From: Acidobacteriaceae bacterium
GTDB lineage: Bacteria; Acidobacteriota; Terriglobia; Terriglobales; Acidobacteriaceae
Reading direction: 5' to 3'
DNA: 64,000 nucleotides
NCBI GenBank assembly: GCA_030037635.1
Contig: JASHQH010000321.1
Span: 10,571-74,570 of the forward strand
The translations under genes were made by a program, and so were the position numbers. Positions within the stretch are counted from its first letter, which is position 1. Every line of letters starts with the position of its first letter. Shown here in pieces: positions 1-64,000 of the stretch. The notes under the pieces were generated by a model. It was not told where the DNA came from. It did not search any database and saw nothing but the letters and a program-made list of their open reading frames with translations.

Positions 1-1563
<1,563 letters not shown>

Positions 1564-1620
1564 CCACCTGCGGTGGCGCAGATGCAGCTTCGCTGCAAGT
1601 GCCTGCGCCGCTTTCTTTGA

Positions 1621-1651
1621 AAAAGGGCTGCTCGCAATAGCAGCCCTTTTT
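1621..1651 (+). terminator. Rho-independent terminator downstream of ftsH
   Basis: Perfect 12-bp stem AAAAGGGCTGCT / AGCAGCCCTTTT with 6-nt loop CGCAAT, followed by T. Confidence 0.7.
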
Positions 1652-1789
1652 GCGTCCGCCTGTGACACCTGATCCCTGAAACCGGCCCCCTGTATAATTC
1701 CCCCGCAGACGGAATCCCGCTCGCCTGTGCGTTCGTCAGAGTTGCGGCCGGTCCGTTTGATTCCAGAAAATCATTCAGGAGTTCTCCGC

Positions 1790-3184
1790 ATGCACGCGGT
1801 CCTACGCCGTCTTTCGGTTTTCGTCTCCCCCGTCGTCACTGCGATTTTCCTCCTCGCCGCCGAAGCCCATGCCGCGCCTGTCCTGATGATCTCCATCGAC
1901 GGGCTCAAGCCCGAATACATCACCCACGCCGACGAGCACGGCATGAAGATCCCCTACCTGCGCACGCTCGTTGCCAACGGCACGTATGCTGAGGGCGTGG
2001 TCGGCATCTGGCCCACGGTCACCTACCCCAGCCACACCACGCTGCTCACCGGTGTGTGGCCCGCTCAGCACGGCATCTATGCCAACCTGGTCTTCGATCC
2101 CTTCCAACATTTCTCCGGCGCGTGGTACTGGTACGCATCGCAAATCCGCGTGCCCACGCTGTGGCAGGCTGCGCACAAGGCCGGACTGCACACCGCCAGC
2201 GTGGGCTGGCCGGTCAGCGTTGGCGCCACCGGCGTGGATTACCTGATCCCGGAGTACTGGCGCGGGCCGAACGCCGACTACTCCCCGGATCCCGACGACC
2301 AGTTGCTGATGGCCTCACTGGCCCGACCCGACACGCTGATCCAGCAACTTGAACCCGCCGCCGGCCCTTACATGAACGGCAACGACACCAGCATCGGCGG
2401 CGATGAGGTGAAAACCCGCTATACGCTGGAGATTCTGCGCCGCTACAAGCCGGCGCTCGTCACTCTGCACCTCAGCTCGCTCGATGCGGCGCAGCATGCG
2501 CATGGGCCGTTCAGCGCCGAGGCCGATGCCGATCTCGAGGCCCTTGACGGCATGGTCGCGCGCCTGACGCGCCAGGAGTTTGCCTTGAACCCCGCAGCCG
2601 TGCTGGTCATCGTCTCTGATCACGGCTTCATGAACATCACGCATTTTGTGAATCTGGCCTACGCGTTCGTGAAGGCAGGATTCATTCAGGCCACCTTCAA
2701 TCCCGGCTCAAGAGTCCCCTCAGTGACTTCGTGGAAGGCCGAGCCGTGGAGCGCCGGCGGCATGGCCGCTATCATGCTGCATGATCCCGGCGATGCGGCG
2801 ACTGAGCAGCAGGTGCGTGCGTTCCTTATGAAGCTTGCAGCTGACCCATCGAACGGCATTGCGCAGGTCCTCGACCGCCAGGAAATCACCCGGCGCGGCG
2901 CATTCCCCGATGCAGCATTCCTCGTCGTCTTCAAGCCCGGCTATTACTTCGGCACCGACACATCGGGCACTCTGGTCACGCCCGTTCCCGGAACGCGCGG
3001 CTCCCATGGCTTCTCGCCGGAGTATCCTGAGATGCGCTCTTCCTTCTTTGCGTTAGGGGCCGGCATTGCCCATCATCGCGACCTGGGTGTAGTGGATATG
3101 CGCCAGATTGCGCCCACCGTGGCCCACATCCTGCACGCGCCGATGCCCACGGCAAAGGCCGAGCCGCTGCACGTGGCGCCTTGA
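1790..3184 (+). CDS. Secreted nucleotide pyrophosphatase/phosphodiesterase (type I phosphodiesterase, alkaline-phosphatase superfamily)
   Basis: MISIDGLKPEYI and TVTYPSHTTLLTGVWPAQHGI metal/nucleophile motifs, VSDHGF; signal peptide from Met at 1790 (track ORF starts 1727). Confidence 0.8.
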   Translation: MHAVLRRLSVFVSPVVTAIFLLAAEAHAAPVLMISIDGLKPEYITHADEHGMKIPYLRTLVANGTYAEGVVGIWPTVTYPSHTTLLTGVWPAQHGIYANLVFDPFQHFSGAWYWYASQIRVPTLWQAAHKAGLHTASVGWPVSVGATGVDYLIPEYWRGPNADYSPDPDDQLLMASLARPDTLIQQLEPAAGPYMNGNDTSIGGDEVKTRYTLEILRRYKPALVTLHLSSLDAAQHAHGPFSAEADADLEALDGMVARLTRQEFALNPAAVLVIVSDHGFMNITHFVNLAYAFVKAGFIQATFNPGSRVPSVTSWKAEPWSAGGMAAIMLHDPGDAATEQQVRAFLMKLAADPSNGIAQVLDRQEITRRGAFPDAAFLVVFKPGYYFGTDTSGTLVTPVPGTRGSHGFSPEYPEMRSSFFALGAGIAHHRDLGVVDMRQIAPTVAHILHAPMPTAKAEPLHVAP

Positions 3185-3262
3185 TTGAGGGCTGCGGCGC
3201 CTCTTTGGTCCGCGGCTCCCGTTTACCCCAAACCCGGCCTTGGAATAGGCCACAAAACGCAA

Positions 3263-3289
3263 ACGGCGATTCCATCAGGGAATCGCCGT
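3263..3289. terminator. Hairpin between convergent genes (possible bidirectional terminator)
   Basis: Perfect 11-bp stem ACGGCGATTCC / GGAATCGCCGT, loop ATCAG, then CGGCCTTCTTGTTG. Confidence 0.45.
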
Positions 3290-3296
3290 CGGCCTT

Positions 3297-3390
3297 CTTG
3301 TTGCCTCAGTCCCTTGTTCCCTGCCGGGGCCCCGGGCGTGCGATTTCTGCTCGCTGGGGGTGGCTTGCCCTCAGTCCCTTGTTTCCTGCC
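3297..3390 (+). repeat. Dispersed repeat copy 1: CCCT-array arms flanking a GC-rich stem-loop core (B module)
   Basis: TTGCCTCAGTCCCTTGTTCCCTGCC (3301-3325) and TTGCCCTCAGTCCCTTGTTTCCTGCC (3365-3390) flank GGGGCCCCGGGCGTGCGATTTCTGCTCGCTGGGGGTGG; ends 3 nt from the stop codon at 3394. Confidence 0.8.
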
Positions 3391-3393
3391 TTT

Positions 3394-3939
3394 TCAAAAG
3401 ACCCGGTAGGCGATCCCAACGCTGCCGCCGTAGGGATAGAGGGTGGGCGCCACGTTCCAATCCTCGTATTCGAAGTCGACGCAGCGCAGCGTGAAGTGCT
3501 TGCTCATGCGGTAATCCACGCCGCCACCGTAGGCCACCGCAAAGGTGTTGCCGGTAAGGAAGCTGCCCGTGCCCATGCCCACCAGCACTTTGCCGTACGG
3601 TACGAGTCCGTGAAACTCCCAGGGCGCAATCCGCGGGCCGATCAAGTAGGTATCTTCGTTGATGCCGCGGTATTGGTTAAAGCGGAGCCAGTGGCCCTCG
3701 CCCTCGATTTGCAGCCAGCGGTTGAAGTGCACGTCAATGTAGGCGCCTGGGCCGTAAAGCCGGTTGGGGCTGGTTTGAGCAATAAACTCGTCCGCGTAGT
3801 CAGGCTGGTACATCGAACCCAACGCACCCGCCTCGAGTCTGAAGGGGCTGCCCTGCGCTGAAGGGACCACTTGCGCACGTGCGGAAACGACAACCGCGAA
3901 AAGCACTGCGCAGAAAAGTGAAGAAATCGTTGATTTCAT
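3394..3939 (-). CDS. Small outer-membrane beta-barrel protein (OmpW/OmpA-beta-barrel-like)
   Basis: Signal peptide MKSTISSLFCAVLFAVVVSARAQ, alternating aromatic/Gly beta-strand pattern, C-terminal ...GIAYRVF; start could be 3954. Confidence 0.7.
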   Translation of the reverse strand: MKSTISSLFCAVLFAVVVSARAQVVPSAQGSPFRLEAGALGSMYQPDYADEFIAQTSPNRLYGPGAYIDVHFNRWLQIEGEGHWLRFNQYRGINEDTYLIGPRIAPWEFHGLVPYGKVLVGMGTGSFLTGNTFAVAYGGGVDYRMSKHFTLRCVDFEYEDWNVAPTLYPYGGSVGIAYRVF

Positions 3940-4068
3940 GAGCACAACGCACATCCACTTACGATGAATTTTTCACCAAGGGAGGATGCGAATCTCGCAA
4001 ATACACCAAACCGGCTTGGGGGCGCTGCCTCGAAAGCAGCGCCCAATCCCAGGCCTGGTGAATTAATT

Positions 4069-6162
4069 CTATTCTGTTTGCGGGTTTTGTGCAGTTGTGG
4101 ATTGCTGATCCTGTGCAGGAACAGCGGTGCTGGCCGGCGGCGGCTGCGAGGGGGGCGTAGCGCCATTCGGCGTAGGCGATGCACTGGTCGCCGGAGAAGT
4201 TGGGGCCGGCGGCGCATTGTCGGGCGCTGCGGCTGGTTGATCGTTGGCCGAAGGCGTGGCCGAAGGAGCCGCGGCAGGCGCCGGCGTCGGCGTCACTGCA
4301 GCCTCTTCGTACCGCTGCAGCTTGTAGAAGATCGGCGTCACTTCAAACGGCATCTTGTCGCGGGCGTTCATGGGCAAATACCGCTTGGCATTCAGCATGT
4401 GCACCTTGTCGTCCCACGGATCCGTCTTGAGCCAGCTTCCCAGTGGCAGGGCCGCCTGCTGCGTCGGATCATCCCAGTTGATCTTCGGCGCCATGTGCGC
4501 AAGCTCGGCCAGCCACGGCGTGCCATCCGGCCTCAGCATCGAATCGCCCAGCTTGGGAGTGTTCAGCGCCTTCAGTGCGCCGCCACGATCGGCCAGCTGC
4601 TCAAAGTAGAGCCCGGCGTTGGGCAGCTTGTCCTTGTACATGGAGGCTTCAAGATACTCCATGGCCTTCTTGGCGGCAGTCCCGTTGTCCACATCCGAGT
4701 GATTCATGTTGATCTGGCGGAAGGTGGACTCGTCAGGAAAGAGCAGCCGGTCGTTAAAGGCATAACGCGTGTCGATATGATGGCCCATCGCGATATGCGC
4801 CAGTTCCAGCGACATCACTGCGGCGATGGCTTCCTCGCTCGGCAGGCTGTCGAGCAACCCTTTGCTCACCAGAATGGTGTTGCCCACCGTGGTGGCCTCG
4901 ATGGTGTCGGTCAGCAGCACGCGGCAGTGAATCGGGTCGGTGAAGGCCAGGTTGTTCGGTACGATCAGGTTGATCACAATCTGACCCAGAACCTTGTCTT
5001 CATAGCCGCCGGGATCCAGAGGCGCCACCAGGCCGGCTTCCACCAGCCGGTCGATGATGTTGTTCTCGGCCTGCGAAATCCACATGCGTGATGCCTGCAG
5101 CGGGCCCACGTCCTGCGAGTCGTCGCTCTTGTCCACAGCGTCGTCAACCTTCACGCTCACGTTCTCGGCATTGCGCGTGGGCAGCTTCAGCGAGTAGCCC
5201 CAGAAGTGCGTCTGAGCCTTCAGGCCTACTGATTTTTCGCCTTCGGTGCGCTGCGTTTCCTCAACGTAAACGGCCACCGGCAGCCAGATTCCCGGCTGCA
5301 CATTCATCCGCCAGCTATCGAAGTGGAAGAAGTACTTCGACGCATCCTCGCTGGTAGGGCCGGTATAGGTGCCGTTGAAGCGCACCACGTTGCCGCCCTC
5401 ATCCTCGATCCAGATGCGCCCGTAGAACCGGCCCATGCCCTTCACTTCGGCCCTGGGGTGCACGTCGAACACCCAGGTGCGCACCGTCCCCAGAAACTCG
5501 CGGCGCACGAAGCTGAAGACGTAATGCTGCTGGTCAAAGCCCGACGGATCGATAAACATCATTTCCATGAAGCCGCTGGGCATGTAGGTGAAGTGCGTGT
5601 CCAGGCCCAGCGCCTTGGTCAGCCCCGTCATGGCGGAGACTGAATCCCGGAAGAAGTTGCGCTTCACATCCTCCTTCGGCACGTAAGTCTTGTCGAAAAA
5701 CCCCTTGCCAAAATCCACACGGCTAAGCATGTAGTGATCGGCCATGGGCACTTCGTATAGCTTCACGTCCGGCCTGGTGTCCTGAATGTAGGTTTCCACC
5801 AGCGGCGTGCGCTGCTGAATGTTCTTGATAAGTATCTTTTCCTGGGTGATGGCCTTTTGCACCAGGGCCAGCTGCTCAGGAGTGAGTTGGCGGGCTTGTT
5901 CGTACTTCGGTTCTTTCTTCGCGTACGCGCAAACTACGCCCATGGTCAAGATCAGGAAGGTTACGGCAAAACCAGCGATCTTCCGTCCCGCGGATTTCCC
6001 ATGGCGCCGCGCCTCAGAGTCGCGCTGACTTGAAAACTGCGGCTGAGGGATTGCAAATCCCTGGTCTTGGAATAGGGGGATCTTCCGAAATGTCATGTGC
6101 GACTCCTCGTGGAACACTTTGCGGCTTTCCTCTTCCTCGTCACGCCTCTTGAGCGCGCGCAC
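4069..6162 (-). CDS. Membrane-anchored M48-like protein with degenerate zinc motif (LEXXH) and Pro/Ala/Thr-rich C-terminal tail
   Basis: N-terminal TM GFAVTFLILTMGVVCAYA; GNTILVSKGLLDSLPSEEAIAAVMSLELAHIAMGHH aligns by eye to the M48 pattern ..GLL..l...EL.aVlaHExxH; start may be 6096. Confidence 0.6.
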   Translation of the reverse strand: MRALKRRDEEEESRKVFHEESHMTFRKIPLFQDQGFAIPQPQFSSQRDSEARRHGKSAGRKIAGFAVTFLILTMGVVCAYAKKEPKYEQARQLTPEQLALVQKAITQEKILIKNIQQRTPLVETYIQDTRPDVKLYEVPMADHYMLSRVDFGKGFFDKTYVPKEDVKRNFFRDSVSAMTGLTKALGLDTHFTYMPSGFMEMMFIDPSGFDQQHYVFSFVRREFLGTVRTWVFDVHPRAEVKGMGRFYGRIWIEDEGGNVVRFNGTYTGPTSEDASKYFFHFDSWRMNVQPGIWLPVAVYVEETQRTEGEKSVGLKAQTHFWGYSLKLPTRNAENVSVKVDDAVDKSDDSQDVGPLQASRMWISQAENNIIDRLVEAGLVAPLDPGGYEDKVLGQIVINLIVPNNLAFTDPIHCRVLLTDTIEATTVGNTILVSKGLLDSLPSEEAIAAVMSLELAHIAMGHHIDTRYAFNDRLLFPDESTFRQINMNHSDVDNGTAAKKAMEYLEASMYKDKLPNAGLYFEQLADRGGALKALNTPKLGDSMLRPDGTPWLAELAHMAPKINWDDPTQQAALPLGSWLKTDPWDDKVHMLNAKRYLPMNARDKMPFEVTPIFYKLQRYEEAAVTPTPAPAAAPSATPSANDQPAAAPDNAPPAPTSPATSASPTPNGATPPSQPPPASTAVPAQDQQSTTAQNPQTE

Positions 6163-6230
6163 CGGATTCAGCTGTGTTCTCCTCTTCTCAAAATTGATGC
6201 TACCCCAATTGAGGTTTCCCTTTTGTCCCG

Positions 6231-7385
6231 TTACGCCAATTGGAACGTAATGGTAATCCTTGTCGTTACGTCTACCGGATGACCGTTGCTGGTCGCCGGA
6301 CGAAAGCGAATCTGTTCCGCCACGCGGCGCGCTTCTTCGTCGAGCCCATGGCCGAGACCGTGCACGATTTCATGCACCACCACCTGACCGGTGGCGAGAA
6401 ATGTCACGCTCAGCACGACATCTCCCTGGACGTGCAATTGCCTGGCTTCGTTCGTATATCGCACCGGAGGCTTTGAAAGTACTTCAACCTCGGTGGCGCG
6501 AACCCCCTCGTTGACCAGCTTGGGAGCCGCCACCGCCGCCGTGGCCTGGGGAATCCCCGCCGAGGCCACCTTGCCACCGTACCCGGGACCGGTGCCGGTC
6601 GCGCCGGGCATGCCGGCCGAGGCCACCTTCCCCACCACGCCGTTGTTCGAACCGTATTTCAGTCCGTTGCCGAGACCCGTCGACCCAACTACACCGTGCG
6701 GTGCTACTGCCGGCCCTTCCATCCCGCCATAGGGATTGCCGATCGCCGCCACGGTGGCGGGACGCGTCGCGTTGGGATTGGGCGTCACTCCGAAGGTCTG
6801 GCCCAGATGCACTGCCGCCGTGGACGGCTTCACCTGCGGGTTTTGCGCCGGCATGGCTGCCGTCAGCGCCGCCTTGGGTTGCGGGGCCAGCGTTACCGTC
6901 TGCGGCTTCGGAGCCACCACCGGCATGTTCAACTTGGCTTCCATCTCCACCGGCTTCGGCTCTGGCTTGGGCTTGGGCAGGTCGATCTTCTTCTCTTCAA
7001 GTTGTGGAAGTTCCAGCTTGGGCTGCTGCACCGGAGGCGGAAGCTCCGGCGGCGGCTGTTTCACCTTCACCGGCGGCGGAGGATTGCTGGGAATGATCAG
7101 CTCCGTCATCTCATAGTGCTGCTCGATCACGTGCTTTGCGGTCATGCCCACGATGATGATCGTGGTCGCCACCATCAGGTTCACGCTCGAGCTCACCACG
7201 AACGGAAGGATTCGGCCCTCCGGTTCCGGCAGCAATCCAAAATTGGTTCGTCCAGGCGTATAACTCGTCGGCATTTCCTCATACCTCGTGTCCGGCCGCT
7301 CGAGCCGGCACAGAATCTCTGGCTTTTCATCGAACTTCGGCAAGATCGGGGGCGGCACTTCGCCGGCCAAAGGAATCTGCGGCAC
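6231..7385 (-). CDS. TonB-family protein (Pro-rich spacer plus TonB C-terminal domain)
   Basis: TM segment, PPPPVKVKQPPPELPPPVQQPKLELP spacer, C-terminal VRYTNEARQLHVQGDVVLSVTFLATGQV...ITITFQLA; GTG start. Confidence 0.85.
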   Translation of the reverse strand: MPQIPLAGEVPPPILPKFDEKPEILCRLERPDTRYEEMPTSYTPGRTNFGLLPEPEGRILPFVVSSSVNLMVATTIIIVGMTAKHVIEQHYEMTELIIPSNPPPPVKVKQPPPELPPPVQQPKLELPQLEEKKIDLPKPKPEPKPVEMEAKLNMPVVAPKPQTVTLAPQPKAALTAAMPAQNPQVKPSTAAVHLGQTFGVTPNPNATRPATVAAIGNPYGGMEGPAVAPHGVVGSTGLGNGLKYGSNNGVVGKVASAGMPGATGTGPGYGGKVASAGIPQATAAVAAPKLVNEGVRATEVEVLSKPPVRYTNEARQLHVQGDVVLSVTFLATGQVVVHEIVHGLGHGLDEEARRVAEQIRFRPATSNGHPVDVTTRITITFQLA

Positions 7386-7971
7386 TCGATTTCTTCTTGT
7401 CCATCACCATGCTTTGCGGCGAGTGCTTCCGCAGCATGATCTGCACCGTCCGGCCCTGCGTGCTCTCCGGCCGACTTACCTCACTTTCAACCTTCGGCCA
7501 AACCCGGCGATCCGATCTGTTTTCTCCGGAGATTCCATGCAGATGGAGGGGGAGATGCCAGTATATGGTCTTTTAAATCCCACGCCGATAACCCAAATTG
7601 TGTATCGACAATGGGGAAACTCTTGAGGGAAACGTGCAGCTTATCGAGCGCTTCGCCGTCTCTCGAGCTGGCCTGGTGAAACCCTGTGCCTGCAGACACC
7701 ACGTCCCTCCGCTTCCGTGTATGTTCCAAGGCACCTGTTCGGGAACCGTGCGCTCTGTGCGCGCCGGTGGGAGCGTGTTGCCTGAATGCCAAATTCGGGG
7801 GTGAAACCCCAGCCCGGTATCCCTTTATTCGACACCGTGCATCCACTCCGACGACAGGCATCGCCCACGGGGAGGAATTTGGCCCTGCGACTCGGTCGGC
7901 CGCTTTTTCGGCACTGCTCTTCTTATAGACTCAAGGTACCGCAAACTGTCGTGGAAAGGGGAATCTTTTTT

Positions 7972-8985
7972 GTGAAGATCTTCGTGACCGGCGGCGCTGG
8001 GTACATTGGTGGGACCGTCTCCCAAATGCTGACTGAAAAGGGACACGAAGCCGTTATTTTCGACAATTTCCGCCACGGCCGTCGCGATTTGCTTCCCAGC
8101 GGTGCGCAGTTCATCGCCGGCGAACTGGCCGATCGCCAGACGCTTGAAAACATTTTCAGTTCCGCCCGCCAAAACCTCCAGCCCTTCGACGCCGTGCTCC
8201 ATTTCGCCGCTCTCATTGAGGCCGGCGAATCGATGCAGCGCCCCGAAATCTACTTTCGCAACAACACGGCCGGCACTCTTTCGCTGCTTGAGGCCATGCT
8301 GGCCTGCGGGCCCCGCCGCCTCATATTCTCCTCCACCGCGGCTGTCTACGGCGAGCCGGAATCCATTCCGATTGAAGAGGATGCGCGCCTCGAGCCCACA
8401 AACCCATACGGCCAGTCCAAGCTCCTCGTCGAGCAGATGCTGGTCTGGTTCAATCGTATTCACGGCATCAAATACGCCTCCCTGCGTTACTTCAATGTCG
8501 CCGGCGCCCGCGAAGGGCCCAACGGCGTAACCCGCGGCGAAGCGCATGAGCCCGAATCGCATTTGATTCCCCTCATCCTCGATGTCGCTCTCGGCCACCG
8601 GCCCTCCATCCGCATCTATGGCGACGATTACCCCACCCCTGACGGCACTTGCATCCGTGACTACATCCATGTCTCCGACTTGGCCGACGCCCACCTGCTG
8701 GCGCTCGACGCGCTCGACGAACGGACCGAAAAACAGCCCCCGCTCATCTACAACCTTGGTAATGGGCGCGGTTTCAGCGTGCGGGACGTGGTTTCATCCG
8801 CGCGACGCGTCACCGGCCATCCCATTCCCGAAGTAATCGAGCCGCGCCGCCCCGGCGACCCCGCTATCCTGGTCGCCAGTTCCACCAAAGCGATGCGCGA
8901 ACTGCGATGGAAGCCGCGCTACACCGGCCTCGACGACATCGTCCGCACCGCCTGGCTCTGGCATCAGAAACGTTATCGCGCGTGA
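7972..8985 (+). CDS. galE: UDP-glucose 4-epimerase
   Basis: VKIFVTGGAGYIGG Rossmann motif, YGQSKLLVEQM (YxxxK); GTG start at 7972 within track ORF 7786..8985. Confidence 0.93.
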   Translation: MKIFVTGGAGYIGGTVSQMLTEKGHEAVIFDNFRHGRRDLLPSGAQFIAGELADRQTLENIFSSARQNLQPFDAVLHFAALIEAGESMQRPEIYFRNNTAGTLSLLEAMLACGPRRLIFSSTAAVYGEPESIPIEEDARLEPTNPYGQSKLLVEQMLVWFNRIHGIKYASLRYFNVAGAREGPNGVTRGEAHEPESHLIPLILDVALGHRPSIRIYGDDYPTPDGTCIRDYIHVSDLADAHLLALDALDERTEKQPPLIYNLGNGRGFSVRDVVSSARRVTGHPIPEVIEPRRPGDPAILVASSTKAMRELRWKPRYTGLDDIVRTAWLWHQKRYRA

Positions 8986-9070
8986 TGGTACATTCACTCT
9001 GGAGCCGGGCGGCCCTGGGTCCCTGACATTTTGGAGACCGGGAATCGTACCGAGGTGGCTGGGAACTGGC

Positions 9071-9574
9071 ATGCAGCGCATCTATTTGCTATCGACAGGT
9101 GGAACCATCGAGAAGGTCTACTCCGAGCAGAGCGGCGTGGTCGAGAATCGCGTCGCCAAGCTCGACCGCTATCTGCGCATGCTGCGTCTGCCCGATGCCG
9201 AAGTTCATACCATCCACCTCATGAACAAAGACAGCCTCGAGATGACGGATGCCGATCGCGCCGATGTCCGCGATCACGTCGCCCAGCTTCTCTCTGAAGG
9301 CGCGCCCATCGTGATCTCGCACGGCACCGACACCATGGTCGAGACCGGTCTTTTTCTTCAGCGCGCATTCCCCGAACTCAAGGCGCCCGTCATCCTCACC
9401 GGAGCCATGACGCCGCTGGGATTCGAAGGAAGCGACGGCCTGCAAAACCTCACCGAGAGCCTGCTTGCCGCGCGCCTGCTCTCCCCCGGCGTCTTCGTCG
9501 TCATGCACGGGCAAGTCTTTCCCGTCAGCCGCGTCCGCAAAGACAAGGATAGGGCGACATTTGTGAGGACGTAG
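9071..9574 (+). CDS. Asparaginase N-terminal-domain-only protein (167 aa)
   Basis: LSTGGTIEK nucleophile motif and HGTDTMVETG motif of L-asparaginase/GatD N-domain; no C-terminal domain. Confidence 0.75.
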   Translation: MQRIYLLSTGGTIEKVYSEQSGVVENRVAKLDRYLRMLRLPDAEVHTIHLMNKDSLEMTDADRADVRDHVAQLLSEGAPIVISHGTDTMVETGLFLQRAFPELKAPVILTGAMTPLGFEGSDGLQNLTESLLAARLLSPGVFVVMHGQVFPVSRVRKDKDRATFVRT

Positions 9575-9651
9575 AGCGTTTCGGAGTTGCTGCCCCTCGC
9601 CCATCGCGTTGTTACCCTGAGCGGCCGGGCGCTTTCCTTCACGTCGGCGCT

Positions 9652-10485
9652 TCACTGGACAACGTGGAAAGTGCGTCTCCAGCGCGTGTCTGGGAAGAAA
9701 TGCACCAGAACGTGGCCCACCCACACCAGCTTGTGACCGAATCCTGTTTGTTCAAGTTGTCCATCTGCGGCCTTGAACGACCAATAGTTGAACAGTGGAC
9801 GGCCAAGTATGTTGGCGCGCGGCACGAAGCCCCAGAAGCGCGAGTCCAGGCTGTTGTGCCGATTATCGCCCATCATGAAGTACATGCCGGGTGGGACCAC
9901 GAGATCGCCTCCCTGCAGATAATTCGAGAAGTTCACGATCCATGACTCCGTTGATCCAGGCACCTCGGCTGGGGACACTGCGGGGAAATCATCGAGGAAC
10001 TCGTTGAAGTTTTCCCTGGTCGTAGGCTGCGCAAATCCCGCAGGCTGTGCGACACCATTAACGATCACAACGCCGTTGCGTAGATGAATATGATCGCCCG
10101 GTACACCAATCAATCTCTTCACCAGGGGAGTGTACTGTGGCGTCCCATCGGCGTCCGTCGCATCAATCCCAGGCTGATTGACGGGCTTGCGAAACACCAC
10201 GATATCACCCCGCTTCGGCTCGCGATATCGTATGAGTGGCATCCACGACGCGGGCGGCGAGAGCGTGATCTGGTCGACCACCAGGTGATCACCGATAAGC
10301 AGCGTGTTCTCCATCGAGCCTGACGGAATGACGTAGTTCTGAGCCAGGAAGGTCAGAATAAATAGGCCCACCACCAGAACTGAGCAAATGCTCGACAGCG
10401 CCTCGAAAGGCGTCTCTTCCCGTTCGATGCTGGCCGAAGCTGCGCGCCTCGTCGAATTAGGAGAAAACTTCCTCGCAGAACTCAT
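9652..10485 (-). CDS. lepB: Signal peptidase I
   Basis: SGSMENTLLIGD (Ser), KRLIGVPGD (Lys), GDNRHNSLDSRFWG boxes. Confidence 0.93.
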   Translation of the reverse strand: MSSARKFSPNSTRRAASASIEREETPFEALSSICSVLVVGLFILTFLAQNYVIPSGSMENTLLIGDHLVVDQITLSPPASWMPLIRYREPKRGDIVVFRKPVNQPGIDATDADGTPQYTPLVKRLIGVPGDHIHLRNGVVIVNGVAQPAGFAQPTTRENFNEFLDDFPAVSPAEVPGSTESWIVNFSNYLQGGDLVVPPGMYFMMGDNRHNSLDSRFWGFVPRANILGRPLFNYWSFKAADGQLEQTGFGHKLVWVGHVLVHFFPDTRWRRTFHVVQ

Positions 10486-10574
10486 CCAAAGGCTCCCCAG
10501 GAAGGCTAGCGAGCCTTGGGGCGTTCACAGGCCGCACTCCAAATGCGCTTGCCATGCATCGATCGATAGTTTTT

Positions 10575-10603
10575 TTGACTTCGTCTTGACCGGAGTCTAT
10601 CAA
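10575..10603 (+). promoter_or_regulatory. Sigma70-like promoter candidate upstream of the radical SAM gene
   Basis: TTGACT-N17-TATCAA in a locally AT-richer divergent intergenic region, about 120 nt upstream of ATG 10726. Confidence 0.3.
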
Positions 10604-10725
10604 AACCCCCAAGCACGCCGAAAATTTCCCCGATGGATCAGTCACGAGCACATGGAGTCGCCTATCAGGAAATTGCACCGCCTCCCTGAGTTTGCTCAAC
10701 GCAGTTGAATTGCTAGAATCGAATC

Positions 10726-11787
10726 ATGCCCATCACGCGCCGGCAAGCCCTGGACTACTTCCACTCGCCCGATCTGATCGGGCTGGGTTTCGAGGCTGAC
10801 GCTGTGCGCCGCCGCCTGCATCCCGAGGGCGTGGTTACCTACATCATCGATCGCAACATCAACTACACCAACTTCTGCACCGAGTACTGCACCTTCTGCG
10901 CCTTCTACCGGCCGCTGCCACGGTCTGGCAAGCACGACCCGCGCTCCGACGAAGGCTACATCCTCGATTTCGAGACCATCTACGCCAAAATCGCCGAGAC
11001 CCTCGAGATGGGCGGCACCGGCGTGCTGATGCAGGGCGGCATCCATCCTGACCTCAAGATTGACTGGTTCGAGCGGCTGTTTCGCGGCATCAAGCAGCAC
11101 TTTCCGCAAATCTGGTTGCACTGCCTGTCGGCTTCTGAGGTTCTCGCCATCGCCGAGTACTCCGGCCTCGACCTGCGCACCACCATCGCCCGGCTGCGCG
11201 ACGCCGGACTCGATTCCATCCCCGGCGGCGGCGCCGAGATTCTCGACGACGAGGTGCGGCACCGCATCGCCCGCCTCAAGTGCGACACCCAGGACTGGGT
11301 CAGCGTGCACCGCACGGCACATCAGTTAGGCATGCGCACCACCGCGACCATGATGTTCGGCGTGGGCGAAAGCTTCGACCAGCGTATCAACCACTTTGAA
11401 GTCGTGCGCTGCCTCCAGGAGGAAACCGGCGGCTTCACGGCCTTCATCCCCTGGAGCTTCCAGCCCAAACACACCGCGCTCGGCGGCCGTGGCTGGGACG
11501 AAGCAACATCGGTTGAATACCTCAAGGTCCTCGCCATCTCGCGCCTTTATCTCGACAACATCGAAAACGTGCAAGCCAGTTGGGTGACGCAGGGATTGAA
11601 GGTGCTCGAACTGGGTCTCCACTTCGGTGGCAATGACGTGGGTTCGGTGATGCTCGAAGAGAACGTGGTCCGCGCCGCCGGCACATCGAATTGCACCACC
11701 GAAGAAGAATTGCGCCGCATCATCCGCGATGCCGGCTTCAAGCCCGTGCAGCGCGACACGCTCTACCGGACGATGTTCTTGAACTGA
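10726..11787 (+). CDS. Futalosine-pathway menaquinone biosynthesis radical SAM enzyme (MqnC/MqnE family; MqnC-like by recollection)
   Basis: IIDRNINYTNFCTEYCTFCAFYR (CxxxCxxC), GGTGVLMQGG, TIM-barrel radical SAM layout, about 350 aa. Confidence 0.8.
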   Translation: MPITRRQALDYFHSPDLIGLGFEADAVRRRLHPEGVVTYIIDRNINYTNFCTEYCTFCAFYRPLPRSGKHDPRSDEGYILDFETIYAKIAETLEMGGTGVLMQGGIHPDLKIDWFERLFRGIKQHFPQIWLHCLSASEVLAIAEYSGLDLRTTIARLRDAGLDSIPGGGAEILDDEVRHRIARLKCDTQDWVSVHRTAHQLGMRTTATMMFGVGESFDQRINHFEVVRCLQEETGGFTAFIPWSFQPKHTALGGRGWDEATSVEYLKVLAISRLYLDNIENVQASWVTQGLKVLELGLHFGGNDVGSVMLEENVVRAAGTSNCTTEEELRRIIRDAGFKPVQRDTLYRTMFLN

Positions 11788-11821
11788 GCGGCCGCTCCTC
11801 CCCGATCTGTGCCTCCGCCCC

Positions 11822-11842
11822 AAAAAGCGCGGAAACGCGCTT
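11822..11842 (-). terminator. Rho-independent terminator for the DUF4142 gene
   Basis: On the - strand AAGCGCG-TTTC-CGCGCTT (7-bp stem, tetraloop) followed by TTTTT. Confidence 0.55.
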
Positions 11843-11913
11843 CGAAGAGGGCATCCAAATCCGTGCGCGCCCGTCTGAGCCTCGCTGCGCGCACGCCCGC
11901 CGGCTCCTGGCGC

Positions 11914-12429
11914 TCAAGGCAGCGGCTTGCCCTGTGCAATAGCCTTCGCGCCGTTGAGGTGTTTTTCGAGGGTCGGGATCGTGCTCTGTGCATACGAGCG
12001 CACCTCTGGGTTCTGCGCGTCCTGCGCCTCTTTCTTGTAAATCGCGATCGCTGCCGTATGGCCTGCCACCATGTCCTGAATGTATTTGTGATCGAACGCT
12101 TTCCCGTTCAGTGCGTGGAGGGGCGCGATCAAGGCTTTGTTGTGTTGCGCGTCAATCGCCGTCGGCACTGTGAGCCCGGTTTGCTGCGCGAGGGCTTGCA
12201 GCGCCTGGTAGTCCTTGGTGTGATCGGCATAGAGCATCCCTGCGTACTGTTTTACCGATGGCACGGTCGCTGTGTCCTGCGCGAACGTCGCCAGATTCGC
12301 CTCGACCATGTCGGTCTGGGCGGCAAAATCGACAAAATCCTGGTCGCTCATCGGCGCTTTCGCCTTCTGGGCCAGCACAGGAAGCGAGCAAAGCGCAAGA
12401 CAGCAGATCGTCGGAAAAGCGAGTTTCAT
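11914..12429 (-). CDS. DUF4142 domain secreted protein
   Basis: Signal peptide MKLAFPTICCLALCSLPVLAQ; DQDFVDFAAQTDMVEANL...DHTKDY...GKAFDHKYIQDMVAGH pattern; start placed at second ATG (12429) for SD spacing. Confidence 0.8.
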   Translation of the reverse strand: MKLAFPTICCLALCSLPVLAQKAKAPMSDQDFVDFAAQTDMVEANLATFAQDTATVPSVKQYAGMLYADHTKDYQALQALAQQTGLTVPTAIDAQHNKALIAPLHALNGKAFDHKYIQDMVAGHTAAIAIYKKEAQDAQNPEVRSYAQSTIPTLEKHLNGAKAIAQGKPLP

Positions 12430-12440
12430 TTTGTTCATCT

Positions 12441-12466
12441 CCTCTGCATCGGGTTAGATGCAGAGG
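12441..12466 (-). promoter_or_regulatory. SD-sequestering hairpin in the 5' UTR of the DUF4142 gene
   Basis: - strand CCTCTGCATC-TAACCC-GATGCAGAGG, perfect 10-bp stem; the 3' arm plus AG forms GAGGAG, 9 nt upstream of ATG 12429. Confidence 0.45.
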
Positions 12467-12469
12467 ACG

Positions 12470-12572
12470 CCGCTGGGTGCCCCCGGTCCCTCCCACTTGG
12501 GGCCGGGAAAGAGCAATCCACCACCCGCTGGGTGCCTCGGATCCCTCGTATTTGAGGACCTGGGAAAGCACA
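12470..12572 (+). repeat. Tandem pair of about 50-bp repeat units (family F)
   Basis: CGCTGGGTGCCCCCGGTCCCTCCCACTTGGGGCCGGGAAAGAGCA and CGCTGGGTGCCTCGGATCCCTCGTATTTGAGGACCTGGGAAAGCA; unit 1 folds as CCCGGTCCC/GGGGCCGGG. Confidence 0.75.
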
Positions 12573-12574
12573 CC

Positions 12575-13990
12575 TCACGCCTGCGTCGCGATCGCCGAGA
12601 TCGGCCGATCTTTCCACTTGCCCCCGGTAAAGTCAGGAAACTCCACTGGCGCGCTGCCCCGTTTGACTGACTCCACGCTGAGCGGCGCCACCGACGCCCA
12701 CGCCGCGCAATCGTACACATCGAGGTCGGGCGCAAGCCCTTCGCGCACGCACTCGAGCAGGCGGTAGATCATGATCAGGTCCATGCCGCCGTGGCCTCCG
12801 CTCTTGCGCGCCAGGTCGCCCTCGCGCTGCCACAGTGGATGCTGATACTGCTTGTACGCGTCGAGTGATCCAAAAGCCTCGTCCTTGTTCATCCCGTCGA
12901 AATAGATGCGCGGTGGATAGTCCTGAAACAGCCCCTTGGTTCCGGCGATCAGGTTGATGCGGTCGTAGGGATGGGGCGTGGAAACCGCGTGCTTGACGGT
13001 GATGGTGAGCCCCTTCGCCGTCTGGATAAGAGAGGTGTTCATGTCGCCGCAGATGTACCGCTCATTCCAGCGCGGATCGTCCGGCGCCAGATGGTCTTTG
13101 CGCCACGCATCGAGCCCGCGCTCCGGCGCGCTCATCGAAACCAGCGTTTCAAACCGGTCGCCGCGCTGGATGCCCATGTAATTCGCCACCGGTCCCAGCC
13201 CGTGCGTCGGATACAGATTCCCGTTGCGCAGCGTATGCTCGGTGCGCCGCCACAGTCCCTCGCCCGCGTTGGAAAAAAGCTCCGCGCGCAAATCGTGGAT
13301 GTACGCGCCCTCGCCGTAGAGCAGCTCGCCGAAAAGCCCCGCCTGAATCATGCGCAGGATCAGCGTCTCGTTATAGTCGTAGCAGCAGTTCTCCAAAATC
13401 ATGCAATGCTTGCGCGTCTGCTCCGACGTGTGCACAATCTGCCAGCACTCATCAAGCGTCGTCACGCCGGGCACTTCCACCGCCACGTCCTTGCCTGCAG
13501 TCATGCTGGCCAGCGCCATGGGCGCATGCCAGCTCCACGGTGTGGCTACCAGCACCAGGTCCACGTCGTTGCGCGCCACCAGCTCTTCGTAGTGATGCGG
13601 GCCCTGCGTATAAAGCGCAGGCTTCTTCTGTCCGGTCGCGGCCACCAGCGCCGCGGCGTGCTCCGCTTTTTCCTCAACGATGTCGCACAGCGCCGCAACT
13701 TGCGCGTTCACCGCCAGCAGATCGCCCAGCAACGAAGTTCCGCGCCCGCCTGTGCCAATCACCGCCACGCGCGGCTCGCGCTTGGCAAACGGCACATTCA
13801 TCATGCTGCTGCGCGCCGCCGTCTCCGCCGCCTGCGTTAGTTTGGCTGCGCTCAGGCTCATCGCGCCCGCCGCGCCCAGCTGAAGAAAACGGCGGCGTGT
13901 GCACACGCCGCCCTCAACCATGTCCTCTTCCGGATGCATCGCTTCTCCTTTTTCCCTCATGATTCTCCGGCTTTGGCCAACCCGCCGCAA
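12575..13990 (-). CDS. Tat-signal Gfo/Idh/MocA-family oxidoreductase (GH109-like)
   Basis: Twin-arginine TRRRFLQLGAAGAMSLSA, Rossmann VAVIGTGGRGTS; true start probably an internal Met (e.g. 13939). Confidence 0.82.
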   Translation of the reverse strand: MRRVGQSRRIMREKGEAMHPEEDMVEGGVCTRRRFLQLGAAGAMSLSAAKLTQAAETAARSSMMNVPFAKREPRVAVIGTGGRGTSLLGDLLAVNAQVAALCDIVEEKAEHAAALVAATGQKKPALYTQGPHHYEELVARNDVDLVLVATPWSWHAPMALASMTAGKDVAVEVPGVTTLDECWQIVHTSEQTRKHCMILENCCYDYNETLILRMIQAGLFGELLYGEGAYIHDLRAELFSNAGEGLWRRTEHTLRNGNLYPTHGLGPVANYMGIQRGDRFETLVSMSAPERGLDAWRKDHLAPDDPRWNERYICGDMNTSLIQTAKGLTITVKHAVSTPHPYDRINLIAGTKGLFQDYPPRIYFDGMNKDEAFGSLDAYKQYQHPLWQREGDLARKSGGHGGMDLIMIYRLLECVREGLAPDLDVYDCAAWASVAPLSVESVKRGSAPVEFPDFTGGKWKDRPISAIATQA

Positions 13991-14029
13991 GATTGCCGCC
14001 TTCGCAATCCCCCATCCCGGCGCGAGCCA

Positions 14030-15235
14030 TCATGCCGTCTTCGCCCGCGGCGGCCGGAGCGCCAGCGGCACCAAAGTCGCGGCCCCCAGGATGCACGCGA
14101 TGGCGCGCAAGCCTGCTGCATACGATCCGCCAGACTCCCGCAGGTGCGCCACCAGCAGCGGACCCAGCGCACTGGCGCAGCCCCAAGCGGTCAGCATCAG
14201 CCCGTAGATCGCCCCCACATGGCGCGGGCCAAAGTAGTCGGCCAGAAAAGCCGCCATGGTTCCCACGCTGCCTCCGTAGCACGACAGGGTGACAAACGCC
14301 ACCGCCGTGAGCGCAGCCACCGACGCGGCGTCGGGCATGATCCACAAAAGGGCCGCCTGTAAAAGGCACATCAGAACGAAGGTCCATCGCCGGGTAAGGA
14401 CGTCGGAGACCGCTGCCCAGCCAACGCGGCCGGCGGCATTGCCGATGCTGGCCACGCCCACCATCACGCCTGCGTCCATCGCGCTCACCTTCGCAATCTC
14501 GCGGAACATGGGCGCTTCCTGCGCAATCAGCGCCACTCCCGCCGAGAGGTCGAGGAAATACAACAGCCACAGCGCCCACCATTGCCAGGTTCTCAGCGCT
14601 TCGCGCAGCGCAAAGTCCGCCCGCTGCGTTGTCTGCGCCGCGCCTGGTGCCCAGCCCAGCGGCTGCCATCCCGCCGGTGGATCGCGCATGAAAAACCCCG
14701 CCGCTGCCGTCACCACAAAATACGCAACACCGAGAGTAGCAAAGGTCGCCAGCACACCCGCGCTCGCGATGAGTCGCGTAGCAATCGGCGCTGTCACCAG
14801 CGCCCCGGCGCCAAACCCGCACACCGCGATGCCGGTGATCAGCCCTCGATGATCGGGGAACCATCTCACCAGCACCGCCACAGGTACAATAAAGGCCAGG
14901 CCCAACCCCGCTCCGCCAATCACGCCGTACGAGATATAGAGCCACCACAGCTTGTTCGCGCTCAAGCTGGCCAGAAATACGCCCAGCCCGTACAGCGATC
15001 CCCCCGCCACAGCCACGACGCGCGGCCCCGATCGGTTCAACCACAACCCGCCGGCCATCGCCGCGGGACCGACCACCGCGACGAAGATAGTGAAGGTAAG
15101 CGTCACCTGCGAGATCGACCAGCCGAATCGGTCCGTGAGCGGCGTCCTGAAAACGCTCCAGGCATACACGCCGCCCAGCGCCATCTGTATCAGGAAGCCG
15201 GCCGCGGCAATCCCCCAGCGCGCTCTGTTCAGCAT
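14030..15235 (-). CDS. MFS transporter, oxalate/formate antiporter (OFA)-like
   Basis: 12-TM pattern; N-terminal RWGIAAAGFLIQMALGGVYAWSVF typical of the OFA family. Confidence 0.88.
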   Translation of the reverse strand: MLNRARWGIAAAGFLIQMALGGVYAWSVFRTPLTDRFGWSISQVTLTFTIFVAVVGPAAMAGGLWLNRSGPRVVAVAGGSLYGLGVFLASLSANKLWWLYISYGVIGGAGLGLAFIVPVAVLVRWFPDHRGLITGIAVCGFGAGALVTAPIATRLIASAGVLATFATLGVAYFVVTAAAGFFMRDPPAGWQPLGWAPGAAQTTQRADFALREALRTWQWWALWLLYFLDLSAGVALIAQEAPMFREIAKVSAMDAGVMVGVASIGNAAGRVGWAAVSDVLTRRWTFVLMCLLQAALLWIMPDAASVAALTAVAFVTLSCYGGSVGTMAAFLADYFGPRHVGAIYGLMLTAWGCASALGPLLVAHLRESGGSYAAGLRAIACILGAATLVPLALRPPRAKTA

Positions 15236-15475
15236 GCACGAACCTCCAGACGCTTCCCGCGAAAATCGTGGCGCGCACTTTCAGGCGCTGCGCACGGCCA
15301 CGCAGCAACAAAGGCCGATCACATTCACCATCATCCGGGTGCAATCTGGAGCCTATCAGCCCGCCGCGATGCGCGTCACTCCACAAACGCAACTGGCAAT
15401 TCCGTGCCATCCGGCCCCGCGGATCAGCCGTTACTTCCTCTGGTCTTGCGAAAGCCAGCGTGTCATCCTTTACTT

Positions 15476-16453
15476 ATGAGCCAGACCTCTTCGCTTTCCT
15501 TGCGTATCCTCGGCAACTCCGACATGCAACTGACGCCCATCGGCTTTGGCGCGTGGGCCATCGGGGGCGGCGACTGGCAATACGCCTGGGGCCCCCAGGA
15601 CGACAGTGATTCCATTGCCGCCATCCATCGCGCGCTCGACCTCGGCATCAACTGGATCGACACCGCGGCCGTCTACGGCCTCGGCCACTCTGAAAAAGTC
15701 GTCGGCCGCGCCGTCAAATCCTCCACCCACAAGCCGTACATCTTCACCAAGTGCTCCATGCGCTGGCACGCCGACCGCTCCATTTACAACTCTCTCAAGG
15801 CTGCCTCACTCGCCGAAGAAGTTGAAGCCTCGTTGCGGCGTCTGCGCGTTGAGGCCATCGATCTTTACCAGATTCACTGGCCAAATCCCGACGGCGAGAT
15901 TGAGGAGGGATGGGCGGCACTGGAGCGAATGCGCCAGCAGGGCAAGCTGCGCTGGATTGGCGTGTCGAACTTCAACGTGGAACAGATGAAGCGCGCCCTC
16001 AAGATCGCGCCCATCACCAGCCTTCAGCCCCCCTATTCTATGCTGCGCCGCGCTGTGGAGGCCGAAATCCTCCCCTTCGCTCAGGCCAATGGCATCGGCG
16101 TCATCAACTACTCGCCCATGGTCTCCGGGTTGCTTACCGGTAAGATGACCCCGGCGCGCGCAGCGGCGCTGCCGCCCGACGACTGGCGGCGTCAGAACAA
16201 GGAGTTCAGTGAGCCGCGCCTCAGCCGCAATATGCGCCTGGTGGAGCTGCTGCGCACAATCGGGAGCGGCCATGGTGTCTCGCCCGGCGTGGTAGCCGTG
16301 GCCTGGACACTGCACAACTCCGCCATCACCGCCGCTATCGTGGGCGGACGCAGCGCCAAACAGGTGGAAGAGATGGCGCCTGCGCTCAACTTCCGCCTCG
16401 CCCAGGACGAGTACGACACGATTGGGAAATTTCTGGAGTCGATGGCGGCGTAG
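15476..16453 (+). CDS. Aldo/keto reductase
   Basis: LTPIGFGAWAIGG, INWIDTAAVYGLGHSE, IDLYQIHWPN motifs; ATG 15476 inside track ORF 14582..16453, whose 5' part is antisense to the MFS gene. Confidence 0.9.
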   Translation: MSQTSSLSLRILGNSDMQLTPIGFGAWAIGGGDWQYAWGPQDDSDSIAAIHRALDLGINWIDTAAVYGLGHSEKVVGRAVKSSTHKPYIFTKCSMRWHADRSIYNSLKAASLAEEVEASLRRLRVEAIDLYQIHWPNPDGEIEEGWAALERMRQQGKLRWIGVSNFNVEQMKRALKIAPITSLQPPYSMLRRAVEAEILPFAQANGIGVINYSPMVSGLLTGKMTPARAAALPPDDWRRQNKEFSEPRLSRNMRLVELLRTIGSGHGVSPGVVAVAWTLHNSAITAAIVGGRSAKQVEEMAPALNFRLAQDEYDTIGKFLESMAA

Positions 16454-16482
16454 GTCGCAGAGATTCGGCGCCACAAACAACA

Positions 16483-16502
16483 ACCCCGGCCGCAGCCGGG
16501 GT
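16483..16502. terminator. Hairpin between convergent genes (T-rich trailer on the - strand)
   Basis: CCCCGGC-CGCA-GCCGGGG; the - strand continues TTGTTGTTTGTGG. Confidence 0.45.
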
Positions 16503-16524
16503 CATTGTGAAGGGAAAGCCGAAC

Positions 16525-17055
16525 TTACATCGCGGCTACAAAATCGGGAACCATCACGGCAGCGTGCTCCTGCAGCAACTGCGTCATGCGCGCGGCCATG
16601 CCGGTATACATGGCGGCAGCGCGGAAGGCGTTGATGCGAACGCCTTCGCTGGCACGGTTGAAGGCATACTGCCCAAGAGCCGCCAGCACGCACACGCGAA
16701 TTTGCAGCGCGTCGCTGTGAATGGTTTCAATCAGCAGGCGATCTACACCTTCACAATGTTTGGAGGCGAAGTTTGCCATTTCCTGCATGACGCGCGCATT
16801 TTGATACATCACCCAAAGCCCCTTGGGACCTTCCATGCGCTGCCATGCATCTTCGGGAGTAGCGCTCAATCCTTCCTGCCACAGGAAGTGATCGCTCAAT
16901 TCGCGGGCGCTCCACTCTGAGCGCAACCGCGCCATCAATGTCTCCCACGTTTGCGAATTGCGGCGCTGAACATTCCTGCGCCACCGCGCCAGATAAAGCG
17001 CGATCGCAACCAAGGCGGAAATCTGGAGTACCTGCACTAGCATCAGAGTCTCCAA
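16525..17055 (-). CDS. Hypothetical membrane-anchored protein
   Basis: Single N-terminal TM (LVQVLQISALVAIALYLA) then a helical soluble region; no motif recognised. Confidence 0.55.
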   Translation of the reverse strand: METLMLVQVLQISALVAIALYLARWRRNVQRRNSQTWETLMARLRSEWSARELSDHFLWQEGLSATPEDAWQRMEGPKGLWVMYQNARVMQEMANFASKHCEGVDRLLIETIHSDALQIRVCVLAALGQYAFNRASEGVRINAFRAAAMYTGMAARMTQLLQEHAAVMVPDFVAAM

Positions 17056-17414
17056 AATCAGGCCATCGGAATTCGGCTTCTTCGCACTCCGGGCCCGTCA
17101 ATCTTGCGTGTACACCACTATTTGTAGCAGAAAACAAGGCGTTTGGCGCAGGGAAAACGGCCTCTAACATACCTCTTTTGTGGTATATGGAACTGCTCCG
17201 CCGGACAGTGCACGCAGGTAACCAACGGGGTGTGCCTGTGGAAAAATCCGTACGAAACCTCCCGATTTTCATTCCATCTCACCCCCATGGGACCGGTTGG
17301 ATGCCCCTCCAGGGAGGGGTGTCCGGCGCTTCTTTCACCCCGCAGCAGCCACGCCTGGCCGCGCAACTACAATAGAATGAGGAAGAAATTCACCGCTCAA
17401 GGAGCCTATCCCGA

Positions 17415-17831
17415 GTGCCCCAGCGCACCTTCAGCATTATCAAGCCCGACGCCGTCCGCAACGGGTCGGCCGGAGCCATCCTGGCCCAGGTGGCCGGGGC
17501 CGGTTTCCGCATTGTCGCCATCAAAAAACAGTCCATCTCCAAGCACGAGGCCGAAGGCTTTTACGCCGTACACCGGGAGCGGCCGTTTTTCGACTCCCTT
17601 ACCACCTTCATGTCGTCAGGGCCCCTCATTCTCATGGTCCTCGAGAAGGAAAACGCCATAGCAGACCTGCGCAAACTGATGGGCGCCACCAATCCCGCCA
17701 ACGCCGAAGAGGGAACCGTCCGCAAGAAGTTCGCCAGCTCGATTCAGGAGAACGCGATTCACGGCTCCGACGCCGAGGATACAGCGGCTTTCGAAATCGC
17801 CTACTGGTTTGCCGGCTACGAGCTCATTTAA
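17415..17831 (+). CDS. ndk: Nucleoside diphosphate kinase
   Basis: [19 protein letters not shown] active-site His motif; GTG start. Confidence 0.95.
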
Positions 17832-17840
17832 AGTTTTATC

Positions 17841-17885
17841 CGCCAGGGGGTGCCCCCGGTCCCTCGCACTTGGTATCCGGCAAAC
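17841..17885 (+). repeat. Third copy of repeat family F
   Basis: CGCCAGGGGGTGCCCCCGGTCCCTCGCACTTGGTATCCGG matches the units at 12470-12572, same polarity. Confidence 0.7.
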
Positions 17886-17909
17886 ACCAATTCCGAAAGG
17901 CCTATCTCC

Positions 17910-18431
17910 ATGACGTCCACAGACTCCGAACTCGCCGCACTGTTTCTCGATTGTTCGCGCAAGAGATTCTTCGGTCAACTCTGGCCGCGGCTGCAAGAGT
18001 GCGTGGCCTCGCTTACCGAAGAACAGATATGGTGGCGGCCCAACGACGCCTCGAACAGCATCGGCAATCTGCTGTTACACCTCAACGGCAACGTCTACCA
18101 ATGGCTGGTCGCATCGTTCAACAAAGAAGACGACAAGCGCAACCGCCCCGCTGAATTCTCGGCTCAGGGCGGGCTCGCCGCCGCCGTGCTCGTCGAGCGG
18201 CTCGGCGCCACGCTCGACCAGGTCAAGGCCGTTTTCGATCGCCTTACGCCTGTCGAGCTTCTTGCCCCCTACGAGATTCAGGGCTACCACGTGAGCGGCC
18301 TCGATGCCGTTTATCACGTGGTCGAGCATTTCGCCCTGCACTACGGCCAGATCGCCTACATCACCAAACTGCTCTCTGGCAAAGACCTCGGCTTTTATAG
18401 AGAGCTGAACAAAACCGGCCGGGCATCGTGA
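17910..18431 (+). CDS. DinB-family (DUF1572-like) four-helix-bundle protein
   Basis: LLLHLNGNVYQW and HVVEHFALHYGQI His-triad pattern; Met 17910 chosen because 17850-17885 is repeat sequence. Confidence 0.78.
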   Translation: MTSTDSELAALFLDCSRKRFFGQLWPRLQECVASLTEEQIWWRPNDASNSIGNLLLHLNGNVYQWLVASFNKEDDKRNRPAEFSAQGGLAAAVLVERLGATLDQVKAVFDRLTPVELLAPYEIQGYHVSGLDAVYHVVEHFALHYGQIAYITKLLSGKDLGFYRELNKTGRAS

Positions 18432-18502
18432 CCAAACGCTGACAGCGAGCCATCTATAGCGTTGATATAATTCCTCCACGTTTAAGCCGGGAGCGCTTTT
18501 GT

Positions 18503-19297
18503 ATGTTGAACCGCAAGTTTGCCCTTGCCACCCTTCTCATAGCCTTTTCGGTTGCTGGATTTGCGTCAGAGCAAAGCCTGGTTGTCACTTGGCCTGCTTC
18601 CGGCGCTCCCATTCTGCGATTCACGTTCGGCAAGTTCAAGGACATCGGCTCCATTGGAAGTCAACGGACCTATGTCACCGACATCATCGCGGAGAATCTC
18701 AGCGGTAAGCTTATCCCTACCCAGAAACTCTCAATCTACGTATTCGACAAAAAGCAAGTTCGTATCGGCGAAGCGTGGATGCAGGTAGACAATCTCGCGC
18801 CCAGTCAGCAGGCCAAGTTCCAGATCTCCTTCAACGCCTCCGGCGTGCCCGCCACGGTATCCGTCCTCGCCCCATCCGACATTCCGCGAAAAATCACGCT
18901 GACCGTGAACTCGGTACCCCAGGGCGCGGACCTCAAAGTCGACGGCGTAGATGTCGGGGCGACGCCGAAAATGATCAGCGTGGGAATCGGCAAGCATCAA
19001 CTTGGATTCAGTAAGGACGGCTTCAGCAACGGCACGTTTCCCCTCGAAATCGGACCCGACGATGTCTCGGGAGGAACCGTGAGCTACGAGCTCGGCACAT
19101 CCCGTTACGACACCATCGTGTTGCGAGACGGCAGCGTTTTGAGCGGCGACCTCGATTCTGTATCCGGGATGGACGTCGTGGTGCGCATCGGCGGCAATCT
19201 GCAACACTTCAATCGCAACCAGATCAAGCAGATCATCATGGTCGAGCGCGAGCCGCCCAGCCCTGATCAACTGCCCGGGCCCGCACCGAAGCCCTAG
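18503..19297 (+). CDS. PEGA-domain secreted protein
   Basis: Signal peptide; LTVNSVPQGADLKVDGVDVGATPKMISVGIGKHQLGFSKDGF is a PEGA motif. Confidence 0.75.
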   Translation: MLNRKFALATLLIAFSVAGFASEQSLVVTWPASGAPILRFTFGKFKDIGSIGSQRTYVTDIIAENLSGKLIPTQKLSIYVFDKKQVRIGEAWMQVDNLAPSQQAKFQISFNASGVPATVSVLAPSDIPRKITLTVNSVPQGADLKVDGVDVGATPKMISVGIGKHQLGFSKDGFSNGTFPLEIGPDDVSGGTVSYELGTSRYDTIVLRDGSVLSGDLDSVSGMDVVVRIGGNLQHFNRNQIKQIIMVEREPPSPDQLPGPAPKP

Positions 19298-19300
19298 AAG

Positions 19301-20251
19301 TCACATCGTCCCAAGTATTTCCAGCCCCAGCGCGCTCATGCTCATCCATCGCCGCCGTGCCGTCGCCACGCGAGGAATGCCCTGCAAATCGGCGCTGTAT
19401 TCGATCCCCGTGAAACCCTCTTTCTTCAAAAGCGCTTGCATGGCCTCCTGTTGTCCGGAGCCGATCTCGAGCAGCAGGAACCCGCCGGCTTTGAGCACGC
19501 TGAACGCCTCGGGAACCAGGCGCCGGTACACGTCCAGCCCGTCTTCGCCGGCGAAAAGCGCCTGCCCTGGTTCGTAGTCGCGCACTTCCACGTCGAGAGT
19601 TGCGCGCTCGCGCTCCGCCACGTAGGGCGGATTACTGACTACAAAATCGAATGTCTCGCCCGCCGCCGGCTCCAGCAGATCGCCCGCAAGAAAGCGCACG
19701 CGCTCCGCAACTCCATTGCGCGTCGCATTGGCTTTGGCCACGGCCAGCGCCGCTGGCGAAATCTCCGTCGCCGTGATCTCGGCGAGCGGCAACGCGTGCG
19801 CCAGCGCAACGGCAATCGCGCCCGAGCCGGTGCCCACGTCCACAATCCGCGGCTCGGAAATCATGCCGGCCTCTCTCAGTTCCTGTGCCAGCCCAATCGT
19901 CTTCTCCACCAGGTGCTCCGTCTCCGGCCGCGGAATCAGCACATCGCGATCCACTGCAAACGGCAAGCCGTAGAACTCGGCTTCTCCGCTGATGTACTGG
20001 ATCGGTTCGCCGGCACAACGGCGTTCAATCGAATCGCGGAACGCGGCCGCGGTGCTGGGGGCAAGCATCTCGTCGTCGTGCGCGATCAGCCACGCCTGGT
20101 TCACCTCCGGCTGGCTCCCGCGTAACGCATGCATCAGCAGCGTCTCTGCATCGCGCTGTGCGCGCTCAGGATGCGGGCTGGCGGCAAGAACGCTTCGCGC
20201 TTCGTCGAGAGCGCAGCGAAGGGTCGGACGAGCGATGGGTGTGGATGCCAT
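19301..20251 (-). CDS. prmC: Release-factor glutamine N5-methyltransferase
   Basis: VDVGTGSGAIAV SAM motif and VSNPPYV catalytic motif. Confidence 0.9.
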   Translation of the reverse strand: MASTPIARPTLRCALDEARSVLAASPHPERAQRDAETLLMHALRGSQPEVNQAWLIAHDDEMLAPSTAAAFRDSIERRCAGEPIQYISGEAEFYGLPFAVDRDVLIPRPETEHLVEKTIGLAQELREAGMISEPRIVDVGTGSGAIAVALAHALPLAEITATEISPAALAVAKANATRNGVAERVRFLAGDLLEPAAGETFDFVVSNPPYVAERERATLDVEVRDYEPGQALFAGEDGLDVYRRLVPEAFSVLKAGGFLLLEIGSGQQEAMQALLKKEGFTGIEYSADLQGIPRVATARRRWMSMSALGLEILGTM

Positions 20252-20268
20252 GCGGGCAAGATCGGAAC

Positions 20269-22080
20269 TTATACCGGATAGCGCTCCAGCGCGATGGCTT
20301 CTCGCGCAATGGCGCGGCTCAATGCTACCGTATCGGCTGGAATGGAGCGTGCCAGCCTGCGCAAAATCGCGAGCTGCGTTTGCAACGCGTCGCCTTCGCC
20401 GCAGCCGGCCAGCACCCGCCGTGTGGCCTGCTCGGCGCCGGCCAGAGTCTCGTCCGCCAGCAATCCCGTCATGGCTGCGGCCACTGCCGCCGAGTTTCGC
20501 CCCGCCAGCGCGAGCTTGCGCGCGCGCAGCAGCGCCGACTCCAGCGCGTAGATGTGGCCGATCAGATCGGCAAGGTCGGCCATAATCTCCTGCTGCTCTT
20601 CGAGGCCCGTCACAAAGCGCTGGCTGGCTACGCCTGCTGCGAACAACGCCATCTTCTTCACCGCCGCCAGGGCCGCGGCCTCGCGCCCCAAAGGTTCGCC
20701 CGCGCCCCCCGCGCCATCGAACTGCGGTGGCTCCGTCACTTCATCCATCACGCGCTTGATCGCGGCCAGCAGCGGCAGCTTGCCGCTCATGGCGCGCTTC
20801 ATTATCCAGCCCGTGATGATCAGGCGGTTGATTTCGTTGGTGCCCTCGAAGATCCGGTTGATGCGCGCATCGCGGAAGCAGCGTTCCGCCGGATACTCCT
20901 CCACGTACCCCACCCCGCCCATGGTCGCGATCAGCTCGTCGGCCACCAGGGTGAGCATCTCTGAGCCATACACCTTCAGGATCGAGCACTCCACCGCGTA
21001 TTCCTCAATGCTGCGCGGGACATCAATGTGCTGCGCCGCATCGCCGTCACGCGCCGCGTTGAGCGCAGCCAGCCTGGCGTCGATCAGGCCCGCCGTCCGG
21101 TAGGTCATACTTTCGGCGGCGTAAAGCTGCGCTGCTGCCGCGGAAATCTTCCGCTGGATCAGCCCAAACTCCGCAATGGCCTTGCCAAAAGCGCGCCGCT
21201 CCTTGGCGTAGCGAATCATTTCCGCCAGTGCGTGCCGTGCTCCGCCCACGCAGGCCGCGCCCAGCTTGAAGCGGCCCACATTCAGCACGTTGAACGCAAT
21301 GTGGTGACCCTTGCCGGCTTCGCCAAGCAGATTTTCCTTCGGGATCTTGCAATCCTGCAATACCAGCGGGCACGTCGACGACCCGCGAATTCCCAGCTTG
21401 TGCTCTTCGCTGCCCACGCTCAAGCCCGGCGTGCCGCGCTCCACAAGGAAGGCCGTGAACTTCTCGCCGTCAATCTTCGCGAACACCGTATACAGCCCCG
21501 CAGTGCCGCCATTCGTAATCCAGTGTTTTTCGCCGTTCAGAATGTAGTGCGCTCCATCGTCTGAAAGCGCGGCGCGCGTGCGGATATTCATGGCGTCCGA
21601 TCCGGAGCTGGCTTCCGACAATCCGTACGCGCCGATCCACTCGCAGGTCGCCAGCCGCGGCAGGTAGCGCCGTTTCTGCTCCTTCGTGCCGTACCAGACC
21701 AGGGGCAGCGTGGCGATGCCCACGTGCGCACCGTATGCGGTCGAAAAACTGGCCAAAGCTGAAATGTGATCGGAGATCACCGTGGAGCTCACTTTGTCCA
21801 GGCCCAGGCCGCCATACTCTTCCGGAATGTCGGCCGCGGTGAAGCCCAGCTCGGCGGCCTTGCGCAATAATGCCTCCATCGCGCCCGCCTGCTTGGCCTC
21901 GATGGCTGCCGCGCGCGGCAGAATCTCCTCGCGCGCAAATCGCTCCGCGGTGGCCACAATCTGCTGCTGCTCTTCGCTCAGGTCCTCGGGGGTAAACACT
22001 TCGTCCGGCCTGCGCGATTCGAGCAGGAAGCTGCCGCCCCCGGCGGCAGCAATGGGCGATGCGTCAACGGAGATCGGCAC
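20269..22080 (-). CDS. Long-form acyl-CoA dehydrogenase
   Basis: YGLSEASSGSDA, ITNGG, EYPAERCFRDARINRIFEGTNEI motifs; GTG start preceded by AGGAGG. Confidence 0.9.
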   Translation of the reverse strand: MPISVDASPIAAAGGGSFLLESRRPDEVFTPEDLSEEQQQIVATAERFAREEILPRAAAIEAKQAGAMEALLRKAAELGFTAADIPEEYGGLGLDKVSSTVISDHISALASFSTAYGAHVGIATLPLVWYGTKEQKRRYLPRLATCEWIGAYGLSEASSGSDAMNIRTRAALSDDGAHYILNGEKHWITNGGTAGLYTVFAKIDGEKFTAFLVERGTPGLSVGSEEHKLGIRGSSTCPLVLQDCKIPKENLLGEAGKGHHIAFNVLNVGRFKLGAACVGGARHALAEMIRYAKERRAFGKAIAEFGLIQRKISAAAAQLYAAESMTYRTAGLIDARLAALNAARDGDAAQHIDVPRSIEEYAVECSILKVYGSEMLTLVADELIATMGGVGYVEEYPAERCFRDARINRIFEGTNEINRLIITGWIMKRAMSGKLPLLAAIKRVMDEVTEPPQFDGAGGAGEPLGREAAALAAVKKMALFAAGVASQRFVTGLEEQQEIMADLADLIGHIYALESALLRARKLALAGRNSAAVAAAMTGLLADETLAGAEQATRRVLAGCGEGDALQTQLAILRRLARSIPADTVALSRAIAREAIALERYPV

Positions 22081-22197
22081 ACAAACCTCCTGCCAGGTTG
22101 GATGCTGTTGCCAACCTTACGGCATTGCCTCGAATCTCCGCAAGAACGGCGCCACAGAAGAGAGCGCCCTCCTGGCACGGCCATCGCTGCCGGCGCG

Positions 22198-22677
22198 CTA
22201 CCGCGTCGCCTCAAACAGGAACCACGCGCGCCGTTCGGCTTCGTCGATCCACACCTCGATCAGGCTGGTGGTCGCGTAGTCGCCGCAGCGCGAAGTGACC
22301 TCGTGCGCTGAGCGCAGGCTGTGCGCCAGGGCCTGATTGTCGGCCTGCAGCTCTTCCAGCATGCCGTGTGCGGGCACGAACTCCAGGTCGTTATCGGCAA
22401 TGCGCTGCAGCCGCGCGATGTGCCCGATAGACCGGATGGTCACGCCCCCGACCTTGCGCACCCGCTCCGCAATATCGTCAGTGACCTTGAAGATCTGATC
22501 GGCTTGCTCGTCGAGCAGCAGATGATAATCGCGAAAATGCGCACCGCTCATGTGCCAGTGGAAGTTCTTGGTCTTTAAATAGAGAGCGAAGTAATCGGCC
22601 AGCAGCGCATTCAGCACGCTCGAAAGGTTCTTCACCTGCTCGGGATTGAAGTCGTCCCGGTTTTCGGTCTTGGCCAT
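22198..22677 (-). CDS. dps: Dps-family DNA protection/ferritin-like protein
   Basis: LNALLADYFALYLKTKNFHWHMSGAHFRDYHLLLDEQ ferroxidase motif; start at MAKTEN (GGGAG SD) rather than 22731. Confidence 0.9.
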   Translation of the reverse strand: MAKTENRDDFNPEQVKNLSSVLNALLADYFALYLKTKNFHWHMSGAHFRDYHLLLDEQADQIFKVTDDIAERVRKVGGVTIRSIGHIARLQRIADNDLEFVPAHGMLEELQADNQALAHSLRSAHEVTSRCGDYATTSLIEVWIDEAERRAWFLFEATR

Positions 22678-22942
22678 CTTCGACTCCCGGCCCGTTTGGG
22701 TTGCCATTTCCTGACGCGAATGAGTCGCCATTGCAATTCCTCCTTTTGTGCGGACGCAAACGGGTGACCGTCAAGCTGGGGACAGGTTTGCGCCGCATGC
22801 GTCAAGTTGGATGCCCGGACAACAGCCGAGGTTCCGCGCCAAACCGGTGGAAATCGCAAATTGTCGCGATTTTCACCTCCATGCAAAACAGGCGTCGCTC
22901 GCGAAAGACGGCGCCCGCTTGCTCTGGCAGGAGGAGGGTGAA

Positions 22943-23935
22943 TCAGACCCGTACATCCGGGATTGGATGTGCCGCGTAGTGCAACAGCACAGCCACCGCG
23001 CAGCTTGTCAGCCGCGTTTCGGCTGAATCCGCGCGGCTGGTCAGAATGGTCGGCACGCGCGCGCCCAGCACAATCCCGGCCAGTTGCGCCCCGCCCAGGT
23101 ACTCCAGCTGCTTGGCCAGCATGTTCCCGCTCTCCAGGTCCGGAACCACCAGGATGTCGGCCTGCCCCGTAACGGGCGAAACCAGTTTCTTGATGCTGGC
23201 AGCCTTCTGGCTTACCGCCGTGTCGAAGGCCAGCGGCCCGTCGAGAATGCCCCCGGTGATCTGCCCGCGATCCGCCATCTTGCACAACGCCGCCGCATCC
23301 AGCGTCGACTTGATCTTGGGATTCACGGTTTCAACGGCCGAAAGCAGCGCCACCTTGGGTTCGGGAATGCCCAGCGCATGCGCCAGGTCGATGGCGTTCT
23401 GCACGATGTCCACCTTATCTTCCAGCTCGGGGACTATATTGATGGCCGCATCCGTGATGAGCAGAGTGCGCGCATAGGCCGGCGTATCCATGATGAAGAC
23501 GTGGGAAATGCGGCGCGCCGTGCGCAGGCCGCTGTCGCGCTGCATGGCCGGTTTCAGCAGCTCATCGGTGTGCAGGCTGCCCTTCATCAGCGCCTGTGCG
23601 TTCCCGGCGCGGCACATCGCCACCGCCGCTTCCGCGGCCTGGGCCTCGGTTTCGGCCTCCGCGATGGGGAACCTGCTGATGTCCACGCCGAGCCTGGCCG
23701 CGAGAGCCTTCATCTCCGCTCCCGGACCAATCAGAGTGGGCACAATGAGCCCTGCTGCAGCCGCCTCCACAGCGCCTTTCAGCGCCACGTCGGTCATGGG
23801 CCACACCACCGCCGTGGTGATGGCAGGAAAGTCTTTGCACCGCGCAATGAACTTGTGAAACACGTGGTAGTCCGGCGGATGGCCCACAAGCGGGTCAACG
23901 GCTACGGCTTCAGCCAGGGTGGCAAGGTCGTTCAT
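22943..23935 (-). CDS. Phosphate acetyl/butyryl-transferase family (PTA_PTB) protein
   Basis: MKGSLHTDELL, LITDAAINI, VPDLESGNMLAKQL motifs; no adjacent acyl kinase. Confidence 0.83.
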   Translation of the reverse strand: MNDLATLAEAVAVDPLVGHPPDYHVFHKFIARCKDFPAITTAVVWPMTDVALKGAVEAAAAGLIVPTLIGPGAEMKALAARLGVDISRFPIAEAETEAQAAEAAVAMCRAGNAQALMKGSLHTDELLKPAMQRDSGLRTARRISHVFIMDTPAYARTLLITDAAINIVPELEDKVDIVQNAIDLAHALGIPEPKVALLSAVETVNPKIKSTLDAAALCKMADRGQITGGILDGPLAFDTAVSQKAASIKKLVSPVTGQADILVVPDLESGNMLAKQLEYLGGAQLAGIVLGARVPTILTSRADSAETRLTSCAVAVLLHYAAHPIPDVRV

Positions 23936-24284
23936 CGATCGCTCCCGGCCGCCCGGCTTCAGCTGGCGGCCCTCAAAGGTCTATTTTGGCCCGCAGCGGC
24001 CGACAGCCGTGTGTTTTAGGTCACAGTTCGAACCGTCGTCCCCCATTGCGGGATTTGCACCAGATTCCGGCGCATTTCCGGCCCTGCGTGAGCTCCTTTG
24101 CCTGGTTTTTGCGCTTATCAGCATAAGGGTTTGCACCCATAAGCTGGGCAGCGGAGCACGCGTTGACGGTCTAGGAAAATGCGGCCTATACTCGTCTCAA
24201 TCAGGGCTCTTCCCCCCAGCCATCCATGAGCACGCTAGCACGCGGCGGCATTCCCATGCCGGGTCATTTACAAAGGAGGGTCTT

Positions 24285-25982
24285 GTGAACAGACCTCTCG
24301 GAATCGCCCTAAGTGTCCTACTCCTCTGCGGAGTTTCAGCATCCACCGTCCCAGCCCAGGTTTCACAACTCGGCAATCTCATCAATGGAAAAAAGAAGCA
24401 AGATCCCAACGCACCTGCCGATCTGAGCAACGTCGACAAGGACAAAATCCAGCGCATCGAGCAAATGCCCGAGGTCGCGGACGCCATTCAGCAGGAATGG
24501 GATGAGCTGCGCAGAACCGACATGCAGCTGGCCTACGGCATCAACCTCACCGAAAACATGAGCATGGCCCAGGATGTTCGTGGCGAAGATTCCTTCGATC
24601 GCCAACGCCTCTACAGTAATCCGGTCGCTCAGAGTTACATCAACCACATCGGTCAGCGGCTGGTTCCCAAGAACTCCACCAATGTCTACACCTTCCGTAT
24701 CCTTTACGATCCCATTCCCAAGGCCCTCACCCTGACCACGGGTACGATCTACCTCTCCACCGGCTTGCTTTCCATGATCACCACCGAATCCGAGCTCAGT
24801 TACGTACTCGCGCACGAGATCGCCCACGTCGAATTGCGGCAGGCTTACCTGCGCATTCGCGACAAGCACGTGGCCGAAGAGCTTGCCAAGGAAAAGGCTG
24901 AGAAGGAAAAGATCGTCACCGACGTGGCTACCACCGCGATGGGACTCGGCCTCGGGGGAGCCATGATTCCCTTGCGCCTGGGTGCGGCCATTGGCGGCAG
25001 CGCCGGCCTGGCCACAGGCGTGGAAGTGGGCCACTACTTCATCCATCCGCAAATCGAGCCGGTCCTCTGGGCCAACAAGGAAGAGGACGACGCCGACGAG
25101 ATGGCCTCTCGGCTCGTGCTCGACCAGGGCTACGACCTGCGCGAGGCAATGCATTTGTTTTCCTCGCTCAACGAGATTGTGACCGCCGACTCGCGTATGG
25201 GCCTTGGCTTCATGGGCAGTGCGCCGCGCATCAAGGCGCGGCAGGCCTACCTGCAATCGCAAATCAACGGCCCACTCCACGCCGAGATCGATTCGCGGCT
25301 CAAGGGCAAGGGATTCAACTCCAACAGTCCCGATTTTCTGCCCACTGTTTCCTCAGTCCGGCGCGACAATGGCATCCTGGCCATGGACTACGACTTGTTC
25401 GCCGTGGCCAAGCATAATCTCGACGCCGCCGTGACCGAGCGGCCCGACGACCCGATGGCTCACTTCTACCTGGCCAAACTGGAACGGCTGACTGCGCGCT
25501 CACCCGCTGAGCGACAGGATGCGATTGGGCACCTCACCATGGCTCTCAAGCTGGACTCCGATCGCGGCGCCATCCCGGCCGCACACCTGGAGTACGCCGT
25601 TGCGCTCATGGAACAGGACGATCCGAACAATCAAACCCAGGTTGCCAACGAGTTGAAGGCGTACGTCGCGCTTTCGGAGCGCGATCGCACCGGATTGCCC
25701 TCCAACATGCCGGTCATTTACGACTACCTGACGACATCCGGCGATAACCGCTGGTATCTGCCTCCGCAGTGGTATGGCGCGCAGTTGACCTCCAATCCCG
25801 GCTTCACTACCACCGCACCCGAAGCCGTGATTCGCAAGGCTTCGATCCTGGAAGGGCCGGCCCCACCGCCGGCTCCCGCTCCCGCTCCCGAGGCTGCAAC
25901 GCCACCGGCCAAGAGCAAGGCAAGAACAACCTCGGCGAAGAACCACCCACCTACGCAGTCGAAGGCTGCGAGCTCGAACTAA
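24285..25982 (+). CDS. Secreted M48-family metallopeptidase with TPR-like C-terminal region
   Basis: GTIYLSTGLLSMITTESELSYVLAHEIAHVELRQ (intact HEXXH); GTG 24285 preceded by AAAGGAGGG; signal peptide. Confidence 0.85.
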   Translation: MNRPLGIALSVLLLCGVSASTVPAQVSQLGNLINGKKKQDPNAPADLSNVDKDKIQRIEQMPEVADAIQQEWDELRRTDMQLAYGINLTENMSMAQDVRGEDSFDRQRLYSNPVAQSYINHIGQRLVPKNSTNVYTFRILYDPIPKALTLTTGTIYLSTGLLSMITTESELSYVLAHEIAHVELRQAYLRIRDKHVAEELAKEKAEKEKIVTDVATTAMGLGLGGAMIPLRLGAAIGGSAGLATGVEVGHYFIHPQIEPVLWANKEEDDADEMASRLVLDQGYDLREAMHLFSSLNEIVTADSRMGLGFMGSAPRIKARQAYLQSQINGPLHAEIDSRLKGKGFNSNSPDFLPTVSSVRRDNGILAMDYDLFAVAKHNLDAAVTERPDDPMAHFYLAKLERLTARSPAERQDAIGHLTMALKLDSDRGAIPAAHLEYAVALMEQDDPNNQTQVANELKAYVALSERDRTGLPSNMPVIYDYLTTSGDNRWYLPPQWYGAQLTSNPGFTTTAPEAVIRKASILEGPAPPPAPAPAPEAATPPAKSKARTTSAKNHPPTQSKAASSN

Positions 25983-25990
25983 CTCCTCTT

Positions 25991-26195
25991 TGCCCCATCC
26001 TTTCCGCGGCTGCGGAATCCCCCGAACCCGGGGTCCCCGGCGAGCGCTCTCTGCTCGCTGGGGTGGAGGGACAGGTCTTCGTTCGTGGGGTGGCTTCATC
26101 GCGGAAAGGGCGGGGTCCACTGACCCTCCCTCGCTCGCTGTCTTCTGTTCCCTGTTCCCTGTGTCTAACTCCGCTAACACCGCTGCCCTCCTGCG
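25991..26195 (+). repeat. Composite nested repeat (A arms, internal B module, CCCT array, 9-mer D module)
   Basis: CCCCATCCTTTCCGCG (25993-26008) pairs with CGCGGAAAGGGCGGGG (26100-26115); B core 26028-26076; CTGTCTTCTGTTCCCTGTTCCCTG 26138-26165; AACTCCGCTAACACCGCT 26167-26184. Confidence 0.8.
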
Positions 26196-26210
26196 TTACC
26201 CTGATCACTG

Positions 26211-28301
26211 ATGGGCCAGATCCGCATCCTCTCCGATCAGGTCGCCAACCAGATCGCCGCGGGCGAGGTGGTCGACCGGCCCGCCTCCGTTGTCAAAGAG
26301 CTGCTGGAGAACGCCCTCGACGCCGGAGCCACGCGTATTTGCGTCGAAGTGGAGGGCGGCGGACGCAAGTTGATCCGCGTCACCGACGACGGCCAGGGCA
26401 TGAATCGCGACGATGCTCTGTTGGCGTTCGAGCGCCACGCAACTTCCAAGCTGCGCACGGTCGACGATCTGCTCTCCATTGCCACTCTGGGATTTCGCGG
26501 CGAAGCACTGCCCTCCATCGCCTCGGTCGCCCGCGTCACGCTTGAAACGGCCGCAGCCGGTGAACCCACGGGCACGCGCATCGAGATCGCCGGCGGCAAA
26601 ATCCTGCGCGTTGACGACGTAGCCCTGCCGCGCGGGACCACCCTGGCTGTCGCCGATCTCTTCTTCAACACGCCGGCCCGGCGCAAATTCCTCCGCGCGG
26701 AATCTACCGAATTGGCGCACGTCACCGCGCTGGTTACGCACTACGCGCTGGCCCATCCCGGCAAGCACTTCGAACTTACTTCCGCCAGCCACACCATCGT
26801 CTCCGCGCCGCCCGTCACCCGCACCGCCGAGCGCATCTACCAGATCTTCGGCAAAGAGACGCTCGCGGCGCTTTTGCCCGTGGCCGCAGAAACACCCTTT
26901 GCGCGCGCTGGCCTGCCCGAACCTCCTCCGTGGAGAAAAAATCCTGACGACAAGCCGCGCAACCTCGGCACCCTGCGCGTCACCGGTTTCTACTCCAAGC
27001 CGGAACTGCAAAAACTGAATCGCAACTCCATCTACATCTTCGTCAACCACCGCCTCATCCGCGACCGCCTGCTGCTGCACGCCATCACCGAGGCCTATCG
27101 CAACGTGATTCCGCCCACCAGTTTCCCGGTGGTGCTTTTGTTTCTCGAAATGCCGCCCGAAGAAGTCGACGTGAACGTGCATCCTGCCAAAACCGAGGTT
27201 CGCTTTCGCCAGCAGAGCCTGGTGCACGACTTTGTTCGCGACAGCCTGCGCACTGCGCTCATCCAGGCGCGCCCCGCCGCAGGGTTTCTCGCCGCGCTCG
27301 ACTCCCAGCCTTCGGCCAGCCCCTCGCTCATGCCTCCCGCCCCGTCGCCCGTCCCGGGGCCCCCTGACGGCTCCGCTCCACTCGCGCCGCCTGACTCGGA
27401 TCCTGAAGCCTTTCCCACCGCTGTCGCCGATGCCGAACCGTTCCACCTCACTCCAAGGGCGCCGCTCCCCGTCTCCGGTCAATTGCCCTTTGACGGGCGA
27501 AGCCGCGCCGACGGCGGCCAGCCTTTCGACCCGCAATCCTTTGATCGCCAGGCGTGGGGCGAAGCCGCAAAGGCTCTCTTCACTCCCTTCATCGCGCCCG
27601 ATGCCGCCGCATGCACTTCCAGCCCAAACGCTGCAAGCGCTCCCGCGCGCGATGCCGCCGTGGCCACTGCTCTCGTTGAAGCCGAGCAGGAAGCAGCCAG
27701 CCTCGACCGGCTCGGCTCGCTCAAACCCATCGGCCAGCTGCGCGAGTCGTTCATTCTCGCCGCCGGCGAGGACGGCTTGTGGATCATCGATCAGCACGTT
27801 GCACACGAACGAGTGCTTTTTGAGAAGATCCTGCGCGACCGTCAGGTGGAGCATGTGCAGCGCCAGCGCCTGCTCATGCCGCTGCTCGTGGAATTGAAGC
27901 CCGAGCAAATGGTCGTCTTTGCCCGCATCGCCGACGAGCTGGAATACAACGGTTTCGACGTAGAACCCTTTGGCCCACAGACACTTGCCGTCAAAGCCGC
28001 CCCTGTTGGCCTGGAAGGCGCCGAGCTCGAGCGTACCTTGGCCGAAGTCATTGAGCAGTCATCGGCAGATTCCGATGAACCCCTTCGCAATGAAGAACTT
28101 ACCCGGCTCCGTGCCCGCATCGCGGCCTCCATCGCCTGCCATTCCGCCATCAAAGTGAATACCCCTCTTGATCTAAACCGTATAGAATGGTTATTGTTAG
28201 AACTTGGGAAGACCAGCCACCCAACCAGTTGCCCGCATGGACGTCCGATAGCTTTGCTGTACACATGGAAAGAGATCCAGCGGGCCTTCCACCGAATTTA
28301 G
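26211..28301 (+). CDS. mutL: DNA mismatch repair protein MutL
   Basis: N-terminal GHKL ATPase (IAAGEVVDRPASVVKELLENALDAG, DDGQGM, GFRGEAL), Pro-rich linker, C-terminal dimerisation domain. Confidence 0.95.
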   Translation: MGQIRILSDQVANQIAAGEVVDRPASVVKELLENALDAGATRICVEVEGGGRKLIRVTDDGQGMNRDDALLAFERHATSKLRTVDDLLSIATLGFRGEALPSIASVARVTLETAAAGEPTGTRIEIAGGKILRVDDVALPRGTTLAVADLFFNTPARRKFLRAESTELAHVTALVTHYALAHPGKHFELTSASHTIVSAPPVTRTAERIYQIFGKETLAALLPVAAETPFARAGLPEPPPWRKNPDDKPRNLGTLRVTGFYSKPELQKLNRNSIYIFVNHRLIRDRLLLHAITEAYRNVIPPTSFPVVLLFLEMPPEEVDVNVHPAKTEVRFRQQSLVHDFVRDSLRTALIQARPAAGFLAALDSQPSASPSLMPPAPSPVPGPPDGSAPLAPPDSDPEAFPTAVADAEPFHLTPRAPLPVSGQLPFDGRSRADGGQPFDPQSFDRQAWGEAAKALFTPFIAPDAAACTSSPNAASAPARDAAVATALVEAEQEAASLDRLGSLKPIGQLRESFILAAGEDGLWIIDQHVAHERVLFEKILRDRQVEHVQRQRLLMPLLVELKPEQMVVFARIADELEYNGFDVEPFGPQTLAVKAAPVGLEGAELERTLAEVIEQSSADSDEPLRNEELTRLRARIAASIACHSAIKVNTPLDLNRIEWLLLELGKTSHPTSCPHGRPIALLYTWKEIQRAFHRI

Positions 28302-28382
28302 TAGCGATTGGAAGGTGGCCGCCGCGCTCTCAGGAGCGCGGGTTGCAGGCCGTGACAGCCTACCTGGAAGCGAGGTTTCTCT

Positions 28383-29969
28383 TTGACAGGCGAACAGTTG
28401 GAAGCATCGCGCGCCGAAAGGATGCGCCAGAACGGACTTGGGGCATTAACCTTCGAAGATGCCCGTACCTGGCTGGAGGAGACAGGACTGTGTCTTTTCC
28501 TTCCGCGCAAGCAGTTCCCCTCTTTTATCGCACCCACCTTTGTTGAAGCCGTCGCCGGAGCGCATAACAACAATCCTGGCGCTAGGCTCGTCGCCCAGGC
28601 GGAGGATTTGCTGGTTCGACTCGAAGCCGCCGGGGTAGCGGTTCGCCTCAACCTGCAGGGAACACCAGGCGACCAGCCCGACTTCGTCGTGGCGGGATGG
28701 GTTTTACCCTACGTGTACGCGCTGCGTGGCGATCGCGATTGGCGCCGCAATCCGCAGCTCACCGGCTCGCGCGCTGTCTCCCCGCTGGCCATTCAGGCCT
28801 ACAAGCACCTGGAGCAAGGCGACGCCACCGTCTCGCAGTTGCGGCACTCGCTTGGCCGCGAGGTTTCAGAGTCCGCCGTGCTGCGCGCCATCACCGAGCT
28901 TTGGCAGCAGCTCCGCATCATCCCCGTCATCTCCGCGCCCGGCAAGGCGGCGCAATGGCAATTGTTGCGGGTGCGCTTCCAGAAAGCCATCGCCGAAGGC
29001 GCCTCCACCTCCCAGGTCACAGCCATCTCGGTCCTCGCCTCCATTTACCTGCAGGCGGTCATCGCCGCCAGCATGGAGGAAGTGGAGCTGTTCCTGGCTC
29101 CGCTCACCGCGCGCAGCAAGGTGCGCGAAGTGCTGCGCGGCCTGGTGGCCACTCGCCAGGTTCACACCATCACTCTGGGTCACGCTCCGCACTATTATGT
29201 CGCCGGCACGCTGCCCGAGTTCACCGCGCCTCCTACCGTCTACGCCAGTTCCGCCATGCCTGCTTCCAAGCAGTTCCTGCGCCCTTGGGAGCATGAGGAA
29301 GAGACGCACGCGCCTTCGAGAAGCCTGTTGTCTCCGCCTGCAAATGGATCGAACGCCGCGCCGCCGCGCACTCCGGCTCCGGCCGCCCCGGCTTCCACAC
29401 TCGCTCCTGCGCCCCAGGCTCCGGCTGTTGAAGCCCGGCCGCACTTCAGCCGCCCGCCGGCACGTCCGCGCAGCCGCAAGCCCTCGCCAAGCCCAGCAGG
29501 CAATCGCCCTGCCCGCCGCACCGTCCGCGGTACGGCTCTCCGCAGCAACGGCTCGGCACGGCATAAACCGCAGGCGCGCTGGACGCAGAGATCCGACAAG
29601 CATGGAAGCCGGCACCCGGGAAAGAACTCCAGCGTCGGCCGCTATCAAGGCAATGGCAACGCTCGCACCAGCAGCGCGGGGAGCCTGCGCAAAACCAAGC
29701 CCTCCGCGGCTCGAAGCCTGCATAACGGCCACGCCGGCAACGGCAAAGCCGCGCCAAAATCCGCGTCCCGGTCCGTAAGCCGGCACAACGGAGCCTCGCG
29801 CAACGGTGTGCGTTCCGACGCGCGCCAATCGCGCAAGCCGGCGCTCACTGCATCAGCCAAGGCCGGGGCCCCCGCGAATCGGTCTTTGTCCGCGGGGTGG
29901 AAGGCAAGTAACCGCACCCGCTACGGATTCACCGCTCCGCGCGGGCCGCGCTCGAAGAAACGCGGATGA
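28383..29969 (+). CDS. Hypothetical protein: folded N-terminal region (~300 aa) plus ~230-aa highly basic low-complexity tail
   Basis: TTG start (Met 28422 possible); tail rich in R/K/S/P/N; stop overlaps cmk start (ATGA). Confidence 0.6.
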   Translation: MTGEQLEASRAERMRQNGLGALTFEDARTWLEETGLCLFLPRKQFPSFIAPTFVEAVAGAHNNNPGARLVAQAEDLLVRLEAAGVAVRLNLQGTPGDQPDFVVAGWVLPYVYALRGDRDWRRNPQLTGSRAVSPLAIQAYKHLEQGDATVSQLRHSLGREVSESAVLRAITELWQQLRIIPVISAPGKAAQWQLLRVRFQKAIAEGASTSQVTAISVLASIYLQAVIAASMEEVELFLAPLTARSKVREVLRGLVATRQVHTITLGHAPHYYVAGTLPEFTAPPTVYASSAMPASKQFLRPWEHEEETHAPSRSLLSPPANGSNAAPPRTPAPAAPASTLAPAPQAPAVEARPHFSRPPARPRSRKPSPSPAGNRPARRTVRGTALRSNGSARHKPQARWTQRSDKHGSRHPGKNSSVGRYQGNGNARTSSAGSLRKTKPSAARSLHNGHAGNGKAAPKSASRSVSRHNGASRNGVRSDARQSRKPALTASAKAGAPANRSLSAGWKASNRTRYGFTAPRGPRSKKRG

Positions 29970-30700
29970 GCGCGGAAGAAAGCCGCAAAACCCCTCCTCA
30001 ATCCGGTCGAGCCGTCATCGTTGCCATCGATGGCCCCGCCGGTGCGGGCAAAAGCACGCTTGCCCGTCACCTCGCCCGCCACTTTGGCCTGCTCAATCTT
30101 GAGACCGGCGCGATGTACCGCGCCTTCGCCCTCAAGGCGCTCCGTGCCGGACTGCCTTTGGATCAGAGCAGTGCCCTCGAACAACTAGCCGCCGAAACCT
30201 CCATCCGTCTCGATCCCGGCGACGAAGAGAATCGCGTTCTGCTCGACGGCGAAGACGTTACCGGCCTCATTCGCAATCCCACCGTAACGGATGCGGCATC
30301 GCGCGTAAGCGTTTTTCCCGCCATACGCGCCTGGATGGTCGGTCTGCAGCAACAGCAGGGGGCGCGGGGCGGCGTCGTCATGGAGGGCCGCGACATCGGC
30401 ACCGTCGTCTTTCCCAATGCCGAGGTCAAGATCTTCCTCGATGCAGCGCCTGAGGTCCGCGGACAGCGCCGCTACGAGCAGCTGGGGCAGAAGGGCGTCG
30501 TGGCGCCAACGCCGCCGGCGGAAATCCTCCGCGATTTGCGCGCCCGCGACGAGCGCGACCGCAATCGCGCCGATTCACCTCTCAAACCCGCGCCCGACGC
30601 GGTCATTCTCGATTCAACACACCTGACGCTCGAGCAAGCCCTGGCGGAAGCCGAAAAGATCGTCGCCGACAAGCTGCGCACGCCCGGTACCCGTTCCTGA
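29966..30700 (+). CDS. cmk: Cytidylate kinase
   Basis: IVAIDGPAGAGKST P-loop, GRDIGTVVFP, DRNRADSPL. Confidence 0.95.
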   Translation: MSAEESRKTPPQSGRAVIVAIDGPAGAGKSTLARHLARHFGLLNLETGAMYRAFALKALRAGLPLDQSSALEQLAAETSIRLDPGDEENRVLLDGEDVTGLIRNPTVTDAASRVSVFPAIRAWMVGLQQQQGARGGVVMEGRDIGTVVFPNAEVKIFLDAAPEVRGQRRYEQLGQKGVVAPTPPAEILRDLRARDERDRNRADSPLKPAPDAVILDSTHLTLEQALAEAEKIVADKLRTPGTRS

Positions 30701-30877
30701 CGCTTGGCGCATGGCCTGCCCACCCGCATCATTTTGCCCTGTTTCCCTGCCCGCCGGAACCCGCTTTCCTTCTCCAGGCTCTTTCCGGCCCCTCTTCATC
30801 TGCTGGCGGGCATCCCTGGTATAAGATTGCTCCTACTTGAGGGTTTCTCGGGCCTCCGCTTGGAGCATTAAAAAGCT

Positions 30878-31078
30878 ATGGATGTCTATTGCGGCAGATG
30901 CGGATCGCTCAGCCTGCGCCCTTCTCACCTCCGCGTTGGGGATTTCGGTCGTCTGATTTTCTTCCATTACCCCGTGCGCTGCATCGAGTGCAAGAGGCGC
31001 AGCTTCGTTACCATTCTCGAGATTGTGGCCATCTGGCGCGAAGCCCGAGCCCGCCGCAGCCGCTGGCCCCCTTTGTGA
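30878..31078 (+). CDS. Possible small zinc-ribbon protein (66 aa)
   Basis: CGRC...CIEC cysteine pairs; weak evidence only. Confidence 0.35.
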   Translation: MDVYCGRCGSLSLRPSHLRVGDFGRLIFFHYPVRCIECKRRSFVTILEIVAIWREARARRSRWPPL

Positions 31079-31133
31079 ACTCTCCCTCCGCGCAAAGCCG
31101 CTCTCCCGGCCGCGTGTTATAGGCTTGAGTGGT

Positions 31134-31811
31134 ATGGAGCAGACCTGCAGCCGCTGCCATCAGCCCGTGAATGCGGAAGACCGCTACTGTCCGTCTTGCG
31201 GTCTGCCGCAGCTCGTCTACGCGGCCGAAAGCTCCAACGGCGCAGGCCAGCCCGATCGCTGGGGCGAGGCCGTGCGCGACGCCAGCTCCATTGCATGGAA
31301 GCCTGCGCTCCGGGCCGCTCTGTCCCTCGCCATCCCGGCCGGCCTTTTCTGCTCCATGCTTTCCCCCCTGGGAATCCTCGGCCTGATCTTTATGGCCGCC
31401 GCCGGAGCGTGGGTTGTCGCCCTTTACATGCGCAGCCAGCGTCCGGCATGGATCACGATCGCAACCGGCGCTCGCCTCGGCCTTGTCACGGGCGTGCTGG
31501 GCGGATGGACCGCTGCCGCCATGACCGGCACTTCGCTCTACGCCATGCGCTTTTGGCTGCACCAGGGCAACGTATTCGACAACTTCTGGCAGAACCTGGT
31601 GAACCAGCAAATGACCCAGCAGTGGACCGCCATGGGGGTGGATGTCCAGACCATGGCTTCCGCAAAGGCCTGGTTGCTTTCGCCCGAGGGACGCGCGGGA
31701 TGGGTTCTGTTTGGCATCTGCTTCCTCATGGCAACGCTCCTGGTACTGGGTGTGGCGGGCGGCGCGCTGGGCGCCCGGTTCCTGGCTCGCCCCCCCCGCC
31801 CCAAAAACTGA
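31134..31811 (+). CDS. Zinc-ribbon-domain membrane protein
   Basis: MEQTCSRCHQPVNAEDRYCPSCG followed by about 4 TM segments; ATG 31134 inside track ORF 31023..31811. Confidence 0.6.
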   Translation: MEQTCSRCHQPVNAEDRYCPSCGLPQLVYAAESSNGAGQPDRWGEAVRDASSIAWKPALRAALSLAIPAGLFCSMLSPLGILGLIFMAAAGAWVVALYMRSQRPAWITIATGARLGLVTGVLGGWTAAAMTGTSLYAMRFWLHQGNVFDNFWQNLVNQQMTQQWTAMGVDVQTMASAKAWLLSPEGRAGWVLFGICFLMATLLVLGVAGGALGARFLARPPRPKN

Positions 31812-31825
31812 TCGTCCCATGCCGT

Positions 31826-31890
31826 TCCTCGCTCCCTGTCTTCTGTTCCCTGTTGCCTGTTCCCTGTTCCCTCGTTCTCTGTCCTTCCCG
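31826..31890 (+). repeat. CCCT-array repeat copy
   Basis: CTGTCTT CTGTTCC CTGTTGC CTGTTCC CTGTTCC CTCGTTCT CTGTCCTT; starts 14 nt after a stop codon. Confidence 0.8.
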
Positions 31891-31933
31891 CCTTTCTGCG
31901 ATCATCAGAAGCAAGCGCATCGCGCGGAGGTCA

Positions 31934-32236
31934 ATGGGAATGAGGGAAATCGTTGCGTTCGTCTTCGGGCTCGCCTTGCTCGGTAATGCGGCTCTCTTTG
32001 TGCCCCAGGCTCTCGCCGTCTGGCGAAAAAAGAGCGATGAGGGCATTTCGCTCGTCACCTTCGGCGGTTTCTGCATCCTGCAGGTGATCGGTGTCGTGCA
32101 CGGCTTCTACGAGCACGACAATTCCCTCATCATCGGCCTCGGCGCCAGCTTTCTCACCTGCGGCACCGTCACCCTGCTCACTGTCGTCTATCGCATTCGC
32201 CGCCTGCGCGCCCGCACCACCTACCCCGCCGACTGA
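31934..32236 (+). CDS. SemiSWEET / PQ-loop 3-TM transporter (100 aa)
   Basis: FVPQALAVWRKKSDEGISLVTF PQ motif and three TM helices; hidden in spurious track ORF 31196..32236. Confidence 0.7.
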   Translation: MGMREIVAFVFGLALLGNAALFVPQALAVWRKKSDEGISLVTFGGFCILQVIGVVHGFYEHDNSLIIGLGASFLTCGTVTLLTVVYRIRRLRARTTYPAD

Positions 32237-32256
32237 GCCTCTCCCGGTCCTTCGTT

Positions 32257-32340
32257 GCCCTATCCTTTCCGCTGTCTCATCGCGAAAAGGGTGGGATCGG
32301 CCCTAACGCCGCAAACTCCGCCAACCCCGCTAACTCCGCT
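32257..32340 (+). repeat. Repeat modules A (imperfect hairpin) plus D (9-mer triplet)
   Basis: CCCTATCCTTTCCGC...GCGAAAAGGGTGGG; AACTCCGCC AACCCCGCT AACTCCGCT. Confidence 0.65.
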
Positions 32341-32364
32341 CCCACTTCCAGCCAACCAAAGGCT

Positions 32365-32380
32365 TGTGATTATCGTCACA
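32365..32380. promoter_or_regulatory. Perfect CRP-type palindrome TGTGA-N6-TCACA
   Basis: TGTGATTATCGTCACA, 134 nt upstream of the CBS gene ATG; TATACT hexamer at 32428-32433. Confidence 0.4.
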
Positions 32381-32513
32381 TCCCAACATGTACGAAGACA
32401 GGTACGACAGTTGCGTGCAAACCAGCGTATACTTCTCTTCCACGGCGGCAAGGGCCAATGGGCGCCCCGATGGCGCTCCGCACTTTCCCTGGCAAAGATC
32501 CCTGGAGGACCCG

Positions 32514-32966
32514 ATGAGGATTACCGACACCGTTGACCAGGTCCTGAAGCACAAGACCTTCAACAAGATCCTGCCCATATCCCCTGAGCAGACGGTTCAT
32601 GAGGCTTTGTCGCTCATGGCGGAATACGATGTCGGCGCTTTGATGGTCCTATCCGGTGACACGCTGGTCGGCATCCTTTCCGAGCGCGACTACGCGCGCA
32701 AGGGCATCCTGCGGGGCCACCACTCAAAGGACACCAAGATCAGCGATATTATGACCAGCCCCGTGATCTCCGTCACTCCGCGGCATACCGTCGATGACTG
32801 CATGAACCTGATGACCGAGGGCCACTTCCGCCATCTCCCGGTCCTCGAGGGCGACCGCGTGGTGGGCATCATCTCCGTCGGCGACATCATCAAGTGGGTC
32901 ATCAGCGGCCAGGAACACGCCATCCAGGCTCTTGAGGGCTACATCACAGGCGCCTACCCGGGATAA
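32514..32966 (+). CDS. CBS-pair domain protein
   Basis: Two CBS motifs (VGALMVLSGDTLVGILSERD; HLPVLEGDRVVGIISVGD); GGAGGA SD before ATG 32514. Confidence 0.85.
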   Translation: MRITDTVDQVLKHKTFNKILPISPEQTVHEALSLMAEYDVGALMVLSGDTLVGILSERDYARKGILRGHHSKDTKISDIMTSPVISVTPRHTVDDCMNLMTEGHFRHLPVLEGDRVVGIISVGDIIKWVISGQEHAIQALEGYITGAYPG

Positions 32967-32978
32967 CGATAGAGTAGG

Positions 32979-33070
32979 TTCTTTGCTCTCTGTTTTCTGT
33001 TCCCTGTTCCCTGTTGCCTGTTGCCTGTCTTCTTGTTCCCTCGGTCCCTTGGTCCCTTGTTCCCTGTCTT
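32979..33070 (+). repeat. CCCT-array repeat copy filling the whole intergenic spacer
   Basis: CTGTTTT CTGTTCC CTGTTCC CTGTTGC CTGTTGC CTGTCTT CTTGTTCC CTCGGTCC CTTGGTCC CTTGTTCC CTGTCTT, then T and ATG 33072. Confidence 0.85.
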
Positions 33071-33071
33071 T

Positions 33072-33339
33072 ATGTGCCGAAACATCCGAACGCTCTTCAA
33101 CTTCGAACCCTCGGCGACCGAGACGGAGATTCGCGCCGCGTCGCTTCAGTTTGTGCGCAAGATCAGCGGCATGAACAAGCCTTCAAAGACAAACGAAGCA
33201 GCCTTCGACGAGGCCATCGGAGGTTGCGGCGGCGTCAGCCAGGCTCCTCAGCCGCCTCGACACGCATGCGCCCAGGAAGAACCGCGAAGAAGAAGCCGCC
33301 AAGGCCAAAGCGCGCAGCGCGGCGCGATTCGCTGACTGA
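33072..33339 (+). pseudogene. DUF2277-family gene with an apparent 1-nt insertion (frameshift or sequence error) near 33219
   Basis: MCRNIRTLFNFEPSATETEIRAASLQFVRKISGMNKPSKTNEAAFDEAI in frame 0; the family-like continuation EVAAASARLLSRLDTHAPRKNREEEAAKAKARSAARFAD* is in the next frame from 33220 to stop 33337-33339. Confidence 0.6.
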
Positions 33340-33401
33340 CCAGGACGCCGATCGTATCGCGCGGACCGTCAGTTACCTCGAAAGACTCCGCCCAAAAGGC
33401 T

Positions 33402-33475
33402 CTGTCATCCTGAGCGACCGAAGCGCGCCGAAACGGCGCAGCGCAGGGAGTCGAAGGATCTGCGGTTGTTTTTCT
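33402..33475 (+). repeat. Repeat family G, short form
   Basis: TGTCATCCTGAGCG...AGTCGAAGGATCTGCGGTTG shares both ends with the copy at 54860-54970. Confidence 0.7.
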
Positions 33476-33519
33476 CGAGCCTCAGGAGGCAAGAACGCCA
33501 GCGCTCCGAAACTCTGATC

Positions 33520-33957
33520 TTAGTCAAGACAATCCATTCGAAGCATATAAAGCGCCTTAACTAGGGAGTGTTCGTCGCTCGGAAGTTTGATGGCCTTGAG
33601 CGTACGCTTTCCGATTCGCTTGTCGATCATCGCAAGCGACCTAAGAATCGGATCGCTTGAGTGGAGTGCGACACGCGGGTCAAGGTCGAGATAGGTTCGA
33701 ATGCTCGAAGTAATGTCAAATGGGTTGTGGGAGCCATCACCATACGCCACTCGGCCCGTTTTCCTCGTCTCCACGTACCCAGCAATGTTGTAACTGCTGT
33801 AGCTTGCTGAGAACACCTTTTTCCCATCGATCGAAACGATGAACTCATTTGCGAGTTCGCTGAGTTTCCGATAGTTGATCAAATGGAAGTCGATCCTTTT
33901 GCGCAGGCATGGTGCGGTAAGCTCAAGCAGCCGCGATCTGAGCTTGGACCACTGCAT
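33520..33957 (-). CDS. Hypothetical protein (resembles the SF0329 family by recollection), in a low-GC island
   Basis: MQWSKLRSRLLELTAPCLRKRIDFHLINYRK...DPILRSLAMIDKRIGKRTLK; GC visibly lower than neighbours. Confidence 0.55.
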   Translation of the reverse strand: MQWSKLRSRLLELTAPCLRKRIDFHLINYRKLSELANEFIVSIDGKKVFSASYSSYNIAGYVETRKTGRVAYGDGSHNPFDITSSIRTYLDLDPRVALHSSDPILRSLAMIDKRIGKRTLKAIKLPSDEHSLVKALYMLRMDCLD

Positions 33958-33969
33958 TACACTCCGCCA

Positions 33970-35229
33970 TCACCCCAGAAAAATCCCCGCAATCGAAGCC
34001 GAAATCAGGTTCGCCATGGTCCCGGCCAGCATGGCCCGCACCCCCAGCCGCGCCAGATCGTTGCGCCGCTCCGGCACCAGCGCGCCGATGCCCCCGATCT
34101 GCATGCCGATCGATCCCAGGTTCGCGAATCCACAAAGCGCAAACGTGGCAATGGTAAATGACCGCGGCAGCAGCGTCGCTTTCTCCGCGCCCAGCCCGAT
34201 GTAGGCGATCACCTCGTTCAGCGCCATGCGCGTGCCCAACAAATTCCCTATCGCCGCGCAGTCCCGCCACGGCACGCCGATCAGCCACGCTACCGGCGCC
34301 CCAAAGAACCCCAGGATCTGACCCAGGCTCGACGGCACCCAGTGCATCCACACCAACCCGTGCACCCAGCCCAGCAGCATGTCGAGCAGCGCCACCAGGG
34401 CCAGAAAACTGATCAGCATAATCGCCACGTTCAGCGCCAGCTTGCCGCCGTCGATCGTCCCGCGCGCAATGGCGCCGATAAAGTTCTCCTCGGCGTGCAG
34501 CTCGTCCTTGGGAATAACCACCTTGCCCTCGGTAGCAGGCACTTCCGTCTCGGGCACCAGCATCTTGGCCATCAGAATCGTTCCCGGCGAGGTCATGATC
34601 ACCGCCGAGAGCAGATGCCGCGCCTCCACGCCTTGCGAAATGTACATGGCCATGATGCCGCCCGAAACGTGCGCCATGCCGCTCGTCATGATGGTCATCA
34701 GCTCGCTGCGCGTGGCCTTGGAAAGAAACGGCCGGATGGTGAGCGGCGCCTCGGTCTGCCCCATGAAGATGCTCGCCGCCACGTTCATGCTCTCCGCGCC
34801 GGAAATGCGCATGGTCTTCAGCATCACCCAGGCCAGGCCGCGAATGATCTGTTGCATTAGCCCGATGTGATACAGCACCGCAAAAAACGCCGAAATGAAA
34901 ATAATCGTCGGCAGCACCTGGAACGCGAAGATCGCGCCCTTGTTGGCTCCCAGCACGTTGCCGAACGCGCCGGAGTTGGGCAACCCGAGCTGGCCGAACA
35001 GCACCTGCGTCCCGGCAAACGTCGCCGACAGCATATTGGTCACCACGTCGCCCGCCCAGTTCATGACGCGCACGCCCCATTCAAAGCGCAACACCATGAA
35101 GGCGAATGCAATCTGCAGCCCGATCCCCCACGCAATGGTGCGCCAGCGAATGTGCCTGCGGTCCGTCGAGAACAGCCACGCTGCGCCCAGTACCGCCAGA
35201 ATGCCCAGGATTCCCGTAAATCGCGCCAA
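33970..35229 (-). CDS. nupC: NupC/CNT-family concentrative nucleoside transporter
   Basis: Full-length polytopic protein with CNT signatures (GTQVLFG, FMGQTEAPL, GFANLGSIG). Confidence 0.92.
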   Translation of the reverse strand: MARFTGILGILAVLGAAWLFSTDRRHIRWRTIAWGIGLQIAFAFMVLRFEWGVRVMNWAGDVVTNMLSATFAGTQVLFGQLGLPNSGAFGNVLGANKGAIFAFQVLPTIIFISAFFAVLYHIGLMQQIIRGLAWVMLKTMRISGAESMNVAASIFMGQTEAPLTIRPFLSKATRSELMTIMTSGMAHVSGGIMAMYISQGVEARHLLSAVIMTSPGTILMAKMLVPETEVPATEGKVVIPKDELHAEENFIGAIARGTIDGGKLALNVAIMLISFLALVALLDMLLGWVHGLVWMHWVPSSLGQILGFFGAPVAWLIGVPWRDCAAIGNLLGTRMALNEVIAYIGLGAEKATLLPRSFTIATFALCGFANLGSIGMQIGGIGALVPERRNDLARLGVRAMLAGTMANLISASIAGIFLG

Positions 35230-35273
35230 GGGGTCGCTCCTTCGCTCAAAAAAACACGCAAATTCGCTTTCGA

Positions 35274-36662
35274 TTACCTTACAGCATCCTTCAGATAGCT
35301 CTCAGCATTTTCTCGCGTAAAGATGCGGCTCACCTGCGGGACAGATTCCGGGGGAGTGCCGGAAATCGTAATCGCCCTTCGCACCAGTTCCATTGGCTCC
35401 CTCAACTTCTCCTCCGTGGTCGCATAAATCGTCGCCAGCGGATCGCCCCGCTCAACCAGCGTTCCGCGGCGCGCGAGAAACACAATGCCCGCGTGCGGGT
35501 CCACTGGCTCGCCGGCCTTTTCGCGGCCCGCGCCCGTGCGCTGCACCGCCCACCCCAGCGCGGTCGTATCCATCTCTGCCACGTAGCCGCTCTCCCACGC
35601 CTCCACCACCCCAGTCGCGCCCGGCTTGTGGAATGCCGCCGGATCGTCGAACACCGCGACATCGCCTCCCTGCGCATCCACCATCTTCATAAAAATCGCC
35701 AGCGCCGAGCTGTCGCTCAACGCCGCTTCAGCCAGCGCGTAGCCCGCCCGCGGCGTCTCTGCTTTTCCGCCCAGGTGAATCATCCACCCGGCGAGGATCA
35801 GCGAAAGCTCGCGCAAGTCAAAATTCGTTTCCGGGCTCCGCTCCGGCTGCGCGCCGCGCAGCAGCTCCACGCACTCCACCAGCTCAATCCAGTTGCCCGC
35901 CGCGCGCCCCAGCGGCTGGCTCATATCCGTCAACAGCGCCACTGCGCGTGTCCCGGCCGCTTCGGCCGTGGTCACCATCAGCGCCGCCAGAAACTCCGTG
36001 TCCTCCATCTTGCGCAGGAACGCACCCGAACCCGTCTTCACGTCCAGCACCAGCCCATCCAGCCCCGCCGCAAGTTTCTTGCTCAAAATTGATGCGCAGA
36101 TCAGCCCCGGATTTTCCACCGTCGCCGTGCGGTCGCGCAGCGCGTACAGCGCGCGATCGGCCGGCGCCAGCTCGCGCGTCTGCCCGATGATCGACGCACC
36201 GCACTTCTTCAGCACCGCTTCAAACTCGGCCAGCGTCAGCGCGGTGCGGTAGCCCGGAATCGCCTCCAGCTTGTCGAGCGTTCCGCCGGTGTGGCCCAGC
36301 GCGCGCCCGCTGATCATGGGCACGGCCACCCCGCACGCCGCGGCCAGCGGCGCCACCAGAAAGCTCGTCTTGTCGCCCACCCCGCCCGTGGAGTGCTTGT
36401 CTACGGCCCGCTTGCCCAGCCGCGCCGGCGAAAACTTCTCGCCCGAGTCGCGCATGGCGAGCGTCAGCGCGCGCGTTTCATCCAGACAGAGCCCCCTGAT
36501 CCACGCCGCCATCAGCCACGCCGCAAGCTGGTCCTCGGGAATCGATCCGTCCGCCGCGCCCCGCGCCACAAACTGTATTTCGTGTTCGCTCAGCACGCCG
36601 CCGTCGCGCTTCTTGCTCAGAATGTCGATCATGTGCAGCGGCGTTGCGGAGTCGGTTGGCAT
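35274..36662 (-). CDS. deoA: Thymidine/pyrimidine-nucleoside phosphorylase
   Basis: IDILSKKRDGGVLSEHEI, VDKHSTGGVGDKTS, ISGRALGHTGGTLDKLE; ATG 36662 preferred over TTG 36683. Confidence 0.92.
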   Translation of the reverse strand: MPTDSATPLHMIDILSKKRDGGVLSEHEIQFVARGAADGSIPEDQLAAWLMAAWIRGLCLDETRALTLAMRDSGEKFSPARLGKRAVDKHSTGGVGDKTSFLVAPLAAACGVAVPMISGRALGHTGGTLDKLEAIPGYRTALTLAEFEAVLKKCGASIIGQTRELAPADRALYALRDRTATVENPGLICASILSKKLAAGLDGLVLDVKTGSGAFLRKMEDTEFLAALMVTTAEAAGTRAVALLTDMSQPLGRAAGNWIELVECVELLRGAQPERSPETNFDLRELSLILAGWMIHLGGKAETPRAGYALAEAALSDSSALAIFMKMVDAQGGDVAVFDDPAAFHKPGATGVVEAWESGYVAEMDTTALGWAVQRTGAGREKAGEPVDPHAGIVFLARRGTLVERGDPLATIYATTEEKLREPMELVRRAITISGTPPESVPQVSRIFTRENAESYLKDAVR

Positions 36663-36773
36663 GGTTTTCGTCCTGGGGCGCAAGGCAATAAGAATACCGC
36701 AAGTGGCTGGCCGCTGCGCCTCTGGACCAGGCGTAAGATGTTCGCAACAATCCTTTGCGAAACGGAGGGCGCC

Positions 36774-37178
36774 ATGTCATATCGCACTATGTTCCTCAGC
36801 AGGCTTCTTGGACTCTTTTTCCTGATTTGCGGCCTGGCGATGATCGTCCACAAGCAGATCTTTACCGATGCGATCGCCACGGTTTCGGGCAACCCGTTGG
36901 CCATGTTGTGGACTGCCTTGCTCATTTCGCTTGCCGGACTGGCGATGGTTCTCGTTCACAATGTGTGGTCAAAACGCCCGGCGGTGGTCATCGTTACTGT
37001 TTTGGGATGGCTGACACTCATCAAAGGCATTGATTATCTGTTCCTGCCCGCGAAGTGGCTGGGAGGATTCATTAAGGCGGCGCTCAACAGCGGGGCGTAC
37101 GTATATTGCGTGACGGCTTTCATGCTGGTGCTGGGTGCGTACTTGACGTACGAGGGATTCAAGTCGAAACCCGCGTAG
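36774..37178 (+). CDS. Small 4-TM membrane protein (134 aa), unknown function
   Basis: Four hydrophobic segments; GGAGGG before ATG 36774; 5' part of track ORF 36291..37178 is antisense to deoA. Confidence 0.55.
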   Translation: MSYRTMFLSRLLGLFFLICGLAMIVHKQIFTDAIATVSGNPLAMLWTALLISLAGLAMVLVHNVWSKRPAVVIVTVLGWLTLIKGIDYLFLPAKWLGGFIKAALNSGAYVYCVTAFMLVLGAYLTYEGFKSKPA

Positions 37179-37195
37179 AGGGCGCGAGTCGAGCA

Positions 37196-37612
37196 CTATC
37201 CCAATTTCATCTCGAACGCCCGCGGCAGCAACTCGCTGAACGGCATGGTGCGCACCCCGCCCGACCCCGGAAAACTCACCGGCGCATCCGGCAGAATGAA
37301 TTCGGCCAGCATCTGGCGGCAGGCCCCGCAGGGAGGGCTCGCCTGCCCATTCAAATTCGTCACCGCTATGGCCGCAATCTGAATCTTGGGTCCGAATTGG
37401 GAAACCGCTCGCACCAGCGCCGCGCGCTCCGCGCAAATCGTCAGGCCATAGCTGATGTTCTCCACGTTGGTGCCTGTCACAATTTCGCCGTTGGTCAGCT
37501 TGAGCGCCGCGCCCACGCGGAACTTCGAATAAGGTGAATACGAGCGCTTGGCAGCCTGCCTGGCAAGCTTGTCCAATTCGTTGAGCGCGCGCTGGGTCAG
37601 TTTCGTCATCAT
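37196..37612 (-). CDS. cdd: Cytidine deaminase
   Basis: CAERAAL and PCGACRQ zinc motifs. Confidence 0.92.
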   Translation of the reverse strand: MMTKLTQRALNELDKLARQAAKRSYSPYSKFRVGAALKLTNGEIVTGTNVENISYGLTICAERAALVRAVSQFGPKIQIAAIAVTNLNGQASPPCGACRQMLAEFILPDAPVSFPGSGGVRTMPFSELLPRAFEMKLG

Positions 37613-37695
37613 TGCGTCCCCTCATCAGTAAATGGGGCGAAGATTTGAGGCTAATCCATCTCATCCCCTCGTGTACACTCACCTTGCAGGCGGTC

Positions 37696-38514
37696 ATGTC
37701 GCAGGTCTCAACCAACTTCATCCGGCTAACCGTGACTCTGTCCGTGGCGCTCGCCCTGCCGGCTGCGTGGCCGCAGACTCCCGGCCCCACTCAAGCTCCG
37801 CCGCAGTTTGACGTCGCCGCTATCCATCCCCACATCCCCGAGCCGCACGAGCACAACTCCATCTGGAGTTCCCCTTTCGACGGCCAATTCAAAGCGGAAA
37901 ACGAAACTCTGGTCATGCTCATTCATTGGGCCTACCAGATGCCGGAGACGCGTATCCTCGGCGCGCCCGGCTGGGCCGCCTCCACCTACTTCAACATCGA
38001 AGCCAAGGCCGATCCCGCCGTTGACCAGCAGCTCCACAACCTGAGCTCCGACGCCGCCCGCAAGGTGAAAGAAGAAATGGCTCAGGCGCTCCTCGCCGAT
38101 CGTTTCAGACTTGCGGCGCACACTGAAACCCGCGAGCTTCCTGTCTACAATCTCGTAGTCGCCAAAGACGGTCCCACGTTCGGACCGGTGCAGTCAAACG
38201 GCACCACCATCAATGCCGGCTACGGGCGCATTGATGTGCAGTCCTCCAACAGCCTCGCCACTCTTGCCGAAGAGCTCTCTAAGGTCGCTGGCCGCGACGT
38301 TGTCGACAAAACCGGCATTGCCGGCCGCTACCATCTCGCGCTCCGCTTCACTCCCGACGAAGGCCCGGCGACGCTCAACGGCGAGCCCATCCCCAACCCT
38401 CCGCCGGGCCTCTTCATCGCCCTCCAGGAGCAACTCGGCCTTAAACTCGAGCCCGCCAAAGGACCGGTGCAGGTGCTCGTCATCGACCACGCCGAAATGC
38501 CCTCGGCAAATTAA
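37696..38514 (+). CDS. TIGR03435-family secreted protein (Acidobacteria-expanded family)
   Basis: FDVAAIHP..., GAPGWAASTYFNIEAKAD, LQEQLGLKLEPAKGPVQVLVIDHAEMPSAN. Confidence 0.8.
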   Translation: MSQVSTNFIRLTVTLSVALALPAAWPQTPGPTQAPPQFDVAAIHPHIPEPHEHNSIWSSPFDGQFKAENETLVMLIHWAYQMPETRILGAPGWAASTYFNIEAKADPAVDQQLHNLSSDAARKVKEEMAQALLADRFRLAAHTETRELPVYNLVVAKDGPTFGPVQSNGTTINAGYGRIDVQSSNSLATLAEELSKVAGRDVVDKTGIAGRYHLALRFTPDEGPATLNGEPIPNPPPGLFIALQEQLGLKLEPAKGPVQVLVIDHAEMPSAN

Positions 38515-38585
38515 CGGTTCGCAGTTCGTACCGCGCAGTTGTGGGCTTTCGGGTCCTGCGTTCCATAAGCATTTCCTCACTCAAG

Positions 38586-38680
38586 CCCCTAATCCCTTAG
38601 CCCCTGTCTTCTGTTCCCTGTTCCCTGTTCCCTGTTCCCTGTTGCCTGTTGCCTGTTGCCCGTTGTCCTCAAGTCCTCAC
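38586..38680 (+). repeat. CCCT-array repeat, best copy
   Basis: CTGTCTT (CTGTTCC)x4 (CTGTTGC)x3 CCGTTGT at 38604-38666. Confidence 0.9.
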
Positions 38681-38695
38681 CCATTCTTCCGATAC
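38669..38695 (+). promoter_or_regulatory. Sigma28 (FliA)-like promoter candidate for the che operon
   Basis: TCAA-N15-TCCGATAC versus consensus TAAA-N15-GCCGATAA; about 60 nt upstream of cheA ATG. Confidence 0.25.
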
Positions 38696-38755
38696 ACCTC
38701 ATGAGTGCCCGCCGCGCCGGATGCTTTAACCCGGCCGGCGGCTCAAGTGTGCGCA

Positions 38756-41074
38756 ATGGACGATCTGACAAGGGAGTTCCTGATCGAGAGCCAGGAAGGC
38801 CTGGACCGCATGGAGCAGTGCTTGACCGAGCTCGAGGAGCGCCCGCAGGACGCAGCCCTGCTGGCCGAAATCTTCCGCTCCGTGCACACCATCAAGGGCA
38901 CTACGGGGTTCCTCGGCTTCAAGCGCCTCGAAAAACTTGCCCACGCCGGCGAAAGCCTCCTCGGCTTGCTGCGCGACGGCAAAATAACCGCCGATCCTCC
39001 CGTCATCACCGCGCTCCTCGAACTTCTCGACGGTTTGCGTGCCATCCTGAAGACCATCGAAGCTCAGCAGAACGAGGGCCAGGGCGACGATGCCGCTCTC
39101 ATCACGCACCTCGAGCAGTTGCAGGCTGCGGCCAGGTCTCCGAGTCCCCCGGTGTTGCCGGCCAAGCCGGCTCGCCGCGCCGCTCGGACTTCGCAGCCAC
39201 GTCGCTCCAAAGCCGGAGCCGAGCCCACGCCGCCCCCCTCCAGCGGCTTCACTGCCGCAACTCCCCCGCCCGTTGCCGCCGTCGCAACCGCCGAGCCGCA
39301 ACCGCCGGAATCCAGCAAACCTGCAGCCGTCGCTCACTCCGAGCCGATTCCCGCTGCTGCGGCCCCGGCCCCCAAAGGGCGCGCCACCGAATCCGCTTCC
39401 GCTGCAGAAAGCACCCTGCGCGTCGACGTCACCCTGCTCAACCGCATGATGAATCTCGTCGGCGAGCTCGTGCTTACGCGTAACCAGATCCTGCAGACAA
39501 CCGCCGCCGATCCCAGAATGACCATGCTCTCGCGCCGTCTCGATATGGTCACGGCAGACCTGCGCGAATCGGTGATGAAGGCCCGTATGCAGCCCGTCTC
39601 CCATGTGTTCTCCAAGATGCCCCGCATGGTGCGCGATCTCTGCCAGTCGCTGGGGCGCCGCGTGCGCCTCCTGATGGAGGGCCAGGAAACCGAGCTCGAC
39701 AAAAGCCTCCTCGAAGCCATCAAGGACCCGCTCACGCACGCCGTGCGCAACGCGCTCGACCATGGCATCGAGTCGCCCGCTGCGCGCGAGGCTGCCGGCA
39801 AAGACCCCGACGGCGTCCTCACTTTGCGCGCCGTCCAGGAGGGCAGCCACGTGGTCGTCGAAGTCTCTGACGATGGCGCAGGCATCGACGTCGACAGGAT
39901 TCGTGCCAAAGCCGTCGAGCGCGGGTTCGTCACCTCCGAGCGCGCCACTCAACTCACCGAGCGCGAAATCATGCAACTCATCTTCCTGCCCGGCTTCTCC
40001 ACCGCTGCGCAAGTTACCAATGTCAGCGGCCGCGGCGTGGGCATGGACGTCGTGCGCACCAACGTCGAAAAAATCGGCGGCAAGGTCGAAATCGACTCCC
40101 GCCCGGGCCGCGGAACCACCCTCCGCCTGCGCATTCCCCTTACTCTCGCCATCATCCCCGCTCTCATCGTGCGCAGCCTCAACCAGAGCTTCGCGCTTCC
40201 CCAGGCATCGCTCTCTGAGCTCGTCCATATCCCGCCTGAGCAGGCGGCCAGAGCAATCGAGTGGATCGATGACGCGCCGCTCTATCGCTTGCGCGGCTCG
40301 TTGCTCCCTCTGGTCTTCCTCCATCGTCTGCTCGAGTCCGGTCGCGAGTGCCAACTGGCCACGGATCGCGACAACTTCATCGCCGTGCTCGACGCCGATG
40401 GCCGCCGCTTCGGCCTCGTCGTCGATTCGCTCGCCGATCCCGAAGAAATTGTCGTCAAGCCCCTCTCCGCAGTCCTCAAAGACATCGGTCTCTACTCCGG
40501 AGCCACCGTCCTGGGCAACGCTGAACTGGCCTTGATCCTCGACCCCGGTTCCATCGCCCAGCACGCCGGCGTGGCCATGAGCAGCGAGGATGAGTCCGCA
40601 CTCTCAATCGATGAGTCCACCAGTGACGGGGCCGCCAAAGTGGAATACCTGCTGGTCGAAGTCGCCGGCCGCCGCGCCGCCGTGCCCCTCGCCGACGTGC
40701 TGCGCATCGAGCAGCTTCCGCTCGCGCGCATCGAGTACGTCGGCACACAGCCCGTTCTCAACTTCGATGGACAGTTGCTCCCGGTCGAGGATGCGGGCGC
40801 CATCCTGGATGCCGCGCCGGATCATGCCGTGGCCCAGGTTGTCATCGTGGTCTGCCGCGATGGCCATCGCCAGGTGGGCGTTGTCGTCTCGCACGTCCTC
40901 GACGTCGCCGCCGGTTCTTCGCTCTTCGAAGCCGGCACCGGCATTCCGGCCGGCAGCGTCACCCTTCTCAAGGAACACGTCACCGGTCTGGTCCGCCTGG
41001 GCTCGGGTGCAACCATCCCAGCGCAGCCAGCCGCTCCGGCAGACAGCAGTCTACTCATGGAGGCGGCGCAATGA
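38756..41074 (+). CDS. cheA: Chemotaxis histidine kinase CheA (Hpt, Pro-rich linker instead of P2, dimerisation, HATPase, two CheW-like domains)
   Basis: Hpt FRSVHTIKGTTG; HATPase DDGAGID and GRGVGMDVV; two CheW-like segments (40180-40560 and 40640-41000 approx.). Confidence 0.93.
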   Translation: MDDLTREFLIESQEGLDRMEQCLTELEERPQDAALLAEIFRSVHTIKGTTGFLGFKRLEKLAHAGESLLGLLRDGKITADPPVITALLELLDGLRAILKTIEAQQNEGQGDDAALITHLEQLQAAARSPSPPVLPAKPARRAARTSQPRRSKAGAEPTPPPSSGFTAATPPPVAAVATAEPQPPESSKPAAVAHSEPIPAAAAPAPKGRATESASAAESTLRVDVTLLNRMMNLVGELVLTRNQILQTTAADPRMTMLSRRLDMVTADLRESVMKARMQPVSHVFSKMPRMVRDLCQSLGRRVRLLMEGQETELDKSLLEAIKDPLTHAVRNALDHGIESPAAREAAGKDPDGVLTLRAVQEGSHVVVEVSDDGAGIDVDRIRAKAVERGFVTSERATQLTEREIMQLIFLPGFSTAAQVTNVSGRGVGMDVVRTNVEKIGGKVEIDSRPGRGTTLRLRIPLTLAIIPALIVRSLNQSFALPQASLSELVHIPPEQAARAIEWIDDAPLYRLRGSLLPLVFLHRLLESGRECQLATDRDNFIAVLDADGRRFGLVVDSLADPEEIVVKPLSAVLKDIGLYSGATVLGNAELALILDPGSIAQHAGVAMSSEDESALSIDESTSDGAAKVEYLLVEVAGRRAAVPLADVLRIEQLPLARIEYVGTQPVLNFDGQLLPVEDAGAILDAAPDHAVAQVVIVVCRDGHRQVGVVVSHVLDVAAGSSLFEAGTGIPAGSVTLLKEHVTGLVRLGSGATIPAQPAAPADSSLLMEAAQ

Positions 41075-41607
41075 GCACAGCGGGCGCCACTTTGCGTCGC
41101 AAACAGAAGGCCGAAGCCCTGGTCGAGGTTTGCTCGGTGCGCGTGGAATCGACTCTATTCGGCGTGCCCATCGACCACATTCTCGAGATCGTGGGCGGCG
41201 CCCGGCCTCAACCTGTGCCTCTGGCGCCCGACTATGTCGGCGGCCTCGTTCACTATCGTGGCGACGTGCTCACCACTGTCAGCCTGCGCCGCTTGCTCGA
41301 CCTCCCTGCCCGGGAAATCCCCAGCGATGTCCTGGTGCTCGAGAGCGCGGGAGGCTGCTTCGGACTTCTGGTTGACTCGGTGGGCGAGGTGTTGAGGGTT
41401 TCTGCGGCCGATTTCGAGCCCAACCCCTCCACCCTCGATCCCCGGCGCGGCGCATTGCTGGCCGGCGCTTACAAGCTCAAGGACGGCCTGCTGGTCATGC
41501 TCGATCCGCAACGCGTCGACCCCTTGCGGCTCGGCGCAGGTCACCCCGCCAGGGTCCAAAGCAGCGCCGAACGTGCTTCGGTGCGGAGGGAACCATGCGA
41601 GCGTTGA
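41071..41607 (+). CDS. cheW: Chemotaxis coupling protein CheW
   Basis: CheW fold pattern (LFGVPIDHILEI...GLLVDSVGEVL); ATGA overlap with cheA. Confidence 0.9.
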   Translation: MSTAGATLRRKQKAEALVEVCSVRVESTLFGVPIDHILEIVGGARPQPVPLAPDYVGGLVHYRGDVLTTVSLRRLLDLPAREIPSDVLVLESAGGCFGLLVDSVGEVLRVSAADFEPNPSTLDPRRGALLAGAYKLKDGLLVMLDPQRVDPLRLGAGHPARVQSSAERASVRREPCER

Positions 41608-41963
41608 TCGTCGACGACTCCCGCTTTGTGCGCGATTATGTGCGCAGCCTGCTCGAGGAAAAAGGAATCGAGTGCGAAGAAGCAGCCGACGGCCGCGCCG
41701 GCCTGGAGCTGCTGCACACCAGCGCCCCCTTCGATCTGGCCCTCGTGGATTGGAATATGCCCGTCATGAACGGCCTGGAAATGCTCACCCGCTTGCGCGC
41801 CGACGGTTTCCACGACCTGAAAGTGCTGATGGTCACCACCGAGGCTGAGAACGATTTCATCGTGCGCGCGCTCGAGGCCGGTGCCGACGAATATCTGATG
41901 AAGCCCTTCGACAACGAGGCTCTGCGCGAAAAGCTCGATCTGCTCGGACTCGTGGAGGCCTGA
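41595..41963 (+). CDS. cheY: Response regulator CheY
   Basis: Receiver motifs LIVDDS, DLALVDWNMPVMNG, TTEA, MKPF; overlaps cheW by 13 nt. Confidence 0.9.
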   Translation: MRALIVDDSRFVRDYVRSLLEEKGIECEEAADGRAGLELLHTSAPFDLALVDWNMPVMNGLEMLTRLRADGFHDLKVLMVTTEAENDFIVRALEAGADEYLMKPFDNEALREKLDLLGLVEA

Positions 41964-41966
41964 ACC

Positions 41967-43115
41967 ATGGCCCCCGGCTCCCCGGCGCGCATCCTCATCG
42001 TCGACGACTCGGCCGTCATGCGCCGCCTCCTGCGCTCCGTCATCACCTCCGACGCCCGGCTTGAAGTCGCAGGCGCCGCCGGTGACGGCTTATCGGCCCT
42101 GAACCTGGTCGACTTTGAGAGCCCCGACCTCATCCTCCTCGATGTCGAGATGCCGGTCATGGACGGCCTTGCGACTCTCCGCGAGTTGCGCGCCAGGGGT
42201 CACAAAATGCCCGTCATCATGTGCAGCTCTCTTACCCAGCACGGCGCCGGCGTCACCATCGAGGCCCTCGCCTCAGGCGCCGGCGACTACGTGGCCAAGC
42301 CCTCTGACCAGTCTGGCTGCGACCAGGCCATCCGCACCCTGGCACGCGACCTGATTCCCAAAATCCGTGCCTTGTTGCCTCATGCGCTCACGGCTCGCTC
42401 GTCCCCTGCTCCTCCGGCCGCACGATCCACACCGGCCCCGCTCGTTCCCTCCTTCGCTGTCGAGCCTCCCTGCTCCATCCCCACTGTTCTCGCCATCGGC
42501 GTCTCTACGGGCGGCCCTTCAGCCCTCGACGTGCTTCTTCCCGCGCTTCCGTCCGGTTTTCCGCTCCCCGTTCTCATCGTGCAGCACATGCCTGAAGTCT
42601 TCACGTGTCCCTTCGCTCAGCGCCTCAGCCGCCGCTGCTCCCTCAGCGTGCGCGAGGCCGCCGATGGCGAACCGGTTTCCCCGGGCGTCATCTACATCGC
42701 GCGCGGCAACTGGCACATGGAGACCCTCCCGGCTCTCCACCCCGGTACGGGGCCTTCCATCCACTTGAATCAGGCCCCGCCTGAAAACCACTGCCGCCCC
42801 GCAGTCGATGTCCTCTTTCGCAGCCTGGCCCGCGTCTATGGCGCGGGCGTTCTGGCCGTCGTGCTCACCGGCATGGGCAGCGATGGCCTTGTCGGCTGCC
42901 GCTTGATTCGCGCCCAAGGAGGCAGGGTGCTCGCCCAGGACCAGGCCACCAGCACCGTCTGGGGTATGCCGGGCGCAGTCGCCCAGGCCGGATTGGCCCA
43001 CAAAGTACTCCCCCTCGCCGCCATGGCTCCTGAAATCCTCAGGCTTTCCAACCGCGCCGGCGCCGCAGCCGCCCTTCGCAACCCTCCCGGCTCCCTCGAT
43101 CGCGTGGTGGTGTAG
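41967..43115 (+). CDS. cheB: Protein-glutamate methylesterase CheB
   Basis: N-terminal receiver (ILIVDDS, LDVEMPVMDG) plus C-terminal GVSTGGPSAL, VQHMP, TGMGSDG. Confidence 0.93.
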   Translation: MAPGSPARILIVDDSAVMRRLLRSVITSDARLEVAGAAGDGLSALNLVDFESPDLILLDVEMPVMDGLATLRELRARGHKMPVIMCSSLTQHGAGVTIEALASGAGDYVAKPSDQSGCDQAIRTLARDLIPKIRALLPHALTARSSPAPPAARSTPAPLVPSFAVEPPCSIPTVLAIGVSTGGPSALDVLLPALPSGFPLPVLIVQHMPEVFTCPFAQRLSRRCSLSVREAADGEPVSPGVIYIARGNWHMETLPALHPGTGPSIHLNQAPPENHCRPAVDVLFRSLARVYGAGVLAVVLTGMGSDGLVGCRLIRAQGGRVLAQDQATSTVWGMPGAVAQAGLAHKVLPLAAMAPEILRLSNRAGAAAALRNPPGSLDRVVV

Positions 43116-43117
43116 CT

Positions 43118-43957
43118 ATGGAACCGGCCACCACCCCCGACTACAGCTATCTGCGTCAGCTCGTCTTCGACCGCTCGCAGAACGTCCTTGATCCCTCGCG
43201 CGACTACCTCTTCGAGTCCCGGCTTTCCAAAGTCCTTCGCAACCAGGGCCTGTCGCGGGTCGACGAGCTCGTGCGTAAGCTGCGTTCGCAACCCAACCCG
43301 GCCCTCGAAAACTTTGTCGCTGAGGCCATGACCATCAACGAGACCAGCTTCTTCCGCGATCCACGCCTCTTCGAACTTTTGCGCAAGGAGCTCATCCCCG
43401 CTTTGATTGCCGCCCGCCAGCACGCGCGCACCCTCCGCTTCTGGAGCGCCGCCAGCTCCACGGGCCAGGAAGCCTACAGCCTGGCCATGCTGCTGCTCGA
43501 TTCCTTTCCCATGCTGGTCGGATGGAATCTCTCCATCGAAGGCACCGACCTCAGCGCCGAAGTCGTGGCGCGCGCCCAGGCTGGCCGTTACCACCGCATT
43601 GAGATCAACCGCGGCCTTCCCGCCCGTTTCGTGGTGCGCTACTTTGACCACGTCGGCGAAGACTGGATCGTCAAACCCGAGGTGCGCCGCCTCTGCAACT
43701 TTCGCCAGGCCAATCTTTGCGGCGCCAGGCCCGTGTTTCAGCGCGCATCTGACCGCATCGACGTCATCCTGCTGCGCAACGTCATGCTCTACTTCGGCCA
43801 GGATACCCGCAGCACGTTGCTCGCCGGCATCCATCGCCTGTTGCCTCCCGACGGCATCCTCGTTCTCGGATCCAGCGAACAACCCGGTGACCTTTCCCTT
43901 TGGGCCCCCGTCCTCGCCGGTGGCGCCTGCTTTTTCCGGCCGCGTCAGGCAACCTGA
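43118..43957 (+). CDS. cheR: Chemotaxis methyltransferase CheR
   Basis: INETSFFRD, FWSAASSTGQEAYSLAM, LLRNVMLYF. Confidence 0.93.
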   Translation: MEPATTPDYSYLRQLVFDRSQNVLDPSRDYLFESRLSKVLRNQGLSRVDELVRKLRSQPNPALENFVAEAMTINETSFFRDPRLFELLRKELIPALIAARQHARTLRFWSAASSTGQEAYSLAMLLLDSFPMLVGWNLSIEGTDLSAEVVARAQAGRYHRIEINRGLPARFVVRYFDHVGEDWIVKPEVRRLCNFRQANLCGARPVFQRASDRIDVILLRNVMLYFGQDTRSTLLAGIHRLLPPDGILVLGSSEQPGDLSLWAPVLAGGACFFRPRQAT

Positions 43958-43960
43958 AAA

Positions 43961-44070
43961 CCTCGGTCCCTTGGTCCCTGTTCCCTCCTGCCTGTTCCCT
44001 CGTCTCCGCCCCCTGCCGGGCCCTCCGGTGAGCGATCTTTGCCTGCTGCGGCAGCTTGCTCCCTGTTTTT
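43961..44070 (+). repeat. CCCT array plus B-module repeat copy
   Basis: CTCGGTCC CTTGGTCC CTGTTCC CTCCTGC CTGTTCC CTCGTCT then CCCTGCCGGGCCCTCCGGTGAGCGATCTTTGCCTGCTG; starts 3 nt after the cheR stop. Confidence 0.8.
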
Positions 44071-44196
44071 GCGCACAGAAAAGCGGCAGTCTAGGACTTT
44101 TGGCCCGGCTGCCGCTTGGAACGTGTTACGTACCCGTCTTGTTCTGTTTTTCCCCGCTTCTTTGTGCAGCAAAGATCGGGGATCGGGAAACCCTGC

Positions 44197-44925
44197 TTAA
44201 TTCATATCCAGCGAGAAACCCGCCCGCCGATTCTGCTGCCAGCACGACTCGCTATCCTGCGTGCAGAACGGCTTCTCCTTGCCGTAACTGACGATGCGGA
44301 TGCGATTGGCCTCCACGCCGTCGGCAATCAGCGCCTTCTCGGTGTACGCCGCCCGGTTCTGCCCCAGCGCCAGGTTGTACTCGTCTGAGCCGCGCTCGTC
44401 GCAGTAGCCGCCAATCACAATCTTCAAGCCCGGATGACTGCTCAGGAAGGCCGCATCGCGCGAGAGCGTGTTCTCGGCATCGTTGCGCACATTGTACTTG
44501 TCATAGTCGAAGAAGATGTCGCGCATGTTGGCCCGGAAAGCTTCTTCCGCGCTCATCGACGGAGTTCCCGCCGCGGCCGCTGGAGCCGCCATCACCGTCA
44601 CCCGCGCATCGTCTTCCGCCGTGCCTCCGGTCCCGCGCGCCATCAGGTGGTAGGTCGTCGACGTCGCCGGTGTCACAGTCTTCACGCCCGTGGCTGAAAC
44701 GTCGCCCAGGCCGTCAATCGTCACCGTCGCCGCGTTGGTCGTTCGCCATGTCAGCACCACGCTGTTGCCCGCCGTCACATCCGTGGGCGACGCCGTAATT
44801 GTCGCCGTAGGCGCCGGTGTTGCCGGCGGTGCCGTCGCAACCGTTTGCGGGGGAATATTCTTCTTGCAGCCCGCAAAGAGAACCGCCGCGGCCATCAGCA
44901 GAACAGGAACTGAAATTCGAGTCAT
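44197..44925 (-). CDS. OmpA/Pal-family peptidoglycan-binding lipoprotein with Ig-like middle domain
   Basis: Lipobox LFAGC; C-terminal DIFFDYDKYNV...GGYCDERGSDEYNLALGQNRA; ATG 44925 inside track ORF 44197..45093. Confidence 0.85.
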   Translation of the reverse strand: MTRISVPVLLMAAAVLFAGCKKNIPPQTVATAPPATPAPTATITASPTDVTAGNSVVLTWRTTNAATVTIDGLGDVSATGVKTVTPATSTTYHLMARGTGGTAEDDARVTVMAAPAAAAGTPSMSAEEAFRANMRDIFFDYDKYNVRNDAENTLSRDAAFLSSHPGLKIVIGGYCDERGSDEYNLALGQNRAAYTEKALIADGVEANRIRIVSYGKEKPFCTQDSESCWQQNRRAGFSLDMN

Positions 44926-45329
44926 TCGCTTCAAGGGATCACACTCCTTTTGAAACAAGCTTTGGGGATCGCACAAACACGCCATCCCGCGGCGCCGCGC
45001 TCCGCAACCGGGTTGAGGGACAATCCCGATGCCTGTGCGCAGCCCCTTCGGTATGGTTCGCCGCGAAAAGGGACCCTGAGAGAACCCGGTCACCCTTCAC
45101 CTCTGCCATCCCGGAGGGCGAGGATGCCGGTACCCGCGCGCGGCCTCACTTGCATCCGCGCAGGATCTTTCTGGGAAAATTGTGGAAGAATGATCTTCTG
45201 CTCCGCTGTCCCGTTTGGGACAGTGGGCGTAACGTTCGAGTGACCCCCGGCGCCGCTTCCCGCCGTTCGTCCCGCTGGAATCCGCCGATGGGCCGCTCTC
45301 TCGCAGGGTAGCTGGCCCGTAGCGCGCAC

Positions 45330-45986
45330 ATGGCAATCGACACCAAATCCGGCTTCGACGTCAATGCCTTCCTTGCCACTTCCGGATCGGGCCGCAAAAT
45401 CATCTCGCTCAAAAAGGCTGAGGTCTTCTTCGCGCAGGGCGATCCAGCCGACTGCGTCTTCTATCTCCACAAGGGCCGCGTCAAAATCTCCGTCATCTCC
45501 GCCGCGGGCAAGGAAGCCACCATCCGCCTCGTCTCCGCCCGTGACTTCTTCGGCGAAAAAGCCATGGAGCCCCAGCCCACGGTGCGCATCACCCGCGCCA
45601 CCGCACTCACTGACTGCACCGCGCTGCGCATCACGCGCTCTGAGTTCGTTCGCGTCATGCGCGAAGAACAGGCCTTCTCCTATCTCTTCTCGTCTTTTCT
45701 GCTCGCCTGCAGCATGCGCGCCCAGGCCGACCTCGTCGATCAGCTCTTCAATCGCGCGGAAAAGCGCCTTGCCCGCCTGCTCCTGCTCCTCGCCGAAAGC
45801 ACTCGCCCCGGCGAAGACGAAACCCTCATTCCGCAAATCTCGCAGGAAGCCCTCGCCAGCATGATCGGCAGCACCCGCCCCCGCGTCAACGCCTTCATGA
45901 ACCGCTTCCGCAAGCTCGGCTTCGTCGAGTACGACAGCCGCATCCGCGTCCACAAATCCCTGCTCAACGTCTTCTTGCGCGACTGA
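45330..45986 (+). CDS. Crp/Fnr-family transcriptional regulator
   Basis: cNMP-binding beta-roll (FFAQGDPADCVFYLHKGRVK) plus C-terminal HTH (SQEALASMIGSTRPRVNAFMNRF). Confidence 0.88.
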   Translation: MAIDTKSGFDVNAFLATSGSGRKIISLKKAEVFFAQGDPADCVFYLHKGRVKISVISAAGKEATIRLVSARDFFGEKAMEPQPTVRITRATALTDCTALRITRSEFVRVMREEQAFSYLFSSFLLACSMRAQADLVDQLFNRAEKRLARLLLLLAESTRPGEDETLIPQISQEALASMIGSTRPRVNAFMNRFRKLGFVEYDSRIRVHKSLLNVFLRD

Positions 45987-48900
45987 TCATTTTTTGCGCT
46001 CTTCGCTCTGCGCCCGAGCGCGTTTTTCCTGAACCCTCGCCCGCGGCCGATTGGCCCGACGTATTCGGCACCGGCGCGGCGTCCGGAATCTCCAACCCCG
46101 CCTTGCGCAAGCCGTCAATGGCGTGCTCGACGAGTTCGGCATCGAAGAATTTGCCGTATTCCAGGCGCGCCGCAGCCGCGAAATCGGGCCGGAGGGCCAG
46201 AAGATCCTGCACCGCCTTTTGCGCCTCCTCGCGCCGGCCGAGCTGGCCGAGTGCGGCGGCTTTTGCGGCCGGCATATGGAAATAGCCCGGCGTATTCGCG
46301 CGAGCGATGATCTGAAGTGCCTCCTCGTATCTGCCCTGCCGATAGGCTCTCCAAAAAACAGGTGAATAGAAAGCGCCGGGAAGGTTGGCATTGCGCTGCA
46401 TGGCCAGTTCCACCATCTGGCATCCCCGATCCCATTCACCCGAGACCGCAAACCCCTGACCCAGATAGGCGAGGATCGAACTGTCGAGCGGATTGAGAGC
46501 CAGGGCTTTTTCTGACTCGGCGCGGAACCCAACCGTTTCCTTGCGGAAGAAGTGAACGGTTGCCAGAGCGAAGTGGCACAAAGCATTGGCGGGTGCCAGA
46601 TCGACGGCACGCTGTGCCGCCGCCAGCGCGCGGTCCAGAAGGTTGCGGCCGGCATCGAATCCCGAAACGAACCCGTTGCGATACATGAACGCGAGCATGG
46701 CCCAGCTGTCGGCGTGGTCCGGAAACTGGTGGACGGCGTGCTCAAGCCTCCTGACGGCCAGGGAATACTCTTCAGGAGTGACGCGGAAGTAGTAGCCGAA
46801 CGCGCTCAGCACGGCTTCATAGGCGCTGAGTTCATCGTCGCTCTTGTTGCGCAGCAACTCGCTCATGCTGCGTGGCAGCACGCCATAAGGGTCGCCAACC
46901 GTGGAGACGATGCGGGGAACCAGATCGTCCTGCACTTCGAAGACCGAGTCCGGGCTGAAGGTGTGCTCGTAGGTCTCGGCCCAGAGGTGGGTTCCGGAGG
47001 TCGTGTCGGTCAGTTGCACCGCCAGACGCAGCTTGCTTCCTGCCTGACGCAGATTGCCCTCTAGCACATATCGCGCGCCAAGTTCTTTGCCGATGGCGCG
47101 AACCTCGCCCGGCTCACTGGAATATTTCGCAGTTGAGCCGCGGGCGACGACACGCAAGTAGGAAAACCGCGAGAAACCGGTGATGACTTCGTCGGAGATT
47201 CCCTCGGCGAGGGACTTCAGGTCTTCATTGCTCCCCGCGTATTTGAAGGGCAAAACAGCCACCCAGAATCCCTCGGCGGCGCGACTTTCGCCGGAAGGCG
47301 CGGGGCTGGAGGAAACACTGGAGGACAGTGCCGGCGCGACCGCAGCGCCCGCTTCCTGAACCTTCAGCCCCGCCTTGCGCAAGCCGTCCATCAGGCGCTC
47401 CACGAGTTCCGCATCGTGATAGTCCAGCTTGAATTCCTTGCCCGCAGCCGCGGCAAAATCGGGCCGCAGCGCCAGCAGCTCCTTCAGCGCCTTCTGCGCC
47501 GGCTCGCGCATGCCAAGCTGCCCATACACTGCCGCCAGAAAGGCGTGAGCCAGAAAATATCCCGGCAGATTGATTTTGAGCGCAATGGTCAAAGCGTCCT
47601 GATATTCGCCTTTGCGGTACGCATTCAAGAACTGGACGAACCAGTACCAACCCGGATGGTGGGGATTCAGTCGCAGCGCAGACTCCGCAAGCGCGCAGCC
47701 ACGCTCCCAATCGCCTGATTGGGCCATCAGAAGCCCCACGTGCGCCAGGTTCGATCCGTCCATCGGATTCAGTTCGATGGCCCGTTCCGCTGGCGCACGA
47801 AATGCCAGCAGATCCTTTTGCAAATACAGCACCGTCGCCAGCGCGCTGTAACCAAGGTTGTTGGTGGGCGCCACATCGATGCTGCGCCGCGCCGCCGCCA
47901 GCGCGCGCCCCAGCGGATCCGGTTGCGCGTTGAATCCGAGCGCATGTTCGTGCCAATAGATCGTCGAAAGCATCGCCCAGATCTCACCCTGGTCGGGCGC
48001 ACTACGCGCAGCCCGTTCCAGAATTTCTCTCACCTGGGCATGCTCTTCCGGCGTAATCCGTTCGAAGTAACTGAAGGCGCGCAGCACGGCTTCATACGGG
48101 CTCAACTGGTCGTCAGCCTTGCGCCGCCGCAGCGCGTCGCAGATGCTGTGCGGCAGAATTCCGTAGTAATCGGCGGCCGTGGAAACGATGCGCGGCACCA
48201 GGTCGTCCTGCAAATCGAAGATCGCCTCCGGGTTGAACGATCGCTCATAGTTCTCTGCCCACAAGTGGGTCCCGGTCGTTGTGTCCGTCAGTTGCACCGC
48301 CAGCCGCAGCTTGTTCCCCGCCTGGCGGATGCTGCCTTCCATCACGTAGCGCGCGCCCAGCTCCTTCCCGATCGCCCTCACATCGCCCGATTCGCTCGAG
48401 TACCTCGACGTCGATCCCCGCGCCACCACCCGCAAATACGAAAAACGCGCCAGCCCCGTCACCACCTCGTCGGAGATGCCTTCGGCGAGCGACTTCAGTT
48501 CTTCATTGCTTCCCGTGTATTTGAACGGCAGCACCGCAACCCAGAAACCCTCGGCAGCGCGCGATGCGCCCGAATCGGCTGCTGCGACGGCCCGCGAAGC
48601 GGTGTTGCCGGCATGATGCGTCCGCGTGCCCGCACGCCCCAATTCGCGGAATTCGTTGCCCACGTCCCGCGCTGTCTGCACGCGGTGCCGCGGATCTTTC
48701 TCCAGGCACCGGCGGATCACGCGCGCCAGGTCGGCGGGCAAGTCAGGCCGGACATCGGTCACCGCTGCCGGCTGATCGCGCAAAATCGACGAGATCAGCT
48801 CCGCTGAAGAGGCGCCTTCGAACGGCCGCGATCCCGTCGCCATCTCGTGCAGCAGCACGCCCAGTGAAAAAATATCGGTGCGATGGTCCAGCGGCCGCCC

Positions 48901-49509
48901 CGAAACCTGTTCGGGCGACATGTAGGCCGGCGTGCCCATCACCATCCCCGCTTGCGTCAGTCCGGCAGAAGTCGTCCCCAGCGACGTCACTGTCGTGGCA
49001 TTCGCATTCGCCGCGCCCAAGTCCTTGGCCAGACCAAAATCCAGCACCTTCACCCGGCCCTCGTTCGTCACCATCACGTTGGCGGGCTTCAGATCGCGAT
49101 GCACGATCCCTTTTTCATGCGCCGCCGCCAGCGCTTCGGCCAGCACGCTCGCAATCTCCACAATGCGCTCCAGCGCCATCCCGCCCGCCGGAACCAGTTG
49201 GTCCAGCGGTTGCCCCTCAATCAGCTCCATGGTGATGAATTGCAGCTCTTCTGTTTCTTCAACCGAGTAAATGGTCACCACGTTGGGATGATTAAGCGCC
49301 GCCACAGCCCGGGCTTCGCGCTGAAATCGCGCCAGCCGGTCCGCGTCGCGCGCCATATCCGCGGGCAGCACCTTCAGCGCCACCTCGCGTCCCAGGTTCG
49401 TATCGGTCGCGCGGTACACCTCTCCCATCCCACCCGCGCCGATCACTGTGCTGATCCGGTAGTGGGAGATGGTGCGCCCCGCAAGACTGGGCCTTTCCGC
49501 GGCTTCCAC
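45964..49509 (-). CDS. Ser/Thr protein kinase with two tandem ~400-aa sensor modules (N-terminal subdomain plus TPR-like subdomain)
   Basis: Kinase motifs GAGGMGEVY, ALK, HRDLKPANV, DFG, GTPAYMSPE; GTG start; 3' end overlaps the crp-family gene by 23 nt. Confidence 0.9.
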   Translation of the reverse strand: MEAAERPSLAGRTISHYRISTVIGAGGMGEVYRATDTNLGREVALKVLPADMARDADRLARFQREARAVAALNHPNVVTIYSVEETEELQFITMELIEGQPLDQLVPAGGMALERIVEIASVLAEALAAAHEKGIVHRDLKPANVMVTNEGRVKVLDFGLAKDLGAANANATTVTSLGTTSAGLTQAGMVMGTPAYMSPEQVSGRPLDHRTDIFSLGVLLHEMATGSRPFEGASSAELISSILRDQPAAVTDVRPDLPADLARVIRRCLEKDPRHRVQTARDVGNEFRELGRAGTRTHHAGNTASRAVAAADSGASRAAEGFWVAVLPFKYTGSNEELKSLAEGISDEVVTGLARFSYLRVVARGSTSRYSSESGDVRAIGKELGARYVMEGSIRQAGNKLRLAVQLTDTTTGTHLWAENYERSFNPEAIFDLQDDLVPRIVSTAADYYGILPHSICDALRRRKADDQLSPYEAVLRAFSYFERITPEEHAQVREILERAARSAPDQGEIWAMLSTIYWHEHALGFNAQPDPLGRALAAARRSIDVAPTNNLGYSALATVLYLQKDLLAFRAPAERAIELNPMDGSNLAHVGLLMAQSGDWERGCALAESALRLNPHHPGWYWFVQFLNAYRKGEYQDALTIALKINLPGYFLAHAFLAAVYGQLGMREPAQKALKELLALRPDFAAAAGKEFKLDYHDAELVERLMDGLRKAGLKVQEAGAAVAPALSSSVSSSPAPSGESRAAEGFWVAVLPFKYAGSNEDLKSLAEGISDEVITGFSRFSYLRVVARGSTAKYSSEPGEVRAIGKELGARYVLEGNLRQAGSKLRLAVQLTDTTSGTHLWAETYEHTFSPDSVFEVQDDLVPRIVSTVGDPYGVLPRSMSELLRNKSDDELSAYEAVLSAFGYYFRVTPEEYSLAVRRLEHAVHQFPDHADSWAMLAFMYRNGFVSGFDAGRNLLDRALAAAQRAVDLAPANALCHFALATVHFFRKETVGFRAESEKALALNPLDSSILAYLGQGFAVSGEWDRGCQMVELAMQRNANLPGAFYSPVFWRAYRQGRYEEALQIIARANTPGYFHMPAAKAAALGQLGRREEAQKAVQDLLALRPDFAAAARLEYGKFFDAELVEHAIDGLRKAGLEIPDAAPVPNTSGQSAAGEGSGKTRSGAERRAQKMISRARRR
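46087..48561 (-). repeat. Intragenic tandem duplication of a ~1.2-kb module (48561-47359 and 47283-46087)
   Basis: Both modules start RAAEGFWVAVLPFKY.GSNE.LKSLAEGISDEV and end ALRPDFAAAA...DGLRKAGL. Confidence 0.85.
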
Positions 49510-49734
49510 CTGCTTCTCATTTCTCCTTGGGTCGGGGCAATGTCGATTCTAACCGCTCCAACATGCAGTCTTTTCGGCTCCTGCAGCTCATCCCCCTCAC
49601 CACGAACCTGGATGCCCCATCCTGACGGCGCTTTTGCTTCTTGCCGTCAGGCTGGGATCGCACCAACCCCACCGTCTCTTGCCGATTCACCCCGAACCGG
49701 GGCGTCCACCCAAGCCCTGCTTGCGTGGGTTTCG

Positions 49735-52452
49735 CTAACTCGCCGGCTCGTTCCCCAGCAGCCGCTCCACTTCCTCCTGCAGCCGCGCCGTGATCGCGGC
49801 TTCGCTGTCCTGCGGCCTGAACTGGATGGCTTCGCCGATGTGCACTTCGAGAATGCCCGAGCGGAACCAGCGCCGCTGCCCCGTCTTCAGTTCCCCCAGC
49901 CCCCGGATGGCCGTAGGCACCACGGGCACGCCGCTTTGCTTGGCCAGCAGCCCGATGCCCGCTCTGAACCGCGCCAGCTTGCCTGACGCCGAGCGCGTGC
50001 CCTCGGGAAAGACCAGCACGTTGTAGCCGTGATCCATGGCCTTGCCCGCGTGCGCGAAGCTCGACTGGAAATCGCGCAGTTGTGGCAAAGGAAAAACATT
50101 GAAGCAGAGCGTGACCAGCCAGTAAGCCGGCGGGCCGAAGAAGTAAAAGCCCTTGTGTCCCGGCGGCCAGTCGGGATTGCGCCCGTGCCGGAAGTCCTCA
50201 AGCATCTCTCCCGACATGGCGATGGCCAGGTGCCGGCGCCAGGGCCCGGCCAGCGCGTATTGAATCAGCGCGCCGTCGTACGCAGTCACGTGATTGCCGA
50301 CCAGAAGCAGCGGACCCTCCGGCAGCGGCTTCGGCGGTCCCACAACGCGAGGCGCAGCGAGAATCCAGGCCAGTGGGCGCAGAATCGTCTCGAAGAACGC
50401 CGCTCGAAACCACTGGAACGGCTTCCACCACGGCCAGGTGGGATAGTGATAACGGTAGCGCGGCTGCGCGGCAATCCCTGTTCTCTGTTCCCTGTTGCCT
50501 GTTACCTGTTCCCTCGTCCCTGGTCCCTCAGTCCCTGCCTTCTCGGTCCCTTGATCCCTGCCGGGGCCCCCAGCGGGCGATATTTGCCCGCTGGGCTGGC
50601 TCGGTCCCTCGGTCCCTGTCGTTACCACCCTCCGCAAATCCCCCAGCGTCTGCACTTCTTCCAGCAGCCCGGTGCCCGAGACCACTCCCAGCCGATCCTC
50701 GATCGCCGCCGCCAGTTGCACCCGTCCCAGGCTGTCCAAGTGTAGGTCTTCGTCCAGGCGGAGCTCGTCGCCCACACCGGGATTGCTTTCGCCGGTGATC
50801 TGCGCAATCAGCGTCAGCAGCCAATCCGCCGAAGGGCCGCCGTTCGTCGAGGCATGGGGCGAGCCGCTGGTGGGCGTAGCGGCCACTGCCTGCACTCGCT
50901 GCAGCCACGCCGCCACGGGTTTCCGTTTCACCTTGCCGGTTGACGTGCGGGGCAGATCGGGTTCCGGCCACAGCACCCACCTGCTGATGCGCTGGAACTC
51001 CGGCAGCTGGGCGTTGGCGCGCCGGATCGCCGCCGCAATCTGCTCGCCCGTCCCGCGTGTTGCCAGCGCGGCGCACGGCTCCGGACCCGTGGGCGTCTCC
51101 ATGGCCACCACCGCGCAAGCTGCGATCTCCGGCTGCTCCTCCAGCGCCGCTTCAATGTCCTCCGGATGTACGTTGAGCCCCGCCGCGGTGACAATCACCT
51201 CGCTCTTCCGGCCCAGAAATTTCAGCTCCCCCGACTCCTGCCGCTCGGCAAGGTCCCCCGTCGCCAGCCACTCGTCCTCTCGTGGGCGCAGCGCGCCGCC
51301 CTGCCAGGTGGCCCCCGAGATCATCTCGCCCCGAACCAGCACTTCCCCGTCCGCGGCCAGCTTCACCTCCCGGCCCGCCATCGGCTTGCCGATGGTGCCC
51401 GCCGCCACGTGGAAGGGATGGTTCAGCGTGATCAGGGCGGTGGTCTCCGTCATGCCGTAGCCCTGGATGAGAACAAACCCCAGAGCGTTCCAGAACTGCT
51501 CCAGCAGGCCGGGCAAGGCGCCCCCGCCGCTCACGAAAGCCCAGAACTTGAACCCGAACTCGCCATGCACCGCGCGGAAACGCCACCACCGCAGCCAGGG
51601 ATTGAGCTTGCGCGACGCCCCCGCCCGCTCCTCAAGTCCCGCGTGGTTCGACTCTAAATGAGACTTCAGCAGCGCCAGCACCCGTGGAACAGTCGCCAGA
51701 ACCGAGACGCGCTCGCCGTGGATCAGCTCGATGAGGCGCGGCGCGGCCAACCGGCTCTCGAAGTGAAGCTCGGCCGTCAGGATGGGCGGAATCCAAAGTC
51801 CCATCGTCTGCCCGAAAACGTGACTCAGCGGCAGCGTATGCAGAATGCGCAGCGGATGCACCAGCCATCGATAGCGCAGGTAGGGCTTGGCGCCGTCTTC
51901 GATGGGCCCCACGCTGGCCAGCACGTTCCCGTGCGTGATGACAATGCCCTTGGGATCGCCGGTGGTGCCCGAGGTGAAGAGAATCTCAAGCGGAGACTCG
52001 CGGGTGAGGCCGGAGATGGGGCCCATTTCCGCAGCCGGCAAATCGTCAAGCCAGTCTTCCAAGGCCAGAGCAGGAATCGCCGGCCCACTCCGCGCCGCGG
52101 CCAGCTTGTCCAACAGATGCATATCCCCCACGGCCAGCTTGGGATTGACGTCGCCAGCCACGCGGGCCGCAAAATCCGCCGATCCGGCCGCATCGAGCGG
52201 AACGCTGAGCACTCCGCGCAGCAGGCATCCATAAAAGGCGGCAATCCACTCCGCGCTGTTTTCGCCCCAAAGCAGCACCCGATCGCCTGCCCCAATCTGC
52301 CGCTCCGCTAAATAGGCGGCAAAACGGCCGGCCAGCCGCGCCAGCTCCCCGTAAGTCGTCACGCGGCGGCGATTTCCCTGATACCGCACCACCGCGATAT
52401 CACGGTCGAAGCGCCGAAAATCGTCGATGAGCGAAGCCAGGTGATCGCGCAT
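49735..52452 (-). CDS. Tri-domain fusion: AMP-dependent acyl ligase, acyl-carrier domain, lysophospholipid (PlsC-type) acyltransferase
   Basis: LFTSGTTGDPKG, GYGMTET, PRTSTGKVKR; carrier LHLDSLGRVQL (Ser codon 50731-50733); acyltransferase NHVTAYD (about 50273-50295) and FPEGTRS. Confidence 0.85.
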   Translation of the reverse strand: MRDHLASLIDDFRRFDRDIAVVRYQGNRRRVTTYGELARLAGRFAAYLAERQIGAGDRVLLWGENSAEWIAAFYGCLLRGVLSVPLDAAGSADFAARVAGDVNPKLAVGDMHLLDKLAAARSGPAIPALALEDWLDDLPAAEMGPISGLTRESPLEILFTSGTTGDPKGIVITHGNVLASVGPIEDGAKPYLRYRWLVHPLRILHTLPLSHVFGQTMGLWIPPILTAELHFESRLAAPRLIELIHGERVSVLATVPRVLALLKSHLESNHAGLEERAGASRKLNPWLRWWRFRAVHGEFGFKFWAFVSGGGALPGLLEQFWNALGFVLIQGYGMTETTALITLNHPFHVAAGTIGKPMAGREVKLAADGEVLVRGEMISGATWQGGALRPREDEWLATGDLAERQESGELKFLGRKSEVIVTAAGLNVHPEDIEAALEEQPEIAACAVVAMETPTGPEPCAALATRGTGEQIAAAIRRANAQLPEFQRISRWVLWPEPDLPRTSTGKVKRKPVAAWLQRVQAVAATPTSGSPHASTNGGPSADWLLTLIAQITGESNPGVGDELRLDEDLHLDSLGRVQLAAAIEDRLGVVSGTGLLEEVQTLGDLRRVVTTGTEGPSQPSGQISPAGGPGRDQGTEKAGTEGPGTREQVTGNREQRTGIAAQPRYRYHYPTWPWWKPFQWFRAAFFETILRPLAWILAAPRVVGPPKPLPEGPLLLVGNHVTAYDGALIQYALAGPWRRHLAIAMSGEMLEDFRHGRNPDWPPGHKGFYFFGPPAYWLVTLCFNVFPLPQLRDFQSSFAHAGKAMDHGYNVLVFPEGTRSASGKLARFRAGIGLLAKQSGVPVVPTAIRGLGELKTGQRRWFRSGILEVHIGEAIQFRPQDSEAAITARLQEEVERLLGNEPAS
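50474..50619 (+). repeat. Complete CCCT-array/B-module repeat copy lying in frame inside the 905-aa CDS
   Basis: CTGTTCT CTGTTCC CTGTTGC CTGTTAC CTGTTCC CTCGTCC CTGGTCC CTCAGTCC...; perfect inverted repeat CCCAGCGGGC (50569-50578) / GCCCGCTGGG (50586-50595). Confidence 0.85.
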
Positions 52453-52559
52453 AAAGGCTCCAGCAAGTTCATGGTAAGCGATGAACTGAGCGGCATAGAC
52501 AAACTACCAAACTGTCCGATAATGGTCTTAGTTTCTCAGGCGGCGTCAAATCTATTCGC

Positions 52560-52591
52560 AAAAGCCCCGGATTGACTACCCGGGGCTTTTT
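52560..52591 (+). terminator. Canonical intrinsic terminator in a divergent intergenic region (orphan)
   Basis: AAAAGCCCCGG-ATTGACTAC-CCGGGGCTTTT + T; perfect 11-bp stem; no upstream gene on either strand to terminate. Confidence 0.6.
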
Positions 52592-52674
52592 GCTGCTCGG
52601 CATCTGCCAAATCGCTGTGACCTAAATCACATCTCGACCCCTCCTGCGACGTACACTGGAGGTATCGAGTTCCC

Positions 52675-53376
52675 ATGAAAAATCTCTTCATCGGCCTTTA
52701 CGTCCTGGTAACCATCGCCCTCATGTTCTGGGGCTACTACCAGGCAATCTACGTGGCGCCCAACGATGCCATGCAGGGCGAAATCTTTCGCATTATTTAC
52801 TACCACGTGCCGTCGGCATCGGTCGCGTTTCTGTTCTTCGCCATCAGCCTCGTCGGTTCCGTCGGGTACCTGGCTTCGCGCCGCGAACATCCCGAACGCG
52901 CGCAGAAATTCGACGCCTGGGCCTTGTCCGGCGCTGAGGTAGGCGTGGTCTTCTGCACCGTGGTGCTTAGCACCGGGCCCATCTGGGCGCGTCGCGCCTG
53001 GGGCATCTGGTGGACCTGGGACGCGCGCCTCACCACCACGCTGGTTCTTTGGCTCATCTACGTCAGCTACTTGCTTTTACGGCGTTTTGCCGCCGGCCCC
53101 CAGGTGCAGACCCTGGCCGCCGTCCTGGGTATCTTTGGCGCGCTCGATGTGCCCATTGTCTACATGTCGAACCGCTGGTGGCGCACCCAGCATCCCGCGC
53201 CTGTGTTTGGCGGCGCAGCGGGTTCGGGCATGGATCCATCCATGGTGGGCGCGCTCATGTGGAATATGCTCGCCTGGTTCGCCTGGGGCCTCTTCATTTT
53301 GTCCTTGCGTTACCGGGTGGAGCGGCAGCACCAGAGGATTTTGGCCGCGGAGGCCCAAGCGGCGCTCAACGCCTGA
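52675..53376 (+). CDS. ccmC: Cytochrome c maturation heme exporter CcmC
   Basis: WGIWWTWDARLT tryptophan-rich (WWD) motif, 6 TM. Confidence 0.92.
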   Translation: MKNLFIGLYVLVTIALMFWGYYQAIYVAPNDAMQGEIFRIIYYHVPSASVAFLFFAISLVGSVGYLASRREHPERAQKFDAWALSGAEVGVVFCTVVLSTGPIWARRAWGIWWTWDARLTTTLVLWLIYVSYLLLRRFAAGPQVQTLAAVLGIFGALDVPIVYMSNRWWRTQHPAPVFGGAAGSGMDPSMVGALMWNMLAWFAWGLFILSLRYRVERQHQRILAAEAQAALNA

Positions 53377-53420
53377 AGGATCACACAGGACCGGAAATCA
53401 ACCGCAGCGACGAGGCAGAC

Positions 53421-53552
53421 ATGGATAGAGTAGCGATTCTCGATCACCAGTTCAGGGTTGCGGCGTACGTCGTCACCTGGCTCATTCAATTGGGCTACCT
53501 GGCCTGGCTGGGGCTCCGCTGGCGATCGCAAAAGCGGCAATCTCAGCGGTAG
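53421..53552 (+). CDS. CcmD-like single-TM small protein (43 aa)
   Basis: Directly after ccmC; MDRVAILDHQFRVAAYVVTWLIQLGYLAWLGLRWRSQKR (TM plus basic tail); hidden in track ORF 53010..53552. Confidence 0.5.
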   Translation: MDRVAILDHQFRVAAYVVTWLIQLGYLAWLGLRWRSQKRQSQR

Positions 53553-53624
53553 CGCAGCACGGCCGCCCGCCGATTCCGCTTTGGCGAGCCGCGCCTCTTG
53601 AACGGTACGCCGATCTTCGCCTAA

Positions 53625-53695
53625 ATCGGAGGGAGCAGCGGCCTTCAGGCCGCTGAATCCCGCGCAAACGATCTTGCGGCTTTAGCCGCGGGCCC
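53625..53695 (+). repeat. Repeat family E, copy 1 (double hairpin)
   Basis: ATCGGAGGGAGCAGCGGCCTTCAGGCCGCTGAATCCCGCGCAAACGATCTTGCGGCTTTAGCCGCGGGCCC; stem CAGCGGCC/GGCCGCTG. Confidence 0.8.
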
Positions 53696-53764
53696 AAACC
53701 GGCCCTCTACCGGAAATTGCCCTTCCCCCCTCCAGCCGGTAGACTGAGGGTTCGAGGGCCAGAC

Positions 53765-54835
53765 ATGTTAGTGGTCATGAAGGCGCAGGCCACGCCGGAG
53801 CAAATCCAGGCGGTCTGCGATCATATCGAACAATTAGGGTTCCGCGCCCACCCCCTCCCGGGAGCGCAGCGCACCGCCATCGGCATCACCGGCAACCAGG
53901 GCGAGGCCGACCGCGGCAACCTCGAATCGCTCCCCGGCGTCGCCGAGGTCATCCGCGTCTCCAAAGCCTACAAACTGGCCAGCCGCGACGTGAAAGAAGA
54001 AGACACCGTCATCCGCTTCGCCCATTCCACCGCCACCATCGGCGGACACGATCTGGCCATCGTCGCCGGACCCTGCTCCATCGAGAGCCGCGAGCAGGCC
54101 TTCGCCATCGCCGCTCACGTGGCTGCAGCCGGCGCGCAGTTTTTCCGCGGCGGCGCCTACAAGCCGCGTACCTCCCCATACGCATTTCAGGGCCTGGGCC
54201 TTGAAGCTCTGCGCATCATGGCCGAGATTCGCGACAAGTTCGGGCTCCGCATCGTCACCGAAGCGCTCGATACCGAAACCCTGGAGGTGGTAGCCGAGTG
54301 GGCCGACGTGGTGCAGATCGGCGCCCGCAACATGCAGAACTTTTCTCTGCTCAAGAAAGCCGGACGTCTGCGCCAGCCGGTGCTCATCAAGCGCGGCATG
54401 AGCGCCACCCTCGAAGAGTTCCTCATGGCCGCCGAATACGTAATGAGCGAGGGCAATTACGAAGTCATCCTTTGCGAGCGCGGCGTGCGCACCTTTTCTG
54501 ATCACGCCCGCAACACCCTCGATCTCAGCATCGTTCCCGCCTTGCAGCACGTCAGCCATCTACCCATCCTCATCGACCCCAGCCATGGGACCGGCCGTCG
54601 CGACAGCGTTCTGCCCATGGCGCGAGCAGCAGTAGCCTCTGGAGCCGACGGCGTGATGGTCGAGGTGCACGACCATCCCGAAAAGGCGCTCTCCGACGGC
54701 CCGCAGTCCATCTACCCGGCGCAGTTCGCCACCATGATGGAAGAGCTGGAACGCATGGCGCCCATCGTGGGCCGGCATCTGCCCCGAGCCGTGCCCGCCG
54801 CCGATGCCGCTCTGGCCAAAGCCAGTGGACAGTGA
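53765..54835 (+). CDS. 3-deoxy-7-phosphoheptulonate (DAHP) synthase, type I-beta, with N-terminal ferredoxin-like regulatory domain
   Basis: N-terminal MLVVMKAQATPEQIQAV...; catalytic GPCSIES, KPRTSPYAFQGLG, DPSHGTGRR. Confidence 0.92.
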   Translation: MLVVMKAQATPEQIQAVCDHIEQLGFRAHPLPGAQRTAIGITGNQGEADRGNLESLPGVAEVIRVSKAYKLASRDVKEEDTVIRFAHSTATIGGHDLAIVAGPCSIESREQAFAIAAHVAAAGAQFFRGGAYKPRTSPYAFQGLGLEALRIMAEIRDKFGLRIVTEALDTETLEVVAEWADVVQIGARNMQNFSLLKKAGRLRQPVLIKRGMSATLEEFLMAAEYVMSEGNYEVILCERGVRTFSDHARNTLDLSIVPALQHVSHLPILIDPSHGTGRRDSVLPMARAAVASGADGVMVEVHDHPEKALSDGPQSIYPAQFATMMEELERMAPIVGRHLPRAVPAADAALAKASGQ

Positions 54836-54859
54836 AGAGACGACCCCGCATGCAGCAGG

Positions 54860-54970
54860 CTGTCATCCTCAGCCAGGTTTGGCGCGCATCGGGGTCCCCA
54901 GCGGACCATTTCTGTTCGTTGGGGAAATTGAGCGCCAAACCAAGTCGAAGGATCTGCGGTTGCCTCTGAG
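54860..54970 (+). repeat. Repeat family G, long form with nested B-like module
   Basis: TGTCATCCTCAGC...AGTCGAAGGATCTGCGGTTG; inner perfect stem GGTTTGGCGC (54876-85) / GCGCCAAACC (54932-41) encloses CGGGGTCCCCAGCGGACCATTTCTGTTCGTTGGGG. Confidence 0.75.
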
Positions 54971-54998
54971 AACGCCTGAGTTCGCTCACAATCGAGTA

Positions 54999-56213
54999 GT
55001 GGCGCGGTTCACATATGTCGATAAGGCCCGGCCTTCGCTGGCCAGTGGCCGAAATTCGGCGATCGTCGCTCTCGCTTATTTGGCCGGAATCATTTTGCCC
55101 GCAGCGGTGCTCACTGGCTGCCGGACCCATGACTTTCCGCAATACCCGCCCAACTATCGGGAGTACGTCTACGTAACCAACGGCGGCAGCGACACGGTGA
55201 CCGTGCTCGACGTGGTCGATGTGCGCGTCGACCGCGAGCTGGCCGTGGGCCGAAATCCCGTTGCCCTTGCCGCCAGCCCCACGCGCAACGAAATCTACGT
55301 CGTCAACTCCGGCGGCCCTGACGCCAATGGGTCGGTCTCCGTCATTGACGCCGAGCACAACACCGTTGTGGCGACGATTCCCGTGCACCGGCAAGCGCAA
55401 TCCATCGACGTCGATCCGGAGGGGAATCGCGCCTACGTCGCCAATGCGGGCTCCAACTCAGTATCCGTGATCGATTTGAAGACGCGGCGCGAAGTGGCCC
55501 AATTCGACGCCGGCCAGGACCCCGTGGCCGTGCGGCTCGCACCCGACAACCGCACACTCGTCGTGGCCAACCGCCGCGGCAACTCCGTCACCCTCCTCGA
55601 TCCGGCCGGCGGCCTTGTCCGTGCCGTCTTCGATGGCTGCCCGGGAGCGGCAGCTCCCGTCATCCTCCCTGACTCTTCCAAAGCCTTCGTGGCCTGTTCC
55701 GCCGGCCATCAGGTCATGGTCATCGCCCTCCAGCAGCAGGGCACTCATCCCGCACAGCCCGATCAGCTTGAGGCGCTGATGGACGTCGGCCACGCGCCCG
55801 TCGATCTGTCGCTGAAGCCGGATGGCGGAGAGATCTTCGCGTCCAATTCGCTCTCTGACTCGGTCTCAGAGATTTACAACACCACCGATGAGGTCGGCGA
55901 CACGTACCTGATCGGCGACGATCCCGTCTCGAGCGTAGTCTCCCGCGACAATTCCCTGCTCTACGTGGCCAATCTGCGTTCGCAAGAGGTGACGGTGTAC
56001 TCCATTGACGACGGCCAGCGGCTGGGCGCGATTCACGTCGGTGACGGGCCTGCGACGCTCGCCTTTTCCGCGGCAGGCCACCTGTTGTTCGTGGCCGACA
56101 GCCGCTCGGGCGACGTCGCCGTCGCGCGCACCGCCACGCAGTCGCTGTTCACGCTGCTGCCCGCCGGCCGCGATCCCAATGCGCTCGTCGACAAGGCATT
56201 CAAAGTCCACTGA
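54999..56213 (+). CDS. YVTN-family beta-propeller repeat lipoprotein
   Basis: Lipobox LTGC; repeated YV.N.GS..VSVID motifs; GTG 54999 chosen because 54804-54998 overlaps the DAHP synthase gene and repeat sequence. Confidence 0.78.
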   Translation: MARFTYVDKARPSLASGRNSAIVALAYLAGIILPAAVLTGCRTHDFPQYPPNYREYVYVTNGGSDTVTVLDVVDVRVDRELAVGRNPVALAASPTRNEIYVVNSGGPDANGSVSVIDAEHNTVVATIPVHRQAQSIDVDPEGNRAYVANAGSNSVSVIDLKTRREVAQFDAGQDPVAVRLAPDNRTLVVANRRGNSVTLLDPAGGLVRAVFDGCPGAAAPVILPDSSKAFVACSAGHQVMVIALQQQGTHPAQPDQLEALMDVGHAPVDLSLKPDGGEIFASNSLSDSVSEIYNTTDEVGDTYLIGDDPVSSVVSRDNSLLYVANLRSQEVTVYSIDDGQRLGAIHVGDGPATLAFSAAGHLLFVADSRSGDVAVARTATQSLFTLLPAGRDPNALVDKAFKVH

Positions 56214-56584
56214 CCGGTTGCCTGGATCCGGTCTTGAAAGGGCACGGCTTATCAGGGTCCTCGGCGACTGATTTTTGGTCGCTGGAGTGACTTGAGCCGT
56301 GAAGCCGCATAAAGATGAGGCTTTAGACCCTTTGAAGGGTACGGGCTTTTAGCCCCGGCTCCGAGCACCGTTGCCCCATCCTTTCGCGCCTTTCGCGAAA
56401 GGGTGGGAAGCCGTGAACGCTGGCCAATCTCCGACGAACCCGGCGGGATCGGAGGGAGCAGCGGTCTTCAGGCCGCTGAATCTCCCGCAAAAGATCGTCG
56501 CGGCTTTAGCCGCGGGCCTTTTTCGCGGCGAATCTAAAGCCTCGTGCGGACACTTTTCGCCCCTGAGGGATGTTTTTCCGTGTC
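56214..56584 (+). repeat. Stack of at least 5 different hairpin repeat modules in a convergent intergenic region (BIME-like)
   Basis: GACCGG..CCGGTC (56212-56233); GGCTTTAGACCCTTTGAAGGGTACGGGCTTTTAGCCCC; A hairpin 56375-56407 (14 bp, one G.U); E copy 2 at 56448-56518. Confidence 0.8.
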
Positions 56585-57913
56585 TCAGCTGCGTTGCTTG
56601 GCGGCAATCTCCCCGATCGCACCGACAAGCGTGTCCAGGTCGGCGATGGTCGTGTAGACATGCGGCGTCACGCGCACGCAACGGATGTTCTCCCACACGA
56701 TGCCGACAGTGTGAATCTTGTACTGGTTGAACAGGGCGTTCTCGAAATCCGATGGAGTCATGCCGTCGATCGAGACCCCACAGATGGCGCAGGAGTACTT
56801 CACGTTGAGCGATGTATGCAGCTTGACGTTGGGAATCGATTGCACGCGCGTCGCCCAGTAGTCCTTCAGGTAGCGGATGCGCGCTTCCTTGCGCCTGGCG
56901 CCGATGCCGTTGTGAAAGTTGATGGCTTCTCCGATTCCCTCCTCGATCGGGAAGCTCCGCGTACCCAGCGACTCAAACTTGCGGATATCGGCGCTGCGGG
57001 GCTGGGCGTTGCACGTCAGCGGCCAGATTTTTTCAATCTTCTCGCGCTTCATCCACAACATCCCGCTGCCGATCGGCGCAGAGAGAAATTTGTGCAGGCT
57101 GGTTCCCATGTAATCGCAGCCGAGATCGGGGATCTTGAAGTCCATCAGTCCGAAGGAGTGCGCGCTGTCGCAGATCACCTCAATCCCGTGGGAGTGCGCC
57201 ATCTCTGAGATTGCCGCAACAGGCATGATCTGGCCCACCCAATTGATCATGTGCGTCACATGGATGATCTTCGTCCGCGCCGTGATGGCCTGTTCGTACG
57301 CGCGCACGATTTGCGCATCGTCTTCGATCGGAAACTCAAAGTTGAGCTGCTTGTACACGATCCCTTCGCGCGCCGCCCGCTGGCGCCACGCCTCGATCAT
57401 GTTGGGGTAATCCTGCTTGGCCCCAATCACCTCGTCGCCGGCTTTCAGTTCCAGGCCGTAGATCACCGTATTCAGAGCTTCCGTTGAGTTGCGGTCGACG
57501 GCCACCTCTTCCGCCGAGCAGCCGCCGAGCTCGGCCAGCTTTGCGCGCAGCGGTTCCCGGCCTTGGTCCAGGATGCGCCACATGTAGTACGATGGGCCCT
57601 CGTTGGACAGCTCGTTGAAGCGCTCCACGGCCTGCTGCACCACGATCGGCGAAGGCGAGACCCCGCCGTTGTTCAGGTTGATCAGGTTCGGGTTCACCGA
57701 GTAGGCGCGTTGAATCACCGCCCAGAAATCTTCGGCGCTTGCCGCTTCTTCAGCGCTCAGATGATCAAGCGAGCCGGAGGCCGCGAGGAACTCAGCTGCG
57801 TGAGCCTGGTTGAAGAGGCTGTTGACGGAGAATGCACTGGCCAGTGCAGCCGCCTGCTTCAGAAATGTGCGACGCCCGGGAATGCTCATAGTCTGCACTT
57901 TAGTGGGCGCCAT
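56585..57913 (-). CDS. Tat-signal class V aminotransferase-fold PLP enzyme (cysteine desulfurase / isopenicillin-N epimerase-like)
   Basis: SIPGRRTFLKQAAALASAFS twin-arginine signal; PLP-Lys context DYMGTSLHKFLSAP; start may be 57889. Confidence 0.83.
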   Translation of the reverse strand: MAPTKVQTMSIPGRRTFLKQAAALASAFSVNSLFNQAHAAEFLAASGSLDHLSAEEAASAEDFWAVIQRAYSVNPNLINLNNGGVSPSPIVVQQAVERFNELSNEGPSYYMWRILDQGREPLRAKLAELGGCSAEEVAVDRNSTEALNTVIYGLELKAGDEVIGAKQDYPNMIEAWRQRAAREGIVYKQLNFEFPIEDDAQIVRAYEQAITARTKIIHVTHMINWVGQIMPVAAISEMAHSHGIEVICDSAHSFGLMDFKIPDLGCDYMGTSLHKFLSAPIGSGMLWMKREKIEKIWPLTCNAQPRSADIRKFESLGTRSFPIEEGIGEAINFHNGIGARRKEARIRYLKDYWATRVQSIPNVKLHTSLNVKYSCAICGVSIDGMTPSDFENALFNQYKIHTVGIVWENIRCVRVTPHVYTTIADLDTLVGAIGEIAAKQRS

Positions 57914-58015
57914 GGAGGTGGTTCAACCAAAAACTTCGCGAGCCCTTCGCGCCTTTGAATCCAAATTCCGGATGCGGCTGCCGGCCGGTGCTCCCTCGGC
58001 ACGCTCCTGTCTTTC

Positions 58016-58082
58016 CGCCTGGGGTGGGGAATCTCACCGCATCGCCGCTCCCTCGCTTTTCTAATCCCCGAATCCCTGATCG
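58016..58082 (+). repeat. Repeat copy (GGGGTGGGGAATCTCACCGCATCGCCGCTCCCTCGCTTT plus short CCCT array)
   Basis: Near-identical 30-nt core with the copy at 59639-59706; ends 11 nt from the stop codon at 58094. Confidence 0.8.
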
Positions 58083-58093
58083 TCGTCCCCCGG

Positions 58094-59494
58094 CTACTGG
58101 GCGGCCACCGCAATCGCTGTGGTCCAGGACTCATACGTGCCGCTGGGCATGGGCAACAGCGTGGCCTCGCCGCCGTTCACCCAATATGCGGCGGTTTGGC
58201 CCACGCCCATGGGCTCATCGATCAAAGATCCCACCGAATACACATCGTTGCCTGAGAGCGCGATCCCGACCGCCCAGGAAGTAGCGGAAGAATCTGTCAA
58301 GTTGTTGGGCATGGGCAACGTGATGGGCGTGCCGTTCTCCCAGTATGCCGCGGTGCCGCTGCCCACGCCCGTGGACCCACTCCCCGCCATATACACGTCG
58401 CCGCCCGAGACCGCGATCCCGACAGCTCCGTACTCTCCGAATAAAATTCCGGCGGGAATAAGCAACGTCGTGGCCGCGCCGTTGTTCACCCAGGATACGG
58501 CGGTGTCCGTGTCCGCGTTGGAGTCTGTATTTCCTGATACATAAACATTGCCGCCCGACACCGCGATCCCCCAAGCGTAATAATCCCCCGTCAGGCCGCT
58601 GGGCATGGGCAACAGAGTGGCCGCGCCATTCACCCAGAGCGTGGCGCTTTCGTCGTTATCGGTGTTCCACGCAACTCCCGTCACGTACACATCGTTGCCC
58701 GATACCGCGATCCCCGCGGCGTAAGAATATGCCATGCCGCTGGGCGGCGACAGCGTTGTGGCCGTGCCGTTCACCCAGAGCACGGCGGTGCCGTCGCCCG
58801 CACTGTTCTCCTCGTATCCCGCTACATACACGTTGCTGCCCGAGACCGCGATCGCGTTGGCTTCCGAGATTGTCATGCTGCTGGGCAATGTCGTGGCCGT
58901 GCCGTTCAACCAATATGCGGCCGTTTGGCCCGTGCCGGTCGATGCAGATCCCACCACATACACATCGCTGCCCGAGACCGCGATCGCGTTGGCTTGCGCG
59001 CTTGTCATGCCGCTGGGCATCGGCAGGGCCGTCGCCGTGGCCGTCGGGCTGCCGGAGGTAAGCTTCCAAAGCTCTGCGACGTTCACCACGTTCTCTGCAG
59101 TTGATGCCGAGGAGACCGCAAACCCTGAGATATAAACACTTGTGTTTGGGCCGATGGCCGGGTTCACGGTGAAGCTCTGCGCTACCTGCGAAGCCGCCGC
59201 ATAGGTGCCGTTGCCGTCCTGGCTGGCGTCGATGGTGCAGGTTCCGGCTGTCTCAAACGTGGCCGTCGCTCCAGAGATCGTGCACACGCCGGGAGCTGCT
59301 GAGGTAAAGGTAACTGCGGCGCCGGAGCTGGCCGTCGCCGAGAGCGCTAGCGACGTTCCTGCCGTCTGCGTACCGGGATTGTCGAACGTGATAGTTTGCG
59401 CTGCATGACCGACGCTATTGCCGCTGTTGCCGCAGCCGCCGGCGAGCAGGGCCAGCGGAATCGAAAGAAGAGAGTACAGCTTGAGACGCTTCAT
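58094..59494 (-). CDS. Lipoprotein: Ig-like domain plus probable seven-bladed beta-propeller of ~40-aa repeats
   Basis: Lipobox LLAGGC; seven units of the form AVSG.DVYV.G....TA.YW.NG..T.LP. Confidence 0.75.
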   Translation of the reverse strand: MKRLKLYSLLSIPLALLAGGCGNSGNSVGHAAQTITFDNPGTQTAGTSLALSATASSGAAVTFTSAAPGVCTISGATATFETAGTCTIDASQDGNGTYAAASQVAQSFTVNPAIGPNTSVYISGFAVSSASTAENVVNVAELWKLTSGSPTATATALPMPSGMTSAQANAIAVSGSDVYVVGSASTGTGQTAAYWLNGTATTLPSSMTISEANAIAVSGSNVYVAGYEENSAGDGTAVLWVNGTATTLSPPSGMAYSYAAGIAVSGNDVYVTGVAWNTDNDESATLWVNGAATLLPMPSGLTGDYYAWGIAVSGGNVYVSGNTDSNADTDTAVSWVNNGAATTLLIPAGILFGEYGAVGIAVSGGDVYMAGSGSTGVGSGTAAYWENGTPITLPMPNNLTDSSATSWAVGIALSGNDVYSVGSLIDEPMGVGQTAAYWVNGGEATLLPMPSGTYESWTTAIAVAAQ

Positions 59495-59638
59495 ATAAGA
59501 GAGCACCTCCTTGCCTGCGCGCGCCTGCGACCGTTGCGGGTTGCTTGCCGTGGCGACGCTGCTCCATCGATTTCGATTCCGGCCCCAACATTATGACACC
59601 CTTTCCGGAAAAGGCATTGCGCCGGCAAATCGTCTTCG

Positions 59639-59756
59639 CGCCTGGTGTGGGAAGAATCTCACCGCATCGCCGCCCCCTCGCTTTCTATTCCCTATTCCCT
59701 GATCCCTGTCTTCTCGCCCCCTTGGCCCCTGTCTTCTGTTGCCCGTTCCCTCGCTT
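59639..59756 (+). repeat. Repeat copy with long CCCT array
   Basis: CGCCTGGTGTGGGAAGAATCTCACCGCATCGCCGCCCCCTCGCTTT then CTATTCC CTATTCC CTGATCC CTGTCTT CTCGCCCC CTTGGCCC CTGTCTT CTGTTGC CCGTTCC; abuts the stop codon at 59757. Confidence 0.85.
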
Positions 59757-61868
59757 TTACCGCGTCGAAGCGTCCGCCGGGGGCGGCGCAGAAGCCGGCT
59801 GAACCTTGGGTCCTGTCAGCACGCCGTCGTTGAGCGATGCAGCCACCAGCCGGTCGCCCGCGCCGCGAATAAGCAAGATCGAGTAACCCACCTGCCAAAA
59901 ATCCCAGGTGAGCGCTTTAGCATCGATGGCGTACACCTGGTCGCTGGAGCGCGAACTAGCCAGGATTCTCTTCACGCTCGCGTCGTAGCTCAGATCGTCC
60001 ACATCGCGGAAAGGTAGCCGCTGAAGCCACAACCAGTTTTTGCCCAGGTCGCGGGTAAAGTAGACTCCGTCGCGCGCGCCCAGCCACAGAGAGCCATCGG
60101 GCGCAAAGACCGCGCTGTGAATGTGCACGAGCGCCGGGGGCAGCCCCAGCGGCCACCAGCTCTCTCCCCCGTCGGTTGAAATCACCACATTGTCGTCGCG
60201 CGCCGCTGCCATGTCATCGCCGTGAACCGTAACCGACAGGTACTCGCGCCCGCCCATCACCGGTCCGCCCTGCCACGTGGCTCCCTGGTCGCGGCTGGTG
60301 AGCAGACCGTAGCTGGTAGCCGCAACCCAAACGTCGCCGGAGACGTCGAGCGCGTTCACAGAGCTCTCTAACTCGATCACCGGAGCCTTGACCTGCTTCT
60401 CGACATTCACTTTGGTGCGATAGTGCGTTTGCGTAACGGTTTTCACAATGGTGTTGGCGATGGTATTCCGCGGCTGCCAGGTCTGCGCAGAGCCTGCCGG
60501 TCCCGCCGATGCTCCGGCTTCGGGCCCAGACGCTGCATCCGGCGATGTCGGAGCCGGATCGTCCGACGCGGGTGCTCCGAGAACGAAGACGCCGTGGCTG
60601 GTTCCCGCCACCACGGTTCCATCCTTCGTCTGGTCCAGGGCAAAAATGTCGCGGCCATCCAGGCCTTCGTCGAGCTGCTCCCAGTGGCCGCCGCCGTCAG
60701 TGGAACGAAAGACGCCGCCGTAATTTTTGTCGTTGACCACGCCGGCATAAAGGCACTGCGGATCGTTGCGATCGACCAGGAGCGCCGCGATCTTGCGCTC
60801 TGAGATGCCCTGGTTCGATCCGGTGAACGTCACGCCTGCGTCAAGGCTGGCCAGCACTCCGCTCCGATCGGTAGCCAGCAGCACGTGGTTCGAATCCTTT
60901 GGATCGACGTAAACGTCGTTCACCACCACGTCGGAGCCGGTCATGCGCTTGAAGGTTTTCCCGCCGTTCTCGGTCTTGTACAGCCCCTCCGTGGTTCCCG
61001 CATACACCACTTGCAGGTTCTCAGGATCCTGCATCAGGACGCGTGTCCGTCTGGCTTCATTGGGAATGCCCTGAATCTTGTGGAACAGCGCGCCGCCATT
61101 TTCGCTCTTATAGATCCCACTGCACGCGCTCAGGTAGACGGTGCGCGTGTGTTGTGGATCGATGACGATCGAGAATACGTCGGAATCCACGATCAGGCCA
61201 TTCTTGATGTTGTGCCAGCTCTTGCCGCCGTCGGTGGTCTTCCATGGCAGGTGCCAGGTTCCTGCATAGACGATCTCCGGGTTCGTGGGATCCACCGCCA
61301 ACGATTCAACTTCGTGAATCTCTTTGCTCCCCGCCGGACTGATCTGCGTCCAGGTCGCGCCGCTGTCAGTGGATCGGTAGACTCCCAGAAGCGTTCCCGC
61401 AAACAGGATGTGCGGATCAGAAGCCGCTTGGATAAGAGCGTGGATCGATTGGCCCTTCAGATCCGCCGGCTCGCTCCAGGTGTGTCCGCCGTCGTGGCTG
61501 ATCCACAAGCCGCCATCGTCGCTGTTCTTCCATGCGCCCGCAAAAATGGTTGTGGGATCGGAGGAATCAACCACAAGGCTGTCGAGCACGAAGCCGTCGG
61601 CGGCGTCCAGCTTCGCAAGGCGATGCCAGGAGGCGCCTTCGTCCAGCGATTGGTACAGCCAGCTATTGGTTGTGCCCAGAAGCAGGCGGCCGGGCTGCCC
61701 TGGAACCGCCGCAAAGGCGCGCGCATCGCCGCCGTCTGGGCCAACGACGGTCCACGAACCCTGTGCCTCCATCCACCCGGTGGAGAGCAGGCACAAAAAA
61801 AACAGCAGAATCCAGCTCCGGATCTCCAACCGGCGCAATCCTCGCAGAAAACCCCGTAATTGCTTCAT
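59757..61868 (-). CDS. Secreted BNR/Asp-box repeat beta-propeller protein (Ycf48/sortilin-Vps10-like)
   Basis: Repeated S.DGG.TW motifs: HDGGHTW, STDSGATW, TTDGGKSW, TENGGKTF, STDGGGHW, SRDQGATW, STDGGESW. Confidence 0.8.
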   Translation of the reverse strand: MKQLRGFLRGLRRLEIRSWILLFFLCLLSTGWMEAQGSWTVVGPDGGDARAFAAVPGQPGRLLLGTTNSWLYQSLDEGASWHRLAKLDAADGFVLDSLVVDSSDPTTIFAGAWKNSDDGGLWISHDGGHTWSEPADLKGQSIHALIQAASDPHILFAGTLLGVYRSTDSGATWTQISPAGSKEIHEVESLAVDPTNPEIVYAGTWHLPWKTTDGGKSWHNIKNGLIVDSDVFSIVIDPQHTRTVYLSACSGIYKSENGGALFHKIQGIPNEARRTRVLMQDPENLQVVYAGTTEGLYKTENGGKTFKRMTGSDVVVNDVYVDPKDSNHVLLATDRSGVLASLDAGVTFTGSNQGISERKIAALLVDRNDPQCLYAGVVNDKNYGGVFRSTDGGGHWEQLDEGLDGRDIFALDQTKDGTVVAGTSHGVFVLGAPASDDPAPTSPDAASGPEAGASAGPAGSAQTWQPRNTIANTIVKTVTQTHYRTKVNVEKQVKAPVIELESSVNALDVSGDVWVAATSYGLLTSRDQGATWQGGPVMGGREYLSVTVHGDDMAAARDDNVVISTDGGESWWPLGLPPALVHIHSAVFAPDGSLWLGARDGVYFTRDLGKNWLWLQRLPFRDVDDLSYDASVKRILASSRSSDQVYAIDAKALTWDFWQVGYSILLIRGAGDRLVAASLNDGVLTGPKVQPASAPPPADASTR

Positions 61869-62049
61869 TCAAGCGGAAAAATCGCTAACCCCCATTACAG
61901 AATAGACAAAATGGGGCGCAAAAAGCCACGAGCCTGACCGTATTCAGCAGGGTCAGCCTCAAAATGGCTACGGAGCGGTTACGTTGAGGCCGGCGAGCCC
62001 TCGCCCTTGCCAAACGAGGGCTCGTCGATGCAGTTGCTCCCGGCGGCAG

Positions 62050-63195
62050 CTATTGCGCCGGCGCGGCTGCCTTCTTGGCCGCGTGATGAGCGTGAGGCAC
62101 TGGCTTGCGCGCCTGCGGCTTCACCACTGTCTCGTCCACCGGTGTGGTCCCGCTCACGTCGTTGCTGAACGTGGCGCCCATCGGCACCAGGTAGATCTCC
62201 GCCGTCTGGCCCGGCGTCGACCCCGTGGCCACGCTGATGCGCGAAGCATCGATGCCCTGCTCCGTCACCAGGTAGTCCTTGGTGTTCACCGCACGCTGCG
62301 CCGCATAGTCCTCTACCTTGGCGTGCTTGTGCTTGGCCGCGTAAGCCTGCTGCTTGGCCATCTTGGCGCTCTCGTCGGCTGAGGCCTCGCCCACGATCAC
62401 CAGCTTGGCGTCAGGCTGCTGCTTCATGTCCAGTGCTACCTGGTCCAGAAGTGCCTTGGCTTCATTGTCCACGCGCTCGGGCCGCCTCTTGTCGGTCGAG
62501 AAGTTGATCGTGCCCAGCGACTGGCTATGCGGCGGCGGAGGCGGCGGTGGCGGCGCAGTGATGGTGATCGTCGTGTTCGCCGAAACCGTGTGGCCCTTGT
62601 CGTCGGAGACGTTGCAGTTGATTCCAACCGCGCCCGTAGGCGCGCCCGCCGACGAATAATCCGCCGTGGCGCCGCTGCCCGTCACCGTGCCCGCCGAGGC
62701 CGAATAGCTGTAGGTCAGCGGACGGTTCTGCGGACTCACTCCTACCGACGTAATCGTGCTGGTACCGCCCGGTTGGATGGTCGTGGGGCTGGCTGAGCAA
62801 CTGATGGTCGGCGGCTCAAACGCCTTCACCGTATACCCCGCTGAGCAGTCTGCAGTCTGGCCCGGCTTCAGGCCTTCCTTGCCCTTCTTGCCCTCTTTCA
62901 CTTCAGCCTTGGCGGTGTAGGAGCCGGGAGCCAGCAAAGACGTATCCACTGTGGCGGATGTGCCGCTTCCAGTCACGCCATCTCCGCTCCAGCTGTAAAT
63001 CACGTTGGTGTTCTTTTTTGTGTCCACCGACCCGGCGGTCGCCGAAACCGAAAGAGGATCGCCCGGGTAAACCGCTGGAGCGCTGGCGTTGCAGGCTAAG
63101 GTGATCGGCGGAGCCTTTTTGCACCCCATGGGAACAATTGCAAGGAACGCCAGAGCAAAAAGCAAAAAGAGAGGTTTCAACGATTTTGCATTCAT
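62050..63195 (-). CDS. Lipoprotein with Ig-like repeats and a divergent OmpA-like C-terminal domain
   Basis: Lipobox PMGC; PPPPPPPP hinge; LDQVALDMKQQPDAKLVIVGEAS...AAQRAVNTKDYLVTEQGIDASRISV. Confidence 0.72.
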   Translation of the reverse strand: MNAKSLKPLFLLFALAFLAIVPMGCKKAPPITLACNASAPAVYPGDPLSVSATAGSVDTKKNTNVIYSWSGDGVTGSGTSATVDTSLLAPGSYTAKAEVKEGKKGKEGLKPGQTADCSAGYTVKAFEPPTISCSASPTTIQPGGTSTITSVGVSPQNRPLTYSYSASAGTVTGSGATADYSSAGAPTGAVGINCNVSDDKGHTVSANTTITITAPPPPPPPPHSQSLGTINFSTDKRRPERVDNEAKALLDQVALDMKQQPDAKLVIVGEASADESAKMAKQQAYAAKHKHAKVEDYAAQRAVNTKDYLVTEQGIDASRISVATGSTPGQTAEIYLVPMGATFSNDVSGTTPVDETVVKPQARKPVPHAHHAAKKAAAPAQ

Positions 63196-63581
63196 TATCT
63201 ACTCCTTCTCTGTCTCCGAGCTTGCGCGGACCTACAGCCGAAGGGTGATTTTGACGACCGGAGCGCGAAGAAAAAATCAAGCTTCGACTCGGCAGGCGCA
63301 TAACGCGGAGCCCACCCAAATTCACACAGCACTGTTCAAACTATCACGGAAGGCCGCTGTTGCGCACGTTCCCGAGCGTACACAGCCGGGCCGGAATTCA
63401 AAACGCAGAGCGGATTTTCCCCATCGCAGATTGGCCTGCCGGCGCTGATTGGCGCCGCAATTCGGCGTCTTCTGAGCAAATCCACCCCAAAGTACATTGG
63501 ACTTTGGTGCTCCTGCTGCGCACCCGTTTGAGCGCCACGCACCCTCAGCCATGCCGTAGATAAGATTTTTGATTAGAAGAC

Positions 63582-64000
63582 TTACCCGGCATTCAGCGTC
63601 TTCAGCAGGCTGCGCGGCTCGCGTTGGATCTTCTCTTGCAGCAGCGAGATGGCATAGATGAGTTGCTCGGGACGCGGTGGACAGCCGGGAACGTAGACAT
63701 CAACCGGTACGATCTGGTTGACGCCCTGCACCAGCGCATAGTTGTTGAATACGCCCCCTGATGTGGCGCAGGCGCCCATCGAAATCACCCACTTGGGTTC
63801 GGGCATCTGATCGTACAACCGGCGCAGGACTGGAGCCATTTTCTGCGCGACGCGGCCGGCAACGATCATCAGGTCAGACTGGCGCGGAGAAGCGCGGAAG
63901 ACCTCGGCGCCAAAACGCGCGATATCGAAACGCGCTGCGCCCATCGACATCATTTCAATGGCGCAGCAGGCCAAGCCAAACGTCATCGGCCAGATCGAGC
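63582..64000 (-). CDS. nuoB: NADH-quinone oxidoreductase subunit B (5' end beyond window)
   Basis: [30 protein letters not shown] Fe-S ligand motifs; frame open to nt 64000. Confidence 0.93.

Follow-up and report, generated by a model that had tools for sequence, protein, structure and literature searches.

Period-7/8 G-rich repeat arrays oriented with GC skew in the genome of an uncultured Acidobacteriaceae bacterium

Gaps between genes in the soil acidobacterium considered here, an uncultured Acidobacteriaceae bacterium near Terracidiphilus, are often filled by tandem repeats of 7 or 8 bases. The stretch of 64,000 nucleotides that was analysed, referred to throughout as the window, contains nine such tracts, eight of them intergenic, and their positions, units and neighbours are collected in Table 1. 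The unit reads GGGA-N3-4 on the G-rich strand (GGGAACA-type) and (N)TCCCT on the opposite strand. All nine tracts of a preliminary description were present at the coordinates reported there, and the best copy, which lies ahead of cheA, had the composition given for it. Period-7/8 arrays were detected by TRF at 26145, 31833, 32997, 38602, 43961, 50475 and 59685; a first regular expression had overlooked many unit types (CGTGATT, CTGTTTT, CTGACCA), and TRF was required. The repeats are far in excess of chance: TCCCTNNTCCCT (TCCCT-N2-TCCCT) matches the window 11 times against 0.06 expected and TCCCTNNNTCCCT (TCCCT-N3-TCCCT) 8 times against 0.10 expected, and all 19 of these matches, where about 0.16 would be expected in total, are on the + strand. 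A unit-cluster scan found no real array on the - strand of the window.

Table 1. Repeat tracts and associated features in the window (strand is that of the C-rich repeat sequence or, for the promoter, of the promoter)
Feature	Position	Strand	Structure	Neighbourhood
Array-hairpin-array composite	3297-3390	+	8-mer segment 3304-3325, GC-rich hairpin 3318-3369, near-identical segment 3369-3390; 22-mers flanking the hairpin 95% identical	Flanked by convergent genes, with the stop of the - strand OMP gene 3 nt away
Hairpin module copy	26022-26072	+	CCGGGGTCCCCGGCGAGC-GCTCTCT-GCTCGCTGGGGTGG; nested inside a larger palindrome	3' of an M48 peptidase gene
Short array	26138-26165	+	CTGTCTT-(CTGTTCC)2-CTGTGTC	45 nt upstream of mutL; followed by a 9-mer array, CTAACNCCG, at 26165-26184
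Array, about 8 units (TRF, unit reading)	31826-31890	+		Follows a zinc-ribbon protein gene (14 nt past its stop) and precedes a small PQ-loop gene (31949-32236)
Array, about 12 units (TRF, unit reading)	32979-33070	+	7-mers, then 8-mers	Entire spacer between the stop of a CBS-domain gene (32966) and the DUF2277 start (33072); ends 1 nt before the ATG
Best array	38586-38680	+	Core 38604-38666: CTGTCTT (38604-38610), (CTGTTCC)4 (38611-38638), (CTGTTGC)3 (38639-38659), CCGTTGT (38660-38666)	DUF3738 gene (stop 38514) and cheA (ATG 38756); 3' end abuts the sigma-28-like promoter
Sigma-28 (FliA)-like che operon promoter	38669-38696	+	TCAAGTCC-N12-CCGATACA	Directly 3' of the best array
Array with degenerate hairpin module	43961-44070	+	Array 43961-44002, hairpin module 44010-44060	Begins 3 nt past the cheR stop; between convergent genes
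Array-hairpin-array composite	50474-50619	+	Hairpin 50555-50605	Inside - strand gene 49735-52452
Weak array	58058-58082	+	Three degenerate units, TCTAATCC-CCGAATCC-CTGATCG	11 nt from the stop of - strand gene 58094-59506
Array, about 10 mixed units	59684-59756	+		Directly abuts the stop (59757) of a - strand BNR/sortilin-like gene

The tracts cluster around gene ends. The ORF ends confirm all six of the stop-codon distances reported earlier, 0-14 nt. Around the arrays, canonical sigma-70 promoters and intrinsic terminators occur at chance level, with none at the arrays themselves. The two tracts at 58058-58082 and 59684-59756 share a conserved leader, ATCTCACCGCATCGCCGC-YCCCTCGCTTT. The segment 38669-38696 resembles the FliA consensus; the element TCAAGTT-N11/12-CCGATA was found in seven of the eight genomes compared, the remaining one (L121) retaining the CCGATACA part only, and in each of the eight a pyrimidine-rich 7/8-mer array stands ahead of the che promoter. 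Some arrays, four tracts in all, also have a GC-rich hairpin embedded in them. The module, CCGGGGYCCCC-stem-loop-stem-GGGGTGG, is present in 4-6 copies in the window and recurs in L218, L246, L010, L115, L216, L017 and L149, every copy in the window and in the other genomes being on the C-rich strand.

The tracts have a common orientation. The + strand of the window is C-rich and of lagging type regardless of gene direction (GC skew is uniformly negative; third-codon-position skew of the + strand is -0.28 in + genes and -0.10 in - genes), and therefore the G-rich strand of the repeat (GGGA-N3-4) lies on the leading strand, an assignment made from GC skew alone. Three arrays follow the stops of + genes and three the stops of - genes, and all are on the + strand; near gene starts across contigs, the mRNA sense is C-rich in 27 cases and G-rich in 29. 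Since orientation holds despite mixed gene direction, and since neither sense prevails near gene starts, polarity is not set by transcription. The co-orientation claimed in the preliminary description stands, and the tracts do make up a genuine family, but the intergenic placement given there fails for 50474-50619, which is part of a real - strand gene of 905 aa.

The same orientation was observed in two public collections. On high-GC contigs with a local |skew| of at least 0.06, 97 arrays follow GC skew and 14 oppose it. The corresponding ratios are 20:1 in GTDB genome blocks and 77:13 in metagenome contigs, the latter assigned to the lineage by a GC filter only and leaving out L181, whose (TCCC)n microsatellite is of a different type. 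At |skew| of at least 0.1 the ratio on high-GC contigs is 78:7, and low-GC, mostly cyanobacterial contigs gave 27:30, that is, no orientation preference. An informative case is the array after cheR: in the window, where skew is negative, its C-rich strand coincides with the cheR sense strand, and in L245, where local skew is +0.09, its G-rich strand does. This flipped array and about 60 independent high-GC contigs bear out the earlier proposal that polarity goes with the replication strand and is independent of transcription. The rule has exceptions, namely the 14 of 111 arrays against skew and inverted array pairs in L122 and L237.

Canonical G3-N1-7 x4 quadruplex (G4) motifs number 9 on the - strand of the window and 0 on the + strand, 3 of these 9 being within tracts. 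Composition-matched simulations of the window already yield 5.0 and 0.4 motifs, respectively, and the - strand asymmetry was accordingly discarded as evidence in itself, since matched sequences give it too. The proposal that the tracts fit the G4 pattern could be upheld in part: three canonical matches are real, among them the one in the best array (- strand, 38616-38639), and the other six of the nine tracts, which have no more than three runs or loops as long as 10-12 nt, are without the canonical pattern. The repeat (GGGAATC)3GGG forms a G4 in vitro (T1/2 in KCl, 50 °C; PMC4692102), and by analogy a G4/i-motif potential of the longest arrays is plausible. Polarity extends to all nine tracts although only three are canonical, so the property that is filtered may not be G4 formation.

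Could the polarity be a by-product of strand composition, with C-rich seeds commoner on the lagging strand, subsequently amplified by slippage, and with no selection on orientation? The simulated G4 asymmetry is in keeping with this explanation, as is the leading-strand bias published for G4 motifs, which grows with GC skew and is absent from cyanobacteria, much like the polarity of the arrays. However, two-unit seeds are predicted at a ratio of about 1-2.5:1, against 9:0 observed in the window and 78:7 in the strongly skewed contigs, and the leading strand of the arrays is rich in A and not in T, which a simple C-to-T deamination bias would not yield. Because the unit is barely skewed outside arrays (TCCCT 55:36 overall and 13:12 in intergenic DNA; CTGTTCC 4:5), polarity is not a base-composition effect, and we give the by-product explanation little credence. 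The same lack of skew bears on the possibility that the arrays are iterated polar DNA signals for a protein that tracks replication direction, comparable to KOPS for FtsK or Chi for RecBCD/AddAB. The arrays share with these signals a leading-strand orientation, G-richness and dispersal, but the unit has no leading-strand skew outside arrays or inside genes, its sequence is not conserved between orthologous arrays, and the most skewed octamers of the window are different words (CGGGCGCG and GCGGCGGG; leading strand, each 18:0). A signal of this kind is very improbable, and the heptamer as a skewed word of the KOPS or Chi type was ruled out on its unskewed occurrence outside arrays.

Action at the RNA level has also to be weighed. 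Past stop codons the arrays might load Rho, as C-rich, G-poor rut sites; they might also be unstructured pyrimidine leaders that serve translation, bind cold-shock or S1-like proteins through their heptamers or, read from the other strand, give CsrA-titrating or G4 RNA. Their closeness to stop codons, their wholly unstructured state as RNA (MFE 0 kcal/mol), the lack of canonical intrinsic terminators at array sites and the start of the DUF2277 gene 1 nt past an array, where no Shine-Dalgarno sequence is visible, are all compatible with such a role. After stop codons across contigs, the mRNA sense is G-rich in 64 cases against 32, and there is the precedent of CspB, which binds pyrimidine-rich heptamers with one protein per unit (reviewed in PMC4679880). 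What speaks against it is the strand logic: + genes would see C-rich RNA and - genes its G-rich complement, and one function cannot cover both. The features of Rho utilisation (C-rich, G-poor and unstructured past the stop) are present for three + genes and reversed for three - genes. The absence of a sense preference near gene starts is also unfavourable, and the array before cheA is upstream of a conserved promoter and so probably outside that transcript. With regard to CsrA, ACAGGGA literally matches the core ACARGGA, as had been noted, but the accompanying comparison with CsrB/RsmZ sponges fails on architecture and strand logic, and nothing else supports CsrA: there are no hairpins that present GGA, there is no promoter/terminator pattern, and strand is independent of transcription. 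No significant match to csrA or fliW was obtained within the 64-kb window by tblastn, and Rfam searches of the window and seven related loci returned nothing relevant at gathering or permissive thresholds. Taken together, we consider an RNA-level function of the arrays distinctly improbable.

Comparison of orthologous sites bears on how the arrays arise. Upstream of cheA an array is present in 8/8 genomes compared, the relatives having CheA proteins 72-81% identical to that of the window, and it varies from 2 to >12 units and in unit type (CGTGATT, CTGTTTT, CTATTCC and others). The L121 ortholog of array 31826-31890 (3788-3860) is shorter and made of other units. In the spacer between the CBS-domain and DUF2277 genes, L121 has an array of about 6 units with the same 3' end as the window's, CCCTGTCTTTATG, and L124, whose skew has the opposite sign, has none. 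Because orthologous sites differ in unit type and number, the arrays are best described as slippage-driven simple-sequence repeats. The preliminary description had taken them for a REP/MITE-like family, a view not supported by the relatives compared, whose orthologous sites differ from the window in array unit and copy number or are without an array. The presence of an array ahead of the cheA promoter in 8/8 genomes could nevertheless mean a local function instead of neutrality.

The hairpin module behaves differently. In the four tracts that contain it, it does behave like a dispersed REP-like module. The stems of its subtypes vary compensatorily (ACGGAC/GTCCGT, ATCGA/TCGAT, ACTGAC/GTCAGT); in an alignment of 7 sequences 84% of cells are paired, against 39-53% in slid controls, with 2 compensatory pairs and covariation that is not significant. 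It would be a separate, co-oriented dispersed repeat that is sometimes inside arrays and can be copied together with flanking units. One composite, 50474-50619, encodes in frame the linker between the acyl-carrier and acyltransferase domains of gene 49735-52452, whose product is an AMP-ligase/ACP/acyltransferase protein. The L124 ortholog of this gene is 72% identical, and the linkers of L124, L246 and L247 are unrelated A/S/P-rich sequences. The stop-free reading of the units, pointed out earlier, is correct, and in this one tract it falls within genuine coding sequence. Its hairpin is the best-folding copy (z = -2.7). A hairpin-bearing composite inside a gene cannot stem from slippage in situ, which counts against the slippage account.

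Some of these observations speak for an alternative in which the array-hairpin-array composites, if not all the tracts, are non-autonomous mobile elements of the REP/MITE type, and an HUH single-stranded DNA transposase (RAYT or IS200/IS605-like) acting at the replication fork sets their orientation on insertion. Strict orientation with the replication strand, the dispersed module with its compensatory stems, the replaced gene linker and the 95% identical 22-mers round hairpin 3318-3369, which could be a target duplication, would all fit, although as direct flanks at 3304 and 3369 these 22-mers are ambiguous in that respect. For the arrays themselves, however, the REP/MITE-like origin through a RAYT/IS200-type enzyme put forward in the preliminary description is not supported, although it may apply to the hairpin: the arrays have no palindrome, no terminal inverted repeats and zero predicted secondary structure; the best array has none on either strand, and folding energies of 0 to -5 kcal/mol do not set the arrays apart from shuffled sequence. 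The imperfect palindrome of 20-40 nt that marks REP/BIME sequences is confined to the embedded module, and array ends grade into their flanks, contrary to what is expected of a MITE. No RAYT gene or IS200 tnpA was found within the 64 kb (tnpA by tblastn), and among related contigs a RAYT-like gene was encountered only once (L230, 2401-2877), with another REP, GGCACGACTGAAGTCGTGCC, on its flanks. Inverted doublets of the REPIN/BIME form are likewise missing from the window, where copies are all direct and the family appears in none of the 25 longest inverted pairs listed. Unit turnover at orthologous sites is slippage behaviour, the hairpin covariation falls short of significance, and several unrelated phyla have the same heptamer arrays. 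We therefore regard a mobile element of this type as unlikely, though less so than the other alternatives. Slightly less likely again is that the composites, and perhaps the arrays too, form a replication-polar copy-and-paste class of the Acidobacteriaceae, which an as yet unassigned enzyme would spread via single-stranded DNA at the fork, with the 7/8-mers as target or flank and with domestication as linkers, or else that the arrays are orientation-specific signals managing replication or replication-transcription encounters.

The preliminary description could match the repeats to no described family. G-rich heptameric simple-sequence repeats (SSRs) have, however, been described in Xanthomonas (GGGAATC, heterogeneous GGGANTN) and Nostoc (GGGGA(C/T)T), where about 90% are intergenic, typically <50 bp from a stop codon or shortly before an ORF (Rehm et al., 2015; PMC4692102), and a leading-strand bias of bacterial G4 motifs has been described as well (PMC12581993). 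The window arrays resemble these SSRs in being built of tandem heptamers that combine a run of three or four G with a loop of 3-4 nt, in mixing units within an array (GGGANTN-type by TRF and unit reading), in their intergenic over-representation near stops or ORF starts, in copy numbers from 2 to >20 and, by analogy, in a presumed potential for G4 on one strand and for the i-motif on its complement. Some units are literally of the Xanthomonas type: GGGAATA, GGGATCA and GGGATTC/GGGGATTAG at 58058-58082 and 59684-59710. The main difference is that no leading/lagging preference was reported for the Xanthomonas repeats (PMC4692102), whereas window-type arrays are nearly fixed to the replication strand (97:14). 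In addition, 8-mer units (GGGACCGA, GGGACTGA) are mixed with 7-mers, four properly spaced G-runs are present in a minority of window tracts only, some arrays enclose the GC-rich hairpin, and the host belongs to another phylum.

Three further systems invite comparison. In the Quadrupia catalogue, bacterial G4 motifs favour the leading strand in proportion to GC skew, without bias in cyanobacteria (PMC12581993); the arrays are similar in being G-rich on the leading strand, in tracking GC skew and in showing no bias on low-GC, cyanobacterial contigs. The catalogued bias, however, concerns generic G4 motifs over whole phyla and was attributed largely to base composition, whereas the arrays are one repeat family with a polarity far above the skew of their own unit outside arrays, and those failing the G4 pattern are also polar. 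The STRR heptamers of cyanobacteria and the TAACTGA repeats of Beggiatoaceae and cyanobacteria are, like the arrays, intergenic tandem heptamers that often end 1 nt before a start codon lacking a Shine-Dalgarno sequence, change by 7-nt-step indels between related strains and occasionally lie in frame in variable protein regions (PMC4679880). They are AT-rich and oriented to the downstream gene, an RNA-level logic, in contrast to the G/C-rich window arrays, which are oriented to replication. REP/BIME sequences with RAYT and IS200/IS605 elements are likewise short intergenic repeats near gene 3' ends with a strand bias relative to replication, and the embedded hairpin corresponds to them as an imperfect GC-rich palindrome in many copies; the arrays differ in being non-palindromic, with no RAYT gene nearby.

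On balance, we consider it probable, if by no means certain, that the tracts are simple-sequence repeat arrays of period 7 or 8, of the same kind as the quadruplex-prone G-rich heptamers of Xanthomonas and Nostoc, which are grown and changed by slippage and filtered in orientation by replication. Through replication slippage the arrays would grow, shrink and switch unit, and they would settle in unconstrained sequence: just past stop codons, upstream of promoters and, once, in a protein linker. Replication would then act as a filter, such that the G-rich strand is nearly always on the leading strand and the leading-strand template carries the C-rich strand. Arrays of the opposite orientation would be lost: from what is seen in other organisms, G-rich structures on the leading-strand template may stall the replisome or be deleted, and those on the discontinuously copied template are presumably tolerated.

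The arrays are a lineage-specific, unusually strict case of a known quadruplex-prone simple repeat and not a new class of element, and nothing known is overturned by the finding. What is new is the strictness of the polarity, the co-oriented GC-rich hairpin inside some arrays, and the one array-hairpin composite that serves as in-frame linker of a real gene; arrays of this type can enter coding sequence in frame and become interdomain linkers. In Acidobacteriaceae genomes they are common within non-essential spacers. One abundant, near-absolutely polar family in a lineage of very strong GC skew, with the same heptamers unpolarised in cyanobacteria, offers a clean natural case of structure-prone repeats being accepted in one fork orientation only, and with it the chance to ask why; array orientation could mark the local direction of replication on fragmentary Acidobacteriaceae metagenome contigs.

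The preliminary description had given the sequence of the best copy between the DUF3738 gene and cheA, which proved exact on re-reading: 38604-38610 is CTGTCTT, followed by CTGTTCC four times, CTGTTGC three times and CCGTTGT. Tandem Repeats Finder placed period-7/8 arrays in the window at 26145, 31833, 32997, 38602, 43961, 50475 and 59685, and the remaining tracts that had been listed are present too, two of them in weak or split form (see table). TCCCT-N2-TCCCT occurs 11 times in the window against 0.06 expected and TCCCT-N3-TCCCT 8 times against 0.10, with 19/19 matches on the + strand, and a unit-cluster scan of the - strand of the window revealed no genuine array. No secondary structure was predicted for the arrays on either strand, the minimum free energy of the + strand of the best copy being 0 kcal/mol. 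Two arrays are preceded by a common leader of ~35 nt, GGGAA..ATCTCACCGCATCGCCGC-YCCCTCGCTTT (leader at 58029-58060 and 59652-59686, +), and the arrays at 26128 and 31826 are preceded by shorter CCCTCGCT leaders.

The genes beside the tracts encode MutL, cytidylate kinase, a CBS-domain protein, DUF2277, DUF3738, the cheA-W-Y-B-R operon, OmpA-like proteins and a Ser/Thr kinase, and no transposase is found among them; the CheA beside the best tract shares 72-81% identity with proteins named Terracidiphilus sp., which places the window in an uncultured member of the Acidobacteriaceae. Three arrays of the window follow stop codons of + genes and three those of - genes, and the six array-to-stop-codon distances reported earlier were confirmed. 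The DUF2277 start at 33072 lies 1 nt past the array end and lacks a Shine-Dalgarno sequence; the junction CCCTGTCTTT-ATG is common to the window and L121 (designations of this form denote related genome blocks or metagenome contigs), whereas in L245 and L248, whose DUF2277 homologs have no array, the start is preceded by purine-rich sequences resembling a Shine-Dalgarno. The motif TCAAGTT-N11/12-CCGATA in front of the cheA operon, which we take from its consensus match to be a sigma-28 (FliA)-like promoter, is conserved in 7/8 genomes compared, L121 retaining CCGATACA only.

Directly 5' of this promoter, a 7/8-mer array that is rich in pyrimidines on the sense strand of cheA is present in 8/8 genomes compared, and its unit sequence and length vary among them (for example, CGTGATT and CTGTTTT in L121, CTATTCC and CTACTCC in L122, and two to three degenerate units in L124, where the skew is of opposite sign). 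Similarly, the spacer between the CBS-domain gene and DUF2277 holds about twice as many units in the window as in L121, and no array in L124. Judged from these comparisons, the arrays appear to behave as slippage-prone simple repeats. A second tandem family of period 9 (CTAACNCCG; 26165-26184 and 32303-32340, +) lies just upstream of mutL and the CBS-domain gene and is absent at the orthologous site of L121.

GC skew is below zero in every 2-kb bin of the window, and the two strands carry similar numbers of genes. Third-codon-position skew on the + strand is -0.28 in + genes and -0.10 in - genes; being negative in both, it indicates that the window skew is mostly independent of transcription. 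By the usual rule that G exceeds C on the leading strand, the + strand of the window would be lagging, which would put the G-rich strand of the repeats on the leading strand. Outside the arrays, CGCGCCCG and CCCGCCGC are the octamers with extreme strand bias, each 18:0 on the + strand; their leading-strand readings, CGGGCGCG and GCGGCGGG (each 18:0), are unrelated to the repeat unit and are candidate KOPS- or Chi-like polar words of the lineage.

When one genome per species was searched for three CTGTTSC units, most hits were cyanobacterial; 14 blocks came from Acidobacteriaceae or Acidobacteriota, and a few from Gemmatimonadota, Phycisphaerae and Clostridia. Metagenomes searched for three GTCCCTNN units yielded 120 contigs, the majority with high GC content. 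Under one uniform rule, every array with three or more (N)CCCT units was compared with the local flanking skew, the arrays themselves being masked. In high-GC contigs with |skew| of at least 0.06, 97 arrays were oriented with the skew and 14 against it (genome blocks 20:1, metagenome contigs 77:13), and the ratio was 78:7 at |skew| of at least 0.1; in low-GC contigs it was 27:30. Just after cheR, the C-rich strand is in cheR sense in the window, where skew is negative, and the arrays at the orthologous site of L245 (local skew +0.09) are G-rich in cheR sense. The main exceptions are inverted pairs of 7/8-mer arrays forming long palindromes in L122 and L237. The earlier proposal that replication rather than transcription sets the polarity was borne out by the 97:14 ratio and the mixed gene direction.

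Base composition does not account for this polarity, the unit itself being hardly skewed: outside the arrays, TCCCT is distributed 55:36 overall and 13:12 in intergenic DNA, and CTGTTCC 4:5. Two-unit seeds are therefore expected at roughly 1-2.5:1, far below the 9:0 of the window or the 78:7 elsewhere. Nor does transcription set the polarity: across contigs, among arrays no more than 100 nt from a gene start, the mRNA sense is C-rich in 27 and G-rich in 29. After stop codons the sense strand is G-rich in 64 and C-rich in 32, a modest bias that agrees in direction with the one reported for Xanthomonas repeats. The suggested G-quadruplex (G4) pattern held in part: 3/9 tracts follow the canonical rule, but generic G4 motifs, 9:0 in favor of the - strand of the window, are already asymmetric in composition-matched simulations (5.0 vs 0.4), so that their strand asymmetry is uninformative. 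The CsrA reading was not supported at all.

A REP/RAYT-like mobile element had also been proposed; this is unsupported for the arrays and survives for an embedded hairpin module and for one gene linker. Four tracts contain or adjoin the GC-rich hairpin CCGGGGYCCCC-stem-GATNTNT-stem-GGGGTGG, frequently enclosed by a larger palindrome, CCCCATCC...GGGTGGG, and further copies in the window and relatives were found by a covariance model. The family has two loop subtypes, between which the stems differ yet still pair (ACGGAC/GTCCGT, ATCGA/TCGAT, ACTGAC/GTCAGT). Formal covariation over seven copies was not significant; Rfam gave no match for the module. All copies are on the C-rich strand of the contig that carries them, near-identical 8-mer segments occur on both flanks in L218 and two window copies, and the module behaves like a dispersed REP-like repeat. 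The window contains no tnpA or RAYT gene. The sole RAYT-like HUH gene (HVHLL motif) found in related contigs, at 2401-2877 (-) of metagenome contig L230, is flanked (2028-2065 and 2917-3050) by a different REP, GGCACGACTGAAGTCGTGCC, three copies of which stand in tandem on one flank. The tract at 50474-50619, previously labeled intergenic, sits within a 905-aa gene (49735-52452, -) encoding a fusion of AMP-dependent ligase, acyl-carrier domain and acyltransferase (72% identity to the L124 ortholog), in which the array-hairpin-array composite encodes the interdomain linker in frame; in the orthologs of L124, L246 and L247 this linker is an unrelated A/S/P-rich sequence of similar length. Another co-oriented hairpin repeat, GGGTGCCCCCGGTCCCTC...TTGGGG.CCGG (12470-12515, 12525-12570 and 17843-17888, +), bears no relation to the heptamers; L010 has a similar sequence. 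A 470-aa ORF at 58094-59506 (-), with no Pfam hit and composed of ~141-150-nt repeats (~47-50 aa; repeat-scan families D5-D10), probably encodes a repetitive surface protein.

Coordinates of arrays, putative promoter and hairpin copies in the window and its relatives
Feature	Sequence	Coordinates	Strand	Remark
Array	Window	32979-33070	+	Occupies entire spacer up to DUF2277 ATG
Array	Window	38586-38680	+	3' end meets conserved sigma-28-like promoter of che operon
Weak tract	Window	58058-58082		Three degenerate units only
Split tract	Window	3297-3390		Two short 8-mer segments around hairpin
Sigma-28-like promoter	Window	38669-38696
Sigma-28-like promoter	L122, L124, L245-L248			~40-70 nt upstream of cheA
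Inverted array pair	L122	7731-7766 / 7847-7878
Inverted array pair	L237	5510-5582 / 5630-5710
Hairpin copies	Window	3318-3369; 26022-26072; 44010-44060; 50555-50605
Weaker hairpin copies	Window	29857-29906; 54889-54924; 56252-56287
Hairpin copies	Relatives	L218 874-924; L246 3607-3657; L010 7217-7266; L115 4937-4986; L216 4698-4747; L017 6764-6813; L149 4276-4325

No described family had been matched to these repeats; among described kinds they most closely resemble the G-rich heptameric repeats of Xanthomonas (GGGAATC, heterogeneous GGGANTN) and Nostoc (GGGGA(C/T)T), which are intergenic, are found no more than 50 bp from a stop codon or ORF start, contain between 2 and 26 units and fold into G4 and i-motif structures in vitro, with no leading/lagging preference found in Xanthomonas (PMC4692102). 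Bacterial G4 motifs in a genome survey showed a strong leading-strand preference, which follows GC skew and is not seen in cyanobacteria (PMC12581993). The TAACTGA/STRR heptamers of Beggiatoaceae and cyanobacteria share the heptamer period, 7-nt strain indels, start-codon placement and occasional in-frame presence in proteins, but they are oriented relative to genes (PMC4679880).

The arrays described here are tandem, dispersed, polar with replication-type skew, independent of transcription direction and variable at orthologous sites. It seems reasonably probable that they are slippage-prone arrays whose orientation is filtered by replication: they would arise and turn over by slippage, and those whose G-rich strand is the leading-strand template would be removed, possibly because their structures stop continuous synthesis, while synthesis of the discontinuous strand can restart beyond them by repriming. 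Filtering of G4 structures as such is uncertain because so few tracts follow the canonical rule, and what is filtered could rather be a different structure, or a slippage bias that depends on orientation. In architecture and placement the family is as in the known G-rich heptamer repeats; its near-absolute replication polarity, mixed 7/8-nt units and embedded hairpin are new, and the arrays are a real feature of moderate interest.

Follow-up and report, generated by a model that had tools for sequence, protein, structure and literature searches.

How a complete copy of an intergenic repeat comes to lie in frame inside a coding region, and whether it plays a role there, is the question raised by positions 50474-50619 of the window, the whole 64,000-nucleotide stretch of an Acidobacteriaceae bacterium analyzed here. 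The original prediction placed this segment within a 905-aa ORF, with the module order and polarity of an intergenic copy at 3297-3390, and every sequence statement that it made was confirmed, including a perfect 10-bp inverted repeat. The host gene and the parts of the element are as follows.

49735-52452, - strand: host gene, AMP-dependent ligase / carrier protein / PlsC-type acyltransferase (ORF, 905 aa)
50474-50555, + strand: imperfect array of CCCT+N3-5 units (7-8 nt) with the polarity of the CCCT strand; encodes approximately aa 633-660, DQGTEKAGTEGPGTREQVTGNREQRTG
50556-50601, + strand: core, CCCTGCCGGGGCCCCCAGCGGGCGATATTTGCCCGCTGGGCTGGCT (exact pattern match)
50560-50601, + strand: 42-nt module of the core, GCCGGGG...GGCTGGCT, preceded by CCCT; encodes approximately aa 618-632, PSQPSGQISPAGGPG
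50569-50595, + strand: hairpin with perfect 10-bp arms (50569-50578 / 50586-50595) and the 7-nt loop GATATTT
50602-50619, + strand: short distal array, 2.2 copies of CTCGGTCC; encodes approximately aa 612-617 (TEGP..)
50511-50535, - strand (coding, non-template; also in the mRNA): putative canonical G-quadruplex (G4) motif (G3N4-5)x4, GGGACTGAGGGACCAGGGACGAGGG (regex scan)

TRF resolved the main array at 50475-50528 (period 7, 7.7 copies, 82% matches), with further rows at 50505-50537 and 50510-50536, and the distal array at 50600-50617 (100% matches). No two adjacent units of 50474-50555 are identical, and three GGAACAG units would, by sequence logic, read GTGNREQ on translation. The putative G4 motif has four or more G-tracts in a row, separated by loops of 1-7 nt; the regex scan of the window returned nine such motifs on the - strand and none on the + strand. 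Folding around the inverted repeat, a check that the original prediction had proposed, showed that the hairpin outperforms shuffled sequences on both strands (z = -2.1 on the + strand and -3.2 on the - strand). The core aligned without gaps to 56 metagenome copies. With 46 bits (E 7e-12), the coding copy ranked first among four window copies in an nhmmer search using a family profile that was built with two window copies included, and its perfect 10-bp stem makes it the best-preserved copy in the window. No Rfam family reached its gathering score anywhere in the window, and around the element there were only chance miRNA and snoRNA matches (E > 1).

In the host protein, Pfam recognized AMP-binding (aa 14-375), AMP-binding_C (aa 418-514), PP-binding (aa 543-606), and Acyltransferase (aa 709-849) domains. 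The repeat corresponds to aa 612-660 and lies between the carrier and acyltransferase domains, since PP-binding ends at aa 606 and Acyltransferase starts at aa 709. The DSLG serine is Ser574, the NHVTAYD motif contains N720-H721, and their codons are located as originally given. On the - strand, the ORF reads ...TEGPSQPSGQISPAGGPGRDQGTEKAGTEGPGTREQVTGNREQRTG... through the repeat with zero stop codons. AlphaFold2 assigned a pLDDT below 50 and no secondary structure to aa 614-662, flanked by confident domains, which predicts that the repeat-derived segment is a disordered interdomain linker. The ORF, the Pfam boundaries, and this model support the proposal that the element is translated, stop-free, as an interdomain linker. 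A hydrophobic helix at the N terminus of the acyltransferase begins soon after it.

The host protein has more than 6,500 homologues, with orthologues found in Terracidiphilus-like MAGs, and the 120 closest database homologues listed were all near full length (885-967 aa). No NCBIfam model scored above its own cut-off in a scan of the protein; a weak match to the Aas-type model NF006386 (89 bits against a cut-off of 1221) was far too low for membership in that family. Aas-type acyl-ACP synthetases / lysophospholipid acyltransferases likewise join an AMP-forming acyl ligase to a PlsC-family acyltransferase, but the host has the opposite domain order and contains an embedded carrier domain. The domain composition suggests that the enzyme may activate fatty acyl groups and transfer them onto a lipid acceptor.

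The window contains further copies of the core and of the array, all on the + strand.

3297-3390, + strand: intergenic composite copy (array-core-array) between convergent genes; core 3319-3367, 39.9 bits (nhmmer)
26028-26066, + strand: weak fourth core-like copy, 25.3 bits, E 2e-5 (nhmmer)
26145-26162, + strand: array-only copy, 49 nt upstream of a + strand gene (TRF)
31822-31882, + strand: array-only copy, intergenic (TRF)
32997-33067, + strand: array-only copy of about 9.6 units, intergenic, with a putative G4 motif on the - strand (TRF)
38611-38665, + strand: array-only copy of 7-8 near-perfect CTGTTCC/CTGTTGC units, 40 nt upstream of a + strand gene
43961-44070, + strand: degraded intergenic composite copy between convergent cheR-like and ompA-like genes; core 44011-44059, 25.9 bits
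59685-59750, + strand: array-only copy, 7 nt beyond the stop codon of a - strand gene (TRF)

The order and polarity of the modules are common to the coding copy and the composite copies at 3297-3390 and 43961-44070. The copy at 3297-3390 is situated 4 nt beyond the stop codon of a - strand OMP gene and has a degraded stem; the degraded-stem intergenic cores at 3319 and 44011 folded no better than shuffled sequence. Relative to the neighboring genes, the arrays 49 and 40 nt upstream are antisense, and those 4 and 7 nt after stop codons are sense. No window copy was flagged as a terminator, and the number of terminator-like sites in the window (18) was within the shuffle expectation (14.4 ± 4.3). 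There was no transposase among the nine neighboring proteins scanned.

The core recurred in 74 stretches of a metagenome scan (56 of them unique, all gap-free over 50 nt), and the coding copy is therefore not a product of chance: it is a copy of a dispersed repeat family of Terracidiphilus-like Acidobacteriaceae of peat soil. The family combines CCCT+N3-5 units, which on the other strand are of the G-quadruplex type (GGG-N4-5)n, with a covarying 11-bp hairpin and conserved core flanks, CCCTGCCGGGG and GGGGTGGCT. Arrays of CCCT units occur genus-wide, and TRF analysis of the window and 160 loci recovered tandem CCCTGTT, CCCTGAT, CCCTAGT, CCCTTGTT, and other 7-nt units in which a G3/C3 tract is invariant (GGGAACA, GGGATCA, GGGACCGA, and others on the G-rich strand). 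In the stem, 96.7% of the cells pair, as compared to approximately 47% when the partners were slid, and compensatory changes were found at pairs 21-33 (AU 29 / GC 18 / CG 1) and 18-36 (GC 34 / UA 5 / AU 2). A conserved G.U at stem position 17-37 pairs on the CCCT strand only, i.e., antisense to the host mRNA. Stems of coding and intergenic copies were equally intact (10.05 and 9.75 Watson-Crick pairs, respectively), a comparison biased by the ascertainment of copies through an exact 5'-arm pattern. By crude gene calls, 10 of 34 intergenic cores lay about 25 nt or less from the stop codon of a G-rich-strand gene, two of them abutting it.

All window arrays are co-oriented, and the GC skew of the window is -0.096. 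Family-wide, the G-rich array strand agreed with the GC skew in 93 of 112 arrays; as a rule, the G-tracts sit on the strand that the skew marks as G-rich. The consensus core is stop-free in every frame, as are the arrays. Stop codon depletion (0-3 stop triplets across the copies, with an expectation of 9-13 on each strand) was nevertheless discarded as evidence: all copies have one stop-free consensus in common, and any one 46-nt sequence of this composition has about an even chance of lacking stops. The unit type of the linker matched that of intergenic arrays in the same genome in two cases, with only five loci being informative. A literature search retrieved no paper connecting Acidobacteria with heptanucleotide, REP, or G4 repeats, and the family is apparently previously undescribed.

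The ligase-ACP-acyltransferase gene is not the only host. Around 21 of the 56 unique cores were inside ORFs as called by a crude gene caller, and three different reading frames were used. In-frame copies were found in the unrelated genes for Lhr, UvrC, a UvrD-like helicase, LarC, a P-type ATPase, and a GT9 glycosyltransferase. In these additional hosts, the position of the insert was judged from domain boundaries only: Pfam domains flank or span the element in the P-type ATPase, UvrC, LarC, and the UvrD-like helicase, and the sole Pfam match of the GT9 protein is downstream of it. The Lhr helicase carries array-only inserts at three recurrent sites. In the LarC orthologues L098 and L099, the frame of the core differs, an upstream 20-nt indel being offset by a downstream 8-nt indel. 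An origin of the core as a conserved peptide motif was ruled out by the use of three frames and by the mostly intergenic location. A profile search with the 47-aa translated core gave 186 candidates, none with E <= 1, this profile being too short for the 5.8-billion-sequence database.

We then compared the linker among orthologues, an alignment that the original prediction had suggested as a check on whether the linker is absent or shorter elsewhere. Linker length ranged from 43 to 106 aa. Translated repeat units, recognizable as the words GTREQ, GSGIRDQ, or GLGTK, make up many linkers, and many others consist of unrelated Ala/Pro-rich sequence; in distant homologues, the linkers are unrelated and just some 10-15 aa long. 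A comparison of the window with L001, its closest relative, gave dN/dS values of 0.47 for the linker and 0.09 for the remainder of the gene, and the only two indels across the 905-aa protein, of 15 and 24 nt, both affect the linker and comprise whole units. A shared loop variant, GATRTTT/GAAGTTT, points to common descent of the cores in the linkers of the window, L001, L081, L089, and L157; the loop variant of the window was absent from all 74 metagenome matches. Core-bearing linkers are, however, scattered on the orthologue tree, and the core of L128 belongs to another subfamily; the history has therefore not been purely vertical. A filled site (P0015) and an empty site (P0043) differ by one 42-45-nt block with near-identical flanks, so that the core behaves as a single discrete module. 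The clean block sits where units meet, and no clear duplication accompanies it; the flanks, however, are repeats themselves.

The reading frame was maintained throughout. Both catalytic motifs are in one uninterrupted frame in 80 of 80 species representatives, and since independent orthologue assemblies give the same single ORF, an assembly or frameshift artifact was ruled out. All coding length differences observed were multiples of three. A database search found no record identical to the host protein. Same-locus metagenome contigs of other species, taken as a surrogate for strain-level heterogeneity, showed no length difference at seven coding loci and one 24-nt difference elsewhere in coding copies; intergenic same-locus contigs differed by 58 and 4 nt.

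These data allow the possible roles of the element to be weighed. The original prediction envisaged, among others, that a stop-free insertion had fused separate ligase-ACP and acyltransferase genes. The element, stop-free in all frames of both strands, could in principle bridge ORFs, but a single ORF for the three domains was present in repeat-free, full-length homologues of 31% to 63% identity, drawn from a 1.84-billion-protein library and having short or unrelated linkers, as well as in close orthologues without a repeat-derived linker. The fusion is therefore older than the repeat, and its origin through the repeat can practically be dismissed. Very improbable, too, is the suggested slippage switch, in which the gain or loss of one 7/8-nt unit would reversibly uncouple the acyltransferase from the ligase-ACP part. 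The unit length is indeed not a multiple of three, unit numbers in coding copies change over evolution (window versus L001; LarC of L098 versus L099, +20/+8 nt), and length differences exist among the intergenic contigs. Against this stand the imperfect units, adjacent ones never being identical, the frame kept in all 80 representatives and the near-full length of the 120 closest homologues listed, the indels of 15 and 24 nt, the restriction of coding length differences to multiples of three, the seven multi-contig coding loci of constant length, and the lack, in the host gene, of an internal start codon able to rescue a separate acyltransferase.

A third alternative, which we regard as unlikely but less so than the switch, is that the element owes its retention in the gene to a function at the level of the nucleic acid. 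Lying between the coding regions for ACP and acyltransferase, the stable mRNA hairpin and the G4-prone tract could slow ribosomes and so help the acyltransferase, whose hydrophobic helix follows shortly after the linker, to fold co-translationally or to insert into the membrane; the element could also mark the mRNA for processing or affect transcription or replication through the gene. This would be consistent with the perfect stem that folds better than shuffles on both strands, its superior preservation relative to the intergenic window copies, the putative G4 motif on the coding strand, the family-wide stem covariation, and a lower dS in the linker (0.19, an estimate based on seven substitutions only) than in the rest of the gene (0.365). 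Orthologous linker cores, however, decay without compensation (a G.T pair in L001, mismatches in P0004 and P0015), many orthologues contain neither the core nor any repeat-derived sequence, and the conserved G.U pairs only on the strand antisense to the host mRNA.

We consider it likely that 50474-50619 is a resident, vertically inherited, tolerated copy of the repeat in a pre-existing, weakly constrained linker. Of the proposed exapted flexible linker, the part that stood is that the segment is a true copy of a dispersed repeat whose members lie mostly between genes, and that it is translated in frame between two domains; "exapted" fits less well, because the variable length of the linkers, the unrelated linkers, and the relaxed dN/dS point to tolerance rather than need. 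The 42-nt core corresponds to 14 codons, and core and arrays lack stops, so that copies in frame are translated into a hydrophilic, disordered peptide rich in Gly, Thr, Glu, Gln, Arg, and Pro that merely lengthens the tether. The DNA would evolve as a repeat, gaining and losing whole units and the core, and purifying selection on the downstream acyltransferase domain would let only frame-preserving combinations survive. The G-richness of the coding strand follows the family-wide orientation rule. The coding copy would be a neutral passenger; its best-kept hairpin, the low dS of the linker, and the intact coding stems leave room for nucleotide-level constraint or gene conversion.

A broader and more tentative proposal, to which we give well under even weight, is that the element belongs to an active, as yet undescribed repeat system of peatland Acidobacteriaceae, which may spread by array targeting or gene conversion, act as an insertion engine for linkers and loops, and pass through a replication-linked single-stranded intermediate. 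The codon-multiple, stop-free core would allow it to colonize 3' UTRs and the loops and linkers of essential proteins (Lhr, UvrC, UvrD, LarC, CopA-type ATPases, and ligase-ACP-acyltransferase), and the strand-locked G-tracts and the conserved G.U-containing hairpin might be the mark of this intermediate, be it DNA or RNA, and of its coupling to replication direction.

Among known systems, the closest analogues are the Rickettsia palindromic elements (RPE) and the GGGNATC repeats of Xanthomonas and Nostoc. RPE are palindromic repeats of a selfish nature that have entered protein-coding genes in frame (PMC10969869). Both RPE and the acidobacterial element are dispersed and short, have a palindromic or hairpin core, and occur between genes as well as, often, inside unrelated housekeeping ORFs, where they are translated at loops or linkers without destroying the host protein. 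In the present family, a hairpin core is present in 4 window and 56 unique metagenome copies, in-frame copies lie in unrelated ORFs (five hosts Pfam-checked, four with domains flanking or spanning the insert), and a linker location is predicted, by structural modeling, for the ligase-ACP-acyltransferase host only. RPE measure about 100-150 bp, whereas the acidobacterial core has 42 nt, with tandem units of 7/8 nt on its flanks; a conserved peptide product is described for RPE families, whereas the acidobacterial element uses all three frames, with orthologous copies switching among them. It also differs in residing in free-living Acidobacteriota and in an orientation tied to GC skew. The likeness would be one of kind, and sequence homology is not to be expected.

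G-quadruplex-forming heptameric repeats, GGGAATC and GGGGA(C/T)T, were reported in Xanthomonas and Nostoc (Rehm et al. 2015, PMC4692102). As in the acidobacterial arrays, few to more than 10 units of 7 nt combine a constant G3 (C3) tract with a variable rest, the location is mostly intergenic, and the G4 consensus is fitted, in the acidobacterial case as judged from sequence. The acidobacterial unit sequences differ, however, and the arrays are accompanied by a hairpin core module, follow the GC skew, and are common on the coding strand of ORFs; such coding-strand G4-type tracts contrast with the report on the Xanthomonas/Nostoc repeats. The STRR heptamers of cyanobacteria are comparable heptameric repeats.

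Like the acidobacterial element, REP/BIME sequences are short GC-rich imperfect palindromes present in many copies, often just after stop codons. They are associated with RAYT (TnpA-REP) transposases, Y1-transposase genes flanked by REP pairs in inverted orientation, and bear a conserved 5' GTAG-like tetranucleotide adjoining the palindrome. The acidobacterial stem also has a conserved non-Watson-Crick position, suggesting a single-stranded form of one strand. To our knowledge, REPs lie almost entirely outside genes, whereas copies of this family often lie within them and have no GTAG-type 5' tetranucleotide. No inverted core pairs flanking an ORF were present in 1.6 Mb of DNA fragments, all multi-copy sources being co-oriented. 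In comparison with MITEs, which carry terminal inverted repeats and target-site duplications, the acidobacterial palindrome is internal, not terminal. The contingency loci of Haemophilus and Neisseria also contain tandem repeats inside ORFs with a unit length that is not a multiple of three, but they are long perfect tracts near the 5' end of genes with ON/OFF alleles in close isolates; the acidobacterial units are imperfect, mid-gene, and always in frame, and no OFF (frame-shifted) allele was found in 80 orthologues or among coding same-locus contigs, which differed by 0 or 24 nt.

For the ligase-ACP-acyltransferase gene, the element is most likely a passenger, and neither a switch nor the agent of domain fusion. 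Low-complexity segments such as GTREQ/GSGIRDQ/GLGTK and SHPSGQKSPAGGPGR in acidobacterial proteins are repeat DNA rather than conserved protein motifs, and homology searches, domain prediction, and phylogeny should be run with them masked. The length of linkers and loops in these proteins evolves via repeat dynamics at the DNA level, with compensation of the frame. Essential genes here tolerate G4-type tracts on their coding strand, which makes the cost of such structures testable. In these abundant and poorly studied soil bacteria, a dispersed non-coding repeat family is thus also located inside housekeeping genes and translated, a behavior so far best documented for the palindromic elements of Rickettsia, which are obligate intracellular bacteria.

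Reading of window positions 50400-50700 confirmed the module order on the + strand of 50474-50619 (unit array, core, short array), and the host ORF (49735-52452, - strand, 905 aa) crosses this element without a stop codon. The modules of the element and the Pfam domains of the host protein are listed below.

Unit array, + strand: imperfect run of 7/8-nt units, CTGTTCT CTGTTCC CTGTTGC CTGTTAC CTGTTCC CTCGTCC CTGGTCC CTCAGTCC ... CTTGATCC
Core, + strand: CCCTGCCGGGGCCCCCAGCGGGCGATATTTGCCCGCTGGGCTGGCT, with perfect 10-bp arms at 50569-50578 and 50586-50595
Short array, + strand: TCGGTCCCTCGGTCCCTG
50511-50535, - strand: G-quadruplex (G4) motif inside the linker, on the coding strand
aa 14-375 of the host protein: AMP-binding domain
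aa 418-514: AMP-binding_C domain
aa 543-606: PP-binding (carrier) domain
aa 709-849: Acyltransferase domain

TRF assigned a period of 7 to 50475-50528 (7.7 copies, 82% matches) and a period of 8 to 50600-50617 (2.2 copies). Given these Pfam boundaries, the element, which corresponds to aa 612-660, lies exactly between the carrier and acyltransferase domains, as expected from the original prediction of an in-frame repeat copy acting as an interdomain linker. The perfect inverted repeat that had been proposed for the core was confirmed by reading the sequence, as were the module order and polarity shared with the intergenic copy at 3297-3390. In an AlphaFold2 model (46-sequence alignment; mean pLDDT of 77, pTM of 0.73), aa 614-662 had a pLDDT below 50 and no secondary structure. 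The observation is thus confirmed and its initial interpretation partly supported: 50474-50619 is a translated copy of a dispersed repeat that lengthens a predicted disordered interdomain tether.

A metagenome scan for CCCTGCCGGGGCYCCNNNCGNGCGAT retrieved 74 stretches, 56 of them unique, and all of the core copies could be aligned over 50 nt without gaps. The family is composed of CCCT+N3-5 units, CCCT, GCCGGGGCCCC, an 11-bp stem enclosing a 7-nt loop (GATNNNT), GGGGTGGCT and further units, the unit type on the two flanks of a core being usually similar; the core module (GCC...GGCT) spans 42 nt, or 14 codons. Columns 1-15, 19-20 and 22-26 were set by the scan pattern, so that variation could be seen only in columns 16-18 and 21 and across the entire 3' arm. 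Of the stem cells, 96.7% pair; sliding the 3' partners lowers this to about 47%. At pair 21-33 the copies have A-U (29), G-C (18) or C-G (1), and at pair 18-36 G-C (34), U-A (5) or A-U (2); pair 17-37 is G.U in 32 of the 49 distinct copies, a combination that can form only on the CCCT strand. The predicted family stem is thus supported by covariation; no Rfam family matching the element was found. Tandem core pairs with a single unit between them (L088:900-1007 and L139:12873-12992, both fetched loci) suggest that a core plus one unit can itself duplicate. CCCT-unit arrays occur genus-wide with a variable remainder of 3-5 nt, and their opposite strand, (GGG-N4-5)n, corresponds to the G-quadruplex consensus; candidate G4-forming sequences include GGGACTGAGGGACCAGGGACGAGGG and (GGGAACA)4.

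The window harbors additional copies.

43961-44070: third composite copy (array-core-array)
26028-26066: weak fourth core
26145, 31822, 32997, 38611 and 59685: array-only copies, all with CCCT on the + strand

The GC skew of the window is strongly negative throughout (-0.096; between -0.04 and -0.14 in each 8-kb block), and the - strand is the G-rich strand for 8/8 arrays, 4/4 cores and 9/9 G4 motifs, the + strand carrying none of the latter. Among all fetched loci, some of which are duplicates and inflate the p-value, 93 of 112 arrays follow the local GC skew. Because orientation follows GC skew, copies in genes on the G-rich strand read as Gly/Thr/Asn/Arg/Glu/Gln peptides. In the window, intergenic arrays precede + strand genes by 40-49 nt or follow the stop codons of - strand genes by 4-7 nt; with a crude gene caller, 10 of 34 intergenic cores lay no more than ~25 nt from the stop codon of a G-rich-strand gene, and 2 of these abutted the ORF end. 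No canonical intrinsic terminator was called among the copies, many intergenic metagenome copies ending in CCCTG(T/C)(C/T)TTT on the CCCT strand, a short T-run. The arrays at 26140, 31830, 38602 and 59715 tend to start with CCCTGTCTTCTGTTCC on the same strand. The window also has another short tandem repeat, built of 9-nt units (CTAACTCCG / CTAACACCG). It directly adjoins a CCCT array at 26165-26184 but not at 32303-32340, and may represent a further component of this intergenic repeat landscape. Immediately upstream of the 3297 composite copy, at 3262-3290, there is an independent, perfect hairpin (GGCGATTCC-ATCA-GGGAATCGCC), which resembles a 3'-end structure for the phosphodiesterase gene encoded at 1727-3184 on the + strand.

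Thousands of homologues of the host protein were retrieved, the closest of which (72-84% identity, 885-967 aa) are named Terracidiphilus or Acidobacteriaceae where the source gives a name. The nearest orthologue locus, L001 (JASHSS010000854.1; 92% amino-acid and about 90% nucleotide identity), is labelled 'Bryobacteraceae bacterium', unlike all other close relatives, which bear the labels Terracidiphilus or Acidobacteriaceae; this MAG was probably misbinned or misclassified. The CcmC-like cytochrome c assembly protein and DAHP synthase genes upstream (52675-54835) are conserved in synteny (L081, L157-L159), the downstream side varies, and no lipid-biosynthesis neighbours that would clarify the role of the host enzyme were seen at the orthologous loci examined. 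A neighbouring 1181-aa Ser/Thr kinase (45964-49509, - strand) contains an internal tandem duplication of a ~430-aa module (AAEGFWVAVLPFKY.GSNE.LKSLAEGISDEV... then TPR repeats), which occurs twice at high identity.

The orthologue alignment revealed a hypervariable linker of 43-106 aa. Many linkers are made of the words GTREQ, GNREQ, GSGIRDQ and GLGTK/GLGTE, which correspond to translation of the reverse-complemented units (GTGNREQ from GGAACAG x3 and GSGIRDQ from GGATCAG x3), and other linkers are Ala/Pro-rich and unrelated. The translated core (PS.P.GQ.SPAGGPGR.QG.EK) is also found in the orthologues P0002, P0004, P0012, P0015, P0054, P0070 and P0107. Had the element fused two ancestral genes, as was alternatively proposed, the three-domain architecture should not predate it. 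A search of 1.84 billion cluster representatives found this architecture in full-length homologues with identities between 63% and about 31%; at ≤52% identity, their linkers were short (about 10-15 aa) or unrelated. The architecture is therefore older than the repeat, and fusion by the element was rejected. The window and L001 share the entire linker including the core, which differs at 4 of 42 positions, similar to the gene-wide divergence, and the window, L001, L081 (encoding P0004), L089 and L157 (encoding P0015) all have linker cores with a loop variant (GATRTTT/GAAGTTT) not seen in other copies, indicating that the linker copy is inherited. The filled site of P0015 and the empty site of P0043, whose flanks are nearly identical, are distinguished by a single block of 42-45 nt located at a unit boundary; gain and loss of the core are discrete. 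The history of the linker core is not purely vertical: core-bearing linkers were scattered on a neighbour-joining tree of the orthologues, and the core of L128 belongs to another subfamily, within a clade otherwise without cores, suggesting one or more independent gains or a gene conversion.

Comparison of the window with L001 showed no indels in the protein outside the linker, where there were two, both made up of whole units (5 and 8 aa; 15 and 24 nt). The dN/dS ratio was 0.47 in the linker (53 codons) versus 0.09 elsewhere, and dS was 0.19 in the linker (7 changes only) versus 0.365 in the rest of the gene. This low dS, along with the fact that the coding copy forms the best hairpin among the window copies, leaves room for nucleotide-level constraint or gene conversion; however, stem changes in the orthologous cores of L001, P0004 and P0015 are uncompensated. 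The suggestion that gain or loss of one unit serves as a slippage switch was unsupported: the units of the coding array are imperfect and adjacent ones never identical, the ligase and acyltransferase motifs share one uninterrupted frame in all 80 species-representative genome loci of the orthologue set, and metagenome contigs of the same locus differed in their coding copies by 0 nt (seven loci) or 24 nt. At two intergenic loci the differences were 58 and 4 nt. Unit changes clearly do occur, and only frame-preserving outcomes persist.

With respect to known systems, the in-frame behaviour of the acidobacterial element most resembles that of the Rickettsia palindromic elements (reviewed in PMC10969869), and the nearest counterparts of its arrays are the G4-forming GGGAATC / GGGGA(C/T)T heptamers of Xanthomonas and Nostoc (PMC4692102). 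The latter have positional preferences in common with the acidobacterial arrays, which differ in that their strand is locked to GC skew and they commonly lie on the coding strand of ORFs. Of the features of REP/RAYT systems, the family lacks the GTAG motif, no inverted pairs occurred in 1.6 Mb of fetched DNA and no transposase was found among the 9 neighbouring proteins scanned. No description of such repeats in Acidobacteria was found in the searchable literature, which is absence of evidence only.

Of the 56 unique cores, about 21 are inside ORFs by the approximate counts of a crude gene caller based on GC3; the AGGG strand is the coding strand in 20 of these, and they are read in three frames (SHPSGQKSPAGGPGREQ; ATPASKDRSPGAPAGTEG; PPQQAQIARWGPRQG). 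Among five hosts checked, Pfam domains flank or span the insert in a P-type ATPase, where it sits inside the HAD/N-domain, UvrC, LarC and a UvrD-like helicase, and the sole domain match of a GT9 heptosyltransferase is downstream of the insert. Lhr-type helicases have three recurrent insertion hot spots (after RLMLE, after GGVEVQG and at AIVASAG/HPP), where arrays occur with or without cores. What these sites contain in L036, L037, L038, L049, L057, L059, L095, L102 and L139 varies with the species: an array alone, an array with a core or, in L139, two cores in tandem. A reverse-oriented array in L059 translates as SPLVPSPLVPSPLVP (SPLVPSPLVP). In the orthologues L098 and L099 of LarC, a nickel-insertion protein, the insert is at aa ~65-95, adjoining the His-rich region. 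These two proteins read one core in different frames, a 20-nt indel upstream being offset by an 8-nt unit indel downstream; therefore, it is not the core-encoded peptide but only the reading frame of the host that is conserved. Translation inside genes is a habit of the repeat family, and sequence comparison identifies the element as a member of a real, widespread, composite array-plus-hairpin repeat family that is frame-agnostic and frequently intragenic.
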